DNA of 64,000 nt from a virus (lineage: Duplodnaviria; Caudoviricetes). Shown here piece by piece: positions 1 through 64,000 of this stretch. Location of the stretch: the IMG/VR virus record IMGVR_UViG_3300020413_000004, positions 1 to 64,000 of that record; one strand, 5' to 3'. The notes below the pieces were generated by a model. That model had not been told where the DNA came from, did not search any database, and was given only the letters and a program-made list of their open reading frames with translations. Each line of letters starts with the position of its first letter. Positions within the stretch are counted from its first letter, which is position 1. Position numbers and translations under genes: made by a program.

Positions 1-148
1 GTATTTATTGTTCTAGGGTTGAAAGTATTTGAACTATGCCTCTCGGCACCGTCCTCGAAAAAATTTTTTTACACAGTAGATTCCCTATAAATTATCCAAT
101 TCTGGTTCATTCTGCCACACCGGCCCCCCACGATTGGTGGGATATTTT

Positions 149-307
149 CGGTACTTTTTGGTAATTTTTTCTCTTGACAGCCCCTAAATAGTGTGTTATA
201 ATGAACAAAAAATCAAAATTTTTGAAGTACTGTTTCGGTACTTTTTGGTTTCTTTTGGATCCCCTATTACGGTGCTTTTTGGTTCGGTACTTTTTGGTGC
301 TTTTTGG
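149..307 (+). repeat. five copies of (C)GGTRCTTTTTGG(T)
   Basis: Copies at 149-162, 236-249, 270-283, 285-298 and 296-307, all in the same orientation, in non-coding DNA. Confidence 0.8.
174..202 (+). promoter_or_regulatory. consensus sigma70 promoter
   Basis: TTGACA(174-179)-N17-TATAAT(197-202). Confidence 0.75.
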
Positions 308-596
308 GCCCCTGCGGGAGCTCTTTCGGTTCTGGACTTATTGTGTGTTACGGTTAGGAGGGGTTCTGCGGAGGCCTTAGCGACAGCCAGGACTGCTGTG
401 GAGAAACCGGCACATGCCAAACGGTGCTCGGTTGCGGACACTACAGCGCCTCGCACACCGTTCTCCCACTGTTCGTCCTCCCCGTGTTTCACTCCGTGTC
501 GTCCGCCTCGTTAAGTCATTGTTTCTACTACATAAAAAAACTTGAAAAAAGATGCTAAGTCATTGTTTTTGTTGGATTCTTTTTTGCATTTTTTGG

Positions 597-625
597 TTGC
601 AATACAAATAAAAATGTGCTATAAC
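597..625 (+). promoter_or_regulatory. early sigma70-type promoter
   Basis: TTGCAA-N17-TATAAC, with extended -10 TG, upstream of ORF 664. Confidence 0.65.
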
Positions 626-663
626 TTTAATATAATAAAATTTTAACTAGCATGAGGGCAAAT

Positions 664-1266
664 ATGCAATACAATAAAACACTTGTAAAACTAGCAAAAA
701 CATTTTTAGCAAACGAAAACGTTGAAGTTTACTTTGACGAAGCACGTACTGAATTTAGTATTTGCGTGGACGTAAACAACAACAGAATATGGACTGACGG
801 TAACAGAGGTTTATGGAGTACGGTTGCAAAAGGTGTAAAGGTAAGACACGCGAACTTTTTAGTTAGCTATGATGATGGGGACAACACATGGAGTGGTGGA
901 CTTGCGGGTACTGTACACTATGACGGTAGTGGTGAAGATGGTACATGGTTTGATGGTGGAGACGTGGAGACTGCACTTATAAACAAAACAAAGGACAAAG
1001 AAAGCGACGGTATGATTTATACGGACACAGCTTTTTTAAATAACTTGTTTAAGTACATGGTGAAGCATTGTGATTTTGATATGGACTTACAAGAATACTT
1101 AGATTTTGATTATAGCGAACAAGGTATGCAAGACGACGAATATGTAAACTTAGACGTAGACTTAGACGGAACGTTTTGGTTATATGTTATTGATGAAATG
1201 AAAAAGGAGGGTATAGCACACAGAATGATTGGTGAAGATGATTTAATTGTTGAGGTTGTGAAATAA
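664..1266 (+). CDS. acidic early hypothetical protein
   Basis: ORF 652..1266; ATG at 664 follows GAGGGC; D/E-rich. Confidence 0.8.
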   Translation: MQYNKTLVKLAKTFLANENVEVYFDEARTEFSICVDVNNNRIWTDGNRGLWSTVAKGVKVRHANFLVSYDDGDNTWSGGLAGTVHYDGSGEDGTWFDGGDVETALINKTKDKESDGMIYTDTAFLNNLFKYMVKHCDFDMDLQEYLDFDYSEQGMQDDEYVNLDVDLDGTFWLYVIDEMKKEGIAHRMIGEDDLIVEVVK

Positions 1267-1279
1267 AATAAAAAAAAGG

Positions 1280-1310
1280 TTGCATACTAGCATAAAATGT
1301 GCTAGTATGC
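1280..1310 (+). promoter_or_regulatory. promoter TTGCAT-N17-TAGTAT lying inside an 11-bp inverted repeat (possible terminator/promoter)
   Basis: GCATACTAGCA(1282-1292)...TGCTAGTATGC(1300-1310), followed by TTTT. Confidence 0.6.
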
Positions 1311-1341
1311 TTTTATAATAAAAATTTACGCAGAGGGCAAT

Positions 1342-1479
1342 ATGCAAAAATTACTGAACATGATAACAATTTATTTTTTAAACAGGGCGTATGTGCAGAT
1401 GGAGGCTACAGGCAACTTGCAAAATGCTGATGACGTGGCTGAGCACTTGGAAGATTATTATACATATTTTGTAAAATAA
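1342..1479 (+). CDS. 45-aa early hypothetical protein (not in ORF track)
   Basis: GAGGGCAAT-ATG; MQKLLNMITIYFLNRAYVQMEATGNLQNADDVAEHLEDYYTYFVK*; has its own promoter. Confidence 0.65.
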   Translation: MQKLLNMITIYFLNRAYVQMEATGNLQNADDVAEHLEDYYTYFVK

Positions 1480-1492
1480 ATTTAAAAAAGAC

Positions 1493-1521
1493 TTGACATA
1501 GTGTTTTTATTATGCTATGTT
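1493..1521 (+). promoter_or_regulatory. early sigma70-type promoter
   Basis: TTGACA-N17-TATGTT. Confidence 0.6.
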
Positions 1522-1555
1522 AAGGTATAATAAAAATTAACAGAAGGGCAAATAC

Positions 1556-1753
1556 ATGGGAATGAGTAATTATATTTTAGACTTACAGGAACAGTTTGAT
1601 GAGAAGGTTGAACTTGCTGTTAAGGAAAGCGAACACGTGGCAGAAGCGATGGCGGTTGCTGTGAAGCATAGGCACTTGGTTGAAATGACTGATGAGGAGA
1701 TTGAGGACTATGTGGGAGAAGCTTGGAACGAGATATGGAGCAATTACTTATGA
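1556..1753 (+). CDS. small acidic early protein
   Basis: ORF with AAGGGC RBS. Confidence 0.7.
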   Translation: MGMSNYILDLQEQFDEKVELAVKESEHVAEAMAVAVKHRHLVEMTDEEIEDYVGEAWNEIWSNYL

Positions 1754-1914
1754 GACTAGAAGCGGCGAGGCTGTTTGTAATAATAACGGCAGATGAAGAG
1801 GTTAGTGTAACGGCAATGGATTTTGCGGATGCAATGACAACATGGGCAGGCAACTTTGAAGACGTGCTGATGGTGGAGGAGCACGACAACTGGCAGGGCG
1901 AAACATTACATTAA
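1750..1914 (+). CDS. small early protein
   Basis: ATGA overlap with the previous stop; start trimmed from 1723. Confidence 0.6.
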   Translation: MRLEAARLFVIITADEEVSVTAMDFADAMTTWAGNFEDVLMVEEHDNWQGETLH

Positions 1915-2001
1915 AAAAGATGAAAAAAAGATTTCCAATAAAATCAAGAGGTTACACGGAATCCCCAGCTAAGTCATTGAAATCATTGAGAATCTTTTTT
2001 C

Positions 2002-2042
2002 TTGACATTACGAATAAACGATCATATACTGTATATAACAGT
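2002..2042 (+). promoter_or_regulatory. early promoter with palindrome ACTGT-ATATA-ACAGT
   Basis: TTGACA-N17-TATACT; palindrome at 2028-2042. Confidence 0.75.
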
Positions 2043-2073
2043 TAAGCAATAACGCCAACAAATGGAGGGTCCA

Positions 2074-2388
2074 ATGGCAACATCAAAAACTTTTTCCGTA
2101 GCAGGAACAAGCAAATTAAACGGCATCACAAAGATCCGTTTCGCAAACGACTTCGTCAGCAGAGTTAAGATACTGGCGAAGAACAGGCACGATGACATCA
2201 ACCTCATCGAGCTAGGTGGAGAGTTCAGCAAGGCAGAAGTATGCCAGGTGCTGGTAGCCCACCCAGGTTTCCAATCAGAAGAGGCGCAGTCAGCCATCCA
2301 CGAGTATGTGGTTAGGAATGCTCCGGAGATCATGAAAGAGATCGAGGAGAAGATGGACGCCCAGTTGGAGGCCGTCACCCAGGCCTAG
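2074..2388 (+). CDS. early hypothetical protein
   Basis: ORF 2062..2388; ATG at 2074 after GGAGGGT. Confidence 0.8.
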   Translation: MATSKTFSVAGTSKLNGITKIRFANDFVSRVKILAKNRHDDINLIELGGEFSKAEVCQVLVAHPGFQSEEAQSAIHEYVVRNAPEIMKEIEEKMDAQLEAVTQA

Positions 2389-2401
2389 CCAGGGAACCCG
2401 C

Positions 2402-2450
2402 GGTCCCATTGGGACCATGTGGGGGCGGCGATATGGTCGCCCCCAAATTT
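2402..2450 (+). terminator. tandem GC hairpins, likely terminator or processing site
   Basis: GGTCCC-ATT-GGGACC, then GGGGGCGGC...GTCGCCCCC; weak U-tract. Confidence 0.45.
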
Positions 2451-2477
2451 AAAATTCAATTATTTCAGATAGGGCTT

Positions 2478-2738
2478 ATGGATAATGGAAAAGACAGTTT
2501 TTGTAGCAAGAATCATTCGAAGCAAAAGAGGGCTTCATTCACTTCACAATTCACGCAACCTATCACCGATCATCCCAAGAGAAGGGAAACGGTCACTGAG
2601 TATCTCGCAAGAGGCGGAACCATTACAGCTCAGCCTGCCGTTCGGACCATTACCTGGCGTGAAGCTCAAGACCTACTAGAGAAGTTGGCGTGGCATAATT
2701 ATGTTCCGCCAAAACCGGTTGACAATGAGGAAGAATGA
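2478..2738 (+). CDS. early hypothetical protein
   Basis: ORF 2409..2738; ATG at 2478 after AGGGC; contains YLARGGTIT. Confidence 0.6.
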   Translation: MDNGKDSFCSKNHSKQKRASFTSQFTQPITDHPKRRETVTEYLARGGTITAQPAVRTITWREAQDLLEKLAWHNYVPPKPVDNEEE

Positions 2739-2747
2739 GAATATACT
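2719..2747 (+). promoter_or_regulatory. early promoter
   Basis: TTGACA-N17-TATACT. Confidence 0.7.
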
Positions 2748-2770
2748 GTAAGAATAATAAGGAGGGCAAT

Positions 2771-2953
2771 ATGAGGACAATCGTAGCAAGTTTTTTTATA
2801 ATGTTTGGTCTGGTGCTTATGGCAGGCAGTGGAGGCGACTGTGACGGGAAGTGCATGGAATATGCGAACACCCTAGGCGAAACAATGTTATATGGATTCA
2901 TCGGGCTGATGAGTTTTATAATGGGAGCAATTTTAATAGGAGGGAGAGCTTAA
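2771..2953 (+). CDS. small two-TM membrane protein
   Basis: GGAGGGC RBS; two hydrophobic segments flanking CDGKC. Confidence 0.7.
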   Translation: MRTIVASFFIMFGLVLMAGSGGDCDGKCMEYANTLGETMLYGFIGLMSFIMGAILIGGRA

Positions 2954-3150
2954 TGAGAAAGTATATAATGATCGGTACCAAGGTGGTAACCAGACATGGC
3001 GAAGCAAAGGTCACAGGTATTGAGCTGACCAGCAACGGCGACAAGTACGGTATTGACATGGACAAGGTGTTTGTCGAGGACAAGGACAGATGCGTGTTCG
3101 ATATGGATAACGGCCATTGGTCATATGGCTATCAAGTGGAGGTGCGATAA
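2953..3150 (+). CDS. small early protein (beta-rich)
   Basis: TAATG overlap; start trimmed from 2851. Confidence 0.65.
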   Translation: MRKYIMIGTKVVTRHGEAKVTGIELTSNGDKYGIDMDKVFVEDKDRCVFDMDNGHWSYGYQVEVR

Positions 3151-3317
3151 TGTATATGAGGATGGAACCCAATGCTAGGGATAAGGCCCTAGAACTAGTA
3201 GAAGAAGGCATGGTCTCAGCTGAGGACATGTTGACAATGGCTCTCAAGTATATGTCTACAGATGACGTAGATGATATGCTAGACTGTAATGAATTATCTG
3301 AAAGATTTCTTGATTAA
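3150..3317 (+). CDS. small acidic early protein
   Basis: TAATG overlap; GGAGGT RBS. Confidence 0.7.
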   Translation: MYMRMEPNARDKALELVEEGMVSAEDMLTMALKYMSTDDVDDMLDCNELSERFLD

Positions 3318-3331
3318 TTTGCCAAAAAAGG

Positions 3332-3372
3332 TTGACTTCTATATCAACTGAGAATATACTGTATATAACAGT
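3332..3372 (+). promoter_or_regulatory. early promoter with palindrome ACTGT-ATATA-ACAGT
   Basis: TTGACT-N17-TATACT; palindrome at 3358-3372. Confidence 0.75.
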
Positions 3373-3401
3373 TAGGGCAATAACAACAGAAAGAGGGCAA
3401 T

Positions 3402-3764
3402 ATGTTTATAGTTTCAACTCAGGTTTTAGAAAACTACGGCGCACACTCAGAGGACGGAAAGTTCTCCAGTGGTAATCATTACTGGAAGTTCAAGGTTGGG
3501 TCAGAGTACCTAGTCGAGGACTTGGACAGGGAGCAGGATGCAATGGCATTCATAGCCGCCCTGTGCATGGAGAACGGCGTGGGCTTTAAGGAGTATCCAT
3601 GTCATATCCAGACTGTAACGGAGTGGGCGAAAGACTTGCCCGACGATGCAGGTGAGATGCAGAGCTGTAGGGACTATTACCTCAGCAGGGTGATCCGAGT
3701 GTCACCTCATGCTCCGAAGGACTTCTCCAAGCGAGGGGTTACCGAAGAGGAGGTGATGATATGA
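3402..3764 (+). CDS. early hypothetical protein (ENYGAH...YWKFK motif)
   Basis: GAGGGC RBS; ORF track. Confidence 0.8.
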   Translation: MFIVSTQVLENYGAHSEDGKFSSGNHYWKFKVGSEYLVEDLDREQDAMAFIAALCMENGVGFKEYPCHIQTVTEWAKDLPDDAGEMQSCRDYYLSRVIRVSPHAPKDFSKRGVTEEEVMI

Positions 3765-3943
3765 ACGTTCGCTTCGTAAACAATGGCTATGGTACCGATG
3801 ACGGTATCAAGGAGACCAAGGTGGTCAGAACTGATCTTTCAATTCACGGAGCACCGCAACTGATAATCGAAAACCCATGGTGGTCCGGTGACACACTGAC
3901 CTGTGATTGGATAGAAGGAGAATGGGTTTGCGATTTGGACTAA
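3761..3943 (+). CDS. small early protein
   Basis: GGAGGT RBS; overlaps the previous ORF. Confidence 0.65.
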   Translation: MNVRFVNNGYGTDDGIKETKVVRTDLSIHGAPQLIIENPWWSGDTLTCDWIEGEWVCDLD

Positions 3944-3960
3944 AATGGACACATAAGGGG

Positions 3961-4001
3961 TTGACCTTTATGCATAGTGAGACTATACTGTATATAACAG
4001 T
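3961..4001 (+). promoter_or_regulatory. early promoter with palindrome ACTGT-ATATA-ACAGT
   Basis: TTGACC-N17-TATACT; palindrome at 3987-4001. Confidence 0.75.
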
Positions 4002-4028
4002 TAACAATTAATCCAAGAGAGGGCATCT

Positions 4029-5033
4029 ATGGAAAACATTAAAATATTAGAAGGCACGTACAAGATCAGAGGCAAGGACCAGGACTTAGCAGGAATGGTG
4101 TTTCCACTGGTAGAAGGTTTCAAGATGGGAGCCGCAGGTGGTTACGTGACAGTAGACGGAAAGGCCATAGCAGGCTTTCCAGATCGTAACATCAAGATCA
4201 GAGTAAGCGATGCGAACTCGATCGAAGATGCTGGCAAAGCAAAGGTCACAGAGCGAGAGGAGAGCGACGAAGAAACAGTCGAAAGACTCCGTGAGCGATT
4301 CAACATGTTAGAGGACATGACCAAAGCATGTAAGAAAGGTGCAGTACGTGCAATGATCGTATCAGGACCTCCAGGTGTTGGTAAGAGCTTTGGTGTTGAG
4401 AAGGTGCTGGGTAAGCACGATATCATCGCTACACTGAGTGAGAAAGCGCCGCGATATGAAGTTGTCAAGGGTGCTATGTCAGCAATAGGCCTCTACTGTA
4501 AACTGTACAAGTTCGCAGACAAGGATAACGTTATAGTCTTTGATGACTGTGATAGTGTATTCGCAGATGAGCTTTGTCTGAACATACTGAAAGCCGCACT
4601 GGATTCCAAGAAGACCAGGCGTATACATTGGAACACGGACTCATTCAAGTTGAGAAACGAAGGTGTTCCAGACAGCTTTGAGTTCAAGGGTAGTGCAATA
4701 TTCATTACCAACATCAAGTTTGATAATGTCAAGAGCAAGAAGATGAGGGATCACCTAGAAGCTCTTGAGAGCAGATGTCACTACATTGATCTAACAATTG
4801 ATACTGAGCGAGAGAAGATGCTGAGAATCAAACAGATCACCAAGGACGGTATGCTCCATGAGTATCAGCTAGGCGATCAAGTCGAAGAAGACATCGTCGA
4901 CTATGTTGACATTAACAAGAAGAAGCTTAGGGAGCTGTCACTTAGGACAGTACTTAAGATCGCAGACTTAGCTAAGGCATTCCCAGATCGTTGGGAAGCA
5001 ATGGCCGAGAACACCGTGATGCGTCGAGCATAA
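4029..5033 (+). CDS. AAA+/P-loop ATPase
   Basis: Walker A GPPGVGKS; Walker B VIVFDD; sensor FITN; arginine finger ALESR. Confidence 0.85.
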   Translation: MENIKILEGTYKIRGKDQDLAGMVFPLVEGFKMGAAGGYVTVDGKAIAGFPDRNIKIRVSDANSIEDAGKAKVTEREESDEETVERLRERFNMLEDMTKACKKGAVRAMIVSGPPGVGKSFGVEKVLGKHDIIATLSEKAPRYEVVKGAMSAIGLYCKLYKFADKDNVIVFDDCDSVFADELCLNILKAALDSKKTRRIHWNTDSFKLRNEGVPDSFEFKGSAIFITNIKFDNVKSKKMRDHLEALESRCHYIDLTIDTEREKMLRIKQITKDGMLHEYQLGDQVEEDIVDYVDINKKKLRELSLRTVLKIADLAKAFPDRWEAMAENTVMRRA

Positions 5034-5144
5034 TCTTTGCCCTCACGCTCCGCATCCGGTAAGGAGTAGAAGCTTTCGCCCTCATTGCTCTACTCCGTAA
5101 GAGGAAGCCCAGGATCAAGCACAAAAGGTCCTGGGTTTCTTTTT
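5013..5144 (+). ncRNA. putative 3'UTR-derived sRNA with two GCCCUCA loops and an intrinsic terminator
   Basis: Hairpin 5013-5060 (loop contains TTTGCCCTCA); hairpin 5063-5096 (loop TTTCGCCCTCATT); terminator 5104-5144. Confidence 0.55.
5104..5144 (+). terminator. Rho-independent terminator
   Basis: GAAGCCCAGGATC...GGTCCTGGGTTTC plus T tract. Confidence 0.8.
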
Positions 5145-5155
5145 GCCAAAAGAGG

Positions 5156-5184
5156 TTGACCATCTAGACAATAGACCTTATAAT
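5156..5184 (+). promoter_or_regulatory. early promoter
   Basis: TTGACC-N17-TATAAT. Confidence 0.7.
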
Positions 5185-5215
5185 CGTAAGTATAATAACA
5201 AAGCAAGAGGGTAAT

Positions 5216-5539
5216 ATGAAAATAGAAGTTATACACGCCGCGTTCGAAGAAACAGCACAGCACATGGCCAACGTTACAGCAGACGATAGAATGGGAGTTA
5301 TGGAAGCTCTTGAGTATGCTTATCGTTGGACCAACAATGTTATGGGAAGCTGGAGCAGAACAGACATTGAGAACAATGGCGATGAGAATACAGACGTTGA
5401 AGTTGTTAAGCCCGTAGGCACTATGGGACACAGATCAACATCCGTAGGAGACTACATGAGAGTAGACGGCAGTCTATATCGTGTAGCAATGGCAGGCTTT
5501 GAGTCTGCTGAATCAGTACAAACTCGTAATTCAATATAG
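5216..5539 (+). CDS. early hypothetical protein (RSTSVGD motif, YodL-like)
   Basis: GAGGGT RBS; GHRSTSVGDY motif. Confidence 0.75.
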   Translation: MKIEVIHAAFEETAQHMANVTADDRMGVMEALEYAYRWTNNVMGSWSRTDIENNGDENTDVEVVKPVGTMGHRSTSVGDYMRVDGSLYRVAMAGFESAESVQTRNSI

Positions 5540-5549
5540 GAGGGCATCA

Positions 5550-5870
5550 ATGCTTACACGAGAACTTCACAACAGAGCAACCACAGCCGCTGAACAGGCT
5601 ACTAACGATTACATCAAGGCACACGGGGACTTCGATACCTGTGGCTTTGCTTGGGTAACTGCTTATGTCAACGGCGCTTCCAAGCTGGGCAAGAGCTTTA
5701 AGGCACAGGGCTTTGACAAAGCATACGGCGGTGGCTGGCAGTTATGGAACCCGGGCAAGAGCTTTACGCAGAGCATCAATGCCAAGGAGGCAGGCTGTAA
5801 TGCTTACGTGGCTACTGTTAGAGCAGAGCTACCCGACGTAAAGATCTACAGCAACAGTAGAATGGATTAG
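5550..5870 (+). CDS. early hypothetical protein (CGFAWV motif)
   Basis: GGAGGGC RBS; ATG at 5550. Confidence 0.75.
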   Translation: MLTRELHNRATTAAEQATNDYIKAHGDFDTCGFAWVTAYVNGASKLGKSFKAQGFDKAYGGGWQLWNPGKSFTQSINAKEAGCNAYVATVRAELPDVKIYSNSRMD

Positions 5871-5890
5871 ATTCTACAGCAGAAAAAAAG

Positions 5891-5914
5891 AAAGGTCCTT
5901 CGGGGCCTTTTTTT
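5891..5914 (+). terminator. Rho-independent terminator closing the early region
   Basis: AAAGGTCC-TTCG-GGGCCTTTTTTT. Confidence 0.85.
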
Positions 5915-6110
5915 ATGAAAAAATTTTCTCGAGAAGAAATAAAATAAAAAAATTTCTCGAGGGGTGGTCGGGCTTAATACGCAACAATTACATGAGCTTA
6001 CATTAGCCTTAAGCCGAAGTAAAATCACCACCTCACTTCTGTAAGTACTTCACCTTAATTTTTTGTAATCTAATTTTTTACGCACAGAACCCATTTCACA
6101 TAACTACAGT

Positions 6111-6257
6111 ATGGACTACACAACAAACTTAATTAAAAACGGATCAGGTCTAGGAGTGTTAGAACAGTATGCAACAGTTCCCACCATGTTGGGCATTGTG
6201 TTTGGCATAGTGATCATATTGATACTGCTGGGCGTGTTTGATCCTCCTCGCAGTTAG
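6111..6257 (+). CDS. 48-aa single-TM protein (not in ORF track)
   Basis: MDYTTNLIKNGSGLGVLEQYATVPTMLGIVFGIVIILILLGVFDPPRS*; preceded by TAACTA-cagt. Confidence 0.55.
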   Translation: MDYTTNLIKNGSGLGVLEQYATVPTMLGIVFGIVIILILLGVFDPPRS

Positions 6258-6661
6258 AATCCTATATCATAATCCCACACTGAGTCTTTACCATGCACAC
6301 ATACTCTTATAAAGTTTGAAATGGTAGGAAAGTGTACACTCACAGTATTAAACAGCTCTGTATCCATGTGTGTATACGCACTCTGTCCTATGCTCATGTA
6401 GTAACTTCTATCTATACCGTAGTTAGGAAACACACCAGTTACAAATAGACATGTATCGCCCAGTTCCTTAGCAGTACGGCTATTGCGTATTGTCATTAAA
6501 CTTTCAGCAAATGAGCGTGTAGGTAGGAAACTGTTCTTGTCTACATGATCAGCCAATAGTGCTACCACATAGTGTTCTACCAGCATGGGCAGTTCAACAC
6601 CAGTTTCTGTTCTTGTGTTGCTTACCAGTTCAGTAAACGCAGTTACGTAAGCATCCTTCAT
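6254..6661 (-). CDS. hypothetical protein (KELGDTCLFVTGVFP...YY...GQSAY)
   Basis: ORF 6254..6799; likely ATG at 6661, 5 nt after TAAGTA. Confidence 0.7.
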   Translation of the reverse strand: MKDAYVTAFTELVSNTRTETGVELPMLVEHYVVALLADHVDKNSFLPTRSFAESLMTIRNSRTAKELGDTCLFVTGVFPNYGIDRSYYMSIGQSAYTHMDTELFNTVSVHFPTISNFIRVCVHGKDSVWDYDIGF

Positions 6662-6835
6662 ACAAGTACTTAGCCCCTCTACACAGTCAGGACCGTGTGC
6701 AACTGCGGTCAGTGTGCTATAATTACAGTATGACCCAAAGAGATCAACAATACCTATTGCGATGTTTTGAACGGCTACTTGAAGGTTCAACACTAGCACA
6801 CTTTGAAATTCTACGTGTTAGAGCCATACTGAACA

Positions 6836-7474
6836 ATGACTAACCCAGAACTGCAACACATATTTGCAACACCACTGTTTTCAACTACCATATCAGTGCC
6901 AGATTGGGACGCGAGTCTATATGAGTGGAAAGAGAACAAGCACAACAGGATCAGCACACAACAGTATGTGTTGGACATGCCAGAACTAGCCAGTCTGCGT
7001 AGAACCATAGATGCCAGTGTGCGAGTGTTTTGGAGAGACTTCATGTGTGCAACATGTGAAGCTGAACTGGCTATACAGCAGTCATGGGTGAATATAACAG
7101 ACACAGGTGCACATCATCATAGACATTGGCACACAAACTCAATGTACTCAGGTGTGCTGTTTTGGTGTGATCACTCAGCACCAATTACATTTATCAATCC
7201 AAGATATCCACAGTTGGACTTCACAGTGGGCACAACACATGAATCAAACTCAGGTGTATGGCAGGTAGAACCCAAGCTGGGCAAACTGTTGATATTTCCA
7301 TCATGGCTGGAACATCAGGTTGAAACAAACCATTCAGGAGGCGAACGCATCAGCCTTTCATTCAATACTTGGCCACAGGGACAGCTTACACCAGATCCAA
7401 CTAGAAGCCTTGATGTGTACACACGTACAGAACCACAGAAATTAACTGGCTGGCGAGATAGCAAAACAAAATAA
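6836..7474 (+). CDS. putative 2OG-Fe(II) oxygenase (TIGR02466-like)
   Basis: SWVN, HxHxNSMYSGV, LLIFPSWLEH and RISLSFN motifs. Confidence 0.85.
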   Translation: MTNPELQHIFATPLFSTTISVPDWDASLYEWKENKHNRISTQQYVLDMPELASLRRTIDASVRVFWRDFMCATCEAELAIQQSWVNITDTGAHHHRHWHTNSMYSGVLFWCDHSAPITFINPRYPQLDFTVGTTHESNSGVWQVEPKLGKLLIFPSWLEHQVETNHSGGERISLSFNTWPQGQLTPDPTRSLDVYTRTEPQKLTGWRDSKTK

Positions 7475-7735
7475 GAGCCATTAAAACGGAATCCCCTATT
7501 GTAGACTAGTTACAGGGCTATGCACGTAGTCTGTCGTTAGGGTTGACATCTTTCGCACAGTAAACATCCTCTCTAGTATAATGTTATACAATTTTTGCTA
7601 ACCGCTGTTTTGCTACCGCAAACGCTTCGCGTTGTCTCGTAAAAAAAACCGCTTTACCGCACCGCGGCATAAATAACTGGCACTGATTGGTCCGCCCTGG
7701 ATCCATTAATCAACGAAACTAAAGGAAATATTTTT

Positions 7736-8134
7736 ATGAAGATCAAAACCCTACTAATTGCGGGAGTGGTTCTTTTGACTGCAAACATTGCCAATGCAAT
7801 GGATTTGTCAGAACGACTAGCCCTTAACACAGAAGTAAAGATGGCACACAAGATTGATGCCGAAGCTACCAAAGTAACTATTAATCCAGAATTTGTTTGG
7901 ACACCTGGCATCGATATGAAATTAACTGCTGGTACAACCATCACTGGATGGGATTCTACACTTGACGATCGCTTTATACTGTTTGATGCAGTTCAAGATG
8001 ATTCAAGACCTGATTTAGAACTAGGCGGATACTATACCTTGTATAGTGGCGTAGAGCTATATGGTGAAACCAAATGGGATATGAATGCCGGAGAAAGAAA
8101 AGAAATTGAAGTTGGACTAACATACAACTTCTAA
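7736..8134 (+). CDS. small outer-membrane beta-barrel/porin-like protein
   Basis: Signal peptide ending ANA; alternating beta pattern; C-terminal GLTYNF beta-signal. Confidence 0.65.
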   Translation: MKIKTLLIAGVVLLTANIANAMDLSERLALNTEVKMAHKIDAEATKVTINPEFVWTPGIDMKLTAGTTITGWDSTLDDRFILFDAVQDDSRPDLELGGYYTLYSGVELYGETKWDMNAGERKEIEVGLTYNF

Positions 8135-8157
8135 ATTAACACAATAAAACTATCAAG

Positions 8158-8187
8158 AGGGTCGCCATTCGGTGGCCCTTTTTTTTA
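8158..8187 (+). terminator. Rho-independent terminator
   Basis: AGGGTCGCC-ATTC-GGTGGCCCT plus T tract. Confidence 0.8.
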
Positions 8188-8195
8188 AATACAGT

Positions 8196-8939
8196 ATGTC
8201 AAAAGTAATAGTAGCATTAGATTATACAAATCCCTTGGACGCACTTGAAATGTGTGCAAAGCTACGTGACGTAGTGGATGGATTTAAAATCAATCATGCA
8301 CTATGGAGCCAGAGTGTTTATATAAAAGACTATACCAAAGACAACGAATTATTTGTTGATTGCAAACTATGGGACACACCTAATACAGTAAAACAGATAC
8401 TAGAGAAGATTGTAGACAAGGGTGCTACAATGACAACAATATCTACACACAACAACCCAGCAGTATTTGAAGCAATACAACCATTTGCAGAGCAGACTAA
8501 ACTGTTAGGAGTTACCTATCTTACAAGTTGGAGTAGCCAAGAACTAAAACAGATAACAAATCAAAATGGGCCATTGTTGTGGAGAAACAACATTGATAGA
8601 ATCAGACCATATGGGTTTGCTGGCATGATATGTAGCCCTAATGACTTAGCCACAGTTAACCCACTAGCAACCGACATGATAAAAGTTTGTCCAGGAATAC
8701 AATATGAATCACAAAACTCTGGACAGTCAAGAACTACAACACCAACACAAGCAGTACAGCTTGGTGCAGATTACTTGGTCATTGGAAGATCAATTACCCA
8801 AGCAGTAGATCCTATTGCAACAGCAAATGAAATACGCAAAGAGCTAGACATGCTTACACCAGACTATTACGTTAGGAATTACCCTGATGGGTTTTCAAAG
8901 GAATGGATGGAACATGGAAGAACAGAAACGCAAGACTAG
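8196..8939 (+). CDS. pyrF: orotidine-5'-phosphate decarboxylase
   Basis: VIVALD, DCKLWDTPNT (DxKxxD), VCPGI, GADYLVIGRSIT. Confidence 0.92.
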   Translation: MSKVIVALDYTNPLDALEMCAKLRDVVDGFKINHALWSQSVYIKDYTKDNELFVDCKLWDTPNTVKQILEKIVDKGATMTTISTHNNPAVFEAIQPFAEQTKLLGVTYLTSWSSQELKQITNQNGPLLWRNNIDRIRPYGFAGMICSPNDLATVNPLATDMIKVCPGIQYESQNSGQSRTTTPTQAVQLGADYLVIGRSITQAVDPIATANEIRKELDMLTPDYYVRNYPDGFSKEWMEHGRTETQD

Positions 8940-9693
8940 ACATTGGTTTAAAACACTCCAGGATCAGATATGTAATAAGATAAGCCTGTATGAGGAACAG
9001 CCTTGGGAGCCCAATCCCTGGGAGCATGGCGAGTATCGTATGATGCGTGGCAAATGGATTGAAAAGGGTGGAGTAGCATGGAGCAATGTATCAGGACAAC
9101 TGCCCAAAGAGATAGCTGACAAGATGGGTGGCACTACATTTTGGAGTTCAGGTACTTCAGTTGTGCTACACACATGGAACCCTAGAACACCGGGTATGCA
9201 TTTCAACACACGTTATATTATAACAGACAACAAGGTATGGTTTGGGGGAGGTATGGATATAACACCCTACATACATGACGAAGAACTAATTGTATGGTAC
9301 CATAACGAATTAAAGAAAATGTGCGACAAGTATGATAGTAAGTTATATACACAGTTAAGTAAAAGATGTGATGAATATTTTTATCTACCCCATAGAAAAG
9401 AACACAGAGGAGCAGGGGGTATATTTTTTGATTATTACGACAACGGGTTTGACCAAGACTTTGCTTTCATAAAAGACGTGGGTGAAACTTTTTGTAACAT
9501 ATTAGATCATCTAATCAGCACAACTCGTTATAAAGATTTTAGTGACGGCCAAAAAGAAGCACAGTTAATCAAGAGGGGTAGGTATGCAGAGTTTAACCTG
9601 CTGTATGATAGAGGTACTCGTTTTGGTTTAGAGAGTGGGGGCAACGTTGATGCTATAATGATGAGCTTACCACCAAACTGTAAATGGCCATAG
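8887..9693 (+). CDS. hemF: oxygen-dependent coproporphyrinogen III oxidase
   Basis: EKGGV, HxNxR, WFGGGMDITP, RKEHRGAGGIFFD, RGRYAEFNLLYDRGTRFGL. Confidence 0.95.
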   Translation: MGFQRNGWNMEEQKRKTRHWFKTLQDQICNKISLYEEQPWEPNPWEHGEYRMMRGKWIEKGGVAWSNVSGQLPKEIADKMGGTTFWSSGTSVVLHTWNPRTPGMHFNTRYIITDNKVWFGGGMDITPYIHDEELIVWYHNELKKMCDKYDSKLYTQLSKRCDEYFYLPHRKEHRGAGGIFFDYYDNGFDQDFAFIKDVGETFCNILDHLISTTRYKDFSDGQKEAQLIKRGRYAEFNLLYDRGTRFGLESGGNVDAIMMSLPPNCKWP

Positions 9694-9711
9694 GGTGGTG
9701 TTGTTAAATAC

Positions 9712-10251
9712 ATGATGACAACAGAGCTCCATACCCCCTTTGAATTATTTACACCCAAGCAAGTAAAACGTTTGTTAAAAGATGCACGTGGCAAGGATCT
9801 AAAGCCAGGGTGGACCTTGAGAGGTACTACTACCCTTAGAACAAACAGTATAATATGGTATGATGAAGAACTTGTTAAGGACAAAGCCTACGAATATGAT
9901 TGGGCTGATAAAATACTATGCGATCACATGATTGCTCGAAAAGACTTGCCCATGGACTGGATGTACAAACCCTATCAGATAAGCAGGTATCAAGTAGGCG
10001 AACAATACGATTGGCATCCTGATTGGTATGAGGGTTGGCAGAAAAGGTCTTCTAATAGAAGCCTTACCCTAACTTGTACACTTCAATCAGCACCTGGGGC
10101 CATACTTGAAACAGAGACAGGGTCATATGATTTACAGCCAGGGTGGGCTGTAATGTTTCCATCTAAAGAATTGCACAGAGCAACAGCTCCTACAGAAGGC
10201 GAACGTTGGGCTTTTACTGTATGGGGTATGGCATATAATAAAGAAGATTAA
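9712..10251 (+). CDS. 2OG-Fe(II) oxygenase (prolyl-hydroxylase-like)
   Basis: YDWHPD (HxD), FPS..LH, GERW. Confidence 0.8.
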   Translation: MMTTELHTPFELFTPKQVKRLLKDARGKDLKPGWTLRGTTTLRTNSIIWYDEELVKDKAYEYDWADKILCDHMIARKDLPMDWMYKPYQISRYQVGEQYDWHPDWYEGWQKRSSNRSLTLTCTLQSAPGAILETETGSYDLQPGWAVMFPSKELHRATAPTEGERWAFTVWGMAYNKED

Positions 10252-10847
10252 TTTAATTTAACATTTACAGCAAACGATATTCGATCTGTTTGACTGTTAT
10301 TGCTCTCTACGTAGTGTCTAATCCAACTAGGAAATGCAATCAATAAGCCTGTTGTTGGCATAACTGTATATTGCGTACAGTTAAATGTGTTACTTTCCTT
10401 GATGTAATCGTTAGGTAATGATAGTTGTAGAGATGTATCGTTTGGTATCATAATTAAATTACCCGCATGCGGATCTGCTTGTACATAATATACAAATGAA
10501 ATAAAACTACCTGGGTGTATATGTGGTTCACTAGTTGCAATAGGCTCAAGCATTTCAGGACTGGTTCTATTAAACCATCCACTTAGTATTTCAAACTCTA
10601 CATTATCATTTAAGCTGTATACGTTTTCTTTTATACGTTGTATTCTTTCTTGTATACAACTCATGATGCCTGTTAGGTTATTATGTTTCAAATCAATATA
10701 ACCGCTTTGCCAGCCGCTTTTAAATTTATGATTGTCTGCAGATACTCCTGATGTTTCTAAATCATTTGCATGTTGTAATAGATTATGATTATCTATATCA
10801 ACTTCTTCACTAGCAAAGAAGTTAGAAAATAACGGAGTAATGTACAT
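10248..10847 (-). CDS. putative 2OG-Fe(II) oxygenase (TIGR02466-like)
   Basis: HIHPGSFISFVYY, FPSWIRH, DRISFAVN. Confidence 0.85.
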   Translation of the reverse strand: MYITPLFSNFFASEEVDIDNHNLLQHANDLETSGVSADNHKFKSGWQSGYIDLKHNNLTGIMSCIQERIQRIKENVYSLNDNVEFEILSGWFNRTSPEMLEPIATSEPHIHPGSFISFVYYVQADPHAGNLIMIPNDTSLQLSLPNDYIKESNTFNCTQYTVMPTTGLLIAFPSWIRHYVESNNSQTDRISFAVNVKLN

Positions 10848-11338
10848 TATATCTTGTACTCAAAGTTCTGTGTATCTGGATTTGAGGATATTTGTTTTGC
10901 ACCGTTTCGAATATGAAAATGTGTTGCCATTGGTGTTAAGGGTGATAGTGTTACAACTCTTTTAATAGCTTTGTTTGCTTTTACATGTTCTAAAAGTTTA
11001 TGGATAATTTCTTTACCTGCTCCTCTCTTTCTAGACCAAACAGTATATGCAATAGCAGTATTCACATCGTTTTTCATGTTTGCATTCTCACTTAGTAATG
11101 TTAGTTCTCTTACACTTTGAGGAACATCATTTGTGAATGCAACACATACAATGCCTTCTATATTATCTTGATATTTCAACCCGTATATCTTACGACCATA
11201 GCTTGTTCTATATTCTAAATCTAGGTCGGGTCTAACTGGATCTTCTTTCACATCTATATCTGTGAGCTCAACAAGTTCTGTACCTTTTACCCATTTAAAA
11301 AAGTTATCTAAAGACTTTTTAAAAGTTTCCATTTTCAC
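10847..11338 (-). CDS. hypothetical protein, GNAT-like
   Basis: YTVWSRKRGAG resembles acetyl-CoA motif A; FHIRNGA. Confidence 0.55.
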   Translation of the reverse strand: MKMETFKKSLDNFFKWVKGTELVELTDIDVKEDPVRPDLDLEYRTSYGRKIYGLKYQDNIEGIVCVAFTNDVPQSVRELTLLSENANMKNDVNTAIAYTVWSRKRGAGKEIIHKLLEHVKANKAIKRVVTLSPLTPMATHFHIRNGAKQISSNPDTQNFEYKI

Positions 11339-11341
11339 TAC

Positions 11342-12766
11342 TTACTCTGTACCTAAGTTATTTAAAAATTGTCTTAACTTTGTACTATCCGTTTGTCCTT
11401 TAACTTTTCCTACATTAGTACCTTGTGACGGATCTTCTTTTGTTTCATCCGTTGTATTTGCCGTTCCTGCATTTCTTTTAATCTGATCAAACACATTTGA
11501 CTTACCTGGACTAGCTGATTGATCTTCTTCTTCTCCAAGATCACGTATACGCAAACTATCTATATCAAATTCAAGATCTACTTTTGCTCCTACTCCACTA
11601 CTGCTTCTAGTCTTCATTAATTGTATTTGATACCTTCCACGTTCACGCATAGCTCTACTTGTAAAGATACCAACTACATTATCTGCTGTTTGTATCTTAC
11701 TTAATCCACCACTGATGTGCGAATGGTCAAATTCTATCTCTTCTACTGCACCTCTATTCAACTGCGATGCTGTTACAAAAACTGTATTCAATTCCATTGC
11801 AAGATCTCTTAGTTCTTCTGAAACATACTTATCTTTAACAAACAAGTTCTCTGCACTAATACGTTTAGCAATTGGCATCATTAAGTCTAAGTAGTCTACA
11901 AGAATTACATCTATCTTACGTCCTGTTTTTATTTCATATTCCTTAATATAACTTCTTAAGTCATTTGCTGTTTTGCCTGTTGACATATATTTTACTTGGA
12001 AAGCACCTGACTTCTTACCAATCATTTTTACTTTCATTTCAACGTCTTCTATATTTTTAAATATATCACGAGTTGGAATATCTGTAACCATTGCATCAAC
12101 TCTCATACTAACTAAGTTTTCACTTAGCTCGAAAGTCAAGTATAACACATTCATTCCAGCCAATGCCCAGTTAACACCAAGGTTAGCTAGGAATAAACTT
12201 TTACCTGCACCCGAACCACCTGCAAATATATTAAGTTCGCCTCTGTTGAATCCACCAAACAGTTTCTTATCTAGTGTAGCCCAACCCGTTGTAACTTGTC
12301 CGTTGTTGTCTTTTATAGCTTCTAGTCTGCTCTTAGGATCTTTCCAATAGTCTGTACCTAAGTCTTTCTGCAATCCAATCTGTACTGCTTTCTTAACTAG
12401 ATCTTCTACTGGACCGTATTCGCCTTGTTCAAGTAAGTCTGCACTTTTAAGTATAGCACTTTCTAATGCCTTATGTCTACTAAACGTTTCAAAGTCTTGC
12501 ATTAACCAATCATAATGATTCTCTTGTAGTTCGCCTGGATGCTTTAAGTCTGCCTGTGTAGCGGCGTTGACTATATCAAATGTCGGCATTGCATTATGTT
12601 CAACAACATAGTCATTTAAAAACTTTGCCGCTGGTTGCAATCTTCTGTCAAATGCAAGGTCATTAAACACAGACTGACATCTAACAAATGTCTCTGCATC
12701 TGTCATCATCATTTCTAGATATACTTTTTGTATATCATATCCATAGTCTGCATTTTGTCTAGTCAT
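11342..12766 (-). CDS. replicative DnaB-like helicase (T4 gp41)
   Basis: GGSGAGKS, TFEL, VDYLDLM, ASQLNR, MKTR. Confidence 0.93.
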   Translation of the reverse strand: MTRQNADYGYDIQKVYLEMMMTDAETFVRCQSVFNDLAFDRRLQPAAKFLNDYVVEHNAMPTFDIVNAATQADLKHPGELQENHYDWLMQDFETFSRHKALESAILKSADLLEQGEYGPVEDLVKKAVQIGLQKDLGTDYWKDPKSRLEAIKDNNGQVTTGWATLDKKLFGGFNRGELNIFAGGSGAGKSLFLANLGVNWALAGMNVLYLTFELSENLVSMRVDAMVTDIPTRDIFKNIEDVEMKVKMIGKKSGAFQVKYMSTGKTANDLRSYIKEYEIKTGRKIDVILVDYLDLMMPIAKRISAENLFVKDKYVSEELRDLAMELNTVFVTASQLNRGAVEEIEFDHSHISGGLSKIQTADNVVGIFTSRAMRERGRYQIQLMKTRSSSGVGAKVDLEFDIDSLRIRDLGEEEDQSASPGKSNVFDQIKRNAGTANTTDETKEDPSQGTNVGKVKGQTDSTKLRQFLNNLGTE

Positions 12767-12788
12767 TATCTTCCTTACTTACACACGT

Positions 12789-12817
12789 ATTATACAACAG
12801 TTCTTATATCTTGTCAA
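12789..12817 (-). promoter_or_regulatory. consensus sigma70 promoter for the helicase
   Basis: TTGACA-N17-TATAAT on the minus strand. Confidence 0.75.
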
Positions 12818-13059
12818 GTTGTCTTTTTGTTTGTTACCGATGTATAAATTCTGTGTAGTATATAAAACCATACAGAGTTGATTGCAGGTTCTATAACTGC
12901 TACTGCTCCAGCTTCCCATACACTTGCACCTGTAACTAAACTTACTACAATCATTGCTATAAGCATATGTCCTACAAAAAATATCAATGCAAGTGTAATG
13001 CTACTGTATCCTATTATATGTTTTATAGATTCTATTATTCCTTTATTAAATTCTGTCAT
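12814..13059 (-). CDS. small membrane protein (DUF2061-like)
   Basis: Two TM segments; IEPAINSVWFYILHR motif. Confidence 0.65.
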   Translation of the reverse strand: MTEFNKGIIESIKHIIGYSSITLALIFFVGHMLIAMIVVSLVTGASVWEAGAVAVIEPAINSVWFYILHRIYTSVTNKKTT

Positions 13060-13060
13060 C

Positions 13061-14047
13061 TTATCCTTTCCGGAACCACTTCTTTTCTCTCAGTCTTATC
13101 TTTAATTCTGACGATTCCTCGTTGTTTACGATACTATATAAAGCATATAATTTTCCATGTTTTTCCACAGCATCTCCTATATCGTTTATGTCGTCTGCCC
13201 AGTCTGGCATAGACACAGACCAGTTGTTTTCTATTGCAGTATCTATCATTTTACTTCCTGCATTATCTCTATCTGGTACGACAATTACTTTTTTATTTAA
13301 GCTATTCACAAGCAACGCCTGGCTATCTTTGATTTCACTTCCTAATATTGCAACACCGTCTACGTGTATTGCATCTATTGGACCTTCACATACTATGACA
13401 AATATCTTTTGTGGCCGTTGTTCATCTATGTTAAAAACATATCCAGGCTGTTGACTTGATAGATATTTTGGCTTTTTATCATTTAAGATTGTTCTAGCAG
13501 TATATCCTACAATTTGATTATGATAAAAAAACGGAACAATTAGTCTATCTCGATATGCAATATTAGGAGACCAGTAAAATTTATAATCTTCTAAAGACAA
13601 ACTTCTTTGTTTCATATACAATAGAATTTTTTGTAAATGCTCTGGAACATCATCTGTATCTTGTATTTGGATTGCATCAGCCGGAAGTTCAGTTAAATCA
13701 AATGTAGGTATAATTAAATCTTTTGTTGATTCTACACCTTCACTTAACCTCATGGCTTCTAGAGCAACTTTAGTAATAACATCATCAGGTACGTTATTCC
13801 ATCGCATAAATTGTTTCATTTTGTACGATAGGTTTCTACCAGGTTGCCAAGATGTTTTGAATCCGCAATTGAAACAGTGATAACTTAACCCGCCGTCAGC
13901 ATTAGATATAAGTCCGCCTCTACCTCTAGTATCAGCACCCGTGCCATTGTGATGGCAACAAGGTGCATTGAAAGAAATCCAACCGCTTGGTGTTTGTTTT
14001 CTTTTTGACGGTAAAAACGTCATAAGTGTTTCAGATACGATGCTCAT
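13061..14047 (-). CDS. DNA primase (T4 gp61-like)
   Basis: Zn ribbon (CC...HCFNC); TOPRIM EGPIDA; DRD; DIND. Confidence 0.9.
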   Translation of the reverse strand: MSIVSETLMTFLPSKRKQTPSGWISFNAPCCHHNGTGADTRGRGGLISNADGGLSYHCFNCGFKTSWQPGRNLSYKMKQFMRWNNVPDDVITKVALEAMRLSEGVESTKDLIIPTFDLTELPADAIQIQDTDDVPEHLQKILLYMKQRSLSLEDYKFYWSPNIAYRDRLIVPFFYHNQIVGYTARTILNDKKPKYLSSQQPGYVFNIDEQRPQKIFVIVCEGPIDAIHVDGVAILGSEIKDSQALLVNSLNKKVIVVPDRDNAGSKMIDTAIENNWSVSMPDWADDINDIGDAVEKHGKLYALYSIVNNEESSELKIRLREKKWFRKG

Positions 14048-14053
14048 AGTATT

Positions 14054-14082
14054 AGTATACTATCAAGCGGTTGGAAAGTCAA
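14054..14082 (-). promoter_or_regulatory. sigma70 promoter for the primase
   Basis: TTGACT-N17-TATACT. Confidence 0.7.
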
Positions 14083-14085
14083 TAC

Positions 14086-14568
14086 CTAAATATAATTTAG
14101 TGTTATTTTTTTATCAAAAACTTTAGCTACTCCGTAAAATATTATGAAGTAGAATGTAGTTCCTAATAACGTATTTTGAAAGAACGGAATAGCCGCTATG
14201 TAACATTCTAGTAATCCGCTGAATGTATATCCATAGTAACCGCTTGTCCATACTGCAAAATTTGTTATAACAAAAAACATTATAGGTCCTAAGAACAACA
14301 TAGGTAATAGTTTTACACGAGTTGATAACAACGTGCAAAGAGCTATTGAACTATATGTCCAAAGCATAAAGCTATGTAGTCCCCAATATAAGTCTGCAAC
14401 AAACATTGCTAATAGTGTCGCGGCAATGACTGCTAACTTATCTTTTACTACGTAGGGAGCAAATATAGCTACTGCTAATATAGGAGTAAAGTTTGGCGGA
14501 TGGGGGATTATCCGACTTAGAGCCATTACAGCTACGAACCCCCCAAACCACAAGATTTTCTCTACCAT
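14086..14568 (-). CDS. integral membrane protein, DUF6580/ECF S-component-like
   Basis: SRIIPHPPNFTP motif; FFVITNFAVW; CYIAAIPFF; about 6 TM segments. Confidence 0.65.
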   Translation of the reverse strand: MVEKILWFGGFVAVMALSRIIPHPPNFTPILAVAIFAPYVVKDKLAVIAATLLAMFVADLYWGLHSFMLWTYSSIALCTLLSTRVKLLPMLFLGPIMFFVITNFAVWTSGYYGYTFSGLLECYIAAIPFFQNTLLGTTFYFIIFYGVAKVFDKKITLNYI

Positions 14569-14924
14569 GAGTAAATAATTCCTGTCCACGTTTCTGTTCT
14601 TTGGAAATGTGGATTGATATCATTTAACATGTAAAGACTTACGCCATTACCTAATGAATAACTTAGGTTTACGGTTTGGCTGTATACGTCTAGCATATGA
14701 TCTGACCCTGCACTATCTATTGCAACTGAGGCACTATAGGTTGTACTAAACTTGTCTGTCCAAGGTTTAGTGGCATAAAAGTATCCGTACTTTAATTGGG
14801 AGTTCATGCCTTGCTCTACAGTTACACTATACATAATGTCGTCAGTGAACTTTTTGCTAGTAACTTCTTCTGCTTGTATTACTGTTGCGAAAAGCAGAAT
14901 AAAAACGCTTATTATTGTTTTCAT
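14562..14924 (-). CDS. exported small beta-barrel-like protein
   Basis: Signal peptide (IQA); beta-strand pattern; C-terminal GIIYSW. Confidence 0.6.
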   Translation of the reverse strand: MKTIISVFILLFATVIQAEEVTSKKFTDDIMYSVTVEQGMNSQLKYGYFYATKPWTDKFSTTYSASVAIDSAGSDHMLDVYSQTVNLSYSLGNGVSLYMLNDINPHFQRTETWTGIIYSW

Positions 14925-14970
14925 ATAAGACTAATATACATTCTTTTGTATAAAAGTCAACCGAAAAGAA

Positions 14971-15771
14971 TTAATTTCTTACTAATATTTTGGATAACTT
15001 ATCTGCAGGATTTGCACTACATTTGAATCGTAAATGACTAAAAATACCATTAAAGTTTACAGGCGTCGGTTCTGTTTCCGAACCTGCTATTGTTACAGTT
15101 GATACATCTGCCCAATTGGTGTTTCCTGTAACTGCATTTTCAAGTGTAGCCTGTATTGTTACATCGCCTGCATATCCACTTTGATATATAGCGGCTGTAT
15201 GTAATGCTTCGTTTCCGTTAATAGCTGGTTGTGCATCAATTGATTCACTATACCAAACACTATCATCTACACCTGATAATCCCTGATCTTCAGTAAATGC
15301 ACTGACTGAGTATGTTGCTTGTGGTCCAGGAAATGCATAGCTGTCGACAAATATAGTACCGTTGTTGTCAAAGTGACTATCAACATATGTAAGTGTTTTA
15401 GCACTTGTACTGTCTACAAGATATATGTTATACCTCAAAAATTGTTGTGGAATGTTAAGTAAATCATTTTCAGTAATGGTTACTGTAAACTTACCTCTAC
15501 TAGCACTACTATCGTCTAACTGTGTCACACTTCCGTCATGTGCTATAACTTGATTCCCGTTTTCATCAAATGCTACAAACTTGGGTGTGTAGGGTGCTAT
15601 GTTAATTGGCTTTTGATCTGCATTAAGCAGACGGAATTGGATTTGATTATCTATTCCTTTATATATTTTTATTTGTCTATTATACACTGGCATATACTCC
15701 GTTACGAAACCTGCATCATTCGCGACTATTGTTACAACATTATTTACTAAATATCTAGGTATTAACTGCAT
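14971..15771 (-). CDS. putative virion structural protein (beta-sandwich)
   Basis: Late promoter TATAAATA 4 nt before ATG; beta-rich. Confidence 0.6.
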   Translation of the reverse strand: MQLIPRYLVNNVVTIVANDAGFVTEYMPVYNRQIKIYKGIDNQIQFRLLNADQKPINIAPYTPKFVAFDENGNQVIAHDGSVTQLDDSSASRGKFTVTITENDLLNIPQQFLRYNIYLVDSTSAKTLTYVDSHFDNNGTIFVDSYAFPGPQATYSVSAFTEDQGLSGVDDSVWYSESIDAQPAINGNEALHTAAIYQSGYAGDVTIQATLENAVTGNTNWADVSTVTIAGSETEPTPVNFNGIFSHLRFKCSANPADKLSKILVRN

Positions 15772-15801
15772 AACGTATTTATAGGAATTTTAACTTAACA
15801 T

Positions 15802-16173
15802 ATGCTCAGAAACGAAATTGAGGAAAAGTATCCATTTATAAGTGTTATCACGTACGGAGGAAATGAGTACGTGGGTATAGTTGTAAATCAGGACCAGTAT
15901 GTGACAACCATCCTAAACTTTTCATCTTTAAAAACTACTGAAGATAAACAATACTTGTTACAGTTGGGTGAGATATGGTGGATGGAAAGTAATAGGCTGA
16001 TACCTATTTCTATATTTTTAAGAAAAGAAATAGATCAAATAAAATACTGTCAAATGTCAATGAACAGTAAGGATGTTAAAGTTACACTAGGGCCTACTGT
16101 AAACCTCAATAACTTACATATTAAAAGAATAAAAAGAAAAAGCGTTCAGCTTATTAGAAAGCCTAAGAAGTAA
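15802..16173 (+). CDS. hypothetical protein
   Basis: ORF; WWMESNR motif; basic C-terminus. Confidence 0.75.
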   Translation: MLRNEIEEKYPFISVITYGGNEYVGIVVNQDQYVTTILNFSSLKTTEDKQYLLQLGEIWWMESNRLIPISIFLRKEIDQIKYCQMSMNSKDVKVTLGPTVNLNNLHIKRIKRKSVQLIRKPKK

Positions 16174-16723
16174 ACTTTTCACATAACAAATTCATATGCA
16201 CGACTACTGCCATAGCATATGAATAAGCATGTGCTTTCTTAAAAAAGTATTCATTGTTTTTTGGTTTTATCCAAACTTCTTGTAGTATCTTTTTCCAAGT
16301 CTCGTTTACTAGATGTCTCTTGGCTGGACGTATTATCGCTAGTGTTGCCGCCAATTGATCTACCGAGGTGGGCTTCAATTGTTTCAACAGATTGTCGTGC
16401 CCGCTTAGATGAAAAACTTGATCTACGAAGTCCTTGTGCTCCAAAAGTTCCCATAGTGGCTCCTTTCTCATTAGGCTCATTAAATGTGTCTCGTCTTTTA
16501 CATTTTTGTATATAGACACATTTAGAAAATCTAATTTAAAATATCCTCTGTCTTCTGCTGTCTTATAATCTATTGTGCTTAGATTATCTACAGGATTGTG
16601 TGGACACTCTGTAACATACACTCCTGTATTATGTTTCTTACCAGTATCCAGTTTTGCAACACGATGATCTATTCTTTGTAAAATATCATTTCTGTCAGCA
16701 AAATCTATATCAATATCAGGCAA
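16163..16723 (-). CDS. miniature DNA polymerase III alpha (DnaE) catalytic fragment
   Basis: PDIDIDF, HNTGVY, KLDFL, IRP and FKKAHAYSY motifs within 186 aa. Confidence 0.8.
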   Translation of the reverse strand: MPDIDIDFADRNDILQRIDHRVAKLDTGKKHNTGVYVTECPHNPVDNLSTIDYKTAEDRGYFKLDFLNVSIYKNVKDETHLMSLMRKEPLWELLEHKDFVDQVFHLSGHDNLLKQLKPTSVDQLAATLAIIRPAKRHLVNETWKKILQEVWIKPKNNEYFFKKAHAYSYAMAVVVHMNLLCEKFTS

Positions 16724-17213
16724 ATTTTTTCTCCAACTTCTTAGCTTTTTTTAATGACATGTTCCATCTAAGTTTACTAACTCTATCCTTAAATGTAACT
16801 CCTTGCAAATGATCCCATTCATGTAAAAATACTTTTACACTATATCCTGTTATATGAGAACGTTTCTTTTCTAAGTTTTCGTCATACCATTCTGCAAGTA
16901 TTTCTTTAGGCCTTTCGACTTTGACATATACATTTGGAAAACTTAAACAGCCTTCTAAATCTTTGACCTTTTCTTCTGTGTGTTGTAATACAACAGGATT
17001 AATACAGATTGTTGAATCCATCTTGTCTCCGCCCATTACAAACACTTGTTTATTTAATTCAATTTGATTAGCTGATAGTCCAACACCTTTTTCATCGAGC
17101 ATCAATTCTACCATCTGTTCTTTTAGTTCTTTTGGATCAAACCCTGGATTCTCAATATCAACTAGATCTACTTTTGTGTCTAAAAATTTATTTGGGTAAT
17201 ATATTAGTTTCAT
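16716..17213 (-). CDS. def: peptide deformylase
   Basis: GVGLSANQ, EGCLS, HEWDHLQG. Confidence 0.95.
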   Translation of the reverse strand: MKLIYYPNKFLDTKVDLVDIENPGFDPKELKEQMVELMLDEKGVGLSANQIELNKQVFVMGGDKMDSTICINPVVLQHTEEKVKDLEGCLSFPNVYVKVERPKEILAEWYDENLEKKRSHITGYSVKVFLHEWDHLQGVTFKDRVSKLRWNMSLKKAKKLEKKFA

Positions 17214-17569
17214 ATGCTTCCTTGTTGTCTTATCTGTGTTGCACTTATACTTTCTATTTCTTTGTCTAATGTCTCTTTAGTAATACTGTAACCAACATCT
17301 CTGCCGTATGTAATATTTGTTATGTTAGGCACTTTAATTACAACAAATTCTTCACCATGCGTGTATTCTTTTTCACGCAAAGCATTTATTATTCTTGTAG
17401 TGACTTCAAAAAAGTTAAGAGGATCAGTATCTGATCTAGGCATTTCTCTTACCATTATACAAACCTGTCCAGTTTTTTCTAAAGCCTTTTCGAACAATTC
17501 GGTATGGCCATTATGCCACGGTTGCCATCTGCCTAACATTTGTACTGTTGGTTTGCTCCAATTAAACAT
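17210..17569 (-). CDS. HxGH nucleotidyltransferase (NadM/cytidylyltransferase-like)
   Basis: GRWQPWHNGH; C-terminal ISATQIR. Confidence 0.8.
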   Translation of the reverse strand: MFNWSKPTVQMLGRWQPWHNGHTELFEKALEKTGQVCIMVREMPRSDTDPLNFFEVTTRIINALREKEYTHGEEFVVIKVPNITNITYGRDVGYSITKETLDKEIESISATQIRQQGSI

Positions 17570-17987
17570 TATTTCTTTCCATATAATTTTTTACAACGTC
17601 TACAAGTTGAGCATGTGTATCATTAAACCATTCTGCAACATGGTAATCACACTTGCTAGGACTTTCAAATATAGCATTTGTGTCTACGTATCTTCCTTCT
17701 TTAATAGTATCCATCCATACAGTATAATCAGGGTTGAAAGTTTTTCTTGCTTCTTCTGTTGGACATACAAAGTCAGCAACTGCAATCTTTCCTGCAAGTA
17801 TGATGCCGTCGGCTATGTAGCTCATACGTTGTGCTTGTATAACTCGGCCATCAATAGTAAAGTTATAGTCGTTGTATTTTTTTCTAACTTCATCAGCATT
17901 GATATGTACTCCACCTATAAGATCAGCAAAGGGTTTAGCTAGTGTAGTTTTACCACTTCCTGGTAATCCAAATATTAAAATTTTCAT
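17562..17987 (-). CDS. P-loop kinase, adenylylsulfate kinase-like
   Basis: GLPGSGKT, INADEVR, FESP. Confidence 0.75.
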   Translation of the reverse strand: MKILIFGLPGSGKTTLAKPFADLIGGVHINADEVRKKYNDYNFTIDGRVIQAQRMSYIADGIILAGKIAVADFVCPTEEARKTFNPDYTVWMDTIKEGRYVDTNAIFESPSKCDYHVAEWFNDTHAQLVDVVKNYMERNNV

Positions 17988-18682
17988 AAGTTACTTTCTC
18001 TCGCTACGTCTTTTACTAGCTTTACATCATTAGGGAGTCTATTAAATCTTAAAGCCCAATGTTCAGGATCCATAATATTATATATAATGCCTAGCTGTTC
18101 TTCACTAAACTTAGACATCATGTCTTTGCCACTTGCACAGTTTAATACTAGCCACGGAGAAACCTTTCCGTCTTTAATATTATAAACAGCCCTGTTTAGA
18201 CTTACATGGTTAAAATAATGATTCCACGGTGCAGGTCTATTGGATTCTGACCATTCCATCATTGTCATTATGCTTCGTTCTAGTGCAGTAGTAACATCTT
18301 CTTTTTTAATTAGCTCAACTGCATATTTTTCATATAGTTCTTCTCTACACCAATGATCAAGTTTTACTCCACTAGTAACTACATGATCTATATATTTTTC
18401 AGGATACAAGGGTTTGACATTACTTATAAAAGATCCAAACTTAACAAATGCATTATAGTAAGGAGATTTACAAAAGTCTTCATATGTCTTATCTTTTTTA
18501 GCATTGGCACTTAGTTTATAAAATTGGTTAAACGCATACATACCTAACTGGACACGCTTCTCATTTTTTTGTAGGTGTCTTCGTTTTTGTTCACACATGT
18601 GTACTGCAAGTGTCTTTTCTTTTGAAAATCCTGTGCCGCAGTATTCACATACATATGGTTTATTTCTTACTTTCAATTCCAT
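17984..18682 (-). CDS. hypothetical protein with N-terminal zinc finger
   Basis: YVCEYCGTGF...LAVHMC. Confidence 0.7.
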   Translation of the reverse strand: MELKVRNKPYVCEYCGTGFSKEKTLAVHMCEQKRRHLQKNEKRVQLGMYAFNQFYKLSANAKKDKTYEDFCKSPYYNAFVKFGSFISNVKPLYPEKYIDHVVTSGVKLDHWCREELYEKYAVELIKKEDVTTALERSIMTMMEWSESNRPAPWNHYFNHVSLNRAVYNIKDGKVSPWLVLNCASGKDMMSKFSEEQLGIIYNIMDPEHWALRFNRLPNDVKLVKDVARESNL

Positions 18683-19115
18683 GTTCTTCGGCTAACTCTT
18701 TAAGCTCTTTTGTTGTAGATATGCTAACAAGGTTTTCCATCTCGTCTAGTTTCATGTTCGGATATATCCGACTTAGTAACTTTACTCCATCATCATTTGT
18801 TTTGGAGCTCTTTTTCTTAAATCCGATCCACTGGTGAAACTGTATTTTGCCTGTGTTCCCTGCTTGACAAAGCAACTGCCACATAAGTTTCGAATGCTTT
18901 GAAACAACCATATAATCTTTATTATAATATTCATTTGTTTTAAATATTGCAAGTTCTTGATCCTCCCTATTACCGTTAACACTAGAGACATATCTATTTA
19001 ACAACCAAAAGCTAACTTGTTTACGTTCTTCATTATCTAGTTCATCCCAGACAGACTTGGCACCCATGTCTACAGCCGCTAGTATATCTTTTATTGGAAG
19101 TCTTTTTTGTGTCAT
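18660..19115 (-). CDS. clamp-loader small subunit-like (T4 gp62)
   Basis: FWLLNRYVS and FHQWI motifs; size; replication context. Confidence 0.55.
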   Translation of the reverse strand: MTQKRLPIKDILAAVDMGAKSVWDELDNEERKQVSFWLLNRYVSSVNGNREDQELAIFKTNEYYNKDYMVVSKHSKLMWQLLCQAGNTGKIQFHQWIGFKKKSSKTNDDGVKLLSRIYPNMKLDEMENLVSISTTKELKELAEEHGIESKK

Positions 19116-19333
19116 TAGTGTAGTGTCTCTTTGTTATAGTCTATATTAGCTGTTTCAGAAACTGTATCCATTAAGTTTTGAAACTCTTCCTGCGTCAATA
19201 TTGTTTTATATATTTGTGTTGCACATGCTTGAAATATTCCTGCTACTGCCGATGGTGGAGCATCTTCTAATAATTCTGTCATAAGCATATGTACTTTCAT
19301 ATGTGCTTCTATAAATTTTGTGTCTTCATCCAT
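19115..19333 (-). CDS. hypothetical protein
   Basis: 72-aa ORF packed in the operon. Confidence 0.6.
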   Translation of the reverse strand: MDEDTKFIEAHMKVHMLMTELLEDAPPSAVAGIFQACATQIYKTILTQEEFQNLMDTVSETANIDYNKETLH

Positions 19334-19971
19334 TCATCTACATCCTCTGGCGCATTAATTTCAATACATTTATTAGGTACATATGCAACGCCGATCTTCT
19401 CTCCATTCTGTAACCATCTTAACTGTTCTAACTTTTCTATACGTTCTTCTTTGTAAATTTCTGCATTCATGTATACATCAGCCATTTCTTTTTTGTATCC
19501 GTAAACGCCTAGATGGTGTACACCATAGTCTAGACTGGCCCTACAAAACCAATGTGCTTCTTTACCGTTTGTTATTAATTTTACTGTGTTTGGGTCCTTC
19601 TGTTTTTCTTCAGGCATGTCAGTAAAAATAGTAGCTACTTTGTAATTGCCTAGCACTTCTAAAATAGAAACTATCATGTTAGGTGCAATGTCAGGCATAT
19701 CTCCTTGAACATTTACAAACTGATCATATTCTAATTTATTCATTACTTGGCAACAACGTTCTGTTCCGTTATCAGCATCGTCGGTCATTATTGCATTAGG
19801 AATAATTGATGCTACTCTTTTACTATCAGTAAGCACAAATGTATCCAAACCTGATTGCACACATTTATTATAAACATGTAAGATGAGAGGATACTTGCCA
19901 ATTGGCTGAAGCATCTTCTCAGGAAAGCGAGAACTTTGTATTCTAGCGGGTATTAGTATTGCTGTTTTCAT
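19309..19971 (-). CDS. kdsB: CMP-Kdo synthetase
   Basis: IPARIQSSRFPEK, GTER, VNVQGD, HLGVYGY, EKLEQLRWL. Confidence 0.92.
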   Translation of the reverse strand: MKTAILIPARIQSSRFPEKMLQPIGKYPLILHVYNKCVQSGLDTFVLTDSKRVASIIPNAIMTDDADNGTERCCQVMNKLEYDQFVNVQGDMPDIAPNMIVSILEVLGNYKVATIFTDMPEEKQKDPNTVKLITNGKEAHWFCRASLDYGVHHLGVYGYKKEMADVYMNAEIYKEERIEKLEQLRWLQNGEKIGVAYVPNKCIEINAPEDVDEWMKTQNL

Positions 19972-20734
19972 AATTATATTTTACTATATCTCCTACCACT
20001 TTGTCAAGTGTTTTGAGTGGAATCATATTAGGACCATCACTTGGTGCATTATCAGGATCCTCATGTACTTCCATAAAAAAGTTTTGTATCCCTAGTGCCG
20101 ATCCTGCTCTGGCAAGTCCGGGAACGTAGTTTCTGTTTCCACCAGATGATCCACCCAAACCACCTGGTTTTTGAACTGCATGGGTAACATCGAATACAAC
20201 ATTATTATAGTTCCTAAGCATATATTCAAGACCAGTAAAGTCAACAACAAGTGTGTTATATCCAAACGTAGTTCCCCTTTCTGTTATCCAAACCTCCGAA
20301 GCATCTGTACATTTTTCTAATATACCTTTCATATCCCAAGGAGCAAGGAATTGTCCTTTTTTGATATTTATGATCTTCTTTGTTGCCGCGGCATGCTTTA
20401 CGAGATCTGTCTGTCTGCATAAAAATGCAGGTATCTGTATAATATCAATAACATCAAAGTAAACTGTTTGTATTATGTTAATGTGTTCTTTTTCATGCAC
20501 ATCAGTAAGCATCTTAAATTTTGGAAATGTTGCTTTAATTTCTCTAAAGTCTGATAAAGTTTGATCTATACCTACTCCGCGTTTAGGGTTATCACTAGAT
20601 CTATTTGCCTTATCAAAACTTGCTTTAAAAACGTAATCAACATTGTGGTTATTGCAAACACGTTGACATTCACGTGCAATAGTCATCGACTGTTCTAAAC
20701 TTTCATGCTGGCATGGTCCTGCTATAATTCTCAT
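19943..20734 (-). CDS. kdsA: Kdo-8-phosphate synthase
   Basis: IAGPC, FKASFDKANRSS, QIPAFLCRQTDL, KKGQF, ERG, DVTHAVQ, SDGPN. Confidence 0.95.
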   Translation of the reverse strand: MRIIAGPCQHESLEQSMTIARECQRVCNNHNVDYVFKASFDKANRSSDNPKRGVGIDQTLSDFREIKATFPKFKMLTDVHEKEHINIIQTVYFDVIDIIQIPAFLCRQTDLVKHAAATKKIINIKKGQFLAPWDMKGILEKCTDASEVWITERGTTFGYNTLVVDFTGLEYMLRNYNNVVFDVTHAVQKPGGLGGSSGGNRNYVPGLARAGSALGIQNFFMEVHEDPDNAPSDGPNMIPLKTLDKVVGDIVKYNYENSNTNTR

Positions 20735-21273
20735 TTGTAGTCCTTTGTTAGTGCTATATCAAGTTTACCTCTGTTGTGCGTCATGTGTTCTATACGGGCT
20801 GGTATAATTATTTCAATTTCTCTTTTCCACCAATCGCTAGAGTTTAAACTTATATGAGCGTTCCGCCCGTCTTGTAATACTTTCCTTGCTGGATTAGTAT
20901 CTATTCTTAACCAAATAAATTTATCTGCAAGTGCATTAATATGTTGTAATACATTTGTTACATACTCTGGTTCAATATGTTCTAATACATCATTTGAAAA
21001 AACTAAGTCATACGTTTGTTTCTTTACAGAACTGTATTCTATAACTGCTGGATCATAACCTTGCCATTCAATATTAGGATATTGATGTTTGTTATTTTCT
21101 AATATAGTTCCTTTACCACAGCCATAGTCTAATGCTGTTTTAGGTTGCCACTTATCTACATAAGAATGAAAAAGTCCTAATGGCTTGACCTTTCCGCCAA
21201 AGCCTCTAGGACGATCTCGTCTTGCATGTAACTCTTTAAGCTGAGTAATATATTCATTAGAATACATCTTCAT
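20731..21273 (-). CDS. class I SAM methyltransferase
   Basis: LDYGCGKG; YDLVFSNDVLEHI. Confidence 0.85.
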   Translation of the reverse strand: MKMYSNEYITQLKELHARRDRPRGFGGKVKPLGLFHSYVDKWQPKTALDYGCGKGTILENNKHQYPNIEWQGYDPAVIEYSSVKKQTYDLVFSNDVLEHIEPEYVTNVLQHINALADKFIWLRIDTNPARKVLQDGRNAHISLNSSDWWKREIEIIIPARIEHMTHNRGKLDIALTKDYK

Positions 21274-21536
21274 CTTTCTATGTCATCCTTTACAACATCA
21301 AATAGCACTAATAACCTTTGTAATTGTTTTTTTATTACAGGGTGCTTTTCTGATGCTAACATAATAAGTTTCCATTTGTCATAGCTTACAATGCCCATTG
21401 CTTCTGCAACAGCGTCTGGTTCTCCTCCAATAACCCATCTAGGTATAGAGTTATGTGGTGGATCTCTGTAGTTAGCATATACAACTCCATTTGCTCTAGT
21501 ATAGATAAGTGCTTGACCCGGTAATAAGTCTGACAC
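21270..21536 (-). CDS. hypothetical protein
   Basis: ORF in operon. Confidence 0.65.
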   Translation of the reverse strand: MSDLLPGQALIYTRANGVVYANYRDPPHNSIPRWVIGGEPDAVAEAMGIVSYDKWKLIMLASEKHPVIKKQLQRLLVLFDVVKDDIER

Positions 21537-21540
21537 TCAT

Positions 21541-21888
21541 TTAGACCTTTGTTCCTACTGTACGTCTCACAATATCATTGTGATTAAATTCAGCCCAGTA
21601 AAGTTCAAATGCAACACCATCTTCTAATCCTTCAAACTGATGTATCTTTCCTGGCTTGACCTGGGTAAAGTCTCCTGCATTAAGTATTGTCTCATCCACT
21701 AGACCATCTTGATCGTCTTGCCAAACACGTACTAACATCTTTCCTGATTCAACAAAAAACCCATTCCATTTAAATTGATGTTCGTGTTCACTACATTTAA
21801 AACCTTTTTTATATTCAATACGATGAAATTCTAAAACACCGTTAGCATGGATCAGTTCTGTTTGACCCCATATTTTTCCAGCTTTCAT
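21541..21888 (-). CDS. cupin-domain protein
   Basis: KIWG, CSEHEH, PGKIHQF. Confidence 0.8.
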   Translation of the reverse strand: MKAGKIWGQTELIHANGVLEFHRIEYKKGFKCSEHEHQFKWNGFFVESGKMLVRVWQDDQDGLVDETILNAGDFTQVKPGKIHQFEGLEDGVAFELYWAEFNHNDIVRRTVGTKV

Positions 21889-21899
21889 ATCATTACTCC

Positions 21900-22412
21900 T
21901 TATAGTAGCTTTCCAAAATCGATACATTCAAGTTGCCTTGAAATATCTTTTACAAAAAATGCACACAATGGATTGTCTCCTTCTGTAATAGGAACTGACA
22001 ATAATTGTCCGTTCTTCATCTTAGGAAAGTACCATTTTACATCATTGTAAAAATTTGTTATCTTAACTTCTGCATATTCTGCTTGATAACTTTTTAAAGG
22101 ATTAAACAGAAACGCATCAAATCCTCTATCATTCAAACTTGTTAGTGGCAATACTTCTAAATCGTTAAACGATTCTATATCACCTACGGCCATGTGCCAA
22201 TCAACTGGCATCATTACTTCGTGGCCTTTTATATCCATAACTATTGCCGGTGAACTAAAACTTTCTAAAAATATTAAAGGAATAAAAAAGAAATCTGGTT
22301 CTTTGACATCTGAATTATCTAATACACTGAATCTTAAGTCTTCTTCTAGTTCGTCCGGTAAATTATTTAGATTATAACTTTTATTATCTAATGTTAATAT
22401 TCTCATGTCCAA
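21900..22412 (-). CDS. hypothetical protein downstream of UvsW
   Basis: 170-aa beta-rich ORF. Confidence 0.7.
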   Translation of the reverse strand: MDMRILTLDNKSYNLNNLPDELEEDLRFSVLDNSDVKEPDFFFIPLIFLESFSSPAIVMDIKGHEVMMPVDWHMAVGDIESFNDLEVLPLTSLNDRGFDAFLFNPLKSYQAEYAEVKITNFYNDVKWYFPKMKNGQLLSVPITEGDNPLCAFFVKDISRQLECIDFGKLL

Positions 22413-23860
22413 TCTACCTTTTCAATTGTGAACGGGTACTGCGCCTCTTTGTAAAACTTTTTACGTTGTGTTAGGTGCCGCTTCGCAAACTTACAAGTTG
22501 ATGTAAGGTCCCATATCTGTACGAAGTCTTTATCTTTTGCCTTTCTTACGCCTCTACCAATACTTTGTATTACACGAACAAATGATTTTCCTGGCTCTAT
22601 AAGCACAAGATTGAAGATGCGTGGAATATTAATTCCCACTGATGCAACTCCGTAAGTTGCAATAACCACATGATTTGTCCCTTCATTAATTTCGTCATAT
22701 GCTTCTTTTCGATCTTTTAATTTTACATCACCCTTTACAAATGATGACCCTGGAATTAAATCTTTTAGCTTTTCACCAGCAGATATTCTATCAACAAGTA
22801 TTAATGTGTTGCCGTCTTTTTTAATATTGTTTAGTAATGAGGATATGTAGTCTAGTCTCTTTTCATTTGTTACTAGATATTTTAATTCTGATTGATAGTC
22901 TCTGTGTGCCACAGTATCTATCAGTTGTACTATGTTTACATGACAGTTGGATAACACTCCTTTATCTTGTAATTCTTTTGCTGTAACTTGTCCTATCACT
23001 GGACCGATACTAGCATGTATACTTTCAAATTCAAATTTTTCTTTTGGTATTGTACCTGTCAATCCCCAACGTATTGGTGAGTTGCGTAAGTTTTGTGTTA
23101 ATAACTTTTTTAAAATTTCAGCTTTTGCTTGATGTACCTCGTCAATAATTATTGTACTAACATCTTCAAGAAACTCTGCAAGACTTAATACTGCACTTCC
23201 ATCTTTAAACTTCTTATCTAATATGTTTAATGATTGCCAAGTACATATAGTATGAGTCTTGCCTAGTTCTTTTCTATCACCAAAGTATACACCTACATCC
23301 AACCCACAGTTAATATAATCTTCCTCTGTCTGCGTGACTAGACTTTTATTTGGAACTATTACCAGGCTACGCCCGTAGGTTTCTGTCAAGTTGCTTAAAG
23401 TGGCAGTAATAATAGTTTTACCGGCTCCGGTTGCGACTTCTTGTAAGGATTGGGGATTTTCTAAGAAGTTATTGATTACCTCTACTTGATAATCACGCAA
23501 ACGAATTTTTTCACCCTCAGCAGGATGTCCCTTTGGCCATGTTTTATCTCCCCAATAATCTTCAGTTACCGATTCAAAAGTTATATCTATTGTATTTCTA
23601 TGATCTTGAATATCAACTATTTCAACACCGTTTTTTTGTAACACATCACTAATTGTATCTAGATGATTAACATATCCTGTACCACCAAGACCAAAGAATG
23701 CAACTTTGCCATCCCATCGTCCTAATTTGTATTGAGGCATATATCTAGCATAAGGTACTTCAAATTTAAGACTATTGGATAGCTTTCTCCGTACATCTAG
23801 TTCTAGTCCTTCTAGCTTTATATTCACTTCATCCTGTATAATTAGTTTACATGTTGCCAT
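22403..23860 (-). CDS. uvsW: SF2 DNA helicase UvsW
   Basis: LRDYQ, ATGAGKT, DEVH, GLTGT, QSIGRGVR. Confidence 0.9.
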   Translation of the reverse strand: MATCKLIIQDEVNIKLEGLELDVRRKLSNSLKFEVPYARYMPQYKLGRWDGKVAFFGLGGTGYVNHLDTISDVLQKNGVEIVDIQDHRNTIDITFESVTEDYWGDKTWPKGHPAEGEKIRLRDYQVEVINNFLENPQSLQEVATGAGKTIITATLSNLTETYGRSLVIVPNKSLVTQTEEDYINCGLDVGVYFGDRKELGKTHTICTWQSLNILDKKFKDGSAVLSLAEFLEDVSTIIIDEVHQAKAEILKKLLTQNLRNSPIRWGLTGTIPKEKFEFESIHASIGPVIGQVTAKELQDKGVLSNCHVNIVQLIDTVAHRDYQSELKYLVTNEKRLDYISSLLNNIKKDGNTLILVDRISAGEKLKDLIPGSSFVKGDVKLKDRKEAYDEINEGTNHVVIATYGVASVGINIPRIFNLVLIEPGKSFVRVIQSIGRGVRKAKDKDFVQIWDLTSTCKFAKRHLTQRKKFYKEAQYPFTIEKVDWT

Positions 23861-25074
23861 TATATTTTTTCAATGTCCTGCTTACCCCACGGCAACTCAA
23901 TATCTGTGTAGTGAATTACTAAATCACAACTATTGAGATATAGTTGAACATTCGAACTTGTTCTACTATTGCCATATAGTATAGTTACTTCTGGTAACCA
24001 ATTACTTGTTATAAGAGGTTTAGGAAGTTTATTATTATTAATATACACTATTTTGGTATCTTTGTCAAGTGGAGAATTCAATTTATTTTTCTTCACATAT
24101 GAATTAAATTCGTATCCTTCTTCTGCATCATTATCTAATCTAAACATCACACTTATGTTATCATCAAATATTATATTTTTAAATGATTGATGTGTGTTGA
24201 TTAATCCGTCTAGTTCTTGTCCTTTAGGTAACACAATAGCAACTGGTAATCTATATAGTTCTAAAATAGATTCTACTATATTATTAAATGTAAATTCTTT
24301 GTTGTCTATATAAATTGCTGTTTTAGTTCTGCCTACAATCCTTTTAGTAAGTGGTTGTAAGTTAGCAATGCTTCTTTGTAATTCTATATCGTCAAAATGT
24401 TTTAGTCCTAAAATATTTTCTCTATCTTTGTATGCGGCAAGGTTTTCTAATGAAGGTTCTCCAATAGCACTTATAGCATAGTCTATTGCTTTATCATGCA
24501 AGTTCTTTATGGTTAATCCATATATGCCTGGAGCATGATTTTCTTTATTGTTATCCATTTCTTGTAATATCCTGTAAAAGTCATTTAATTTTTTTTCAAT
24601 AACAAAATTACAATCAATTAATCTGCCTACAATTGAGTACACATTACTATCTGAAAATGGTATAAAATGTGTTTTAGATCTCTTATCATATTGTTTTTTT
24701 GGTTGTAAAGATTGCAGAAAATCTATATGTTTTATCATCTTTTTACTAAAAGGAAATCTTACTGCAATATATAATTCGTCATTGTTATTAGCTATAGTGA
24801 CAGTTTTACTTCTATCAATTTCTCTTAAGGGCATCCTTAATGTATCTAAATCTTCCTCAAGATTTGTTAAACTGTAAACATCAAACTGTTCTTTGTATTC
24901 TAACAATTTTCTTTTTGTTAGTTCGTGTTGCCTGTTAGTAAGAGGTGTTGCCTGAAAAGTTTGCCTAGCCAAACTATTAATAAGCGTCTGATCTCTTGCA
25001 TGTAAGAAAAACTTTTTTTCTATGTGCTTTTCTGAGAGACCTGCTAATAATTCTAAATAATCTTCTACATACAT
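23860..25074 (-). CDS. hypothetical protein
   Basis: 404-aa ORF; promoter TTGACT-N17-TATACT at 25081-25109. Confidence 0.75.
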   Translation of the reverse strand: MYVEDYLELLAGLSEKHIEKKFFLHARDQTLINSLARQTFQATPLTNRQHELTKRKLLEYKEQFDVYSLTNLEEDLDTLRMPLREIDRSKTVTIANNNDELYIAVRFPFSKKMIKHIDFLQSLQPKKQYDKRSKTHFIPFSDSNVYSIVGRLIDCNFVIEKKLNDFYRILQEMDNNKENHAPGIYGLTIKNLHDKAIDYAISAIGEPSLENLAAYKDRENILGLKHFDDIELQRSIANLQPLTKRIVGRTKTAIYIDNKEFTFNNIVESILELYRLPVAIVLPKGQELDGLINTHQSFKNIIFDDNISVMFRLDNDAEEGYEFNSYVKKNKLNSPLDKDTKIVYINNNKLPKPLITSNWLPEVTILYGNSRTSSNVQLYLNSCDLVIHYTDIELPWGKQDIEKI

Positions 25075-25091
25075 TAATATAGTATACTTGA

Positions 25092-25943
25092 TTATAACTC
25101 AGAAGTCAATCGTTTTAACGGAAGTCCTGCAGAAATTTCTTCAACGGTCCATTCGGTATATGCAAGATCATTTAGCCATTGTGTCCTATCTGGCATCCCT
25201 GGATCAGTAATGCTTCGCAGTGAATGATTAGCTACATCCCATGCTAAACTGTCTGGTCCTACAAATACAGGTACTCCTTGCATAACTGCGTGTGTAGCAG
25301 GGTTACTTGACCAATTAACAACAGCAAACGCATCAGATATATCAAAGTCAAAGTCGTCATATGTGCCTTCTATCTTACGAGGGTGTTGTATTTTTACATT
25401 AGGAAATTCAAATTCTATGCCAGTTACTGGATTTCGAGGATGAGGTCTAACTATTATTTGTCTTGATGTATGTTGTCGTATTTCTTCTATGCAACCATAA
25501 ACCCAAGTTGGAACTGTATGCTGATTCCTCCACTGATGGCTTTTGTTGTGCTGGCAAGCGATTATTATTGGTCCTTGTTCATTGTTATATTTCCAGGGTT
25601 TGCATTCAATGCCTAGTGATATTACTCTATCGTCAGGCATGCCGGTTGGTCCAAAGTATGCTTCTCTGTTAATACCGTTTAGTGCTACTTTCCAAGTAAC
25701 ACCTCTATTGATACCGCCTACTTCTAGTACAATTATCTTTTTATTTTCTTGTCTAGCTCTGTCCCATACATCTTTGTTTCCAGCCATACGCCCGTACCAT
25801 AAAACGCTCCAAATAACATGCACATCGCCGTGTATATCGTTATAAGAAACATCATACCCACTATCCCTAAGGCTAGTAGCAAAAGCGTCAAAAATAGGTC
25901 TAGAATTAAGAGCACCATGATTAGTCCATAAACTGAATTTCAT
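25092..25943 (-). CDS. KpsS/KpsC-like (capsule synthesis) glycosyltransferase 1
   Basis: IIVRPHP; VVNWSSNPATHAVMQGVPVF; WLNDLAYTEW. Confidence 0.65.
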   Translation of the reverse strand: MKFSLWTNHGALNSRPIFDAFATSLRDSGYDVSYNDIHGDVHVIWSVLWYGRMAGNKDVWDRARQENKKIIVLEVGGINRGVTWKVALNGINREAYFGPTGMPDDRVISLGIECKPWKYNNEQGPIIIACQHNKSHQWRNQHTVPTWVYGCIEEIRQHTSRQIIVRPHPRNPVTGIEFEFPNVKIQHPRKIEGTYDDFDFDISDAFAVVNWSSNPATHAVMQGVPVFVGPDSLAWDVANHSLRSITDPGMPDRTQWLNDLAYTEWTVEEISAGLPLKRLTSEL

Positions 25944-25981
25944 TATTAAATACCTTGTACTGTATTTACAAGGAAACCATT

Positions 25982-26830
25982 ATGTCAGACATACTCGTGA
26001 TAACAACATTTCATCAACCCGGATTAGATGAATATGGGCAAAGATTTATAGATAGTTTTGCACAAAGAGTCGACAAGCGTATTAAGCTAATAGTATACGC
26101 AGAGTCTTGTACTCCGAACAATCCGGACCCTCAGCAAATTACAATATTTGATTCCTTTGACGCTCTTCCAAAGCTAAATGCTTTTAAAAGTAAATGGAAG
26201 GATATTCCAAAAGCCAACGGAATTCCGCCAGATGATATAAAAGCTAGGAGACCAAAAGACCATCATAAAAAGTTTAAATGGGACGCAATCCGATTTGCTA
26301 ATAAAACGTATGCTGTATACGATGCATATGAACGAGGAAATGATTGGGTAGTATGGATGGATGCAGATACATATGTACACTCTGATTGGTCCTATGAAGA
26401 CTTTAAAGCACAACTACCAGACAACACATGGATCACATATGTAGGTAGAGGCAAAGGTTCACAAACTTGGCCAGAGTGTGGATTTTATGGATTGAATGTT
26501 AACAATCCTATATGTCAAAGTTTTATGAAAGAATTTGAACGTGTATACGAAGATGCAGACAATGGTATTTTTAAAATGGAAGAATGGCATGATAGTTTTG
26601 TGTTTGGTACTATACTAAATGAATATAAAACCAAGCACGAGAATTACTTAGACTATAGTGCAGAGATGTATTTACGGACAGCTAAAACAGGAGGAGGTGG
26701 ACATCCTTTGATTAATAGTGTATTAGGAAAATGGTTAGATCACATGAAGGGTGTGCGTAAATCAGAAGGTAGAAGCAGAGATAAGGACCTTATAGTTGCA
26801 CGTACTGAATCTTATTGGGCTGGACAATGA
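25982..26830 (+). CDS. GT-A glycosyltransferase
   Basis: WDAIRFANK, WMDAD (DxD), ECGF, WHDSFVF, HMKG. Confidence 0.75.
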   Translation: MSDILVITTFHQPGLDEYGQRFIDSFAQRVDKRIKLIVYAESCTPNNPDPQQITIFDSFDALPKLNAFKSKWKDIPKANGIPPDDIKARRPKDHHKKFKWDAIRFANKTYAVYDAYERGNDWVVWMDADTYVHSDWSYEDFKAQLPDNTWITYVGRGKGSQTWPECGFYGLNVNNPICQSFMKEFERVYEDADNGIFKMEEWHDSFVFGTILNEYKTKHENYLDYSAEMYLRTAKTGGGGHPLINSVLGKWLDHMKGVRKSEGRSRDKDLIVARTESYWAGQ

Positions 26831-27363
26831 AACCTTGGGACTTTGAAAAATTTTCTCCTTTACTAGATGAAGTAAATCCAAAAACAATTTGTGAAATAGG
26901 AACACATAAAGGTAATACTGCTGTGCAAATGATTATGTTCCTTGCACCTAAAGTAGAAAGTTTACACTATACAGGATATGATGTTTTTGATTTTGCAAGT
27001 GGCAATCTAGACTTTAATAGAAGAGAGTACAATGGCAAAGGCGGTGTACCTATAAAAGTTGCACAAACTAAAATGGAAAACCTAAAGAAGATACATTCAA
27101 ACTTTGACTATAGATTATATAAAGGTTTTACAAAAACTCTTTTAGATAAGGCGTCTTTTGACTTCGTTTATATTGACGGCGGACACAGTTATGACACAGT
27201 AAAGTTTGATTACGAGCAAGTTAAGGATAGTAAACTTATTGTATTTGATGACGCTAAGAATAAAAATGCAAAGGGTGTATTAACTTTTATGGACGAATTA
27301 TTATCTATAGGAACTAAAATAGAGTTTCAAGATAGATGGGGTATTATACGTAATTACGCATAA
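26827..27363 (+). CDS. class I SAM methyltransferase
   Basis: EIGTHKG; FVYIDGGHSY; IVFDD. Confidence 0.85.
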   Translation: MKPWDFEKFSPLLDEVNPKTICEIGTHKGNTAVQMIMFLAPKVESLHYTGYDVFDFASGNLDFNRREYNGKGGVPIKVAQTKMENLKKIHSNFDYRLYKGFTKTLLDKASFDFVYIDGGHSYDTVKFDYEQVKDSKLIVFDDAKNKNAKGVLTFMDELLSIGTKIEFQDRWGIIRNYA

Positions 27364-28267
27364 ATTTCCAAGCAGTACCATCTGATAGCTCATCAAAATT
27401 CCAATGACACATTGAAATTCTTTGTAACCAAGTATGTATGTTAGGCATGTCAGGATTTTCTAATTTAGACATATCAAAGTTTGCAATCTCTCCGTACATA
27501 CTATATTGTGGATCTGGATCTTTTTGAAATACAGGAACGCCATTAATAAAACTTGCTACTCCTGGACTAGAGTTATAAGTTACAGTCGCCCATGCATTTG
27601 ATAAGTCTTGTTCTATTGTAGTATTATTAGATACAGTGACATTTGGATAATTTAGTTTTAAATATATTGCTGTTTTTTTATCTCCTGGATGTCCTCTAAC
27701 AATAATAGGTCTGTCAGTATATCGTTTTATTTCTTGAATAGTTTCATGACAGAACTGCATTACGTCATAGTTTTTCATGCTCCACCCACCGTTACGTTGT
27801 AAGCATAACAATATGTGATTGCCGTGTTGTCTGTATGGCTTAACAGATATGTTAAGGTGATTCCTAATTTGATCCCATCTGCTTGGATCTATATCTTTAT
27901 CGAAGTAGAATCCTGTCTTTCTAAACACTCCGTCGAAACTATACCTAAGATAGTTTCCTGGTTTGTTTCCTGGTGCTAAGAATAAAAACAAGTTACTGTC
28001 TGCAACAAGAGTTTTTCCGCCTGACATTCTTTGTTTATGTAGTACATCTTTACGCAAACGTAAATGAGGCATGTCTTTACTGAACTCATGTACAAACCCT
28101 TGCATAACAGCTACATTACAGTCCACTACATCCATGCCAAAGTGATTTACTCCCAAGTCACCCTGTGTGTTTACACCTTTAATAAAATTATACAGTATGC
28201 CAGATTTTTCTGGACTTTTATTTACTACCGGTATCCCAGCGTGGTAACTTACCACTTGCATTTTCAT
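27344..28267 (-). CDS. KpsS/KpsC-like glycosyltransferase 2
   Basis: LLCLQR; IIVRGHP; VTYNSSPGVASFINGVPVF. Confidence 0.65.
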   Translation of the reverse strand: MKMQVVSYHAGIPVVNKSPEKSGILYNFIKGVNTQGDLGVNHFGMDVVDCNVAVMQGFVHEFSKDMPHLRLRKDVLHKQRMSGGKTLVADSNLFLFLAPGNKPGNYLRYSFDGVFRKTGFYFDKDIDPSRWDQIRNHLNISVKPYRQHGNHILLCLQRNGGWSMKNYDVMQFCHETIQEIKRYTDRPIIVRGHPGDKKTAIYLKLNYPNVTVSNNTTIEQDLSNAWATVTYNSSPGVASFINGVPVFQKDPDPQYSMYGEIANFDMSKLENPDMPNIHTWLQRISMCHWNFDELSDGTAWKFMRNYV

Positions 28268-29972
28268 TAGCTACTCTCCATGCGTATCCTGATCTTAGTT
28301 CGTGTACATCAAATTGACAATATGCCAAGTGATTAAAAAATGCTTCCATTTCATCTCTAGGCGGTTGTTTAGGATTTTCAATATTTGATATCTCTGTTTC
28401 ACAAACTGTTGATGCCGCATTTTGTCCTAACACAAGTGCTGGTTTGCCTTCCATAAGCGATTCAATAGCCGCTATACTATTGTATGTAACTAAACAATGA
28501 ACATCATCTTGTAGAGCCGCTTGTATTGTTTTTGTGCTTATACGTTCTGTTCTATTTGGTTTAAGCCTAATTTCAATAGGACGATCTGTATGCTTTTTAA
28601 TTTGTTCAACTGTTTGATCTACCCACTGCTGAGGATCTGGTTGTCCAAAAAAGTTCATAACCTTTTGACTCGGAGGACAAAGTAATATCTTTGAACCTGG
28701 TATAAATTTTTTGTATCTGTAACCGTGCTTCTTAGCTCTGTCTCCGCCTCTTCGAACAATTGGACCTAGATATTGTAATGAATTTAAAGTTACCCTGTGT
28801 AACCATTTGTTTTTAAAGTTGCCAAAGTATCCTGTATCAATAGCGTAAAAATCTCTTTTAAGATCCCAACAGCGTTTTATAGCTTTTCTACTTCCGCCGC
28901 CTATACCACGGATAACAAGTGTTGTATCATCATGTATATGATCTGCGTAGGAACTAATAGTTCCGTTACAGCCCATTACGAAGTTTTCAAGTATTGGATC
29001 ATATACGTGACCCTTTCTCTCAAATTGGACTTCGCTTGTATCAATTGCCGCTATCTTTCCCATTTCTTTTTGGACCCTTATTGTTATATCCTCCCAGGTA
29101 TTACCTTCATAATACTTAGCTTGTGGATCTACCATGTAATTCAAAACAGATTCTAATATTTCTTGTTTTGCTTTAGGTACAGCATAAGTCTTAGGAGTTA
29201 GCTTATGCTTTCCATTTATCTCTTTATTTTTAATATATCTTTTTTCTGCTAGATACCAGTCTCCTGAGTATTCACATGTTTCATATTTTTTAAACCAAGG
29301 ACCGCCTTCAGTGTAATGTATAGCTTTAGGACTACCGTCTCTTGGTTCTTGATACCAGCCTACTAGCCAGTTCCATTCATGATGTATTCTTCCTATTTGG
29401 CTATCATCTAGCCAACTAAATCTGTGTAAGTATTTTCCTGTTGTATCCTTATGGTTAACTAGTTCTTTTGTCACTTGTTTGTTTGCAGGGTGTCCACAAT
29501 TCCATAATACGCAACTAGACCAATTTTTCCTTGGATAATGGTGTTGAACTTTACCATCCATCTTTTCACCTTCTTTTGGTTGGTAATCATGTTGTACACA
29601 CATAACAGCATAGTTATCATCGCACTTGTCAAATAAGTTTCTAACATCTTCTCTAAAAATAAAATCACAATCAATAAAGAGTGCCCAACCTTTGAAGTCG
29701 CACATTTCAGGAATTAAAAAACGACTGAAGGTAAATTCAGTTGATCCTAGTGCATCTTGTTCTCTTGTATACAATTCCTTTTGTTCTAACTCTTTTAATT
29801 TTAAAGGTACAATTTCTAAGTTGTTAGGATATTTTGCCGCATGTAGTAAACTTTGTTTACATACCTGGTAAGCTATATCTTCTCTTGAGTCCCATCCTAT
29901 AAAAACTCTTAATGTATCACTATTTCCGTTCAATGTCTTCCTCCACGCAGTTTTCACCGTACTGTATTTCAA
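28218..29972 (-). CDS. fusion of an N-terminal GT-A glycosyltransferase and a C-terminal KpsS/KpsC-like domain (likely TTG start about 29933)
   Basis: IGWDSRE, STEFTFSRF, FIDCD, RKNWSS, HYTEGGPW; C-terminal VTYNSIAAIESLMEGKP. Confidence 0.75.
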   Translation of the reverse strand: MKYSTVKTAWRKTLNGNSDTLRVFIGWDSREDIAYQVCKQSLLHAAKYPNNLEIVPLKLKELEQKELYTREQDALGSTEFTFSRFLIPEMCDFKGWALFIDCDFIFREDVRNLFDKCDDNYAVMCVQHDYQPKEGEKMDGKVQHHYPRKNWSSCVLWNCGHPANKQVTKELVNHKDTTGKYLHRFSWLDDSQIGRIHHEWNWLVGWYQEPRDGSPKAIHYTEGGPWFKKYETCEYSGDWYLAEKRYIKNKEINGKHKLTPKTYAVPKAKQEILESVLNYMVDPQAKYYEGNTWEDITIRVQKEMGKIAAIDTSEVQFERKGHVYDPILENFVMGCNGTISSYADHIHDDTTLVIRGIGGGSRKAIKRCWDLKRDFYAIDTGYFGNFKNKWLHRVTLNSLQYLGPIVRRGGDRAKKHGYRYKKFIPGSKILLCPPSQKVMNFFGQPDPQQWVDQTVEQIKKHTDRPIEIRLKPNRTERISTKTIQAALQDDVHCLVTYNSIAAIESLMEGKPALVLGQNAASTVCETEISNIENPKQPPRDEMEAFFNHLAYCQFDVHELRSGYAWRVANENASGKLPRWDTGSK

Positions 29973-30678
29973 CGACTTTTAATGGTTTATCTGTCTCGTT
30001 TGCTAACATATGCCATTGCTTTCTTTGTATATGTAATGACTTGTGCTTATGATATGTTTCTTTAGTAATATCAGAAGATACATCTAATCCGTAGACAGAT
30101 GCAACTCCTTCAGACACAAACCAATGTTCTGCTCTTTGTTCATGCCTTTGCATACTTAATTTTTTTCCTGGGTCAACTGTTAGCTCTTTGACTTTTACAT
30201 TTGGGCCGTACTGATGTAAAACTCTATAGTATCCCCATTGTCTTTCTGTCTTTGGTTCCTTCCATTCCTGCAATATCCAACTTGATGAATTTGCTTTTGT
30301 ATCACCTCCAACACCGTATACAAAATTTACCTTATCATGATATGTATCATACTCAGGAACGTTGCCGTCGACTCTGTCTCCACCGTTGGCAAATACAATT
30401 TCTACACCTGGCTTTGTCGCTAGGGTTTTGTATATTGCTCCACATGCTGTATCGTCACTATCATCAAAACTAATAACTTCATCTACTACACTAAGTTCGT
30501 TGATTATCTCAATACGTTCGTTAAATGGCATAAATGGTTTACCTTTCTTACGTGTAAGCCATTCATCACTATTAAGTCCTACAATAAGTTTATCACCTAA
30601 ACTTTTTGCGGCTTTGAAATAAGCTATATGTCCTGAATGTAAAGGATCGAATCCACCTGTAACCAATACGACTATCAT
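29920..30678 (-). CDS. cytidylyltransferase fused to a mannose-6-phosphate-isomerase-type cupin
   Basis: TGGFDPLHSGH, ANGGD, NSSS; RQWG, LSMQRHEQRAEHW, EIQYG. Confidence 0.85.
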   Translation of the reverse strand: MIVVLVTGGFDPLHSGHIAYFKAAKSLGDKLIVGLNSDEWLTRKKGKPFMPFNERIEIINELSVVDEVISFDDSDDTACGAIYKTLATKPGVEIVFANGGDRVDGNVPEYDTYHDKVNFVYGVGGDTKANSSSWILQEWKEPKTERQWGYYRVLHQYGPNVKVKELTVDPGKKLSMQRHEQRAEHWFVSEGVASVYGLDVSSDITKETYHKHKSLHIQRKQWHMLANETDKPLKVVEIQYGENCVEEDIERK

Positions 30679-30703
30679 GTAGATATTTATGTGCGTATAT
30701 AAC

Positions 30704-31186
30704 TTACCTTTTAAAACAGGCTATGTGTAGATGTCTACCTTTTGGTGATTTTAATCTTGTAATGTCTCTAAATTTATGTGCGTGTAGTAGTTGAGATAGT
30801 GTATCAAAGTTATAACCGCTTTTATGTGTATCCCATGTATCATCAAACTCTCCACGTTGCCAGCCGTAAAATCCTGCCTGTGCATGTGTTAGATCTGATT
30901 TAGCTATCCACTGTTTTATATGAAAGTCTAGATTAGGTAAAATCATTTCCATTTTACCTCCGGTCTTTAAAATTTTATACCACTTGCTTAAAACAACCTT
31001 GCCTTGAGCGAATGTTAAATGTTCAAAAAAATGCCTAGAAAATATTTCATCTACAGTATTTTTTTTTATTTGCTTATCTATATCCCAAGCAGGACATACA
31101 AAATCTACACCAGGTACATTTCTTACATCACAAGTTTTAAACTCAGGATGCCTAGGAGTTTCCCCACAACCAAATTCTATTTTCAT
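30704..31186 (-). CDS. SAM methyltransferase-like protein
   Basis: EFGCG; SRHFFEH; LKTGG. Confidence 0.75.
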   Translation of the reverse strand: MKIEFGCGETPRHPEFKTCDVRNVPGVDFVCPAWDIDKQIKKNTVDEIFSRHFFEHLTFAQGKVVLSKWYKILKTGGKMEMILPNLDFHIKQWIAKSDLTHAQAGFYGWQRGEFDDTWDTHKSGYNFDTLSQLLHAHKFRDITRLKSPKGRHLHIACFKR

Positions 31187-32118
31187 ATTTTATAAAGTGG
31201 TTTTAAATGAAACCACGGATCTCCTCTTGCTATTTCTTCTTCAGTCCATTGACAGTATCCTAAATTAGCTAACCATTGATCTCTAGTAAAATACAATGGT
31301 GATTCTAAAAGTTCTAAATGTTTATTCGAAACTTCCCATGCCATGCTACTAGGACACATACTAAAAGTAGGAATACCTTCGCATACACTTTCTGTAAGTG
31401 CATTAGAATTAAAACCTACAACTACTTTTGCATCTTTAAAATCTGCGTATAATCCGTCTCCGCCTTCGCCGCCTCCATGCACTTTTACTCCTTGCATGTT
31501 ACTACTTATCTCTAAGTTTTTTACATTAATATTGTTAAGTATTTCTTCTTGTCTATCTCTTCTTGCAGGATGTAATCGTACACGTATTTTTCTGTCAGTA
31601 TGATTTGTAATTTCTTTTACAATTGATGTAATAAAGTTCTCATATGTTTTATATTTTAAAAGCAAGTTTTTTAAACTGCTATCTCCAGGACGTTGCATAA
31701 TAAGTAAAACATACTCTCCATCTTTTTTCCAATCTTTTATATCAATATTTTGTTCTTTTTGAATACGCAACCATCTATCATTTGGACAGTTATGGTTGTT
31801 GTAATTTCCTTCATCTCTAAAATAACTAGTCCAACTGTACCTGTGATATGCTTTTGGGTTTGGTGGAGCAACCATATTTCGTCGAAACACAGCTGACTCA
31901 GTAACTAAAAAAGGTTTGCCTGTGTCTAAGATATATTGATAGTGTTTTTTAAACTTTTTACGCTTTTGTTCTATAATATTATTCTGTATGTAAATATTTG
32001 CTGATTGGATAGTTTCCTTATCATCCCACGGCACAATTTTAAAATTAGGCAAATTAGGTATAGGATGATTCCTATACATTTCTTTTATGCCAACTATCAA
32101 TGGTTCAGATATTGCCAT
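31183..32118 (-). CDS. KpsS/KpsC-like glycosyltransferase 4
   Basis: LIMQRPGDSS (QxxxD); VRLHP; VGFNSNALTESVCEGIP. Confidence 0.65.
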   Translation of the reverse strand: MAISEPLIVGIKEMYRNHPIPNLPNFKIVPWDDKETIQSANIYIQNNIIEQKRKKFKKHYQYILDTGKPFLVTESAVFRRNMVAPPNPKAYHRYSWTSYFRDEGNYNNHNCPNDRWLRIQKEQNIDIKDWKKDGEYVLLIMQRPGDSSLKNLLLKYKTYENFITSIVKEITNHTDRKIRVRLHPARRDRQEEILNNINVKNLEISSNMQGVKVHGGGEGGDGLYADFKDAKVVVGFNSNALTESVCEGIPTFSMCPSSMAWEVSNKHLELLESPLYFTRDQWLANLGYCQWTEEEIARGDPWFHLKPLYKI

Positions 32119-32710
32119 TTATAAAATACATTCCTGTTTTCTGTACATATCTATGTTGCTTTTTTGTAGGAGGCATACCGTTATTTTTCATACCCATAGT
32201 TGAAACAATTCTTAATTCTCTAGTAAGGTCTGAATGAAAATTAAATCCATATTTACGCATAATTTTTTTCCAGTAGTGCCTATCCCTACAGTTTACATGA
32301 TGATGTCCTGGTGTTCCTGCAGGTGCATAGGTCATTACAATATTTCTACATTTTTGGAAAGCCTGTATATAATTTGGTATATATTGTTCATATACATGTT
32401 CAACAAACTCAACACACCATCCTATATCGTAAAGTCCAGTTACAGGCGCAGGTCCAGTTGTAAAGTCGTGTATTAGAAAACTTGTAGGATCATGTCTAGT
32501 TACAGTATGGTCACCGTCGATACCTAATGCCTTCAACTTGTGTTGTTCAGCTAACTGTACCATTCCGCCTGGACCACATCCTATATCTAAAAAACTTCTA
32601 TGGTTTAAAACATTACTAAACCACTCCATTGCACCTCTATCTTTATGTGTCTTATCTGCATGTCCTCCTAGATGTATAGGAATGTTTGGATTGATTCTCC
32701 CTTTAGCCAT
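32105..32710 (-). CDS. class I SAM methyltransferase
   Basis: LDIGCGPG; CVEFVEHV; GHHHVN. Confidence 0.8.
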   Translation of the reverse strand: MAKGRINPNIPIHLGGHADKTHKDRGAMEWFSNVLNHRSFLDIGCGPGGMVQLAEQHKLKALGIDGDHTVTRHDPTSFLIHDFTTGPAPVTGLYDIGWCVEFVEHVYEQYIPNYIQAFQKCRNIVMTYAPAGTPGHHHVNCRDRHYWKKIMRKYGFNFHSDLTRELRIVSTMGMKNNGMPPTKKQHRYVQKTGMYFINGNI

Positions 32711-33572
32711 TTAGTTGTCTTTCTAATTTGTATTGATCGTAACACATATCTTGTATACTCTTTGTAAGTAAAACTCTATTTGAAAGTTTATCAACTATAT
32801 TTACTACAGAGTCGCCTGGTCTTCTAGGTGATACGATTCTTATTATTTTTTGTCCTGTAACGTTTTCCATTGCATCTAGCACTTCGTTGACAGTATATCC
32901 TTCTTTTGATCCTAAACATTCATATGGAGTATTTGCAGGTCCTATCTTTATTGCATTTACTATTGCATCAGCAACATCTATGACATGTATATAATCTCTG
33001 ATACACGTTCCGTCTCTAGTGTCATAGTCGTCTCCATATACTTTGACATGATTGGTTTTGCCCGATGCGGCCATTGCGGCTACTCTAATAAGATGAGTTG
33101 CTGGTCCAACTTGTTTATTAATACCGTCTGTACCACTTACATTAAAAAAACGGAAAATAGTATGACTGTTTGCTTTCTCTTTAATAATATCCTCAGCACC
33201 TACTTTGCTTCTTGCATATGGCGATGCCATTGCAAATGCACTACTTGAGCTGGCAAATATAAAATGATCTGTGTCTATGTTTTCAAGTAGGTTTAATGTG
33301 CCTAGTGTATTAACTCTGTAATATTCTGAAGGAGTTTTTAAACTTAATGGTACAACACTTCTTCCTGCTAAATGCATAACTGCATCAAATTCTCCATGCA
33401 AGTTATTTGATGTTATATCTGCAAGTACAAATTCATCTACGTAATTTTGTATGTCGTTATGTATTCCATGTATGTTAATATCACAACCTACTACATAATG
33501 ACCGTGTTCTTTTAATGCTTTACAAAGATGGCTTCCTATGTATCCTGTTGCTCCTGTAACTAATGTTTTCAT
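32703..33572 (-). CDS. galE: UDP-glucose 4-epimerase (extended SDR)
   Basis: TGATGYIGSH, YARSK, FRFFNV, DGTCIRDYIHV. Confidence 0.85.
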   Translation of the reverse strand: MKTLVTGATGYIGSHLCKALKEHGHYVVGCDINIHGIHNDIQNYVDEFVLADITSNNLHGEFDAVMHLAGRSVVPLSLKTPSEYYRVNTLGTLNLLENIDTDHFIFASSSSAFAMASPYARSKVGAEDIIKEKANSHTIFRFFNVSGTDGINKQVGPATHLIRVAAMAASGKTNHVKVYGDDYDTRDGTCIRDYIHVIDVADAIVNAIKIGPANTPYECLGSKEGYTVNEVLDAMENVTGQKIIRIVSPRRPGDSVVNIVDKLSNRVLLTKSIQDMCYDQYKLERQLNG

Positions 33573-34219
33573 TGTATCTGTTGTACTGTTTGATTATAGA
33601 TTTTTAGATATTTGTCTTTTGTTTTTTGTGCTCCTTTTAAAGTAAGGAATACACTCTGATGTCCATTTTTTCCTATGCTCATCCAGTAGTGTTTTGGATA
33701 CTGTTCTATATAGGCATACTTTTTACTAAGCTCTTCTAACACTATTTGATCGTGAAAAGGTGCCCAATCATTTATTGGAGTTTCTAATAATTTATTTGCA
33801 AGGTCTTGTCTGAACTGTTTATTACCAAATGTAACTAATCCTGCTAACCAATGAAAGTCTTTAAGGTGTCGTAACATTGTAATTTTATTTGCTATGTTTA
33901 CAAATTTTTCGGGTGTAGTTTCTCTAGTGCAAATAGTGTCAGCATCTAAAGTCATTACATAGTCCTGATTGTTAAACTTTTCTGCAACCTTTAAAAATCT
34001 TACACTCTGTAAATATCCTATTCTTATAGTTTCATTTGCAAAACTACGTTTTTCAGTAGTATACTTAACACCTTCAATTTTTCTATATTTTTTTGGATTT
34101 ACAATGTGTACGTGACAAGTTAGCCACGGATTGAAATGCTTAAGACTTAATAGTAAGTTTATAGCCCAGTCGTTATAGTAATTTTGATCACATCCAATTA
34201 AAACATTATAATGTTGCAT
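33569..34219 (-). CDS. GT-A glycosyltransferase-like protein
   Basis: LDAD (DxD); AG motif; DQ; LKG. Confidence 0.6.
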   Translation of the reverse strand: MQHYNVLIGCDQNYYNDWAINLLLSLKHFNPWLTCHVHIVNPKKYRKIEGVKYTTEKRSFANETIRIGYLQSVRFLKVAEKFNNQDYVMTLDADTICTRETTPEKFVNIANKITMLRHLKDFHWLAGLVTFGNKQFRQDLANKLLETPINDWAPFHDQIVLEELSKKYAYIEQYPKHYWMSIGKNGHQSVFLTLKGAQKTKDKYLKIYNQTVQQIQ

Positions 34220-34661
34220 CTTCCATGCCTGCTACCCTTAACTTTACTATATTAGTTATCTGCCATTGTTTCTGGTCCAGTGCTTTTAAGACTCCTAGCC
34301 ATTTATTTCGTAGCAGGGCAAATTCATTAATTATTTTTTCATAATCAACAACATCAGCTTCACCGTCAACGTACTTTTCTACATCTCTACTTGATAATGC
34401 ACGTTGATAGTTTTCTAAATATTTTTTAAAAAAACCACTACGCAGTCTACGTAGTTCAATATTCATGTAATGTAGTATTGCTTCTATTTCTTGTAACTGA
34501 TTAAATCTCTGTTCAACAAGGCCTGGCATAGCGGCAGAAGCTTTCTCTACATTGCCTGCTAGTTTAACTTCTTTACGAGCGTCAACTAGCTCTGACTCAT
34601 AGTGTGCGATTGCTTCTGGTATCTTACTTATATTTCTAGATACTTCGCTATACCATCCCAT
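34206..34661 (-). CDS. uvsY: recombination mediator UvsY
   Basis: KYVDGE; KQWQITNIVKLR; next to UvsX. Confidence 0.8.
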   Translation of the reverse strand: MGWYSEVSRNISKIPEAIAHYESELVDARKEVKLAGNVEKASAAMPGLVEQRFNQLQEIEAILHYMNIELRRLRSGFFKKYLENYQRALSSRDVEKYVDGEADVVDYEKIINEFALLRNKWLGVLKALDQKQWQITNIVKLRVAGMEDATL

Positions 34662-34894
34662 TAATAATCCTCACCGTACTCGTCTTCCTCAGTATAGTCT
34701 GTGTCTAAGTCGAGATAGTAAGTAATCGCTTCGTCTAGTATGTTACAACTACCTAATGCGCCTCTAAACTGTTCGTCGTCTGCTCCAAAGTCTGCACAAA
34801 CTTCTATATACCGTTCAGCAGTAACGTCTACTTGCTTTTTATCAACAGCATCTTTAAAGACAGTCCAGATGTCAACAATCTGTTGTTCGTCCAT
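34661..34894 (-). CDS. small acidic hypothetical protein
   Basis: ORF between uvsX and uvsY. Confidence 0.7.
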   Translation of the reverse strand: MDEQQIVDIWTVFKDAVDKKQVDVTAERYIEVCADFGADDEQFRGALGSCNILDEAITYYLDLDTDYTEEDEYGEDY

Positions 34895-34897
34895 TGG

Positions 34898-35968
34898 TTA
34901 AATCTCCTCTTCTTGCTTTGGGGTATTTACCAATTTCTCCTCAAGTTGCTCGACTAATTTGTTACCGTCGGTATCTTTCATTACAAGATCTAACATCGCA
35001 CCATCCCAGTTTTTCCTATACTCTTTATGTTCAACTCCGTTAGGATCAGTATACTTTAATCTATTACCGTCCTTAACTAAAATGCCTTGTTTCTCAAACA
35101 AGTCAACAAGACCACTATAAGGATTCATTCCAGTTTCATAAGGAATCTTAACCTGCACACCTTCAAAAGGTTTTGCATAACGTGTTTTCATTACCTTACA
35201 ACCAGCACGAATACCTCTTACGTCAGTAACTTTGTTACCATCTTCGTCTTCTTTTAGTTTTAACTTCTTCATTGCAACAACAATACTTGATGCATAGATA
35301 AAGCCTTGACCACCTGATATCTTGTCATCAGGATCAAACATATCCTGTGACGCATATGTGTGGTTAGTACATACTAGTCCTACATTATGTGAACCAATCA
35401 TGTTAACTGTGTTACGAACAAGTGAGGTAAGTGCCTTTGGCTTTCTACCCATATCGCCCTTCATATCACCTTTGTTAAATTGATCAACATCTGTAGGTGT
35501 TAATAACATACCTAAACTGTCAATAACAAATAGTACTTTAGGTCTATCTTCTTCTGGCATGTCTCTGTAGTCTGACATAAACGTACTAATAGTTTTAGCA
35601 ACGTCATCAATCATGGACATGTTTAGTTTAAGTAGCTTATCTTCACCTGTATCAACTTTTAGTGCATGTAGCCATTTTTCGTCAAGTGCATTTTCACTAT
35701 CAATCAATACAACAAATATTCCTTGATCTTGTGCCGCTTTTACAATGTTACCTGCACAGATGTAACTTTTACCTGCGCCTGATTCTCCTGCAAAAACAGT
35801 TACCTTACCCATTGGCACACCTTTATGAAAGTCGCCACTAATAAGATAGTTGAGTGCATAATTACCTGTGCTAATCCAATCAGTAGGATCGTTAAATCCT
35901 GCACTCATGCCTGTAATAGACTTGGTTAACGCAGTTCTAAATTTGCTTGGGTCAAATGCCTTCGCCAT
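34898..35968 (-). CDS. uvsX: RecA-like recombinase UvsX
   Basis: GESGAGKS, DSE, IDSLG, TNH, SGG. Confidence 0.92.
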   Translation of the reverse strand: MAKAFDPSKFRTALTKSITGMSAGFNDPTDWISTGNYALNYLISGDFHKGVPMGKVTVFAGESGAGKSYICAGNIVKAAQDQGIFVVLIDSENALDEKWLHALKVDTGEDKLLKLNMSMIDDVAKTISTFMSDYRDMPEEDRPKVLFVIDSLGMLLTPTDVDQFNKGDMKGDMGRKPKALTSLVRNTVNMIGSHNVGLVCTNHTYASQDMFDPDDKISGGQGFIYASSIVVAMKKLKLKEDEDGNKVTDVRGIRAGCKVMKTRYAKPFEGVQVKIPYETGMNPYSGLVDLFEKQGILVKDGNRLKYTDPNGVEHKEYRKNWDGAMLDLVMKDTDGNKLVEQLEEKLVNTPKQEEEI

Positions 35969-35985
35969 ATATTTTTCTCCTAAGT

Positions 35986-36020
35986 TAATAGGGTGTTACA
36001 CTTATGCAACACCCTTAGCT
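35986..36020 (-). terminator. hairpin between gp32 and uvsX
   Basis: AGGGTGTTAC...GCAACACCCT inverted repeat. Confidence 0.5.
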
Positions 36021-36024
36021 ATTT

Positions 36025-37038
36025 TTATTGGTTTTGCCTTGATCTAATCATTGCAAGAATATCCGAAGCATTACCTTCAGCTTTTGTATCTTCTACAGGT
36101 GCTTCAGCTTTAGGAGCTTCTGCAACTGTTTCTACAGGTGCTTCAGGAGTTACAGATTCTGTAACAGGTGTTTCGGATTTTACTTCAGGAGCAGTCATTG
36201 ACGTTGCAGTACCGTTCCTTGAAGCCTTGTTTGGATCACCAGTTCTAGCACTCATGCCAGCTGGACGGAAGTATTGTGCGAATTTCTCCTCATCATATGC
36301 TTCACCGTCAACTGATGCTTCAAACATCTCTTGCATGACTTTCAGCTCAACCTCTGCAGGCTTTTTAGGAAGGAAGTCACTTAAATTGAATAGTCCATTT
36401 GTATTGACTGCTGACATTTCAGAGTCTGATAATGGACGCTCTCTACGAGCCCAATTAGACGTGCTATAATCAGCATATCCACCTTTAGATGTTTTGTTTA
36501 ATCTAAAGTCGACACCAGCAGTATAATCTGTTGGTAGTTCTTCCATATCAGGATCCATAAGAGCCTGTTTAATAATTTGAAAGATTTGTGGACCAATTAT
36601 AAATCTACGGATAGGATTTTCTGGAGTAGTATCTTCAGAAAGTGGGTTTTCAGTTACGAACCCTTGGAAAAGGTAAGAACGCTTTTTCCAATATTTACGA
36701 CCCATGTCTTCAAGACTCGGATCTTTAAACCAACCACGTACTTCATTTAGAATGTTACAAGTTTCACCATACATTTCCATACATGGAATTTGTACCTGTA
36801 CAGGTCTAGAATCAGTTTGACCTTTTACTCCACTAAATGGAAGTTTGATCATCAAACGTTCTTTCCAGAAGAAAGTGTTCGAATCATCTCCATCAGGAAG
36901 GAATCGCAGTACTCCGCTTTCGCCTTCTCTAATATTCCAAAATGGGTAAATTGCGTTGTCGCCGCCGCCGGTATTTGAACCACCTTGTCGTGATTCTTGC
37001 TCTTTGAGCTTTGCTCTTATTTCAGCTAATGATGCCAT
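36025..37038 (-). CDS. single-stranded DNA-binding protein (T4 gp32)
   Basis: LRFLPD; DFRLNK; YADYSTS; acidic/Ala-rich tail; AGGAGG RBS; promoter at 37106-37134. Confidence 0.88.
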   Translation of the reverse strand: MASLAEIRAKLKEQESRQGGSNTGGGDNAIYPFWNIREGESGVLRFLPDGDDSNTFFWKERLMIKLPFSGVKGQTDSRPVQVQIPCMEMYGETCNILNEVRGWFKDPSLEDMGRKYWKKRSYLFQGFVTENPLSEDTTPENPIRRFIIGPQIFQIIKQALMDPDMEELPTDYTAGVDFRLNKTSKGGYADYSTSNWARRERPLSDSEMSAVNTNGLFNLSDFLPKKPAEVELKVMQEMFEASVDGEAYDEEKFAQYFRPAGMSARTGDPNKASRNGTATSMTAPEVKSETPVTESVTPEAPVETVAEAPKAEAPVEDTKAEGNASDILAMIRSRQNQ

Positions 37039-37162
37039 AATATGCCTCCTTTTATTGTTGCCTATAGCGTTTTGTGCCTTGCTGTGTAGCACGTTTATAT
37101 TATATATACTACACTTTTATATAGCAGAAGTCAACCTCTTTCTGCTAAATTCTTGAAATTAT

Positions 37163-39010
37163 TTAATATTTTTGGCCTGAGAGTTGAAGTATACTGTCCA
37201 ATTCAGTGTTTGCCTCGGGTTCTTGTGTCATCATCTGTTCGTATTTAGAATTAATAGCTTCGATAAACTTTTTGGCTGGAGTAATATACTGTTCGCCATA
37301 ATCTTTTTCAATAGCAGTAAGTATGGCAGTTTCTCCTTTTGGAAACTGTCCTGTGTGTCTATCATACATTGAAAGAACAAATTCTGTAATTGGCATCTGC
37401 TTTTCTTCTTCGCTTTCGCCCATCTCTATTTGTTTTATAGCGGCCATTAATTCACCATGTGACGGATTTAGAATGCCCTTTTTCTTAAGCATGTCCATTG
37501 CACGTTCTTTGTTATAATGGCTGTCTCCTGGAGTTTTGTTCTCCATTACATCTGGAACACCATTTCCGTTTTCATCTCTCCACCATGATCCGGTCTCATC
37601 ATGTGAATCATGGCTACACTTTGTAGTAGGCATATGCATAGTGTCTTCGCAGTCTTTACAATGATATTTTTTGTAGCCTTTCATATAGCCTTCTTCAATA
37701 GTTTCGTCTTTTAAAGCAGACTCTACTGTGTCATCTGCCCATGACTCAAAGCTGTCAAACTGTCCATGATCATAATCGTCGCCACCATAAAGATCTTGAT
37801 ACTCGTCATATGAGCTAGGTTGTCCGTCATAGTCATCTGAATGATGTATGTCAACACCTATTTCTTCTACTGCTCTTGCTAACTCGTCCATCTCAATCAT
37901 ATGTGGATCGTCAACATTATCGCCGGCCCATTCTTCTAGATCTTCTATTGACATTGAATCACCATATCTAGAACTTATATCTTTAGCCATTTTGTTGTAG
38001 TCAAAATATGCATCATCTTCATTAAAGTTTTCAGGACTTAATTCTTGTACCTTACTTGTTTCATTAACAAGGTTGTAAATGTATGGAAAAACATCCTTGA
38101 GTTCTTCGTTGAACTGTTTAATAGTTAACTGGTCAATCCAATTAGATGCCACATCTTCTGGAACTTCTCGTACTTCTTTTACAGCATAGTTTTCAATTGC
38201 TTCTTTATATACTTTTTCTTTCTGCAATCCTTCTACTGTTTTTTTAACTGTTAATACTCTCTCGTTGACAACGTCCATATACTGAGCAAGTCCTTCTGCC
38301 ATTACACCTGACCGATTCATGTAACTTTTAAATTTCTTTAGCTTATATAATTCTTCTGACAATCCTGTAATATGTTTACCAAACTCGTCATGTGTTTTTC
38401 CGCCTTCACTAACATGTCTGGCCATTGCCCTTGCACCATTTAAATGTTTAAACGGATACTTAAATCTTTCTCCTTCAGCACTTTCAATATAAATTGCATT
38501 GACATGCTGAGTTCTTCCACTAGCAAGTTCCTGATTAATTGCTTGATTGTGCTTTAATGCTAACCTAGCAGTTCCTATATCTTGGTAACTTGTTCTACTT
38601 GTTCCATACATTTTTGATTCGGTCATTTTTTCCTCTCCGGAGTCTTTTGCTAAAAATTTATAATCCCTTTTATTTAAGTTGCTCTTAGTTATATCTCTAG
38701 TATCAAAGTTCAGTAATCTCTTTTTAGCAAAAAATCTAAGTTCTTTTAAAAAATCATACCAGTTATTTTTTGTAACTTCATCTTGTCCTTCGACAAAGTT
38801 ATTACTATACATGACGCTTAAATTACTTTCATCTACACTTATACTTATTTTTCCTAAAGACTTTGGGCCCTCTTTATAGTCAAAATCGAAAAAACGTGCT
38901 TCCTTAGGATCGTTAGTAACAACACCTTCTGTATTACCTATAGTGACCGTAGGAAATCTTCCACGTATTTTATTAAAGAGTTCTTCGCTTATTAAATCAA
39001 GGTTTTTCAT
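37163..39010 (-). CDS. large late protein, probably head-associated
   Basis: ORF 37163..39025; ATG at 39010 is 5 nt after TAAATA; acidic inserts. Confidence 0.7.
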   Translation of the reverse strand: MKNLDLISEELFNKIRGRFPTVTIGNTEGVVTNDPKEARFFDFDYKEGPKSLGKISISVDESNLSVMYSNNFVEGQDEVTKNNWYDFLKELRFFAKKRLLNFDTRDITKSNLNKRDYKFLAKDSGEEKMTESKMYGTSRTSYQDIGTARLALKHNQAINQELASGRTQHVNAIYIESAEGERFKYPFKHLNGARAMARHVSEGGKTHDEFGKHITGLSEELYKLKKFKSYMNRSGVMAEGLAQYMDVVNERVLTVKKTVEGLQKEKVYKEAIENYAVKEVREVPEDVASNWIDQLTIKQFNEELKDVFPYIYNLVNETSKVQELSPENFNEDDAYFDYNKMAKDISSRYGDSMSIEDLEEWAGDNVDDPHMIEMDELARAVEEIGVDIHHSDDYDGQPSSYDEYQDLYGGDDYDHGQFDSFESWADDTVESALKDETIEEGYMKGYKKYHCKDCEDTMHMPTTKCSHDSHDETGSWWRDENGNGVPDVMENKTPGDSHYNKERAMDMLKKKGILNPSHGELMAAIKQIEMGESEEEKQMPITEFVLSMYDRHTGQFPKGETAILTAIEKDYGEQYITPAKKFIEAINSKYEQMMTQEPEANTELDSILQLSGQKY

Positions 39011-39021
39011 ATTAATATTTA

Positions 39022-40602
39022 TCAATAATTGGTACTAATGAAGATGGGCATGGGTGGTTCATAATCTTCTGTATCTTCTATGCTTTTAAACGTATTGTAT
39101 ATTCTAGGATCCCAGTCTTGTAATACTCCCATAATTCTAATAACAAGTAATATAGAAGATACTAGATCGTCAGTTTCTCCTGGTTTTGCTCTGTAGGTTG
39201 TTCCTGTTGCTACAAATCCTTTTAATTCAGATATAAGAGGTCCAGAGTTTATTTCCATTTTATCATTTTCTATCATGGTTTTTAATTTACTACATGCTGA
39301 TATTTTTGTGCTATGTGTTGTGTTAAACCCTTTTCTAAACTTTCTTACATGTCCTTTTCTAATAGGTTCGCTTACAAATAAGCCCGGAATATTTTCTTCG
39401 CCATAATCACTTATTACTATTAAAGCCGCTTCACCAATAGAATTGTTTTCTACACTCCAATAGATACTATTTGAGTTTCCTGTTTCCTTTTCTATAAAGT
39501 CACATATATCTTTTAGTATACGTATTTGTCCTGGTATTGGTGTTGTATTATGTCGCCACTCTCCTACCTGCTTATATGTAGGAAGTTCAAATATCTGAAT
39601 TGCGGCGTAATCTCCACCTGTACCCATACTAGGATCTAGTCCAATACAATACGTTGCATCTTTTTTAATTTTTCTGTACCAGCGAGTTTGCCCCATATTC
39701 ATTATTACCTTTTTAGGTTCCATTGTCGCTAGTTTTATACTGTTAATTAATGTTTCGTCGTATACTAAAAATTCACAACCATATTCCCGTCTAAATCTTT
39801 CTTCACCAATACGACCAATCTCTGCCTTCTTCCAATCCTCATCTCTATCTGGATGCTCGTCCCAGTTACAGGTAAAACTGTGAAATCCGTTTATGCCTAC
39901 ATCTTGTTCGTTGCCGTGTTCGTCGAACTTTTGTTCAGCTTGTTTCCAAATAGTTGCAAATGTATCTTCGTCTGAATTAGGGGTTGAAGTAATAATTGCA
40001 CGACCACCTGTTGCTAGTGTAGGTGATATAGAAGTCCAAAATTCGTCTGCAATACTAGGCGCAACAAATGCAAACTCGTCGCAGTATAGTAATGATATGG
40101 ACATACCACGACCTGTATTTCCTGTAGTTGTTGCACTTACAATACGTGATCCATTTTCAAACTCAATACTACCTTTGTTATAGTTTACAACACCTGCCCT
40201 AATATGATCTGGACACATTTCATAAACATAACGTACACGTTGCATAATTTCCTGTGCGCCTGTGTACTTGTGGGCCGCAATTAGTATTGTTTGGTCTGGA
40301 TTAAACATTGCATACCAAGTTAGATATATTGCCGCACAGGTAGTTTTGCCTGTTTGTCTAGGTAGCATGTTAATATTAAATCTATGATTATGATAACTGG
40401 ATAGTAGTCTTACTTGATATGTGTAAGGGTCAAATAACAATTTTCCTTGTACAGGATGTTGTATAAATGCAAATGCTTTTGAAAAGTGCAAATATCCATC
40501 TTTTGTATTCATACACCTTGCTAGTTCATCGAGTTGTGCTTCTGTAAATGCTTCTCGTTGATTTGCTTTTTTGGTTAATACACCGTCTAAACTTTTGCTC
40601 AT
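39022..40602 (-). CDS. terminase large subunit (T4 gp17)
   Basis: LPRQTGKT, DEFAF, TSTPN, GLDPSMGTGGDY, DDLV. Confidence 0.95.
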   Translation of the reverse strand: MSKSLDGVLTKKANQREAFTEAQLDELARCMNTKDGYLHFSKAFAFIQHPVQGKLLFDPYTYQVRLLSSYHNHRFNINMLPRQTGKTTCAAIYLTWYAMFNPDQTILIAAHKYTGAQEIMQRVRYVYEMCPDHIRAGVVNYNKGSIEFENGSRIVSATTTGNTGRGMSISLLYCDEFAFVAPSIADEFWTSISPTLATGGRAIITSTPNSDEDTFATIWKQAEQKFDEHGNEQDVGINGFHSFTCNWDEHPDRDEDWKKAEIGRIGEERFRREYGCEFLVYDETLINSIKLATMEPKKVIMNMGQTRWYRKIKKDATYCIGLDPSMGTGGDYAAIQIFELPTYKQVGEWRHNTTPIPGQIRILKDICDFIEKETGNSNSIYWSVENNSIGEAALIVISDYGEENIPGLFVSEPIRKGHVRKFRKGFNTTHSTKISACSKLKTMIENDKMEINSGPLISELKGFVATGTTYRAKPGETDDLVSSILLVIRIMGVLQDWDPRIYNTFKSIEDTEDYEPPMPIFISTNY

Positions 40603-40639
40603 GTATATATTTAACCAAAAAACAAAGGGTTATTTAGAA

Positions 40640-41161
40640 TTACGAGTACTCAACTCCTGAATAAAAAGGAATATTTCTATTCTTTATTATACTAGATCCT
40701 GGCAAATATGTCAAGTCCATAATACAAGCACAAGCAATAACTTTTCCACCTAACGCTTCAACAATATCTATAGCCGCATTCATTGTTCCGCCAGTAGCCA
40801 TCAAATCATCTATAATAATTACCTTATCATCTTTAGATATTGCATCTGATTTAATTTCTAATGTAGCAGTACTATATTCTAACTGATACTCTTTAGACTC
40901 TGTAGGAGGTGGGAGCTTTCCCTTTTTTCTGGCCAAAACTAATGGTCCTCTTGTCCTGTGGGCAAATACACTTGCAAAAATAAATCCTCTTGCATCTAAG
41001 CCTACAATTTTATCTACTGGACAATATTTTAACAATTTACTGTAGACAAAATTATTTGCCTCGGCAAATCCTTCTGGACTTTGGCATAGACTTGCTGTGC
41101 ATTTAAAGTCTATTCCGTCTTTAGGAAAACCTTGATAACTTCTTACATAATCTTTTATCAT
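40640..41161 (-). CDS. apt: adenine phosphoribosyltransferase
   Basis: FPKDGIDFK, LDARGF, RKKGKLP, LEY, IIIDDLMATGGT. Confidence 0.9.
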   Translation of the reverse strand: MIKDYVRSYQGFPKDGIDFKCTASLCQSPEGFAEANNFVYSKLLKYCPVDKIVGLDARGFIFASVFAHRTRGPLVLARKKGKLPPPTESKEYQLEYSTATLEIKSDAISKDDKVIIIDDLMATGGTMNAAIDIVEALGGKVIACACIMDLTYLPGSSIIKNRNIPFYSGVEYS

Positions 41162-42018
41162 TAATAACTCTGTGCTAAACGCCACATTAGGTATTCTTTG
41201 CTTTCGATAGGATCATACTTGTCTGGTTGGTCTGTTAGATTTTTTACTATAGTTCCAGGAGTAGGGTCTACAAAGTGTGGCATGCTGTGTCTAGGAATAT
41301 GACAATGACTATTTTCAACTCTGTGTCGTGTGCTTTTAAAATAATCGTTTGTCCAACGTTGTAACAAGTCTCCGATATTTACAACAACACCATTCCATAC
41401 ATAAGGAACAGGATGCCATTTTCCATTTAAATCTTCAACTTCTAATCCGGGTACGCTGTCTATCTGCCATAATAGTGTGATAGTTCCGTAATCGCTATGT
41501 TCACCAATTCTCATTTGTCTGTCGAGTGTAGGCTTCATTGCAGGATAATGTATGACTCTAGTTGTATTATAAGGCTCTATATGTGCATCTACTAGTGTAG
41601 TTCCACTGTCTAGTATTGTATCAAATTTTGCTAAAATATCTAGCGTGAGTCTATCTGCAACGTCTATTGACTGTAATGCAGTTTCTTTAAATCCTTTGAT
41701 GCTACTAGGCCAAAGATCATCAGGCATACGTGTATTGTTATAGTTAAAACTTTCTTTCATATCTTTAGGCGCAGTTGGATCTACATTTTCCGCACCTACT
41801 ATACTGTAACCTAAATTGGTCTCTGTTCGGTAACTGTATTTGTTTTTAGTTTCTTGATCTTGTTCAAAGAAACTTCTCATCAAGTCCCACCATACTTTCA
41901 TAGTGTCCTGATCAGCATCTGAAAGTGCATGTTGGAATACGGCGAAGCCTACCGTTGTATAGGCTTCGCGTATCTCTTCCAGTACTGTATTACTATTGTA
42001 ATCAATTACTGGTATCAT
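41161..42018 (-). CDS. isopenicillin-N-synthase-family 2OG-Fe(II) dioxygenase
   Basis: IPVID, GFAV, HSDYGTITLL, VNIGDLLQRWTND, HRV, RHS. Confidence 0.88.
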   Translation of the reverse strand: MIPVIDYNSNTVLEEIREAYTTVGFAVFQHALSDADQDTMKVWWDLMRSFFEQDQETKNKYSYRTETNLGYSIVGAENVDPTAPKDMKESFNYNNTRMPDDLWPSSIKGFKETALQSIDVADRLTLDILAKFDTILDSGTTLVDAHIEPYNTTRVIHYPAMKPTLDRQMRIGEHSDYGTITLLWQIDSVPGLEVEDLNGKWHPVPYVWNGVVVNIGDLLQRWTNDYFKSTRHRVENSHCHIPRHSMPHFVDPTPGTIVKNLTDQPDKYDPIESKEYLMWRLAQSY

Positions 42019-42019
42019 T

Positions 42020-43108
42020 TTAGTTTGGTACTTTTGCGTCGATGCCTTCAACATAGTATGTCATACTATCTAGATGAGCTCTACTAGCAACCTCACCGTC
42101 TTTAAGTTGAAGTTTGCCGGTATTGTCTTTTAAAGGACCTGTAAACGCAAAGTAAGTTCCGGCTTCAATAGCGGCTTTAACTTCTTCTGCTTTTGCTCTT
42201 ACATCATCTGGCATGTTAGTAAACGGTGCCATTCCTACTGCACAACCTGTTGCATCACATTCGCTGATGTCACCAAAGTATGTACCTGTTTCCCAAGTAC
42301 CATCTAATACTGCACCTACTTTAGCAATATAATAAGGTGACCAGTTATCAATAGTTGCGGTTAACTGTGCTTTAGGAGCAAATCTGTATTGATCACTTGC
42401 TTGACCAAAACCAAATATACCTTGCTGTTGTGCAACCTGTATTGGAGCAGGCGAATCTGTATGTTGTGCAATTACATCACAACCTTGACTAAACAACGCC
42501 TTGGCGGCGTCTGCTTCTTTACCTGGATCATACCATGTCATTACCCATACAATATCAATATCAACATCTGGGTTTACACTCTTCGCACCTAAGTAATAAG
42601 TGTTAATTTCTCTAATAACTTCAGGAATTGGATATGCGGCAACATAACAAATTTTGTTAGTCTTGGTCATCATACCTGCAATAACGCCCTGCACATGTCT
42701 AGCCTGATACAGTTTTAAACCATAATTAGCCATGTTATCTGCTGTCTTATAACCAGTTGCATGTTCAAATTTTACATTTGGATATTCTTCTGCCACTTTT
42801 AACATACTATCCATGTAACCAAAAGAAGTTGCAAATATAATATCTACACCCTGCATTGCCATTTGACGCATTACACGAGATGCATCTGGACCATACTTTA
42901 CGTTCTCAACGTATGTAGTTTCTACTCGATCACCAAAATGTTTTTCGACATCCTGTCTACCAATGTCGTGTCTATAAGTCCAACCGTGATCACCTGTTGG
43001 TCCTACATATATAAAGCCTACTTTGACTTTGTCTTTAGGTTCATCAGCAAATGCTGATCCAGTAATTGCTAAAAAAATAGCAAATAGAGTTGAATAAAAT
43101 AATTTCAT
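42020..43108 (-). CDS. BMP-family (nucleoside/purine) ABC substrate-binding protein
   Basis: Signal peptide; GFIYVGPTGDHGW; ATSFGY; PIPEV; WYDP; QHTDS. Confidence 0.9.
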   Translation of the reverse strand: MKLFYSTLFAIFLAITGSAFADEPKDKVKVGFIYVGPTGDHGWTYRHDIGRQDVEKHFGDRVETTYVENVKYGPDASRVMRQMAMQGVDIIFATSFGYMDSMLKVAEEYPNVKFEHATGYKTADNMANYGLKLYQARHVQGVIAGMMTKTNKICYVAAYPIPEVIREINTYYLGAKSVNPDVDIDIVWVMTWYDPGKEADAAKALFSQGCDVIAQHTDSPAPIQVAQQQGIFGFGQASDQYRFAPKAQLTATIDNWSPYYIAKVGAVLDGTWETGTYFGDISECDATGCAVGMAPFTNMPDDVRAKAEEVKAAIEAGTYFAFTGPLKDNTGKLQLKDGEVASRAHLDSMTYYVEGIDAKVPN

Positions 43109-43138
43109 GTTTATCTCCTTCCGAGTTGTTATCTTATT

Positions 43139-43600
43139 TTAAACAGGAGCATTCCACCAATGCTCCCAAGGAAAGTGTATCCAGATATCTTCCGTATCTT
43201 TAGCACATTCCTGTACATAATAATGAGGCTTGAATCCACACTCATTATTCCACCAAAGAGATGCAAACCTAACCTCTACTTTCAGTTCAGTTGAACTCTC
43301 CATGTGTTCCTTGATTTTTATAAATGTTTCTCCCGAGTCGCATATATCATCTACAATCAATACACGTTCGTCGGTTTTTTTTGGTAAGTAATCTTCCCAT
43401 TCTGGAAAATCTCTAAGGGAAGTTTTAATTGGCTTGAAAGGTTTCTTAAACCAATGAGACAACATTACTCCGGGGGTCAGTCCTCCCCTAGACAGCCCTA
43501 CAATAACTTGAGGATCAAACTTGTCTAAAGTTACATGTCTACATAGAGCATTTACATCTCTACGCATCTCGTCCCATTTGTACCAGTGCTTGTGAGGCAT
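43139..43600 (-). CDS. purine phosphoribosyltransferase (Gpt/Hpt-like)
   Basis: LSRGG; VLIVDDICDSGET; WIHFPWE. Confidence 0.85.
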   Translation of the reverse strand: MPHKHWYKWDEMRRDVNALCRHVTLDKFDPQVIVGLSRGGLTPGVMLSHWFKKPFKPIKTSLRDFPEWEDYLPKKTDERVLIVDDICDSGETFIKIKEHMESSTELKVEVRFASLWWNNECGFKPHYYVQECAKDTEDIWIHFPWEHWWNAPV

Positions 43601-43653
43601 TTTTACTTTCTGAAGTTGTCTACATGGTATTTATAATATTAGGAAATTTTGTC

Positions 43654-43682
43654 AAAAAAATAGGCTCCTTAGGAGCCTATTG
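43654..43682 (-). terminator. Rho-independent terminator
   Basis: ATAGGCTCC-TTA-GGAGCCTAT hairpin with T tract on the minus strand. Confidence 0.8.
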
Positions 43683-43699
43683 TACTTGGGGGGATATTA

Positions 43700-44080
43700 T
43701 TAAGCTACTGTTATGCTTGAAGCCGCTACTACATCTGTACCTGAAATGTCAATGTCATTAGGTCCAATTGAAGTTGTTGTTGCTCCTGCGTCTTTGCCAA
43801 TAGTTCTTATTCTAGCTTGTAGTTCACTAGCACTTGAAATATTTGCATCCATTACTAAATGGATAACACCACTGTTATCATTAACAATAAAATATGCTAA
43901 TGGATTTAATTCTTTTATAATTGCTTCTGCCGCTTCATCTACTGCATCATCTTCTGCACGTAAATCAATTGCTGAGTTTGCGGCATTTTCTACTGTTACT
44001 TTGTAGCAATTAGCATTCGGTGAGTACATTGTACCAACCGTGTTTGCCATTGATCCTACTCTTCTTGTTACTACTGCCAT
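43700..44080 (-). CDS. putative virion protein
   Basis: 126-aa Ala/Thr-rich ORF ending the late operon. Confidence 0.7.
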   Translation of the reverse strand: MAVVTRRVGSMANTVGTMYSPNANCYKVTVENAANSAIDLRAEDDAVDEAAEAIIKELNPLAYFIVNDNSGVIHLVMDANISSASELQARIRTIGKDAGATTTSIGPNDIDISGTDVVAASSITVA

Positions 44081-44097
44081 TTTTTATCCCCTTATGT

Positions 44098-44343
44098 TTA
44101 AATTCCTAGCTTTGTTTCTTGGTTACTTAGAAATTGATCCATTTTATCTAAGTTACCTTGAAATTTGTTTTGTAAACTTTGGAAATTCTTTTCCAAGTTT
44201 TTAAGTGCATCTCTAGCACCCATTTTATTTAGTATCTCTGCGAATCTACGCTTTAATTCTTCATCATTTATTTCTGTAGGCATTTGTATATCACTGCTTT
44301 TGCCTGTAAAGGTAGTTAGCTTTTCGATTTCATGTAAACGCAT
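44098..44343 (-). CDS. hypothetical protein
   Basis: MRLHEIE N-terminus; coiled-coil-like. Confidence 0.6.
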   Translation of the reverse strand: MRLHEIEKLTTFTGKSSDIQMPTEINDEELKRRFAEILNKMGARDALKNLEKNFQSLQNKFQGNLDKMDQFLSNQETKLGI

Positions 44344-44349
44344 TAAGCA

Positions 44350-47300
44350 TTACCCCATTTTTTTCAGTTTAGCTTGTTGCTCAGCTGTTCTAGCTTCTTT
44401 TTCACTCTTATATGTTTTACCACCAAACTCATATCCATTAGCAGTCTTTTTATATGTGAACTTTCCGTATGCTTCTTCCAACCCCTTGGCAAGTTGAGCT
44501 CTGTATTTGTCTACTTCTTCATTATGTATTGCTGGATCCTTAGCACGTAAAGCACCCGGTGGTTTTGGTCTATTCAGTCCGCCAGCAATATCTCTAGTCA
44601 TATAATCATCGTCTTTATATTCCTCGTCTGGTGAATTATCCCATTCTTCTCCGACATCTTCTTCACCCATTCCGCATGGACTCGGTGAATCCATTGGTCC
44701 TTCAGGATCCATCATTTGTATCTTGGATACCATGTCATCATGTTTATCCTTGTACATTGGCATATCACTTACTGGTTCTGCCTTTTCCATTCCTGCGTTT
44801 CTAAGAAGTGCAACAAGTTCAGCAACTTCTGTAGAGTTATCGCCGTTCATTGATATGTTCATAGAAGCCGCTTCGTTTACTTTTTTAGTCATGTCGTACT
44901 CCTTGTTTTCGTTTTTTGGAGACCCATCTGGATTATGAGTTGCTCCGTATAGTCTATCCCATCTATCTTGCATCTTGTTTCTTCCGCCTTGGGTTAGTGG
45001 TCTAGGTTTTACACTTGCTTTTGGTTGTTTTGTTTTATCTACTGTTTGGTCAGTAGTTGATGCCGCCGCGGCTCCCATTGCTTGTCCATCTTTATAAGCC
45101 GCCGCATTTGGATCAGATGTATTAACTTGGTCTTGGCCTTGACTAACTCCTCCGTCTTGATCAACTGCTTGTGATGTAGTAGTGTCTGACGCTTTTGGTT
45201 TACCTACTGTACTTCCGTCAGCTTTAGCTGATGCTAAGTTAGCAATCTTATCAAAAATTAATTGTTTAGCTGTACCTATAACTTTACCGTCTTTTTTGTA
45301 AAATTCTCCTGGATCTATTTCATCTTCTAAATCAGTATATAGATCGCTCTTGAACTGTGCTAAGTATGATGCTGAAACTGCTTTGTATTGTTGATTTGTT
45401 GTTATCTGTTCAAACACCTCAAAAAGTGCAACTTCATCAGTGCCTGCTCCAGTAAAGCCACCTTTCATTGCTTGATAAAGTTTAGCGGCCATTCCTGCTT
45501 CGCCGCCAGTTGCTTGGTCAACTTTTTTACTTGTGTTTTTATCTGATTGCTGGCCGTCTTGATCTTTTGCATCTGTTGACCCGTCATCTTTTGCATCTGT
45601 TGACCCGTCATCTTTTGCATCTGTTGACCCGTCATCTGTTGCATCACTTGCTGGCTTAGCATCACTGAGAGGAGTTGATAGATCCTCACTACCACTTTCT
45701 ATGTAACCTTTAATGTCTTTACCGTAAGGTATACCTTGACCGTCTAAAAAGTCCTTAACCATCTGACCTTCAGGCTCAGTTACTTTAGCCATTGTTTGTG
45801 TATTTCTTACATAAACTTGCTTGCCGCCACTTATTGATCTTACTCTATCTCTTTTACCAACAGGATCTTTTACAATATAAAAATCACTTTCGCTTTCATC
45901 CATTAGTGTATCAATGTAGAACGTTGCTGGAGGCAATCCTAAGTAATCTAATATATCTTGTGGGAGCGGAATAAATCTACCTTTGCCTGCATCTGCATCT
46001 TGCCCAGCACCAGTAGCTGATGCTACCCCCTTAGGATCATTTTTAATAACCTGACCCATTAAGTCTTTTACAGACTTAGGTAGTGTCATTTGATATTCTG
46101 TATCGTCGAACTTTGCTTTGTGCTTTGCTAACAAGTCTGAATATTCTTTCTGTTCTGCGGCTGATAATGCTTCAAGCAAATTACCACCTTCTAGAATATT
46201 CATAAAATATCTAAACTCTTGTGATTCAGCTTTTACTTGTTTGGATAATTCAGCCATTCTCTTTAGATCATCATAAAAAGTAATGACGCCGGGAATGTTA
46301 CCCATTTTCTCCATTGCACCTATTGTGTTTGGTCCTGCATCACCGTCTTGTTTTGCTCCTAGCATTTCCTGTAAACGCTTCACAGCATCTACAGTACCTT
46401 TGCCATACTTTCCATCTATGGACATTTCAATGCCCATATCTTTTAATCTTGATTGTAATTCTTTGATAGCGTCTACTTCGTCAGTATCATTGGCAAGTCC
46501 GCCTTTACCACTTTTGGCAAACTTTGCTAGAGCACCTCTTGGTGTGCTATCCTTTTTCTTTTTCTCTTTCTCTTTATCAAAGTCGGGATCATATATTGCT
46601 GGATCGCCCATTACATCTTTGTTAATGTCTTGGGCTGTTTTTTCACCATCTAAGTCTGCTTGTGCTGGATCCACGTCTGCATCTTTTCCTGCGGCTGACT
46701 TTGCCGCTTTCGCTTTGTTTGCCGCGGCATCAAAACTTGCTTTTGCTTTTTCTTTTTCAGCGGCTATGGCTATTTCTTTATCGTACTTCCATTTATCTAC
46801 AAGATCCTGTGCATATCCTCTGTAATGATCATTGATTGTTTTATTTTTTATAGCAAAGTTCATTGCATCAACAATTTGTTGTAGTTCTAATTCTTCTGCA
46901 TCTGATAACTTTTCTTCATTTAGCTGTTTGTATAGATCACCAAATACAGATCTAAAATCTACATTAGCCATCATTACTTCGCCTTTTTGGGCTTTCTTTA
47001 AAAGTTCTTCGTATCTATCTACATACTTCAGGATGTTATCATTAGTTATGGTAATTCCGCCAGCTTTATCTGCATCTTTAGCTACATCTGTCTTTATTTC
47101 TTTACCAGGTACTTTAGTAGTACCTTTAATTTTTGCATCGTCACCAAAGAATTTCTTTAACTGTTCTACACTACCATATGTACGAACTTTTACATTATCT
47201 TTGTTAATCTTGTCTACATAGGGTGCAGTTCTGTCTATGTTAAAATTACTACGTTTTCCGTTTGATTGTATTCTCCATTCTTTGCCTGGCTTAGAATCTT

Positions 47301-47778
47301 TTGCTTGAGCATCATCTGCCGCGCCTTTCATTTTTAAATCAATCCTGTATTTTTTTGCAACTTTACCTGGAAGCAACCCTTTATTGTTTTGATCAATAGC
47401 ATCGTCGTTGTCGCCTCTACCTAATTCATATCTATCAAATTCATCAACATCTGTAGTAATATATCTACCATTGTTCATGAACATGCCTTTTAATCCTAGG
47501 CGTTTTGCTATTTTACCAAAATATTGTCTTTCTAAAAAGTCATCTGTAACTACAAAGTTTTTTATACCAGTAAATATATTATCATTATCTTTGCCGTCAT
47601 CTAAGGCAAGTGCCATGTCGAAACCTTTGTTTAACACAGCATCTCTATTAATCATTTTACCTTTGCTATGTCCTGCAGATCCTCTAAGGACTGTAGCAAC
47701 AATTTTATCTATCTCTTTATCAAATGTTGCTTCTGTAAGTATTTTGTGCCCTTCAGCAATGGTAATAAAATTTCTCAT
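44350..47778 (-). CDS. large putative head-internal protein with peptidoglycan-binding and annexin-like domains
   Basis: PG_binding_1 pattern ELQ..L...DGKYGKGT..AVKRLQ...DGDAGPNT; annexin pattern LYQAMKG...GTDE. Confidence 0.75.
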   Translation of the reverse strand: MRNFITIAEGHKILTEATFDKEIDKIVATVLRGSAGHSKGKMINRDAVLNKGFDMALALDDGKDNDNIFTGIKNFVVTDDFLERQYFGKIAKRLGLKGMFMNNGRYITTDVDEFDRYELGRGDNDDAIDQNNKGLLPGKVAKKYRIDLKMKGAADDAQAKDSKPGKEWRIQSNGKRSNFNIDRTAPYVDKINKDNVKVRTYGSVEQLKKFFGDDAKIKGTTKVPGKEIKTDVAKDADKAGGITITNDNILKYVDRYEELLKKAQKGEVMMANVDFRSVFGDLYKQLNEEKLSDAEELELQQIVDAMNFAIKNKTINDHYRGYAQDLVDKWKYDKEIAIAAEKEKAKASFDAAANKAKAAKSAAGKDADVDPAQADLDGEKTAQDINKDVMGDPAIYDPDFDKEKEKKKKDSTPRGALAKFAKSGKGGLANDTDEVDAIKELQSRLKDMGIEMSIDGKYGKGTVDAVKRLQEMLGAKQDGDAGPNTIGAMEKMGNIPGVITFYDDLKRMAELSKQVKAESQEFRYFMNILEGGNLLEALSAAEQKEYSDLLAKHKAKFDDTEYQMTLPKSVKDLMGQVIKNDPKGVASATGAGQDADAGKGRFIPLPQDILDYLGLPPATFYIDTLMDESESDFYIVKDPVGKRDRVRSISGGKQVYVRNTQTMAKVTEPEGQMVKDFLDGQGIPYGKDIKGYIESGSEDLSTPLSDAKPASDATDDGSTDAKDDGSTDAKDDGSTDAKDQDGQQSDKNTSKKVDQATGGEAGMAAKLYQAMKGGFTGAGTDEVALFEVFEQITTNQQYKAVSASYLAQFKSDLYTDLEDEIDPGEFYKKDGKVIGTAKQLIFDKIANLASAKADGSTVGKPKASDTTTSQAVDQDGGVSQGQDQVNTSDPNAAAYKDGQAMGAAAASTTDQTVDKTKQPKASVKPRPLTQGGRNKMQDRWDRLYGATHNPDGSPKNENKEYDMTKKVNEAASMNISMNGDNSTEVAELVALLRNAGMEKAEPVSDMPMYKDKHDDMVSKIQMMDPEGPMDSPSPCGMGEEDVGEEWDNSPDEEYKDDDYMTRDIAGGLNRPKPPGALRAKDPAIHNEEVDKYRAQLAKGLEEAYGKFTYKKTANGYEFGGKTYKSEKEARTAEQQAKLKKMG
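45562..45633. repeat. 24-bp tandem repeat x3 (encodes DDGSTDAK)
   Basis: ATCTTTTGCATCTGTTGACCCGTC at 45562, 45586 and 45610. Confidence 0.95.
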
Positions 47779-48347
47779 TATTTACTCCCTATAGGACTTT
47801 TAGTGTTTTCAGTATCGCCAATATCTTTTGATTCTCCTGGCTTTACACCTTCAACAGCGTCTATTTCTCTTTCTTTTCTTGCAGTTTCTAATTCTTTGAG
47901 TAGGTCCATAATCCTGTTACCACCTACCTTGTCTTGACAATCAGGATCAGCTGATTCCATTTCTTCTGTGGTTAGTTTTGCTTCATATGGTTTTTTCTCT
48001 GGATTATCTGGTTGGTATTCTTCAACTGGGTCAAACTCTCCTCTTACAATACAATATCCGTGTGAGCAAGGAATTGAATCACATAAGTACTTCTCTAACA
48101 GGTGTGCTGTTACAGGGTAACCTACTTCTGCTTCAAAGTGTGTCACTTGTTGATTTTGTAATTGTGGAAAGTCCAACGGCTTTTCTGAAATTGGCGTTGT
48201 TTTCCCTTTTGAAAACCCTATAACTTCATATTTGTTAAGTGCTGTTTCCATTTTGTTTTCGCAATCTTCAGGCAATTCACCTGCAATGCGTATTTTAAAT
48301 TTATAAGTCTTTTTAGACTCTGTTAGATATTCTGCAAATTTTTTCAT
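47778..48347 (-). CDS. putative head-associated protein
   Basis: N-terminus MKKFAEYLTES resembles the T4 capsid-targeting sequence. Confidence 0.65.
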   Translation of the reverse strand: MKKFAEYLTESKKTYKFKIRIAGELPEDCENKMETALNKYEVIGFSKGKTTPISEKPLDFPQLQNQQVTHFEAEVGYPVTAHLLEKYLCDSIPCSHGYCIVRGEFDPVEEYQPDNPEKKPYEAKLTTEEMESADPDCQDKVGGNRIMDLLKELETARKEREIDAVEGVKPGESKDIGDTENTKSPIGSK

Positions 48348-48366
48348 GATACTGATCCTATATTAT

Positions 48367-48864
48367 CTATTTATCCATATTCTTGAGTTTTTCTAATATG
48401 CTGTTACGATCTGCAACTATATAACCTTCGCCTTGAACTATTTCACCGTTTGGATTTATGTCTTTATCCAGCTTTTCTTTTTTCAACTGTAGCTCTACCA
48501 TTTTAAGTTTTTTTTCTAACTTAGCATTTTTTGCATCTAAATTTGTTTTCAGCATTTGCCCTGCTACTTCAAATATCCTACCGCTATATCGAGATTCTAC
48601 ATTCATACCCAAGTCCATAAGGTCTTCGTAAGCATCCATGGATTTTACAGCTACTTCGTCTAGCTCACCATCGCCTAAATCTCCTAATCCCTTTACCTGT
48701 GGTAAAGCCGCTTGTATCTTATCAAGTTCCTGTATACTACGTATAGTATCTTCTTGTTCTACAATAGCAGATTCTTTTTTTTCCTCTTTGTCCTGATCAA
48801 TAATTTCTTTTGAATCAGGTAGATTGAGAAGGTCTTCGAGTTTTTTAGTCATAATAGTTTCCAT
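48367..48864 (-). CDS. terminase small subunit (T4 gp16-like)
   Basis: RIFEVAGQMLK matches the gp16 R.FEV.GQL motif; size. Confidence 0.65.
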   Translation of the reverse strand: METIMTKKLEDLLNLPDSKEIIDQDKEEKKESAIVEQEDTIRSIQELDKIQAALPQVKGLGDLGDGELDEVAVKSMDAYEDLMDLGMNVESRYSGRIFEVAGQMLKTNLDAKNAKLEKKLKMVELQLKKEKLDKDINPNGEIVQGEGYIVADRNSILEKLKNMDK

Positions 48865-49550
48865 TAAATACTAGTATTATTTAGTGTTGATAGCGGATCC
48901 TCGGCCCATTCTTCTCTGTCAATTTTGACATACCAAGCTCTATAAGGCTTTCCGTAACCTTCAAATTTAGGGTTCCATAAGTATTTACGCATCCACTTAT
49001 CATATCCTTTGCCTGACCCTGCGTTATTTGTTTTAATAAAAACTCTTTTTACATGTTTAAAAACATCATTAAAGAAAAACACCCAGTCAAATCTTGTTCC
49101 TTGTTCTAGGTATTTCTTTGCTGGTCCGGCAGTTGCTAGTGAGTCAAACGTTGTTCTAGTAGCAGTAAACAAATCGTATTTTCCAGGAAACTTCATAGGC
49201 TTTCTATTATAGATGTACATAGGATGTACTTTGAGATTTATAATTTCCCAGCACAATGGATATATTTCTCCTTCAAACTCGTCACCTATATCAGTAGCCT
49301 CTACTTGAATGCCTTCTTTCATTAACAACCAAGGAAGTAATCCGATTCCGGTACCGACATCGATAGCAGTTTTTATTCCGTCCAAATTACATCTCTGAAC
49401 AAAGAATTCTTTCTCTTTTAAATAATGATCCCATTTACGTAAAAACTTTGCTCCTACACCATACTTGTCAGGATATCCGTGATTAGTAGTTTCTATGTTT
49501 GGATTTCTTAATAATTTTTGTAATATTTCTTCTTTATAGTCTATTATCAT
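48864..49550 (-). CDS. SAM methyltransferase-like protein
   Basis: IDVGTGIG motif I; ATD; YDL. Confidence 0.65.
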   Translation of the reverse strand: MIIDYKEEILQKLLRNPNIETTNHGYPDKYGVGAKFLRKWDHYLKEKEFFVQRCNLDGIKTAIDVGTGIGLLPWLLMKEGIQVEATDIGDEFEGEIYPLCWEIINLKVHPMYIYNRKPMKFPGKYDLFTATRTTFDSLATAGPAKKYLEQGTRFDWVFFFNDVFKHVKRVFIKTNNAGSGKGYDKWMRKYLWNPKFEGYGKPYRAWYVKIDREEWAEDPLSTLNNTSI

Positions 49551-49987
49551 TATCTATTACCTCCTTGATGAAATATATCATTTTCAGTAACTACTCTAAA
49601 AGTTATCCTATTTTGTCTACACCAATGTCTCGCGGCTTCCCACTTTGCTTGGTTCAATATGTAACTTGCTTTGTTGTGATTACTTCTACCAACCTTTTCT
49701 CTCAATGCTTGGTTTGCAGGTTTTACTTCAATACATTCTGCTTTAGGTTTACCATTTCTATCAGTATATGCAATAAAAAAATCTGGTACATACACAGTAT
49801 GTTTTCCTGTCAGTGGATTTCTATATGGTATCTTAAATGCTTCCGAAGCCCATTGACTTACACTTGGATGCTCGTCGCAAAACCGCATGAAAGCAAATTC
49901 CCAACTGCTTCTATATGTTGGCGTTTTTCTACCTGAATATTTTTCGGGATTCTTTAAGGTATATTTGCCTGAAGCAAACCTAGCCAT
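49550..49987 (-). CDS. head completion nuclease (T4 gp4)
   Basis: NPEKY, YRSSWE, WASE, YVPDF, IEVKP, NQAKWEAA. Confidence 0.9.
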   Translation of the reverse strand: MARFASGKYTLKNPEKYSGRKTPTYRSSWEFAFMRFCDEHPSVSQWASEAFKIPYRNPLTGKHTVYVPDFFIAYTDRNGKPKAECIEVKPANQALREKVGRSNHNKASYILNQAKWEAARHWCRQNRITFRVVTENDIFHQGGNR

Positions 49988-49988
49988 A

Positions 49989-50360
49989 TTACACCACTAC
50001 GTTTCTACGTTCACCGTACTCAAATGTAGGAGTAATTTTAAAACCTAATGTAGATGATTTGTTTCTTTGGAAGTTTAAAACTTGTGTTACTACTTTACTT
50101 AATTGTACTTCGTCAAATCCTTTTAACGTATCTAACAATTGGAATACATTAACTTCATCTAGTTTAGCTTGTGTTAGTAATGCTTGACTTACAGAAATTG
50201 CGGCTGTTTTATCAAAATCTCTTTTTGTAAAAAATCCAACAACAGCATCAAAATCATTGGCGGAGAATTCTAATGTTTTATTAAAATAATTATTAAAAAA
50301 TTCTACTACCCGTTGTTCTGACTTTTTTTCTTTGGGAGGTAACGCTGTATCTTCTGCCAT
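49989..50360 (-). CDS. hypothetical tail/baseplate-region protein
   Basis: 123-aa ORF in the late operon. Confidence 0.65.
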   Translation of the reverse strand: MAEDTALPPKEKKSEQRVVEFFNNYFNKTLEFSANDFDAVVGFFTKRDFDKTAAISVSQALLTQAKLDEVNVFQLLDTLKGFDEVQLSKVVTQVLNFQRNKSSTLGFKITPTFEYGERRNVVV

Positions 50361-50371
50361 ATCAATATCCT

Positions 50372-51445
50372 TTACTTAGGAAAAATAGTATTTGCAACAC
50401 CACTAACATCTGATCCACCGATGCCGCCTATGGTGTCTTTCAAAACACTAAATCCTCCTGCTCGTAAACCGCTTGAATTTAAATTTTGTACATTTCCTAT
50501 TAAGTTTGCACCTGCTAGTATAGCTGATAATGGGCTACTGAATCCTTTACCAGTTCTTGCATAATCAAATAAATCTATACCTGCACCTAGTATTCCGCCT
50601 AAGCCTACATTACCACCACCTGCTAGTGTAATTGGACTAGGAGTAGTATCGTAATGTGAAGATTCTCCAAAGCCTTTAGGATCACCATTGGCACCTGCTG
50701 TTACAGGTCCACGATCATACCATACTGCTTCATATTTAACTGTCATTTGATTTTGCATAGTTCCACTGCCGTCAGCCATGTCAACTGAATCGTGTGCCCA
50801 GTTTTCTATAATTGGATTGACTAATGTATAGGTAGTATATGTATGTCTGGATAGTTGACTAATTTGTATGTTTGTAAAAAAAGGATCTGTAGAATCGTTA
50901 TCTAAACCGTAACGATATTTGTTTAGCTCTGGTCCAGCATATGTATTATCTCCTGGACTTGCAGAACCAAAAGATGATCCGTCTACTGCTGTTCCTGTAA
51001 AACTTCTATTATATGCAACAGGGTATTGTCCATATTGTCCGTCTACAAAGTAGTATCTGTAGTATGCTTCAAGCATAGCAGTTGTTATTCCAAGATTATC
51101 GTCATGGAATGTAATATTTACAGGTTCATAGGATATACTTGTTTGTACATTTTTTACACGATTGTATTTTTTTCTAGTATCAACCATTGCAGAAAATTTA
51201 GGTAAGTCTGCTGACTTTACTAAAAGTCCTGCTTCTAACTTATGTCTATTTTCAAATGTTGGAAAACTTTTTAATGCTAAATTACCAAATTGGAATGCTA
51301 CATGAAAAAGGAATTTAGCTTTAGGAGCAAGCCTAAACGAGTCGTCAACAAACGTGCGAGATGCATGACGAAAGTCTGCTAAGTTACCTTTTGGATTTAA
51401 AACACCTGATGCTAGGTTATCTAAAAATCCGTTAAAATTAGCCAT
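50372..51445 (-). CDS. tail-tube-fold baseplate protein (gp48/gp54-like)
   Basis: KSADLP, YEPVNITFHDD; adjacent to the tail tube gene. Confidence 0.65.
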   Translation of the reverse strand: MANFNGFLDNLASGVLNPKGNLADFRHASRTFVDDSFRLAPKAKFLFHVAFQFGNLALKSFPTFENRHKLEAGLLVKSADLPKFSAMVDTRKKYNRVKNVQTSISYEPVNITFHDDNLGITTAMLEAYYRYYFVDGQYGQYPVAYNRSFTGTAVDGSSFGSASPGDNTYAGPELNKYRYGLDNDSTDPFFTNIQISQLSRHTYTTYTLVNPIIENWAHDSVDMADGSGTMQNQMTVKYEAVWYDRGPVTAGANGDPKGFGESSHYDTTPSPITLAGGGNVGLGGILGAGIDLFDYARTGKGFSSPLSAILAGANLIGNVQNLNSSGLRAGGFSVLKDTIGGIGGSDVSGVANTIFPK

Positions 51446-51501
51446 TAAATAAATCTCCTGTTACTAATATTTATCTTTTGAATTTAAGTGCGTATATAAA
51501 G

Positions 51502-51529
51502 AGAAAGGGGTGCCTAAACACCCCTTCTA
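51502..51529 (-). terminator. terminator after the tail tube gene
   Basis: AAGGGGTG...CACCCCTT hairpin. Confidence 0.65.
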
Positions 51530-51550
51530 ATAGATTAGGATTTGTTGCTG

Positions 51551-52180
51551 TTAGGCTCCAGCGCCTGTAACTAGCGTATTAACTGTTCTACCAACTGCTG
51601 TACCAATACCAGTACCTTGTGGTGTTTGAACAGCGTTGTCGTAACGTACAGCAAGTGTTACTGTAACTGGTTCTGTACCTGCTGAATATGCTAAAGTATT
51701 GTAGTTTGCACTTTCAAGGTAACAACCATAAAGTTCAAATGTTTCAAGTACAGTTGGTGTATTAGCACCGTTACCACCGTCTAGTATTTCAATTCTTGTT
51801 GCGAATTTGTAATCTAAACCTGATGCCGCACTTGATTGCTCGTAAAAGTCAAATTGTTTCTGTAGTTGCTCGCCAACAAGTTTTTGAACATTGTTATTAA
51901 CATCTTCACGTAAATTAATAGTGATTGGCTCCCAAGTATGTTTACCAGCTAGGTACACTCTTGAGTTGTAAATGTCAATTGTCATTTGATCAAAACTTAC
52001 GTTTGGTCGAGTAACATCAACTACTTGTTTTGTTAGTTCTGTTGTTGGTGTTGAAACACCAAAGTTTTCTAAAGATAGCCTAAATCTATATTGCATTTTA
52101 GGCATTAACAGGCCTTGGTTACTAGCAGAATCGCCGCTTGCCAAAGGCACAGTCATTTTTGATAGTGTTGATATTGCCAT
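51551..52180 (-). CDS. tail tube protein (T4 gp19)
   Basis: YRFR, YLAGKHTWEPITI, ELYGCY, YD; follows the sheath gene. Confidence 0.88.
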   Translation of the reverse strand: MAISTLSKMTVPLASGDSASNQGLLMPKMQYRFRLSLENFGVSTPTTELTKQVVDVTRPNVSFDQMTIDIYNSRVYLAGKHTWEPITINLREDVNNNVQKLVGEQLQKQFDFYEQSSAASGLDYKFATRIEILDGGNGANTPTVLETFELYGCYLESANYNTLAYSAGTEPVTVTLAVRYDNAVQTPQGTGIGTAVGRTVNTLVTGAGA

Positions 52181-52214
52181 TATTTTGCTCCTAATCTAAT
52201 ATTATTTATCATAA

Positions 52215-55200
52215 TTACAGTCCTGCTATTTCTCCAGTATTTTTGAGTCTTAGTGGAATGTATATGAATTCAACTGCCTTGACAGGTTCTACAGCAATAT
52301 CTAAGTATAACTCATTTCTATCAATTCTTGCCGGAGTATTGTTTGATTCGTCACACACTACTAAGAAGTCATATAATGCTCTTTGACCAACAAGTTCAAG
52401 CATCAAACTTTCAGCCGCTTGTTTAATTTCATCTCTAGTAATCTTATCGTTTGGTTCAAACAAGTAAGGTTTTGCAAGTGTATTAAGTTGGCTACGTAGA
52501 TAAATTACAAGCCTAGCAACATTAATTCTATCTAATGAACTTGCTGTAAGTTGTCTAGTTTTTTGTCCAAAGTTCACTAAACCTGCACCTGTAATGAATG
52601 TAATTGGGTTAACATTATTTGCGTATAATGTGTCTCTCAATCCCTCATTAAGTGCAACTGATTTAAATTCGCCTTCTGCTGTAATAAACCCTGTTGAACT
52701 TGCGTTTGTAATTCCGCCTCTTCTTGTACCTGCTGGTGCAAACCATGGAAACGAAACTTGATCACTAAGTGCAATAGTTCTAAGCATCATGTGGCTCGGT
52801 GGTACTACAACATTTTTACCAAAGTTGTCGCTAGTAAATCCACCTGGATAAAATACTGCTAAGTATGGATCCGATGTTACCAATCCGTTGTCATTATCTT
52901 CAACGGCTTTGTTAACATTAGTAGCCCAGTTATTAATATCTGTTGCGTTAGCTTTTAATCTAAACGGTGAATCTCCAACTACAAATGCTGTAAGTCCTCT
53001 ATCGTAGTTTAGTGATTTCATTTCGCCGATTAGTTCTGGATAACCAGGGCATGCCATCATATTAAAGATTCTTGATTCGTCATCTCTAATATCATCATTA
53101 CTATTAACCATTGCTTGTAATGATTGTATAATAACTTTACGCTGAGCTTTTCTACCAAAACTACCAGAACCATCTGGTTGATTTGCTGATTCAGTTACCC
53201 AACGATCTGCATGATAGCCAGCCATTGACTGGTCGTTAAATCTAGTATTGTTTGTTGCTGTGTTAATATAGTTTCTCTTGTACTTCTTAACATTAAATCC
53301 ACTTCTTCTTGTATTGAAAAGCAACATGCCTTTTGGATACAATGCTGGATCTGGAGCGTCTGGGTCCATATAGTCACTTGCCATTAAGTCTGCAATAGTT
53401 CCTGGTGTGGAAGAGTTTGCTCCTTGTGTATTGTATCTAGCATCAGCAAACAGTATACCTTCGTCTGTTGTTTGGTCTCCTGTATCCATTGCAAACCATC
53501 TGTTTGCAATAGGAAGATCAGTTCTATCTGCATTATGTTTGTAAATTTTTGGATAATTTTCTAAGTCTGAAGTGTCAATCCATAAGTCTCCAGTTACTAG
53601 TGCAGTTCCGTCACTTTGTAACACTGGCGCTGTTGCAGAAACTGTAGGACCTTCTGGATCTGGAGTTTTTGTGCTATCTGCATTATAAAATGGAGATGCT
53701 GTTGAACTCTGTCCACTTGATCCATCATAAACATAACCTACAAACTCACTGCCGTTGTGAACTAAAATATCTGCTTCGTCAACTGTTGAATTGTACCATA
53801 GTGTACCTTCAGTAGTTGTAGCAGTAACTTGTGTGTCACTAGCTGTGTAGCTTAATACTCTCCAAGTAGTTGCTTGAAGTTGTAATGGATTTGTTGATCC
53901 TGATGTTCCCTGTGCATATTGCAGATTAGGTGTTCCGCTTGTAGCTGAAACATAAGGTGAAAATCCTGCATTTGTTAGTACACTATTTGTATCAACAAAT
54001 TTCATTTCACCACCTAATGCATGTGATATAACAACAGTATTAGTTGCGGTAACTGTAGCACTAACATTCTCAATATTAGCTGTGTTAATTGCACCTGCTA
54101 ATACTCCTGCATCACTAACTGCACCTGTATAAGTTGCAGAAACTGTTATTGCCGCGTTAAATGCTAGTTGTGTATTATCTGTTGAAGCTACAGTAAATGT
54201 TTTAGTTCCTGAAGAAATGCTTCCTGAAATAATTTTGTTACTTGTAATAACTGTAGGAGCAACACCTTGTCTTCTAAATATTTTAAAAGTACCTAAAGGC
54301 TTTGTATCGCCTGCAACATTACTTTGTACATAAAGGTCTCCGGTAAGCATATTTGTTCCACCACCGGTTTTATCCATTTCATAAATTGCTTCTCTATGTG
54401 AAGGATAAATTCCAGGGTTTACTGTTTCCCAAAGCTGTGTACTGTTATTCCATTTTTTAACTGAATATTTTGCACCAAGATTGGCTGTGGTTGTTTTAAT
54501 CCATACAGAACCTGTTGGTCTTGAGTAGGTATCAGCAGTTTTATATTCTGGAATATTTGTATGTTTAGCAATAGTTAATGCTGGTGGATAATATGTACCT
54601 GCGGCAATTCCTAACTCAGTAAGTTTGGTTGAGTCGCCACCTATCAATATATCACCTGCTGTAGTTGAATCTTCAGCGGCACTACCTGTACCGTCACTGT
54701 AGATCTCTAACTTTCCGTCAACTGCTTCTGCTGTAACTCCTGTAATAGAAAGTCCATTAATTGTAGAAGCAACGTTTGCTACTGTATTAGCTGACGATAT
54801 TGATACTGATGTACCATTAATACTTATTGAAGCAGTTCCTGCAAATGTTGGATTTGCTACAGAACCTTGTATTGTAGGCCAACTCTTGCACCAAGGATCA
54901 CTACCTACTAGTACCCATGTACCACTTGTATTTCTGTAAAATACTTTATTCAATGTAGAAGTTGCAACAACAGCATAATCACCAACTTTACCGACTGTGC
55001 TGGCAGGGATGTCGCCGGAAAATCCGTTAGTACCTAATGAACCTGTGTTAACAACTTTTGTTGTATCTGTAATTACAATTGGAACCTTGTTTGAAAACAC
55101 TTGACCTTTGTTTAATACAGAAGCACCGTTCCATTCTTGAACGCCCCATAATGTATTTGCTGTGTCAAGCCAATAAGTTCCATCTGCAGGTGTTGCCGCA

Positions 55201-55580
55201 GGAGCTGTTGTCGAAGCATCTAGTTGACTTGTGTCAACGTCTGCTCTCACTACGTAAGCTCTGTTTGCAATACCTAAATATGAATAAGCCGCTTGTAATC
55301 CATACTCGTTTAATTCGCTTCCGTGTATTGGATTATTGCTTGTATCAGTTTTGAAGACTGGATCTCCAAAATTGTCTACTAAATCTCTTTGTGAAGTTAA
55401 TAAGTACACCTTGCCTGCGTTTGTAGCTAATGTACCTGGTGCTGTTCCTGTACCTGCACCGTTTTTCTTGTTTGCCGCACTAGCGACAAATATCATTGGA
55501 AGGGTACCTGGTTCCGCGGGTGTATAGAAACTTTCATCTACTACGCTAACCGATACTCCTGGTGATACTAATCCTGCCAT
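52215..55580 (-). CDS. contractile tail sheath protein (T4 gp18)
   Basis: SPGV N-terminus; WFAPAG.RRG; NVNPI; DRINVARL; FEPND. Confidence 0.95.
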   Translation of the reverse strand: MAGLVSPGVSVSVVDESFYTPAEPGTLPMIFVASAANKKNGAGTGTAPGTLATNAGKVYLLTSQRDLVDNFGDPVFKTDTSNNPIHGSELNEYGLQAAYSYLGIANRAYVVRADVDTSQLDASTTAPAATPADGTYWLDTANTLWGVQEWNGASVLNKGQVFSNKVPIVITDTTKVVNTGSLGTNGFSGDIPASTVGKVGDYAVVATSTLNKVFYRNTSGTWVLVGSDPWCKSWPTIQGSVANPTFAGTASISINGTSVSISSANTVANVASTINGLSITGVTAEAVDGKLEIYSDGTGSAAEDSTTAGDILIGGDSTKLTELGIAAGTYYPPALTIAKHTNIPEYKTADTYSRPTGSVWIKTTTANLGAKYSVKKWNNSTQLWETVNPGIYPSHREAIYEMDKTGGGTNMLTGDLYVQSNVAGDTKPLGTFKIFRRQGVAPTVITSNKIISGSISSGTKTFTVASTDNTQLAFNAAITVSATYTGAVSDAGVLAGAINTANIENVSATVTATNTVVISHALGGEMKFVDTNSVLTNAGFSPYVSATSGTPNLQYAQGTSGSTNPLQLQATTWRVLSYTASDTQVTATTTEGTLWYNSTVDEADILVHNGSEFVGYVYDGSSGQSSTASPFYNADSTKTPDPEGPTVSATAPVLQSDGTALVTGDLWIDTSDLENYPKIYKHNADRTDLPIANRWFAMDTGDQTTDEGILFADARYNTQGANSSTPGTIADLMASDYMDPDAPDPALYPKGMLLFNTRRSGFNVKKYKRNYINTATNNTRFNDQSMAGYHADRWVTESANQPDGSGSFGRKAQRKVIIQSLQAMVNSNDDIRDDESRIFNMMACPGYPELIGEMKSLNYDRGLTAFVVGDSPFRLKANATDINNWATNVNKAVEDNDNGLVTSDPYLAVFYPGGFTSDNFGKNVVVPPSHMMLRTIALSDQVSFPWFAPAGTRRGGITNASSTGFITAEGEFKSVALNEGLRDTLYANNVNPITFITGAGLVNFGQKTRQLTASSLDRINVARLVIYLRSQLNTLAKPYLFEPNDKITRDEIKQAAESLMLELVGQRALYDFLVVCDESNNTPARIDRNELYLDIAVEPVKAVEFIYIPLRLKNTGEIAGL

Positions 55581-55691
55581 GTTAATCTCCTATCGTGGAC
55601 GTCATCATTCTACTTGTATTTAGCAAACAAAGTTGAAAACACCCATACAAACCTGCATGAAAAGGGGCGGAAAAGGTGAGCTAAATACAAC

Positions 55692-56033
55692 ATGAGACCG
55701 TTATGTACGTTATGTGTTACTAGACCCGCCGCTATAAATTATAAAAAAAATAATAGAACATACTATAGAAAAAAATGTGAAGTATGTTTAAAACATAGTG
55801 GTGCAAACTATGGAACTCCTAGATGGAAACAAGTTGGCTACGAAAAGAAAAACAGTTGCGAAAAATGTGGATATAAAAGTTCTCATTCAGAACAGTTTAA
55901 TGTATTTCATATAGATGGAAATTTAACTAACTGTAATTATAGTAATTTAAAAACTATCTGTGCTAACTGTCAACGTCTTATACAAAAAAACGGTGTTAGA
56001 TGGAAACAAGGTGATCTTTTACCAGACTTTTAA
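55692..56033 (+). CDS. HNH endonuclease / zinc-finger protein
   Basis: CxxC pairs; HIDGNLTNCNYSNLKTICANC. Confidence 0.8.
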   Translation: MRPLCTLCVTRPAAINYKKNNRTYYRKKCEVCLKHSGANYGTPRWKQVGYEKKNSCEKCGYKSSHSEQFNVFHIDGNLTNCNYSNLKTICANCQRLIQKNGVRWKQGDLLPDF

Positions 56034-56589
56034 GATCTTCAGTAGTTCCGTCGTTTGCTAAAATGTAATCCATTTGTACATTGGCCCAAGCCCATTCAGA
56101 CTTATGTACATCAGTAGGTTCTTGGCCTAGATCTTTGTACAATCTAAACCAAAGTGGATCAGGACCTCTTCTAACTTGGCATATTCTTCCACCTAACGAT
56201 CTAATCATTTTAGCTTCATTCTCAAATCGCACGTCTGGAATAACGTAGTTTTTATCTTTGTTGTTTAATAATTGTTGTTTTACTAAACTTACCCAGATGC
56301 CATCATAAAAACCATTACGCATACAATCAGTACCAAATAGTTGAAGGATAAGGCGCGGTGTAATTTCTTCACTAGTTTCTTTTGTCCAGAATTCGTCTTG
56401 TTGTTCTCGCCACTTTCTTGAGTCATCTGTGTCTCCTTCTAACATTTGCCTGTCCCAACCAAACACAGAGCTAACTCCGTCTTTTAGTTTATCTGCAAAT
56501 GAAAGTTTTTCGTAGCTATGTTCTTCGACTAAAATGTCAGCGACTGTACCTTTTCCTGAGCCAATCAGTCCACAAATACCTATAATCAT
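55996..56589 (-). CDS. deoxynucleoside monophosphate kinase (T4 gp1-like)
   Basis: GLIGSGKGT, SFADKLK, PRLILQLFGTD, DVRFENE, HKSE; promoter TTGACA-N17-TATAAT at 56612-56640. Confidence 0.9.
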   Translation of the reverse strand: MIIGICGLIGSGKGTVADILVEEHSYEKLSFADKLKDGVSSVFGWDRQMLEGDTDDSRKWREQQDEFWTKETSEEITPRLILQLFGTDCMRNGFYDGIWVSLVKQQLLNNKDKNYVIPDVRFENEAKMIRSLGGRICQVRRGPDPLWFRLYKDLGQEPTDVHKSEWAWANVQMDYILANDGTTEDLKSLVKDHLVSI

Positions 56590-56647
56590 AGTGAGTCCTT
56601 TAATTGTATATATTATACGATATTATAGGGTGTTTGTCAAGTGGTTT

Positions 56648-57406
56648 TTAACCTATGCTAAATCCGTAGCCCATACCGCCTGGTATTGCTGTAGATACTT
56701 CAGACTCTAGTTTTTCCATCTCTTGTTGTGCTTCTGACTTTAGTGTGTCACCATTAAGTTGTCCACCACCTTGTGGTCCAGCTATTGTTGCAAACTTGCT
56801 TCTAGCTTCGCCTAACATGTATTTGCATGTTGCTACAGTATAGTCTTTCAACCATTGCTTTGCAAGGTAATCATCTAATAACTGCTCATCTGGTCTGTAA
56901 TTATAGCAAAATAAAAGTAAATCTTCTTCAGCTCTTGGACGTTGGAGAAGTGTAAGTTTTTTCGTAGTGCTATTCCATTTGAATTCTATAAATGATCCAA
57001 ACATTCTGCCTACTAATTCTTGGTACTGACTAAACATGTCATATGTAGCTAATCCGCCCATATTACTACTTGATAATAGATAGGTATTCGTATATGCCAA
57101 GTTAAATGGTTCGAATAGTGTTCCGCCGTCGCCTCCACCTGTCCTAGATCCTATGCTTCTTCTAAACAGTCTTCTTACTTCCATTATCTCACTTGGTAAT
57201 GTATATTCATTTTGATCTATAACAGTTGGCATAAAAAAGTAGGATTCTTCTACAGAATTATCAGAACGTTGTCTAAATCTTGTTAATGCTTTTGTAAGTG
57301 CAGTTTCATAGTGGTCGGGGTCTAACTCAACGTCAACCATACCGCCACCTAGCATGTTATATGCGTAATCAAACACTTCTTGCTTCTTAGTTGCTAATGT
57401 TGCCAT
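56648..57406 (-). CDS. neck protein (T4 gp13)
   Basis: LGG..VDVELD; WLKDY; SKF...GPQGG.QLNG. Confidence 0.85.
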   Translation of the reverse strand: MATLATKKQEVFDYAYNMLGGGMVDVELDPDHYETALTKALTRFRQRSDNSVEESYFFMPTVIDQNEYTLPSEIMEVRRLFRRSIGSRTGGGDGGTLFEPFNLAYTNTYLLSSSNMGGLATYDMFSQYQELVGRMFGSFIEFKWNSTTKKLTLLQRPRAEEDLLLFCYNYRPDEQLLDDYLAKQWLKDYTVATCKYMLGEARSKFATIAGPQGGGQLNGDTLKSEAQQEMEKLESEVSTAIPGGMGYGFSIG

Positions 57407-57424
57407 ATACTTCTGTCTCCGTAG

Positions 57425-57444
57425 TATTTATCGTTCGATAAATA
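57425..57444. promoter_or_regulatory. back-to-back late promoters (TAAATA on both strands)
   Basis: TATTTATCG-TT-CGATAAATA, a 9-bp inverted repeat between divergent gp13 and gp14. Confidence 0.7.
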
Positions 57445-58613
57445 TGTATATGCCGAGACTGTCTTTATACAAACCCGAAAAAGGGAAAGATTTCGAATTT
57501 ATAGATAACAGAATCTATGAGATGTTTACTGTTGGTGGAACTGATGTAAACATACACAAATACCTTGGTCCCAAGCAAGTAGATAGTGCTAACGCAACTG
57601 CGGATCAGCCTGCATACAACGCTGTAGCGGAAACAAATATACAAGATTTATTGTTTTTAGAAAATCGAGATAGAAAATATGATCAAGATGTATACACTAT
57701 AAGAGGTGTATACAATGTTGCAGATATAGACTTTAATTTATCACAGTTTGGACTATTTTTAAGTAACGATACGTTGTTTATGACTGTGCATATAAGCTCT
57801 AGTGTAAAAACTATTGGTAGAAAGTTGATGTCTGGCGATGTTATAGAATTACCACATCTGAAAGATGAATATGCATTAGATGATTTTTCTTTGGCATTGA
57901 AAAGATTTTATGTTATTGAGGAGGTAAGTAGAGCTTCTGAAGGATTTAGTCCAACATGGTATCCTCATTTATATAGAATTAAATTGAAACAAGTAATGGA
58001 TAGTCAAGAATATAAGGATATCTTTGATCAACCAGCAGACGAAGAAGTCCCGGGTGGAGATACACTACGTGACTTAATGTCAAATTACAATAAACAAAAA
58101 GAGATTAATGATGCTGTTGTAAAACAAGCAGAATCTGACGCAAAATCTGCGGGCTATGATACTACCAATTTGTTTACACTAGCTACAGATGACAATGGTA
58201 AAATCGATATTGTTACTACAGATACTAGTGAACTTGATGCAAGTGTAGCAACAGAACTAGCTGACAGAGTAATGCAAACACCAAAACGTACAGGATACGA
58301 TGGTTACTTAATTGGTGACGGAATAGCACCAAATGGAGAAGCATTTGGGCATGGTATTGCTTTTCCTTCAGGACAATCAGAAGGCGATTTCTTCTTAAGG
58401 ACAGATATGTTACCTAATAGATTATTTAGATACGATGGTAGAAGATGGATTAAACAAGAAGATAATGTTAGAATGACCATGAGTCAAACTGATTCCAAAT
58501 CTACACAAAAAGCAAGTTTTGTTAATAACATAAACACAAATAGCATTGCAGGGGAAACTGTACAAGAAAGACAAAGTTTAAGTAAAGCATTGAAACCTAA
58601 GGCAGATAACTAA
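57444..58613 (+). CDS. neck/head-closure protein (T4 gp14-like)
   Basis: DLLFLE, LSQFGL, GDVIELP; next to gp13 and gp15. Confidence 0.75.
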   Translation: MYMPRLSLYKPEKGKDFEFIDNRIYEMFTVGGTDVNIHKYLGPKQVDSANATADQPAYNAVAETNIQDLLFLENRDRKYDQDVYTIRGVYNVADIDFNLSQFGLFLSNDTLFMTVHISSSVKTIGRKLMSGDVIELPHLKDEYALDDFSLALKRFYVIEEVSRASEGFSPTWYPHLYRIKLKQVMDSQEYKDIFDQPADEEVPGGDTLRDLMSNYNKQKEINDAVVKQAESDAKSAGYDTTNLFTLATDDNGKIDIVTTDTSELDASVATELADRVMQTPKRTGYDGYLIGDGIAPNGEAFGHGIAFPSGQSEGDFFLRTDMLPNRLFRYDGRRWIKQEDNVRMTMSQTDSKSTQKASFVNNINTNSIAGETVQERQSLSKALKPKADN

Positions 58614-58885
58614 TGATTGACTTTATAATATTCGGTATTGTTGACAATGCTGTTGTGATACTAGGGGCTATGACAGGCCTAACAATAGAAAAATACTTAC
58701 CGAGTCAATTTCAAAAAGGACTCGGAGCAGTTGTTGGTGCTGGTTTAGGAAATGCAGTTAGTGACTGGCTAGGTGGTGCATCAACGCTAAGTTGGGATCT
58801 AGCTTTTGGTACTGCAATCGGATGTCTGATAGGATTAATTTTTATTCCCATATTTAGATTAATAGAGAAATGGTGGAAGAAGTAA
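58613..58885 (+). CDS. small membrane protein, TMEM65-like
   Basis: FGIVDNAVVI and GAGLGNAVSDWLG motifs; 3 TM segments. Confidence 0.6.
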   Translation: MIDFIIFGIVDNAVVILGAMTGLTIEKYLPSQFQKGLGAVVGAGLGNAVSDWLGGASTLSWDLAFGTAIGCLIGLIFIPIFRLIEKWWKK

Positions 58886-60352
58886 ATGCAACATTTTTAT
58901 GACGGACAAATTAGAAGATATCTAACACAAATAATAAGAATGTTAAGTAATTTTAGCTATAAGGATTCTGAAGAAAAACTTGTGCAAGTACCAGTTATGT
59001 ATGGAGATATGACTAGACAGGTTGCTTCTATTATTAATGGTAATTCGGAAAACAAAGTGCCGTCTGCACCTCGTATAGCTGTATATGTAACAGGACTTGA
59101 AATGGATACTGCGAGATTAGCAGACAGTAGTTATGTTAGTAAACTTAATATAAGAGAACGTGCTTACGATGAATCTGGTAATGAATATCTTAACACACAG
59201 GGAAAAAATTATACTGTTGAAAGATTAATGCCTACACCATATACTTTAACTGTTAATGCTGACATTTGGTCTACAAATACTGATCAAAAATTACAAATTT
59301 TAGAACAGATATTAATGTTGTTTAATCCTAGTTTAGAAATACAAACAACAGATAACTATGTTGACTGGACTAGTTTATCTGTAGTTAATTTAACCACTAC
59401 AACTTTCAGCAGTAGAAGTATTCCAATGGGCACTGAAACTGAGATAGATGTTGCAACTTTAGGATTTACAACACCTATATACATATCTCCTCCTACGAAA
59501 GTAAAACAGTTAGGTGTTGTAACAAATATTGTTACAAGTATTTTTGATGAATCAAAAGGAACAATAGATTTAAGGATGTCAATGCCTGAAATTAAAGCAT
59601 TTCAGGATACTAGTAGACCAGAAGCTGATATTAAGCCAAAAGTTTATATTGATGCAGATGGAGTTGAGCAAAGAGATTATGGTTATATGGACAATATTAA
59701 ACAAGATACTACGGCTGTTGTATCAACTACCTATAAGAACTACGATTTATTAGTACTAAACACAAGTTTGAAACTAATTGAAAATGGAATAGCAGGTAAA
59801 ATAACTTGGGATGAATATACACAAGCATTTAACCAACCATATCAGGCAGGAATTACACAGATAAGATTAAAGAGAAGTGATTTAGATAACGAGATTGCAG
59901 GTACAGTAACTATTAATCCGTTAGACGAATTTACAATGGTTGTAAACTGGGATCCTGATACATTGCCAACAGATACAATAATAGCAGGACCTACAGGTAA
60001 CAATAGTAAAATAAACTTTATAATAGATCCTTTAAAAACAAGTCCTGTAAATTTAAAAACAACAGGTATTAGGATCTTATTGTTAGATGAAAATTTAGGA
60101 GATGCTGGAAATACTGATGGTGCTGATGCATGGAAAAATGCAGATGGTTCCGACTTTGTTGCAAGTGCTAACGATATTGTAGAATGGGATGGTTCTAAAT
60201 GGAGCATTGTATTTAATGCAAGTGAAAGTTATGACCAAACCGTATATACTACCAACTTAAATACAGGTGTGCAATATAAGTTTTATAAGGGTGAATGGTT
60301 ACTAGCATTTGAAGGTGAATATCCACATGGCACCTGGAGACTAAAATTCTAA
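58886..60352 (+). CDS. tail terminator/sheath stabiliser (T4 gp15) with C-terminal extension
   Basis: FYDGQIRRY, VPVMYG, PTPY, QILEQILMLFNP. Confidence 0.85.
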   Translation: MQHFYDGQIRRYLTQIIRMLSNFSYKDSEEKLVQVPVMYGDMTRQVASIINGNSENKVPSAPRIAVYVTGLEMDTARLADSSYVSKLNIRERAYDESGNEYLNTQGKNYTVERLMPTPYTLTVNADIWSTNTDQKLQILEQILMLFNPSLEIQTTDNYVDWTSLSVVNLTTTTFSSRSIPMGTETEIDVATLGFTTPIYISPPTKVKQLGVVTNIVTSIFDESKGTIDLRMSMPEIKAFQDTSRPEADIKPKVYIDADGVEQRDYGYMDNIKQDTTAVVSTTYKNYDLLVLNTSLKLIENGIAGKITWDEYTQAFNQPYQAGITQIRLKRSDLDNEIAGTVTINPLDEFTMVVNWDPDTLPTDTIIAGPTGNNSKINFIIDPLKTSPVNLKTTGIRILLLDENLGDAGNTDGADAWKNADGSDFVASANDIVEWDGSKWSIVFNASESYDQTVYTTNLNTGVQYKFYKGEWLLAFEGEYPHGTWRLKF

Positions 60353-60365
60353 GATAACTATATAC

Positions 60366-60797
60366 ATGCAGAATGTAGTATGTAGTGGTGCATTATTTTA
60401 TACCAAAAAAACCAAAAGATTTCTATTTTTACATAGGACACAAGGTAAGCATAAGGACTTGTGGGGATTAGTTGGTGGCACTAACGAAGATAAAGAAACT
60501 CCTTGGACAGCATTGCAAAGAGAAATAAAAGAAGAAATTGGTAGTGTTGATATTAAAAAAACCATACCATTAGAAACTTTTATTAGTAACGATAATAAGT
60601 TTTTGTTTCATACGTATCTATGCGTTGTTGAAGATGAATTTATACCTTCCTTAAATAAAGAACATAATGGCTATGCTTGGACTAGTTTTAACAATTGGCC
60701 CAAACCTTTGCACCTTGGATTAAGAAATACTTTAAATAGTAAAATAAATTTAACAAAGTTAGAAACAGTTTTTAAACTGATAGACTTATTAGAGTAA
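60366..60797 (+). CDS. NUDIX hydrolase
   Basis: WGLVGG....ET....LQREIKEEIG Nudix box. Confidence 0.9.
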   Translation: MQNVVCSGALFYTKKTKRFLFLHRTQGKHKDLWGLVGGTNEDKETPWTALQREIKEEIGSVDIKKTIPLETFISNDNKFLFHTYLCVVEDEFIPSLNKEHNGYAWTSFNNWPKPLHLGLRNTLNSKINLTKLETVFKLIDLLE

Positions 60798-60800
60798 AAT

Positions 60801-61175
60801 ATGGAACAGACAAATTTAAAAGATGATGTAAAAAAATACGACTGGGGTAGTGAACTAACCTGGGCTAAAGGGGATAACTACACAGGCAAAATTTTAGTTT
60901 TTGAAAAATTACATGCAAAAACTTCTATGCAATTTTTCAAAGATAGTAACAAAACAATTTTTGTTAATAATGGTAAGTTTAAGATAAGATGGATTAATAC
61001 ACAAAATGCAGAAGTTTTTGAAACGGAGTTAGACGAGGGACAGACATTCGAATTTAAAGCATTAGTACCTCATCAAATAATTACTCTTTCACAAGGAGGG
61101 TCTATTACAGAAGTTGGTGATAAAACTGATGATAATAACATATACCATGTAGTAAAAGCGGATAATGTAGGATAA
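60801..61175 (+). CDS. cupin-domain protein
   Basis: DWGSE, TSMQF, VPHQI. Confidence 0.7.
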   Translation: MEQTNLKDDVKKYDWGSELTWAKGDNYTGKILVFEKLHAKTSMQFFKDSNKTIFVNNGKFKIRWINTQNAEVFETELDEGQTFEFKALVPHQIITLSQGGSITEVGDKTDDNNIYHVVKADNVG

Positions 61176-61450
61176 TGTTACCTAATTTAGCAAATAGTCA
61201 ACAAGTTCAAGAAAGTATACAAGACTATAGAAAAAAATCAGAATACCTTACAAACGATAATGCAAAAGAAATAGTAAACAAACTTATTAACGAATTAGAA
61301 GAAGAAGTAAAAATTATAGATCAAGCACATAGAATTAGAAGTGCCGGCGAATTAAAGCCAAATCTGTTTATGTCTAATAGAGAAAAAGTACACAATCTTA
61401 GAAAACAGATTATTACAATTTACAAAGAAAATAATATAATTAGATATTAG
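61175..61450 (+). CDS. hypothetical protein
   Basis: 91-aa ORF with TAATG overlap. Confidence 0.6.
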   Translation: MLPNLANSQQVQESIQDYRKKSEYLTNDNAKEIVNKLINELEEEVKIIDQAHRIRSAGELKPNLFMSNREKVHNLRKQIITIYKENNIIRY

Positions 61451-63066
61451 ATAGGCGATAGGCTTATAAGCCCATTCATATCACCGTGTGATGTACACTG
61501 ATATCTATAAACTGATCCTGCACCTGAAGGTATATTCCAATAAAGTGTTCCACTAGTCTTTCCTTGTGCAGAACTTCCTGTGCTTACTGTGCCGTTAGTT
61601 GTTACATGAACCAACCCTGTGTTATATGCAGATCCTCCTGAATCTTGTATTTGAAAAGGATGTCCTCCTGCACTAGATAAGTCAAATGCAAGTGTAGTAC
61701 CTTTAAAAGCAGAAATTGTAGGATTACTACCTGAATAGTGACTATTAAATGTATATGCACTTGAACCTATTGCGGCAACTTCTAGCATAGCAATAGCAGG
61801 GCGATATATTTGAGATACATCTAATGAAGCTGACGACACATCAGTTAATCCTGAAAATGAAGTTGCTCCTGATGATGACGTATTAGTTATGGTAATAGTA
61901 TCTGTACCTGCATTTGTAGTAATACTAATTCCTGAACCAGCTGAAAAGTTTAATGTATCTGTTGTACTATCTGCTTCAACATTACTTTGTCCAGCAACTG
62001 CGATAGTGTTAAATGCATTTTGATTTGCTTCTCCGCCGCCACCTCCTGATACTGTAGATGGTTTCCAGTAACCGTTTCCATTGTCCCACATTAGAACTTG
62101 TCCATCTGATGGCGCTACTGTGGTTGTGTTAACATCACTTAATGCATCCACACTAATAGCTGACAAGTTACTTCCGGATATAGATGTTAGATAACTTCCT
62201 AAGTCACTTATTTGGCTTTCAGTTATAGATAACGCTGACTGATGTTGTGTTACAGAAGTTTGTGTAATATTAGCATTAGGAACATTAGCCCAGGTAACTG
62301 CCGCTGTAAGATCGTTTATTTCTGCTGTTAACGCACCTATACCTGCCGCTGTAGGAGGCCTATATCTAAAAACTCCAGTAGTATTATCGTAAGATATTGC
62401 ACCGTCACCAAGTGGAGATAATTCAACACCTATACTTAAAGCTGATAGAGCTAGTATTGTAGGTTTATTGTTTAAGTTATTGTAGTCTAGATAATAAGAA
62501 CCGTCTTGACCGTCTAGTGTATCAGCATCAGTACCTGCACCGCCGGTAGTTGCATCTATGCCAGGAGCCCATTTGGCTCCATCCCATTTTAATACATTTC
62601 CTGATGATGGTGGTGATGAGGTTGTATCAACATCAGATAAAAAGTTAATACTATGTGCAGTCATATTAACAGTAACATTTTTAGTATCAGTTGCAACGGC
62701 TGTTGCTATATTAGTTCCGCCTAAAACGCTTAATGTGTCTGTTGACCCAGATGCTACAGCAGAACCGTCATCACTAGTTACAGTTTTAAATACATCACCT
62801 GCTCCGCCACTGCCTGATCCTGTATATGCAATAACAACTTTGTCACCTGTAATTGCTGTGCTAATATCGGTTCCGCCTTCAAGTGTAAACGAATCATTTA
62901 CTGCGTCGGCTGTGGTTGTACCTGTGTCAGCTAAGAAAGTTTTAAAAACAGTATTAGAAACTGTAGAATCTTTTATGGCCCAGCCTGTGCCGTTGTATTG
63001 CCAGGTTGTAGTTCCTTGAGTAAAAGTATCGCCATTTGAAGGAGTGCCTGGAAAATTAATTGCCAT
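61447..63066 (-). CDS. fibre/structural virion protein
   Basis: MAINFP N-terminus; G/S/T-rich repeats; LSDV..GQVL.W modules; C-terminal YQCTSHGDMNG. Confidence 0.75.
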   Translation of the reverse strand: MAINFPGTPSNGDTFTQGTTTWQYNGTGWAIKDSTVSNTVFKTFLADTGTTTADAVNDSFTLEGGTDISTAITGDKVVIAYTGSGSGGAGDVFKTVTSDDGSAVASGSTDTLSVLGGTNIATAVATDTKNVTVNMTAHSINFLSDVDTTSSPPSSGNVLKWDGAKWAPGIDATTGGAGTDADTLDGQDGSYYLDYNNLNNKPTILALSALSIGVELSPLGDGAISYDNTTGVFRYRPPTAAGIGALTAEINDLTAAVTWANVPNANITQTSVTQHQSALSITESQISDLGSYLTSISGSNLSAISVDALSDVNTTTVAPSDGQVLMWDNGNGYWKPSTVSGGGGGEANQNAFNTIAVAGQSNVEADSTTDTLNFSAGSGISITTNAGTDTITITNTSSSGATSFSGLTDVSSASLDVSQIYRPAIAMLEVAAIGSSAYTFNSHYSGSNPTISAFKGTTLAFDLSSAGGHPFQIQDSGGSAYNTGLVHVTTNGTVSTGSSAQGKTSGTLYWNIPSGAGSVYRYQCTSHGDMNGLISLSPI

Positions 63067-63229
63067 CTAGTTCACCGTATCTGTCGTGTAATTGTTCATG
63101 ATATTCCCATTCACCAGTCATATATTCAAGTTCTAATGCTAACATTGTTATTGCTCCTAGCAAATAAAACATCACCAAAAATCCTATAATAATTCCTTGT
63201 ATACCTAAAATAACTTTTATTTTACCCAT
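63056..63229 (-). CDS. 57-aa single-TM protein (not in ORF track)
   Basis: MGKIKVILGIQGIIIGFLVMFYLLGAITMLALELEYMTGEWEYHEQLHDRYGELDGN*; fills the gap between two genes. Confidence 0.55.
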   Translation of the reverse strand: MGKIKVILGIQGIIIGFLVMFYLLGAITMLALELEYMTGEWEYHEQLHDRYGELDGN

Positions 63230-64000
63230 TTGATTTAAATCCTATTGCAGTATTTATTACACTCACTCCTCCACGAGTAGTATAAGGTTGTCTATTATAC
63301 CTATTAAAAAGCATGTTATTAGAAGCACCCATTAAACTTGTGGTGGTATTTCCATAATCATTATCAGCACCTGTATCAAATATAACGTTTTTTGCGTCTG
63401 CTATAATTTTGGCTTTAAGTTGTGCGGGAGTAAGAGTAGGTTCAACTCCTAAATGTAAAGCACCTAGTCCACAAACTTGAGGTGATGCCATTGATGTTCC
63501 GCTGATACTCATAATTTTATAACTTGCATTGTCGGGGTGATTAACTGGAGCATATAGTGAATCATAAATATTTGAACATGCACTAACTATTGAACTTCCA
63601 GGTGCCCATATTTGCACCCTTGCACCTTTACTGCTAGATCCTCGTGGTCTATCTCTATATATTGAACCATCTAATTGTGCAGGTGAATCTATATTACCAA
63701 CAATAAATGCATTATCGCTATGAGGACTGCTTCCTCTATGATAGTAATACGTAGTAGAACCAAAAACTACAGTATTATTATAATCAGTTCCTGTTGAAAG
63801 ATCTCCTTTGTGATAATCGTTACCAGCCGCAATACAAACATGTATGCCATCTGATATCATATCATCTACTTCTGTATCAACAGAAGGTACCCTTAGTGGC
63901 ACTCTCCTTGCTGTTCCGCCACTAACTAATTGTGTAACTATTCCTGTGCTTGTCCATAATATAGTATTATCTGAATAATCTGTAGGCCAAGTCCAACCTG
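63222..64000 (-). CDS. subtilisin-family (S8) serine protease, 5' end outside the window
   Basis: AAGN oxyanion motif; APG; ISGTSMASPQV catalytic Ser motif. Confidence 0.85.
   Translation of the reverse strand, partial: GWTWPTDYSDNTILWTSTGIVTQLVSGGTARRVPLRVPSVDTEVDDMISDGIHVCIAAGNDYHKGDLSTGTDYNNTVVFGSTTYYYHRGSSPHSDNAFIVGNIDSPAQLDGSIYRDRPRGSSSKGARVQIWAPGSSIVSACSNIYDSLYAPVNHPDNASYKIMSISGTSMASPQVCGLGALHLGVEPTLTPAQLKAKIIADAKNVIFDTGADNDYGNTTTSLMGASNNMLFNRYNRQPYTTRGGVSVINTAIGFKSNG

Follow-up and report, generated by a model that had tools for sequence, protein, structure and literature searches.

The analysed window was a stretch of 64,000 nucleotides (positions 1 to 64,000 of the 117,072-base record IMGVR_UViG_3300020413_000004) from an uncultured marine jumbo myovirus. 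An early gene of this phage encodes a homologue of the T4-type AAA ATPase NrdC.10 (phrog_1250). The end of the gene and its 3' untranslated region form two predicted hairpins and an intrinsic terminator, and a cluster of small early genes lies around it (Table 1). The nearest cultured relative was Pseudomonas phage PA5oct (TerL 53.6% identical, ATPase 48%). In PA5oct, the next gene starts 44 nt after the ATPase gene, and there is no hairpin array. A DNA search of the phage collection with 4600–5300 gave no match. ATPase relatives were also found in four MAGs labelled with four different phyla, one of them on a 335-kb contig. These are most likely mis-binned phage contigs and gave no host assignment.

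Table 1. Features of the hairpin array and of the surrounding early gene cluster (positions in the window)
Position	Strand	Feature	Details
654–659	+	GAGGGC ribosome site	gene starting at 664; 10 nt complementary to loop 1
1333–1338	+	GAGGGC ribosome site	gene starting at 1342
1544–1549	+	AAGGGC variant ribosome site	gene starting at 1556
2065–2070	+	GAGGGT variant ribosome site	gene starting at 2074
2470–2475	+	TAGGGC variant ribosome site	gene starting at 2478
2762–2767	+	GAGGGC ribosome site	gene starting at 2771
3393–3398	+	GAGGGC ribosome site	gene starting at 3402
3961–3989	+	sigma-70-type early promoter (TTGACC-17-TATACT)	promoter of the ATPase transcript that carries the array; belongs to a repeated promoter cassette (families D3 and D4)
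4019–4024	+	GAGGGC ribosome site of the ATPase gene	possible target in cis; duplex with loop 1 -14.3 kcal/mol, with the canonical 16S tail -8.1
4029–5033	+	AAA ATPase gene	334 aa; last codons form the 5' arm of hairpin 1
5013–5060	+	predicted hairpin 1	loop 5030–5046 with the stop codon TAA (5031–5033) and UUUGCCCUCA (GCCCUCA at 5039–5045)
5063–5096	+	predicted hairpin 2	GCCCUCA in the loop (5078–5084); class with a 3' arm like GCUCUGC or GCUCUAC
5097–5150	+	intrinsic terminator	G+C-rich stem 5107–5116 (GCCCAGGAUC) with 5127–5136 (GGUCCUGGGU), then UUUCUUUUU; no GCCCUC in its loop here, unlike many relatives
5207–5212	+	GAGGGT variant ribosome site	gene starting at 5216, behind its own promoter at 5156–5184
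5540–5545	+	GAGGGC ribosome site	gene starting at 5550

RNAfold of 5005–5150 gave both hairpins and a terminator helix at 5097–5146 with a U-run. The energy was -63.7 kcal/mol, while 200 dinucleotide shuffles averaged -36.6 (z = -7.5), and 0 of 200 folded as well. Both GCCCUCA motifs lay fully inside the loops. A simple terminator scan did not list the terminator because its loop of 10 nt exceeds the limit of 8 of the scan. A consensus scan found no promoter-like site on the plus strand between 3989 and 5143, and no conserved internal promoter was found before the array. The element thus shares the terminator of the ATPase mRNA and has no promoter of its own as far as a consensus match can show.

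TTTGCCCTCA (5036–5045) is the exact reverse complement of TGAGGGCAAA (653–662), which covers the ribosome site of the gene starting at 664. All ten starts listed in Table 1 carried the motif or a variant 8–12 nt upstream. The number of hexamers alone was not unusual, with 10 GAGGGC in 64 kb against 8.9 expected. The placement is what stands out: in the whole record, all seven plus-strand GAGGGC lay at 654–5545, and six of the seven were ribosome sites. Only three plus-strand GCCCTC were found, and two of them were the two loops. By crude gene calls (ORFs of at least 90 aa, first ATG), 0 of 106 genes outside the cluster had GAGGGC upstream; these genes showed AGGA, AGGAG or GGAG types. Internal genes of the same operons (starts 3150 and 3761) used canonical GGAGGUG sites. 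The observation made in a sequence-only reading (two stem-loops displaying GCCCTCA and followed by a terminator, the 10-nt complementarity, and the motif at ten early starts) was therefore confirmed in each of its sequence statements.

The Rfam scan of the window gave no match at gathering score. In 4700–5500 at E-values up to 10, no match to any regulatory RNA family of the cuckoo kind appeared. The only sub-threshold hit on the hairpins was the xanthine (NMT1) riboswitch, RF03054, with 22.2 bits against a gathering score of 36. It was rejected because the match replaces 24 positions of the aptamer core with 5 nt. A tRNA scan of the window found none, and in ten relatives only tRNAs matched Rfam. 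Literature searches on GCCCUC in phages, on GAGGGC as a Shine-Dalgarno sequence, on anti-Shine-Dalgarno small RNAs of phage early genes and on phage-encoded small RNAs acting at ribosome sites of early genes found no description of the element, the last judged by titles and the beginning of abstracts.

The array is one member of an undescribed, conserved RNA family. We examined 55 non-redundant regions (the window and 54 IMG/VR loci, ATPase identity 66–91%), in which the ATPase stop codon was followed by 0–4 predicted hairpins carrying GCCCUC. The regions held 146 GCCCUC with a mean unpaired probability of 0.88, and 98.6% exceeded 0.5; the other positions averaged 0.376. Of 198 predicted hairpins, 124 carried the motif in the loop, with 85 distinct closing stems. 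The number of motif hairpins was zero in 3 regions, one in 6, two in 24, three in 18 and four in 4. In the commonest hairpin class, the loop is only UGCCCU, and the last C of the motif is predicted to be paired.

The stems varied and covaried. In hairpin 1, the third position of the Thr codon in the 5' arm took all four bases with matching partners: TA 24, AT 12, CG 5, GC 5, GT 3 and unpaired 3, i.e. 49 of 52 sequences were paired at this synonymous position. The partners were read from the fold of each sequence, as a MAFFT alignment misaligned the 3' arm and was not used for pair counts. In addition, we took 38 distinct hairpins chosen only by the constant core TGTGCCCTCG. All 190 flanking cells paired, and the three variable pairs showed four to five pair types each. 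None of 500 shuffles reached this, and slid controls paired in at most 54% of cells. A separate extraction gave 34 distinct hairpins, of which most, but not all, belonged to the class of hairpin 2, with variable outer stems.

One could argue that the hairpins are only terminator and mRNA-stabilizing structures with a loop sequence shared by common descent or by chance. The element does end in a terminator, stable 3' hairpins do protect mRNAs, and the recurrence of hairpin classes looks as if the arrays grew by duplication. However, the loops were conserved while the stems changed, which is the reverse of neutral decay. Nearly all plus-strand GCCCTC in each locus of roughly 7 kb lay in this spot, the main exception being the ATPase Walker A codons. 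Moreover, the complementarity to a frequently used ribosome site would go unexplained. We consider this reading very unlikely.

The phages with the array had GAGGGC at ribosome-site distance 268 times in 329 kb, compared with 22 GAGGGT, 18 GAGGGA and 1 GAGGGG. The ten relatives without the array had 0 in 62 kb. The sequence-only reading had named, as observations that would speak against it, a paired GCCCUC in the predicted structure and a lack of its conservation in relatives keeping the GAGGGC site. Neither was found: the motif was unpaired and was conserved in the loops of relatives that keep the site, and both features were absent from relatives that lack either. However, presence and absence trace to essentially one evolutionary split, which makes the co-occurrence weak as independent evidence, and no clade was found in which loop and site changed together. 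The number of loops correlated with the density of GAGGGC sites (rho 0.60 over 64 loci and 0.36 within the array clade, neither corrected for phylogeny).

At a seventh position, base use was mirror-image. The base after GAGGGC was A (.62), T (.18), G (.14) or C (.06), and the base before GCCCUC was T (.58), A (.30), C (.12) or G (.00). Some conservation is not explained by pairing with the ribosome site. The base after GCCCUC was a purine in 93% of loops and faces a purine in 78% of sites, and G never preceded the motif. A U-G plus a G-C pair closed the UGCCCU loop in 38 of 38 hairpins of one class, although this constancy partly reflects how the hairpins were selected. These constraints, and the repetition of the motif two to four times per RNA, would fit binding sites for a phage or host protein, i.e. 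a multi-site platform or sponge in the manner of CsrB/RsmZ, with the complementarity being secondary. On the other hand, no candidate protein was found, and the gene downstream of the array differed between relatives. CsrB/RsmZ-type sponges carry repeated GGA in hairpin loops and copy the mRNA site of the protein, while the loops here carry the complement. A sponge for a protein that binds ribosome sites should copy the site, and the private GC(A) extension and the mirror-image base use need a complementary partner. The protein-binding reading is therefore regarded as unlikely, though it is the strongest of the rivals.

In five of five genomes of 256–358 kb, one of them rated 100% complete, the array occurred once. 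In these genomes, 6–17 GAGGGC-N2-6-ATG sites lay on the strand of the array, nearly all within about 10–14 kb around it, against 2–3 on the other strand. GAGGGC was not depleted elsewhere, with 10 copies against a median of 9.5 for hexamers of the same composition in one genome (G000) and 41 against 38.5 in another (G001). Hence, there was no sign that off-targets are avoided. In eight of nine relatives checked, a hairpin with a GCCCUC apical loop directly followed a tRNA cluster.

The accessibility-corrected interaction energy had a median of -10.6 kcal/mol for the ten sites, against -2.4 for 106 other crude starts, of which only one reached -9.9 (Mann–Whitney p = 3e-7). This comparison is partly circular because the ten sites were picked by the motif, and the gene calls outside the cluster are crude. 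The complementarity to the ten sites was 6–10 nt. Duplex energies with the canonical 16S tail were -3.5 to -8.1 for seven of the ten sites, against -9.2 to -16.8 with loop 1. The internal gene at 3761 showed the reverse (-16.3 against -9.1).

An action only in cis was also considered. The 3' loops would pair with the ribosome site of the same ATPase mRNA, giving autoregulation or closing the mRNA into a loop, and the other genes would merely share a promoter-leader cassette. In favour of this, the array was in the ATPase 3' end in every array-bearing locus and in all 25 phage contigs that hold the 16-mer GGATGTGCCCTCGTCC outside chance matches. Of 35 contigs with the exact 16-mer, the other 10 were unrelated G+C-rich contigs in which it lies in apparent coding sequence, and these were treated as chance. 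Furthermore, hairpin 1 overlaps the coding end, which means that translation must melt it, the ATPase site was GAGGGC in 29 of 50 loci, and promoter cassettes were repeated. However, another 6–17 genes per genome carry the site, and their leaders differ in length and sequence apart from the site itself. The tRNA-linked hairpin exists apart from the ATPase gene, and, by a crude start call, 21 of 50 ATPase genes lacked an exact GAGGGC. An action restricted to cis is thus improbable on present evidence.

Metatranscriptome contigs from RNA libraries covered 4796–5110, 4825–5110, 4815–5060 and 4802–5347 in four runs. They show only that the stretch is present in RNA libraries, as contigs cannot show ends, strand or level, and strain variants break contigs near 4796–4840, so that the shared start proves nothing. 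The higher contig depth at the 3' end of the gene in two runs of one study cannot rank parts of a gene, and gaps in cover are not evidence.

Our most likely explanation, which we hold to be only somewhat more probable than not, is a base-pairing anti-RBS RNA built like the cuckoo, 6C and RsaE RNAs with C-rich loops. The loops, most often UGCCCUC followed by a purine, are the complement of a private extension of the Shine-Dalgarno sequence, GAGGGC(A). This extension is used only by a local cluster of about 6–17 small early genes around the array, mostly the first gene behind each promoter. In this view, the GAGG part can still recruit 30S subunits weakly, while the added GC(A) does not match the 16S tail but gives 6–7 G+C-rich pairs with the loops, which is a short pairing. 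The array would pair with the ribosome sites, outcompete the ribosome and lower translation of the cluster, including its own ATPase gene, as early transcripts accumulate. It could do this as a stable 3' fragment or as part of the full mRNA. Structure, loop display, conservation with covarying stems, co-occurrence and co-location with the GAGGGC sites and the predicted energies are shown by the analysis, whereas physical pairing, seed-dependent repression, action in trans, processing and timing are our inferences.

The interpretation given in the sequence-only reading was hence partly supported. The link between loop motif and early ribosome site is much stronger than could be known from the sequence alone. 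That the RNA is cut out as a 3'UTR-derived species of 100–130 nt, acts in trans, represses rather than protects or activates, and works as a temporal switch remains inference. The target set is also narrower than the early regulon that had been proposed, being one contiguous cluster of mostly promoter-proximal small genes. The parallel drawn to alphaproteobacterial RNAs is an analogy only.

Pairing could also have a positive or protective effect, shielding early mRNAs from a nuclease or holding them in reserve. The same complementarity would support this, and the array is made from an early promoter together with its targets and is thus present from the start of infection. However, pairing covers the Shine-Dalgarno element 2–6 nt from the start codon, and in the known C-rich-loop RNAs, this blocks initiation (PMC4615179). 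The leaders are A+U-rich and gave no sign of an inhibitory fold that pairing would open. This alternative is regarded as improbable.

Among known systems, the cuckoo RNAs of Alphaproteobacteria (the RSs0680 and SmelC397 type) likewise have two to four adjacent hairpins, with stems so variable through compensatory changes that ordinary covariance models perform poorly (PMC4615179). Their loop motif is CCUCCUCCC and not GCCCUC, they are bacterial rather than phage-encoded, and they target ordinary ribosome sites rather than a private extended one. The array is therefore not a member of this family but a functional look-alike. In C-rich-loop RNAs of Gram-positive bacteria (6C of Mycobacterium, RsaE, RNAIII and LhrC), several loops carry a short C-rich seed and bind several mRNAs at G-rich ribosome sites (PMC6486639, PMC4132741; for RNAIII and the UCCC motif, PMC4615179). 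These are host-encoded, free-standing genes with different seeds, and their targets are ordinary Shine-Dalgarno sequences, not a site peculiar to one gene cluster.

The RNA repressors of temperate phages (P1/P7 c4 and P4 CI RNA) are cut from the early transcript that they control. They pair through their loops with short complementary sites, one of which covers a ribosome site, and shut off early or antirepressor genes. They are immunity factors with one or two targets and longer pairing, while here there are 6–17 putative targets in a T4-type, presumably lytic, jumbo phage. In T4, early mRNAs are shut off by the proteins RegB, which cuts GGAG in early Shine-Dalgarno sequences, and RegA. The logical role would be the same, with early messages marked for inactivation by a feature of their ribosome site, but here the agent would be an RNA. 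A profile search for RegA (PF01818) gave no hit in three genomes (G000, G001 and G003), but it gave none in the control genomes either. Processed 3'UTR-derived small RNAs of enterobacteria share the terminator of a protein-coding mRNA and have no promoter of their own, as holds for this element by the consensus scan. Here, however, a processed species is only inferred, and the 5' arm of hairpin 1 is still coding sequence.

A more far-reaching reading is possible, though we consider it less likely than not. A clade of marine jumbo phages would run a private translation code for one early gene cluster, with an extension of the ribosome sites, GAGGGCA, that the ribosome ignores and that a phage RNA with several UGCCCUC loops reads. 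The RNA would be made once per genome from the ATPase 3' end, and, in many relatives, a single-hairpin version would also be released next to tRNAs by tRNA-processing enzymes. This would give an RNA-only timer or feedback that shuts off early translation, doing the job of RegB and RegA in T4.

Regulatory RNAs of lytic phages are barely known, and none is known to control a whole set of the phage's own early genes through a shared ribosome-site tag. The case offers a complete, compact and testable circuit with a seed of 6–7 nt, 6–17 tagged genes and one array per genome, conserved in more than 50 uncultured marine jumbo phages. It would add an RNA family that is missing from Rfam and give a portable orthogonal translation switch. 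It would also show that a Shine-Dalgarno sequence can carry a second address, read by an RNA instead of the ribosome.

An AAA ATPase of 334 aa with weak Pfam AAA matches (phrog_1250) is encoded at 4029-5033. Its homologues in cultured phages are the T4-type NrdC.10-like proteins and gp126 of Pseudomonas jumbo phage PA5oct, at 48% identity. RNAfold of 5005-5150 gave two hairpins and a terminator helix, with an energy of -63.7 kcal/mol compared to a shuffle mean of -36.6 (z = -7.5; 0 of 200 shuffles folded as well). GCCCUCA lies unpaired in both hairpin loops. The 5' arm of hairpin 1 is the end of the coding sequence, and the stop codon sits in its loop. All sequence statements of the sequence-only reading were verified, meaning that its observation held. 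Its interpretation, a small RNA that silences the early genes as a temporal switch, was partly supported.

The window is the first 64 kb of a 117,072-base IMG/VR virus record rated 33% complete. It encodes T4-type replication, recombination, packaging and tail proteins, and the best cultured match of its large terminase is PA5oct (53.6%). The first 6-8 kb are richer in G+C (42-46% in 1-8000) and are read on the plus strand, while the rest (33-39% in 10000-64000) is read mostly on the minus strand. The early stretch holds small genes without family matches behind sigma-70-type promoters. Repeated motifs were found around these promoters. A perfect palindrome overlapping the -10 hexamer could be an operator for a repressor of early transcription. 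The repeats at the very start of the record resemble iterons and could be an origin, a genome end or a protein-binding array.

Coordinates of the features in the window and in relatives (L and a number: locus of a relative encoding the ATPase)
Sequence	Position	Feature
Window	4029-5033	AAA ATPase gene
Window	5013-5060	Hairpin 1 (predicted)
Window	5039-5045	GCCCUCA, loop of hairpin 1
Window	5063-5096	Hairpin 2 (predicted)
Window	5078-5084	GCCCUCA, loop of hairpin 2
Window	5097-5146	Terminator helix (predicted) ending in a U-run
Window	132-312	Six copies of a motif like CGGTACTTTTTGGT, spaced 11-76 nt apart, upstream of the promoter at 174-202
Window	174-202	Perfect TTGACA-17-TATAAT promoter
Window	2026-2044, 3356-3374, 3985-4003	Perfect palindrome ACTGTATATAACAGT (repeat family D3), overlapping the -10 hexamer (TATACT) and the start of three early transcripts; similar TATACTGTA(A/T)(G/A)TATAAC sequences follow the early promoters of many relatives
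Window	2705-2723, 3318-3336, 5142-5160	Conserved stretch like TTTGCCAAAA(A/G)AGGTTGAC (repeat family D5), just upstream of and into the -35 hexamer of early promoters; relatives often show AAATTAGGGGTTGAC at the same place
Window	511-521, 553-564, 1966-1990	Motif like GCTAAGTCATTG(AAATCATTGAG), recurring upstream of early promoters (seen by eye)
L031 (358-kb relative)	After its array	Motif like GCTAAGTCATTG(AAATCATTGAG) (seen by eye)
Window	4796-5110, 4825-5110, 4815-5060, 4802-5347	Contigs of four RNA libraries over the array
L053	2192-3100	Hairpin array starting about 450 nt after the ATPase stop
L010	about 1755-1810	Hairpin with GCCCUC in its apical loop, directly behind a tRNA cluster
L012	about 1930-1985	As for L010
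L021	about 2335-2390	As for L010
L033	about 1997-2050	As for L010
L038	about 315-370	As for L010
L041	about 940-990	As for L010
L044	about 800-850	As for L010
L055	about 1335-1390	As for L010
L013	about 2260-2310	Terminator hairpin of another early gene with GCCCUC in the loop, followed by a U-run
L014	about 765-815	As for L013
L023	about 1805-1855	As for L013
L028	about 520-570	As for L013

In the whole record, all 7 plus-strand GAGGGC lie between 654 and 5545. Six of them sit 9-10 nt before an ATG with an open frame, and four further starts have one-letter variants. By crude gene calls, 0 of 106 genes outside this cluster have GAGGGC upstream. The sites belong mostly to the first gene behind each promoter, while the internal genes at 3150 and 3761 have canonical GGAGGUG sites. 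The leaders differ in length and sequence apart from the site, so the site itself is what is conserved.

A protein-guided scan of IMG/VR found 209 stretches encoding a relative of the ATPase, of which the best 80 were kept. Duplicates were dropped, nine from the clade at 66-91% identity and six from the more distant, A+T-rich group. In the first clade, nearly every plus-strand GCCCTC of each roughly 7-kb locus lies in the 100-300 nt after the ATPase stop, the main exception being the Walker A codons of the ATPase itself. In L053, the array lies 450-870 nt further on, as if something had been inserted between gene and array. We folded 55 regions (the window plus 54 loci; L053 was left out of this count). 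They hold 146 GCCCUC with a mean unpaired probability of 0.88, and 98.6% exceed 0.5, while the other positions average 0.376. Of 198 predicted hairpins, 124 have the motif in the loop, closed by 85 distinct stems. The number of motif hairpins per region was 0 in 3 regions, 1 in 6, 2 in 24, 3 in 18 and 4 in 4. In many relatives, the terminator loop carries the motif too, but in the window it does not. Moreover, terminator hairpins of other early genes carry it in four relatives, meaning that single motif hairpins occur outside the ATPase 3' end.

Hairpin 1 can be anchored on the conserved codons Asn-Thr-Val-Met. At the third base of the Thr codon, all four bases occur with matching partners: TA 24, AT 12, CG 5, GC 5, GT 3 and unpaired 3, of 52 distinct sequences, each folded on its own. 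For a second class, 38 distinct hairpins were selected only by the constant core TGTGCCCTCG. The three flanking pairs form standard pairs in all cells (100% of 190 cells for the 5 pairs), show 4-5 pair types each, and 50 cells changed on both sides. No shuffle of 500 reached this, and slid controls paired in at most 54% of cells. Hairpin 2 of the window belongs to a third class, with a 3' arm like GCUCUGC and varying outer stems. These are conserved RNA structures in which the loop, not the stem, is held constant. This conservation of loops over stems contradicts plain stabilising or terminator hairpins, which we consider very unlikely and the least likely explanation.

In the array clade (55 loci, 329 kb), GAGGGC stands at ribosome-site distance from an ATG 268 times, against 22 for GAGGGT, 18 for GAGGGA and 1 for GAGGGG. 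In 10 array-less relatives (62 kb), it does so 0 times. The two letters after GAGG do not match the canonical 16S tail (the general motif, not that of an identified host). Duplex energies with that tail are only -3.5 to -8.1 kcal/mol for 7 of the 10 window sites, while those with loop 1 are -9.2 to -16.8. The canonical internal site at 3761 behaves the other way (-16.3 with the tail, -9.1 with loop 1). With opening energies included, the 10 flagged starts have a median of -10.6 kcal/mol compared to -2.4 for 106 other crude starts (1 of 106 at or below -9.9; p = 3e-7), although this comparison is partly circular. The same pairing could also have a protective or positive effect, but this appears quite unlikely.

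The base after GAGGGC (A.62, T.18, G.14, C.06) mirrors the base before GCCCUC (T.58, A.30, C.12, G 0), which extends the match to seven positions. At the other end purine faces purine, so the helix stops there. Some constraints are not explained by pairing: a purine after the motif in 93% of loops, never G before it, and a constant U-G pair in one class. They favour a protein-binding platform, an alternative we regard as unlikely but the strongest of the rivals.

In five genomes of 256-358 kb, the array occurs once. The 6-17 GAGGGC-N2-6-ATG sites on its strand lie almost all within 10-14 kb around it, with 2-3 on the other strand and 0-2 in reversed-pattern controls. Loop number and site density correlate (rho 0.60 over 64 loci and 0.36 within the clade, neither corrected for phylogeny). 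No clade was found in which loop and site changed together, and GAGGGC was not depleted elsewhere. Four contigs of this phage group (L136, a 335-kb contig, and L137, L138 and L139) are filed in GTDB MAGs labelled Neomarinimicrobiota, Flavobacteriaceae, Ignavibacteriales and Actinomycetota, and are most likely mis-binned phage DNA. Three of the four carry the array, with three GCCCTC after the ATPase stop.

In 8 of 9 relatives checked (not in L051), a cluster of 1-3 tRNA genes 1-3 kb upstream of the ATPase is followed at once by a 45-55 nt hairpin whose apical loop carries GCCCUC. The window has no tRNA and no such element. The hairpin may be a second small RNA with the same seed, linked to tRNA processing; its release by tRNA-processing enzymes is an inference. 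This second context argues that the loop works as a free RNA and not only inside the ATPase mRNA. A cis-only autoregulation of the ATPase mRNA is considered quite unlikely, about as doubtful as a protective effect.

Four RNA libraries from at least three studies hold contigs over the array. As contigs give no strand, ends or level, DNA may be present in such libraries, and strain variants break contigs near 4796-4840, this is only compatible with transcription.

The architecture is that of the alphaproteobacterial cuckoo RNAs: 2-4 hairpins, the same C-rich loop motif in each, and stems that vary by compensatory change (PMC4615179). It also resembles the C-rich-loop RNAs 6C and LhrC. The element is not a member of these families, as the motif differs and no Rfam model matches at gathering score. 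Among phages, the nearest parallels are P1 c4 and P4 CI RNA, and in logic it parallels T4 RegB and RegA. Literature searches found nothing describing this element.

The best reading, which we consider somewhat more likely than not, is a base-pairing anti-RBS RNA. The structures, their conservation and their link to the ribosome sites come from structure prediction and sequence comparisons, while pairing, repression, trans action and timing are inferred. In this view, the GAGG core lets 30S bind weakly, and the GC(A) extension makes the site a better partner for the loops than for the ribosome. As the early ATPase transcript accumulates, translation of the tagged cluster would fall.
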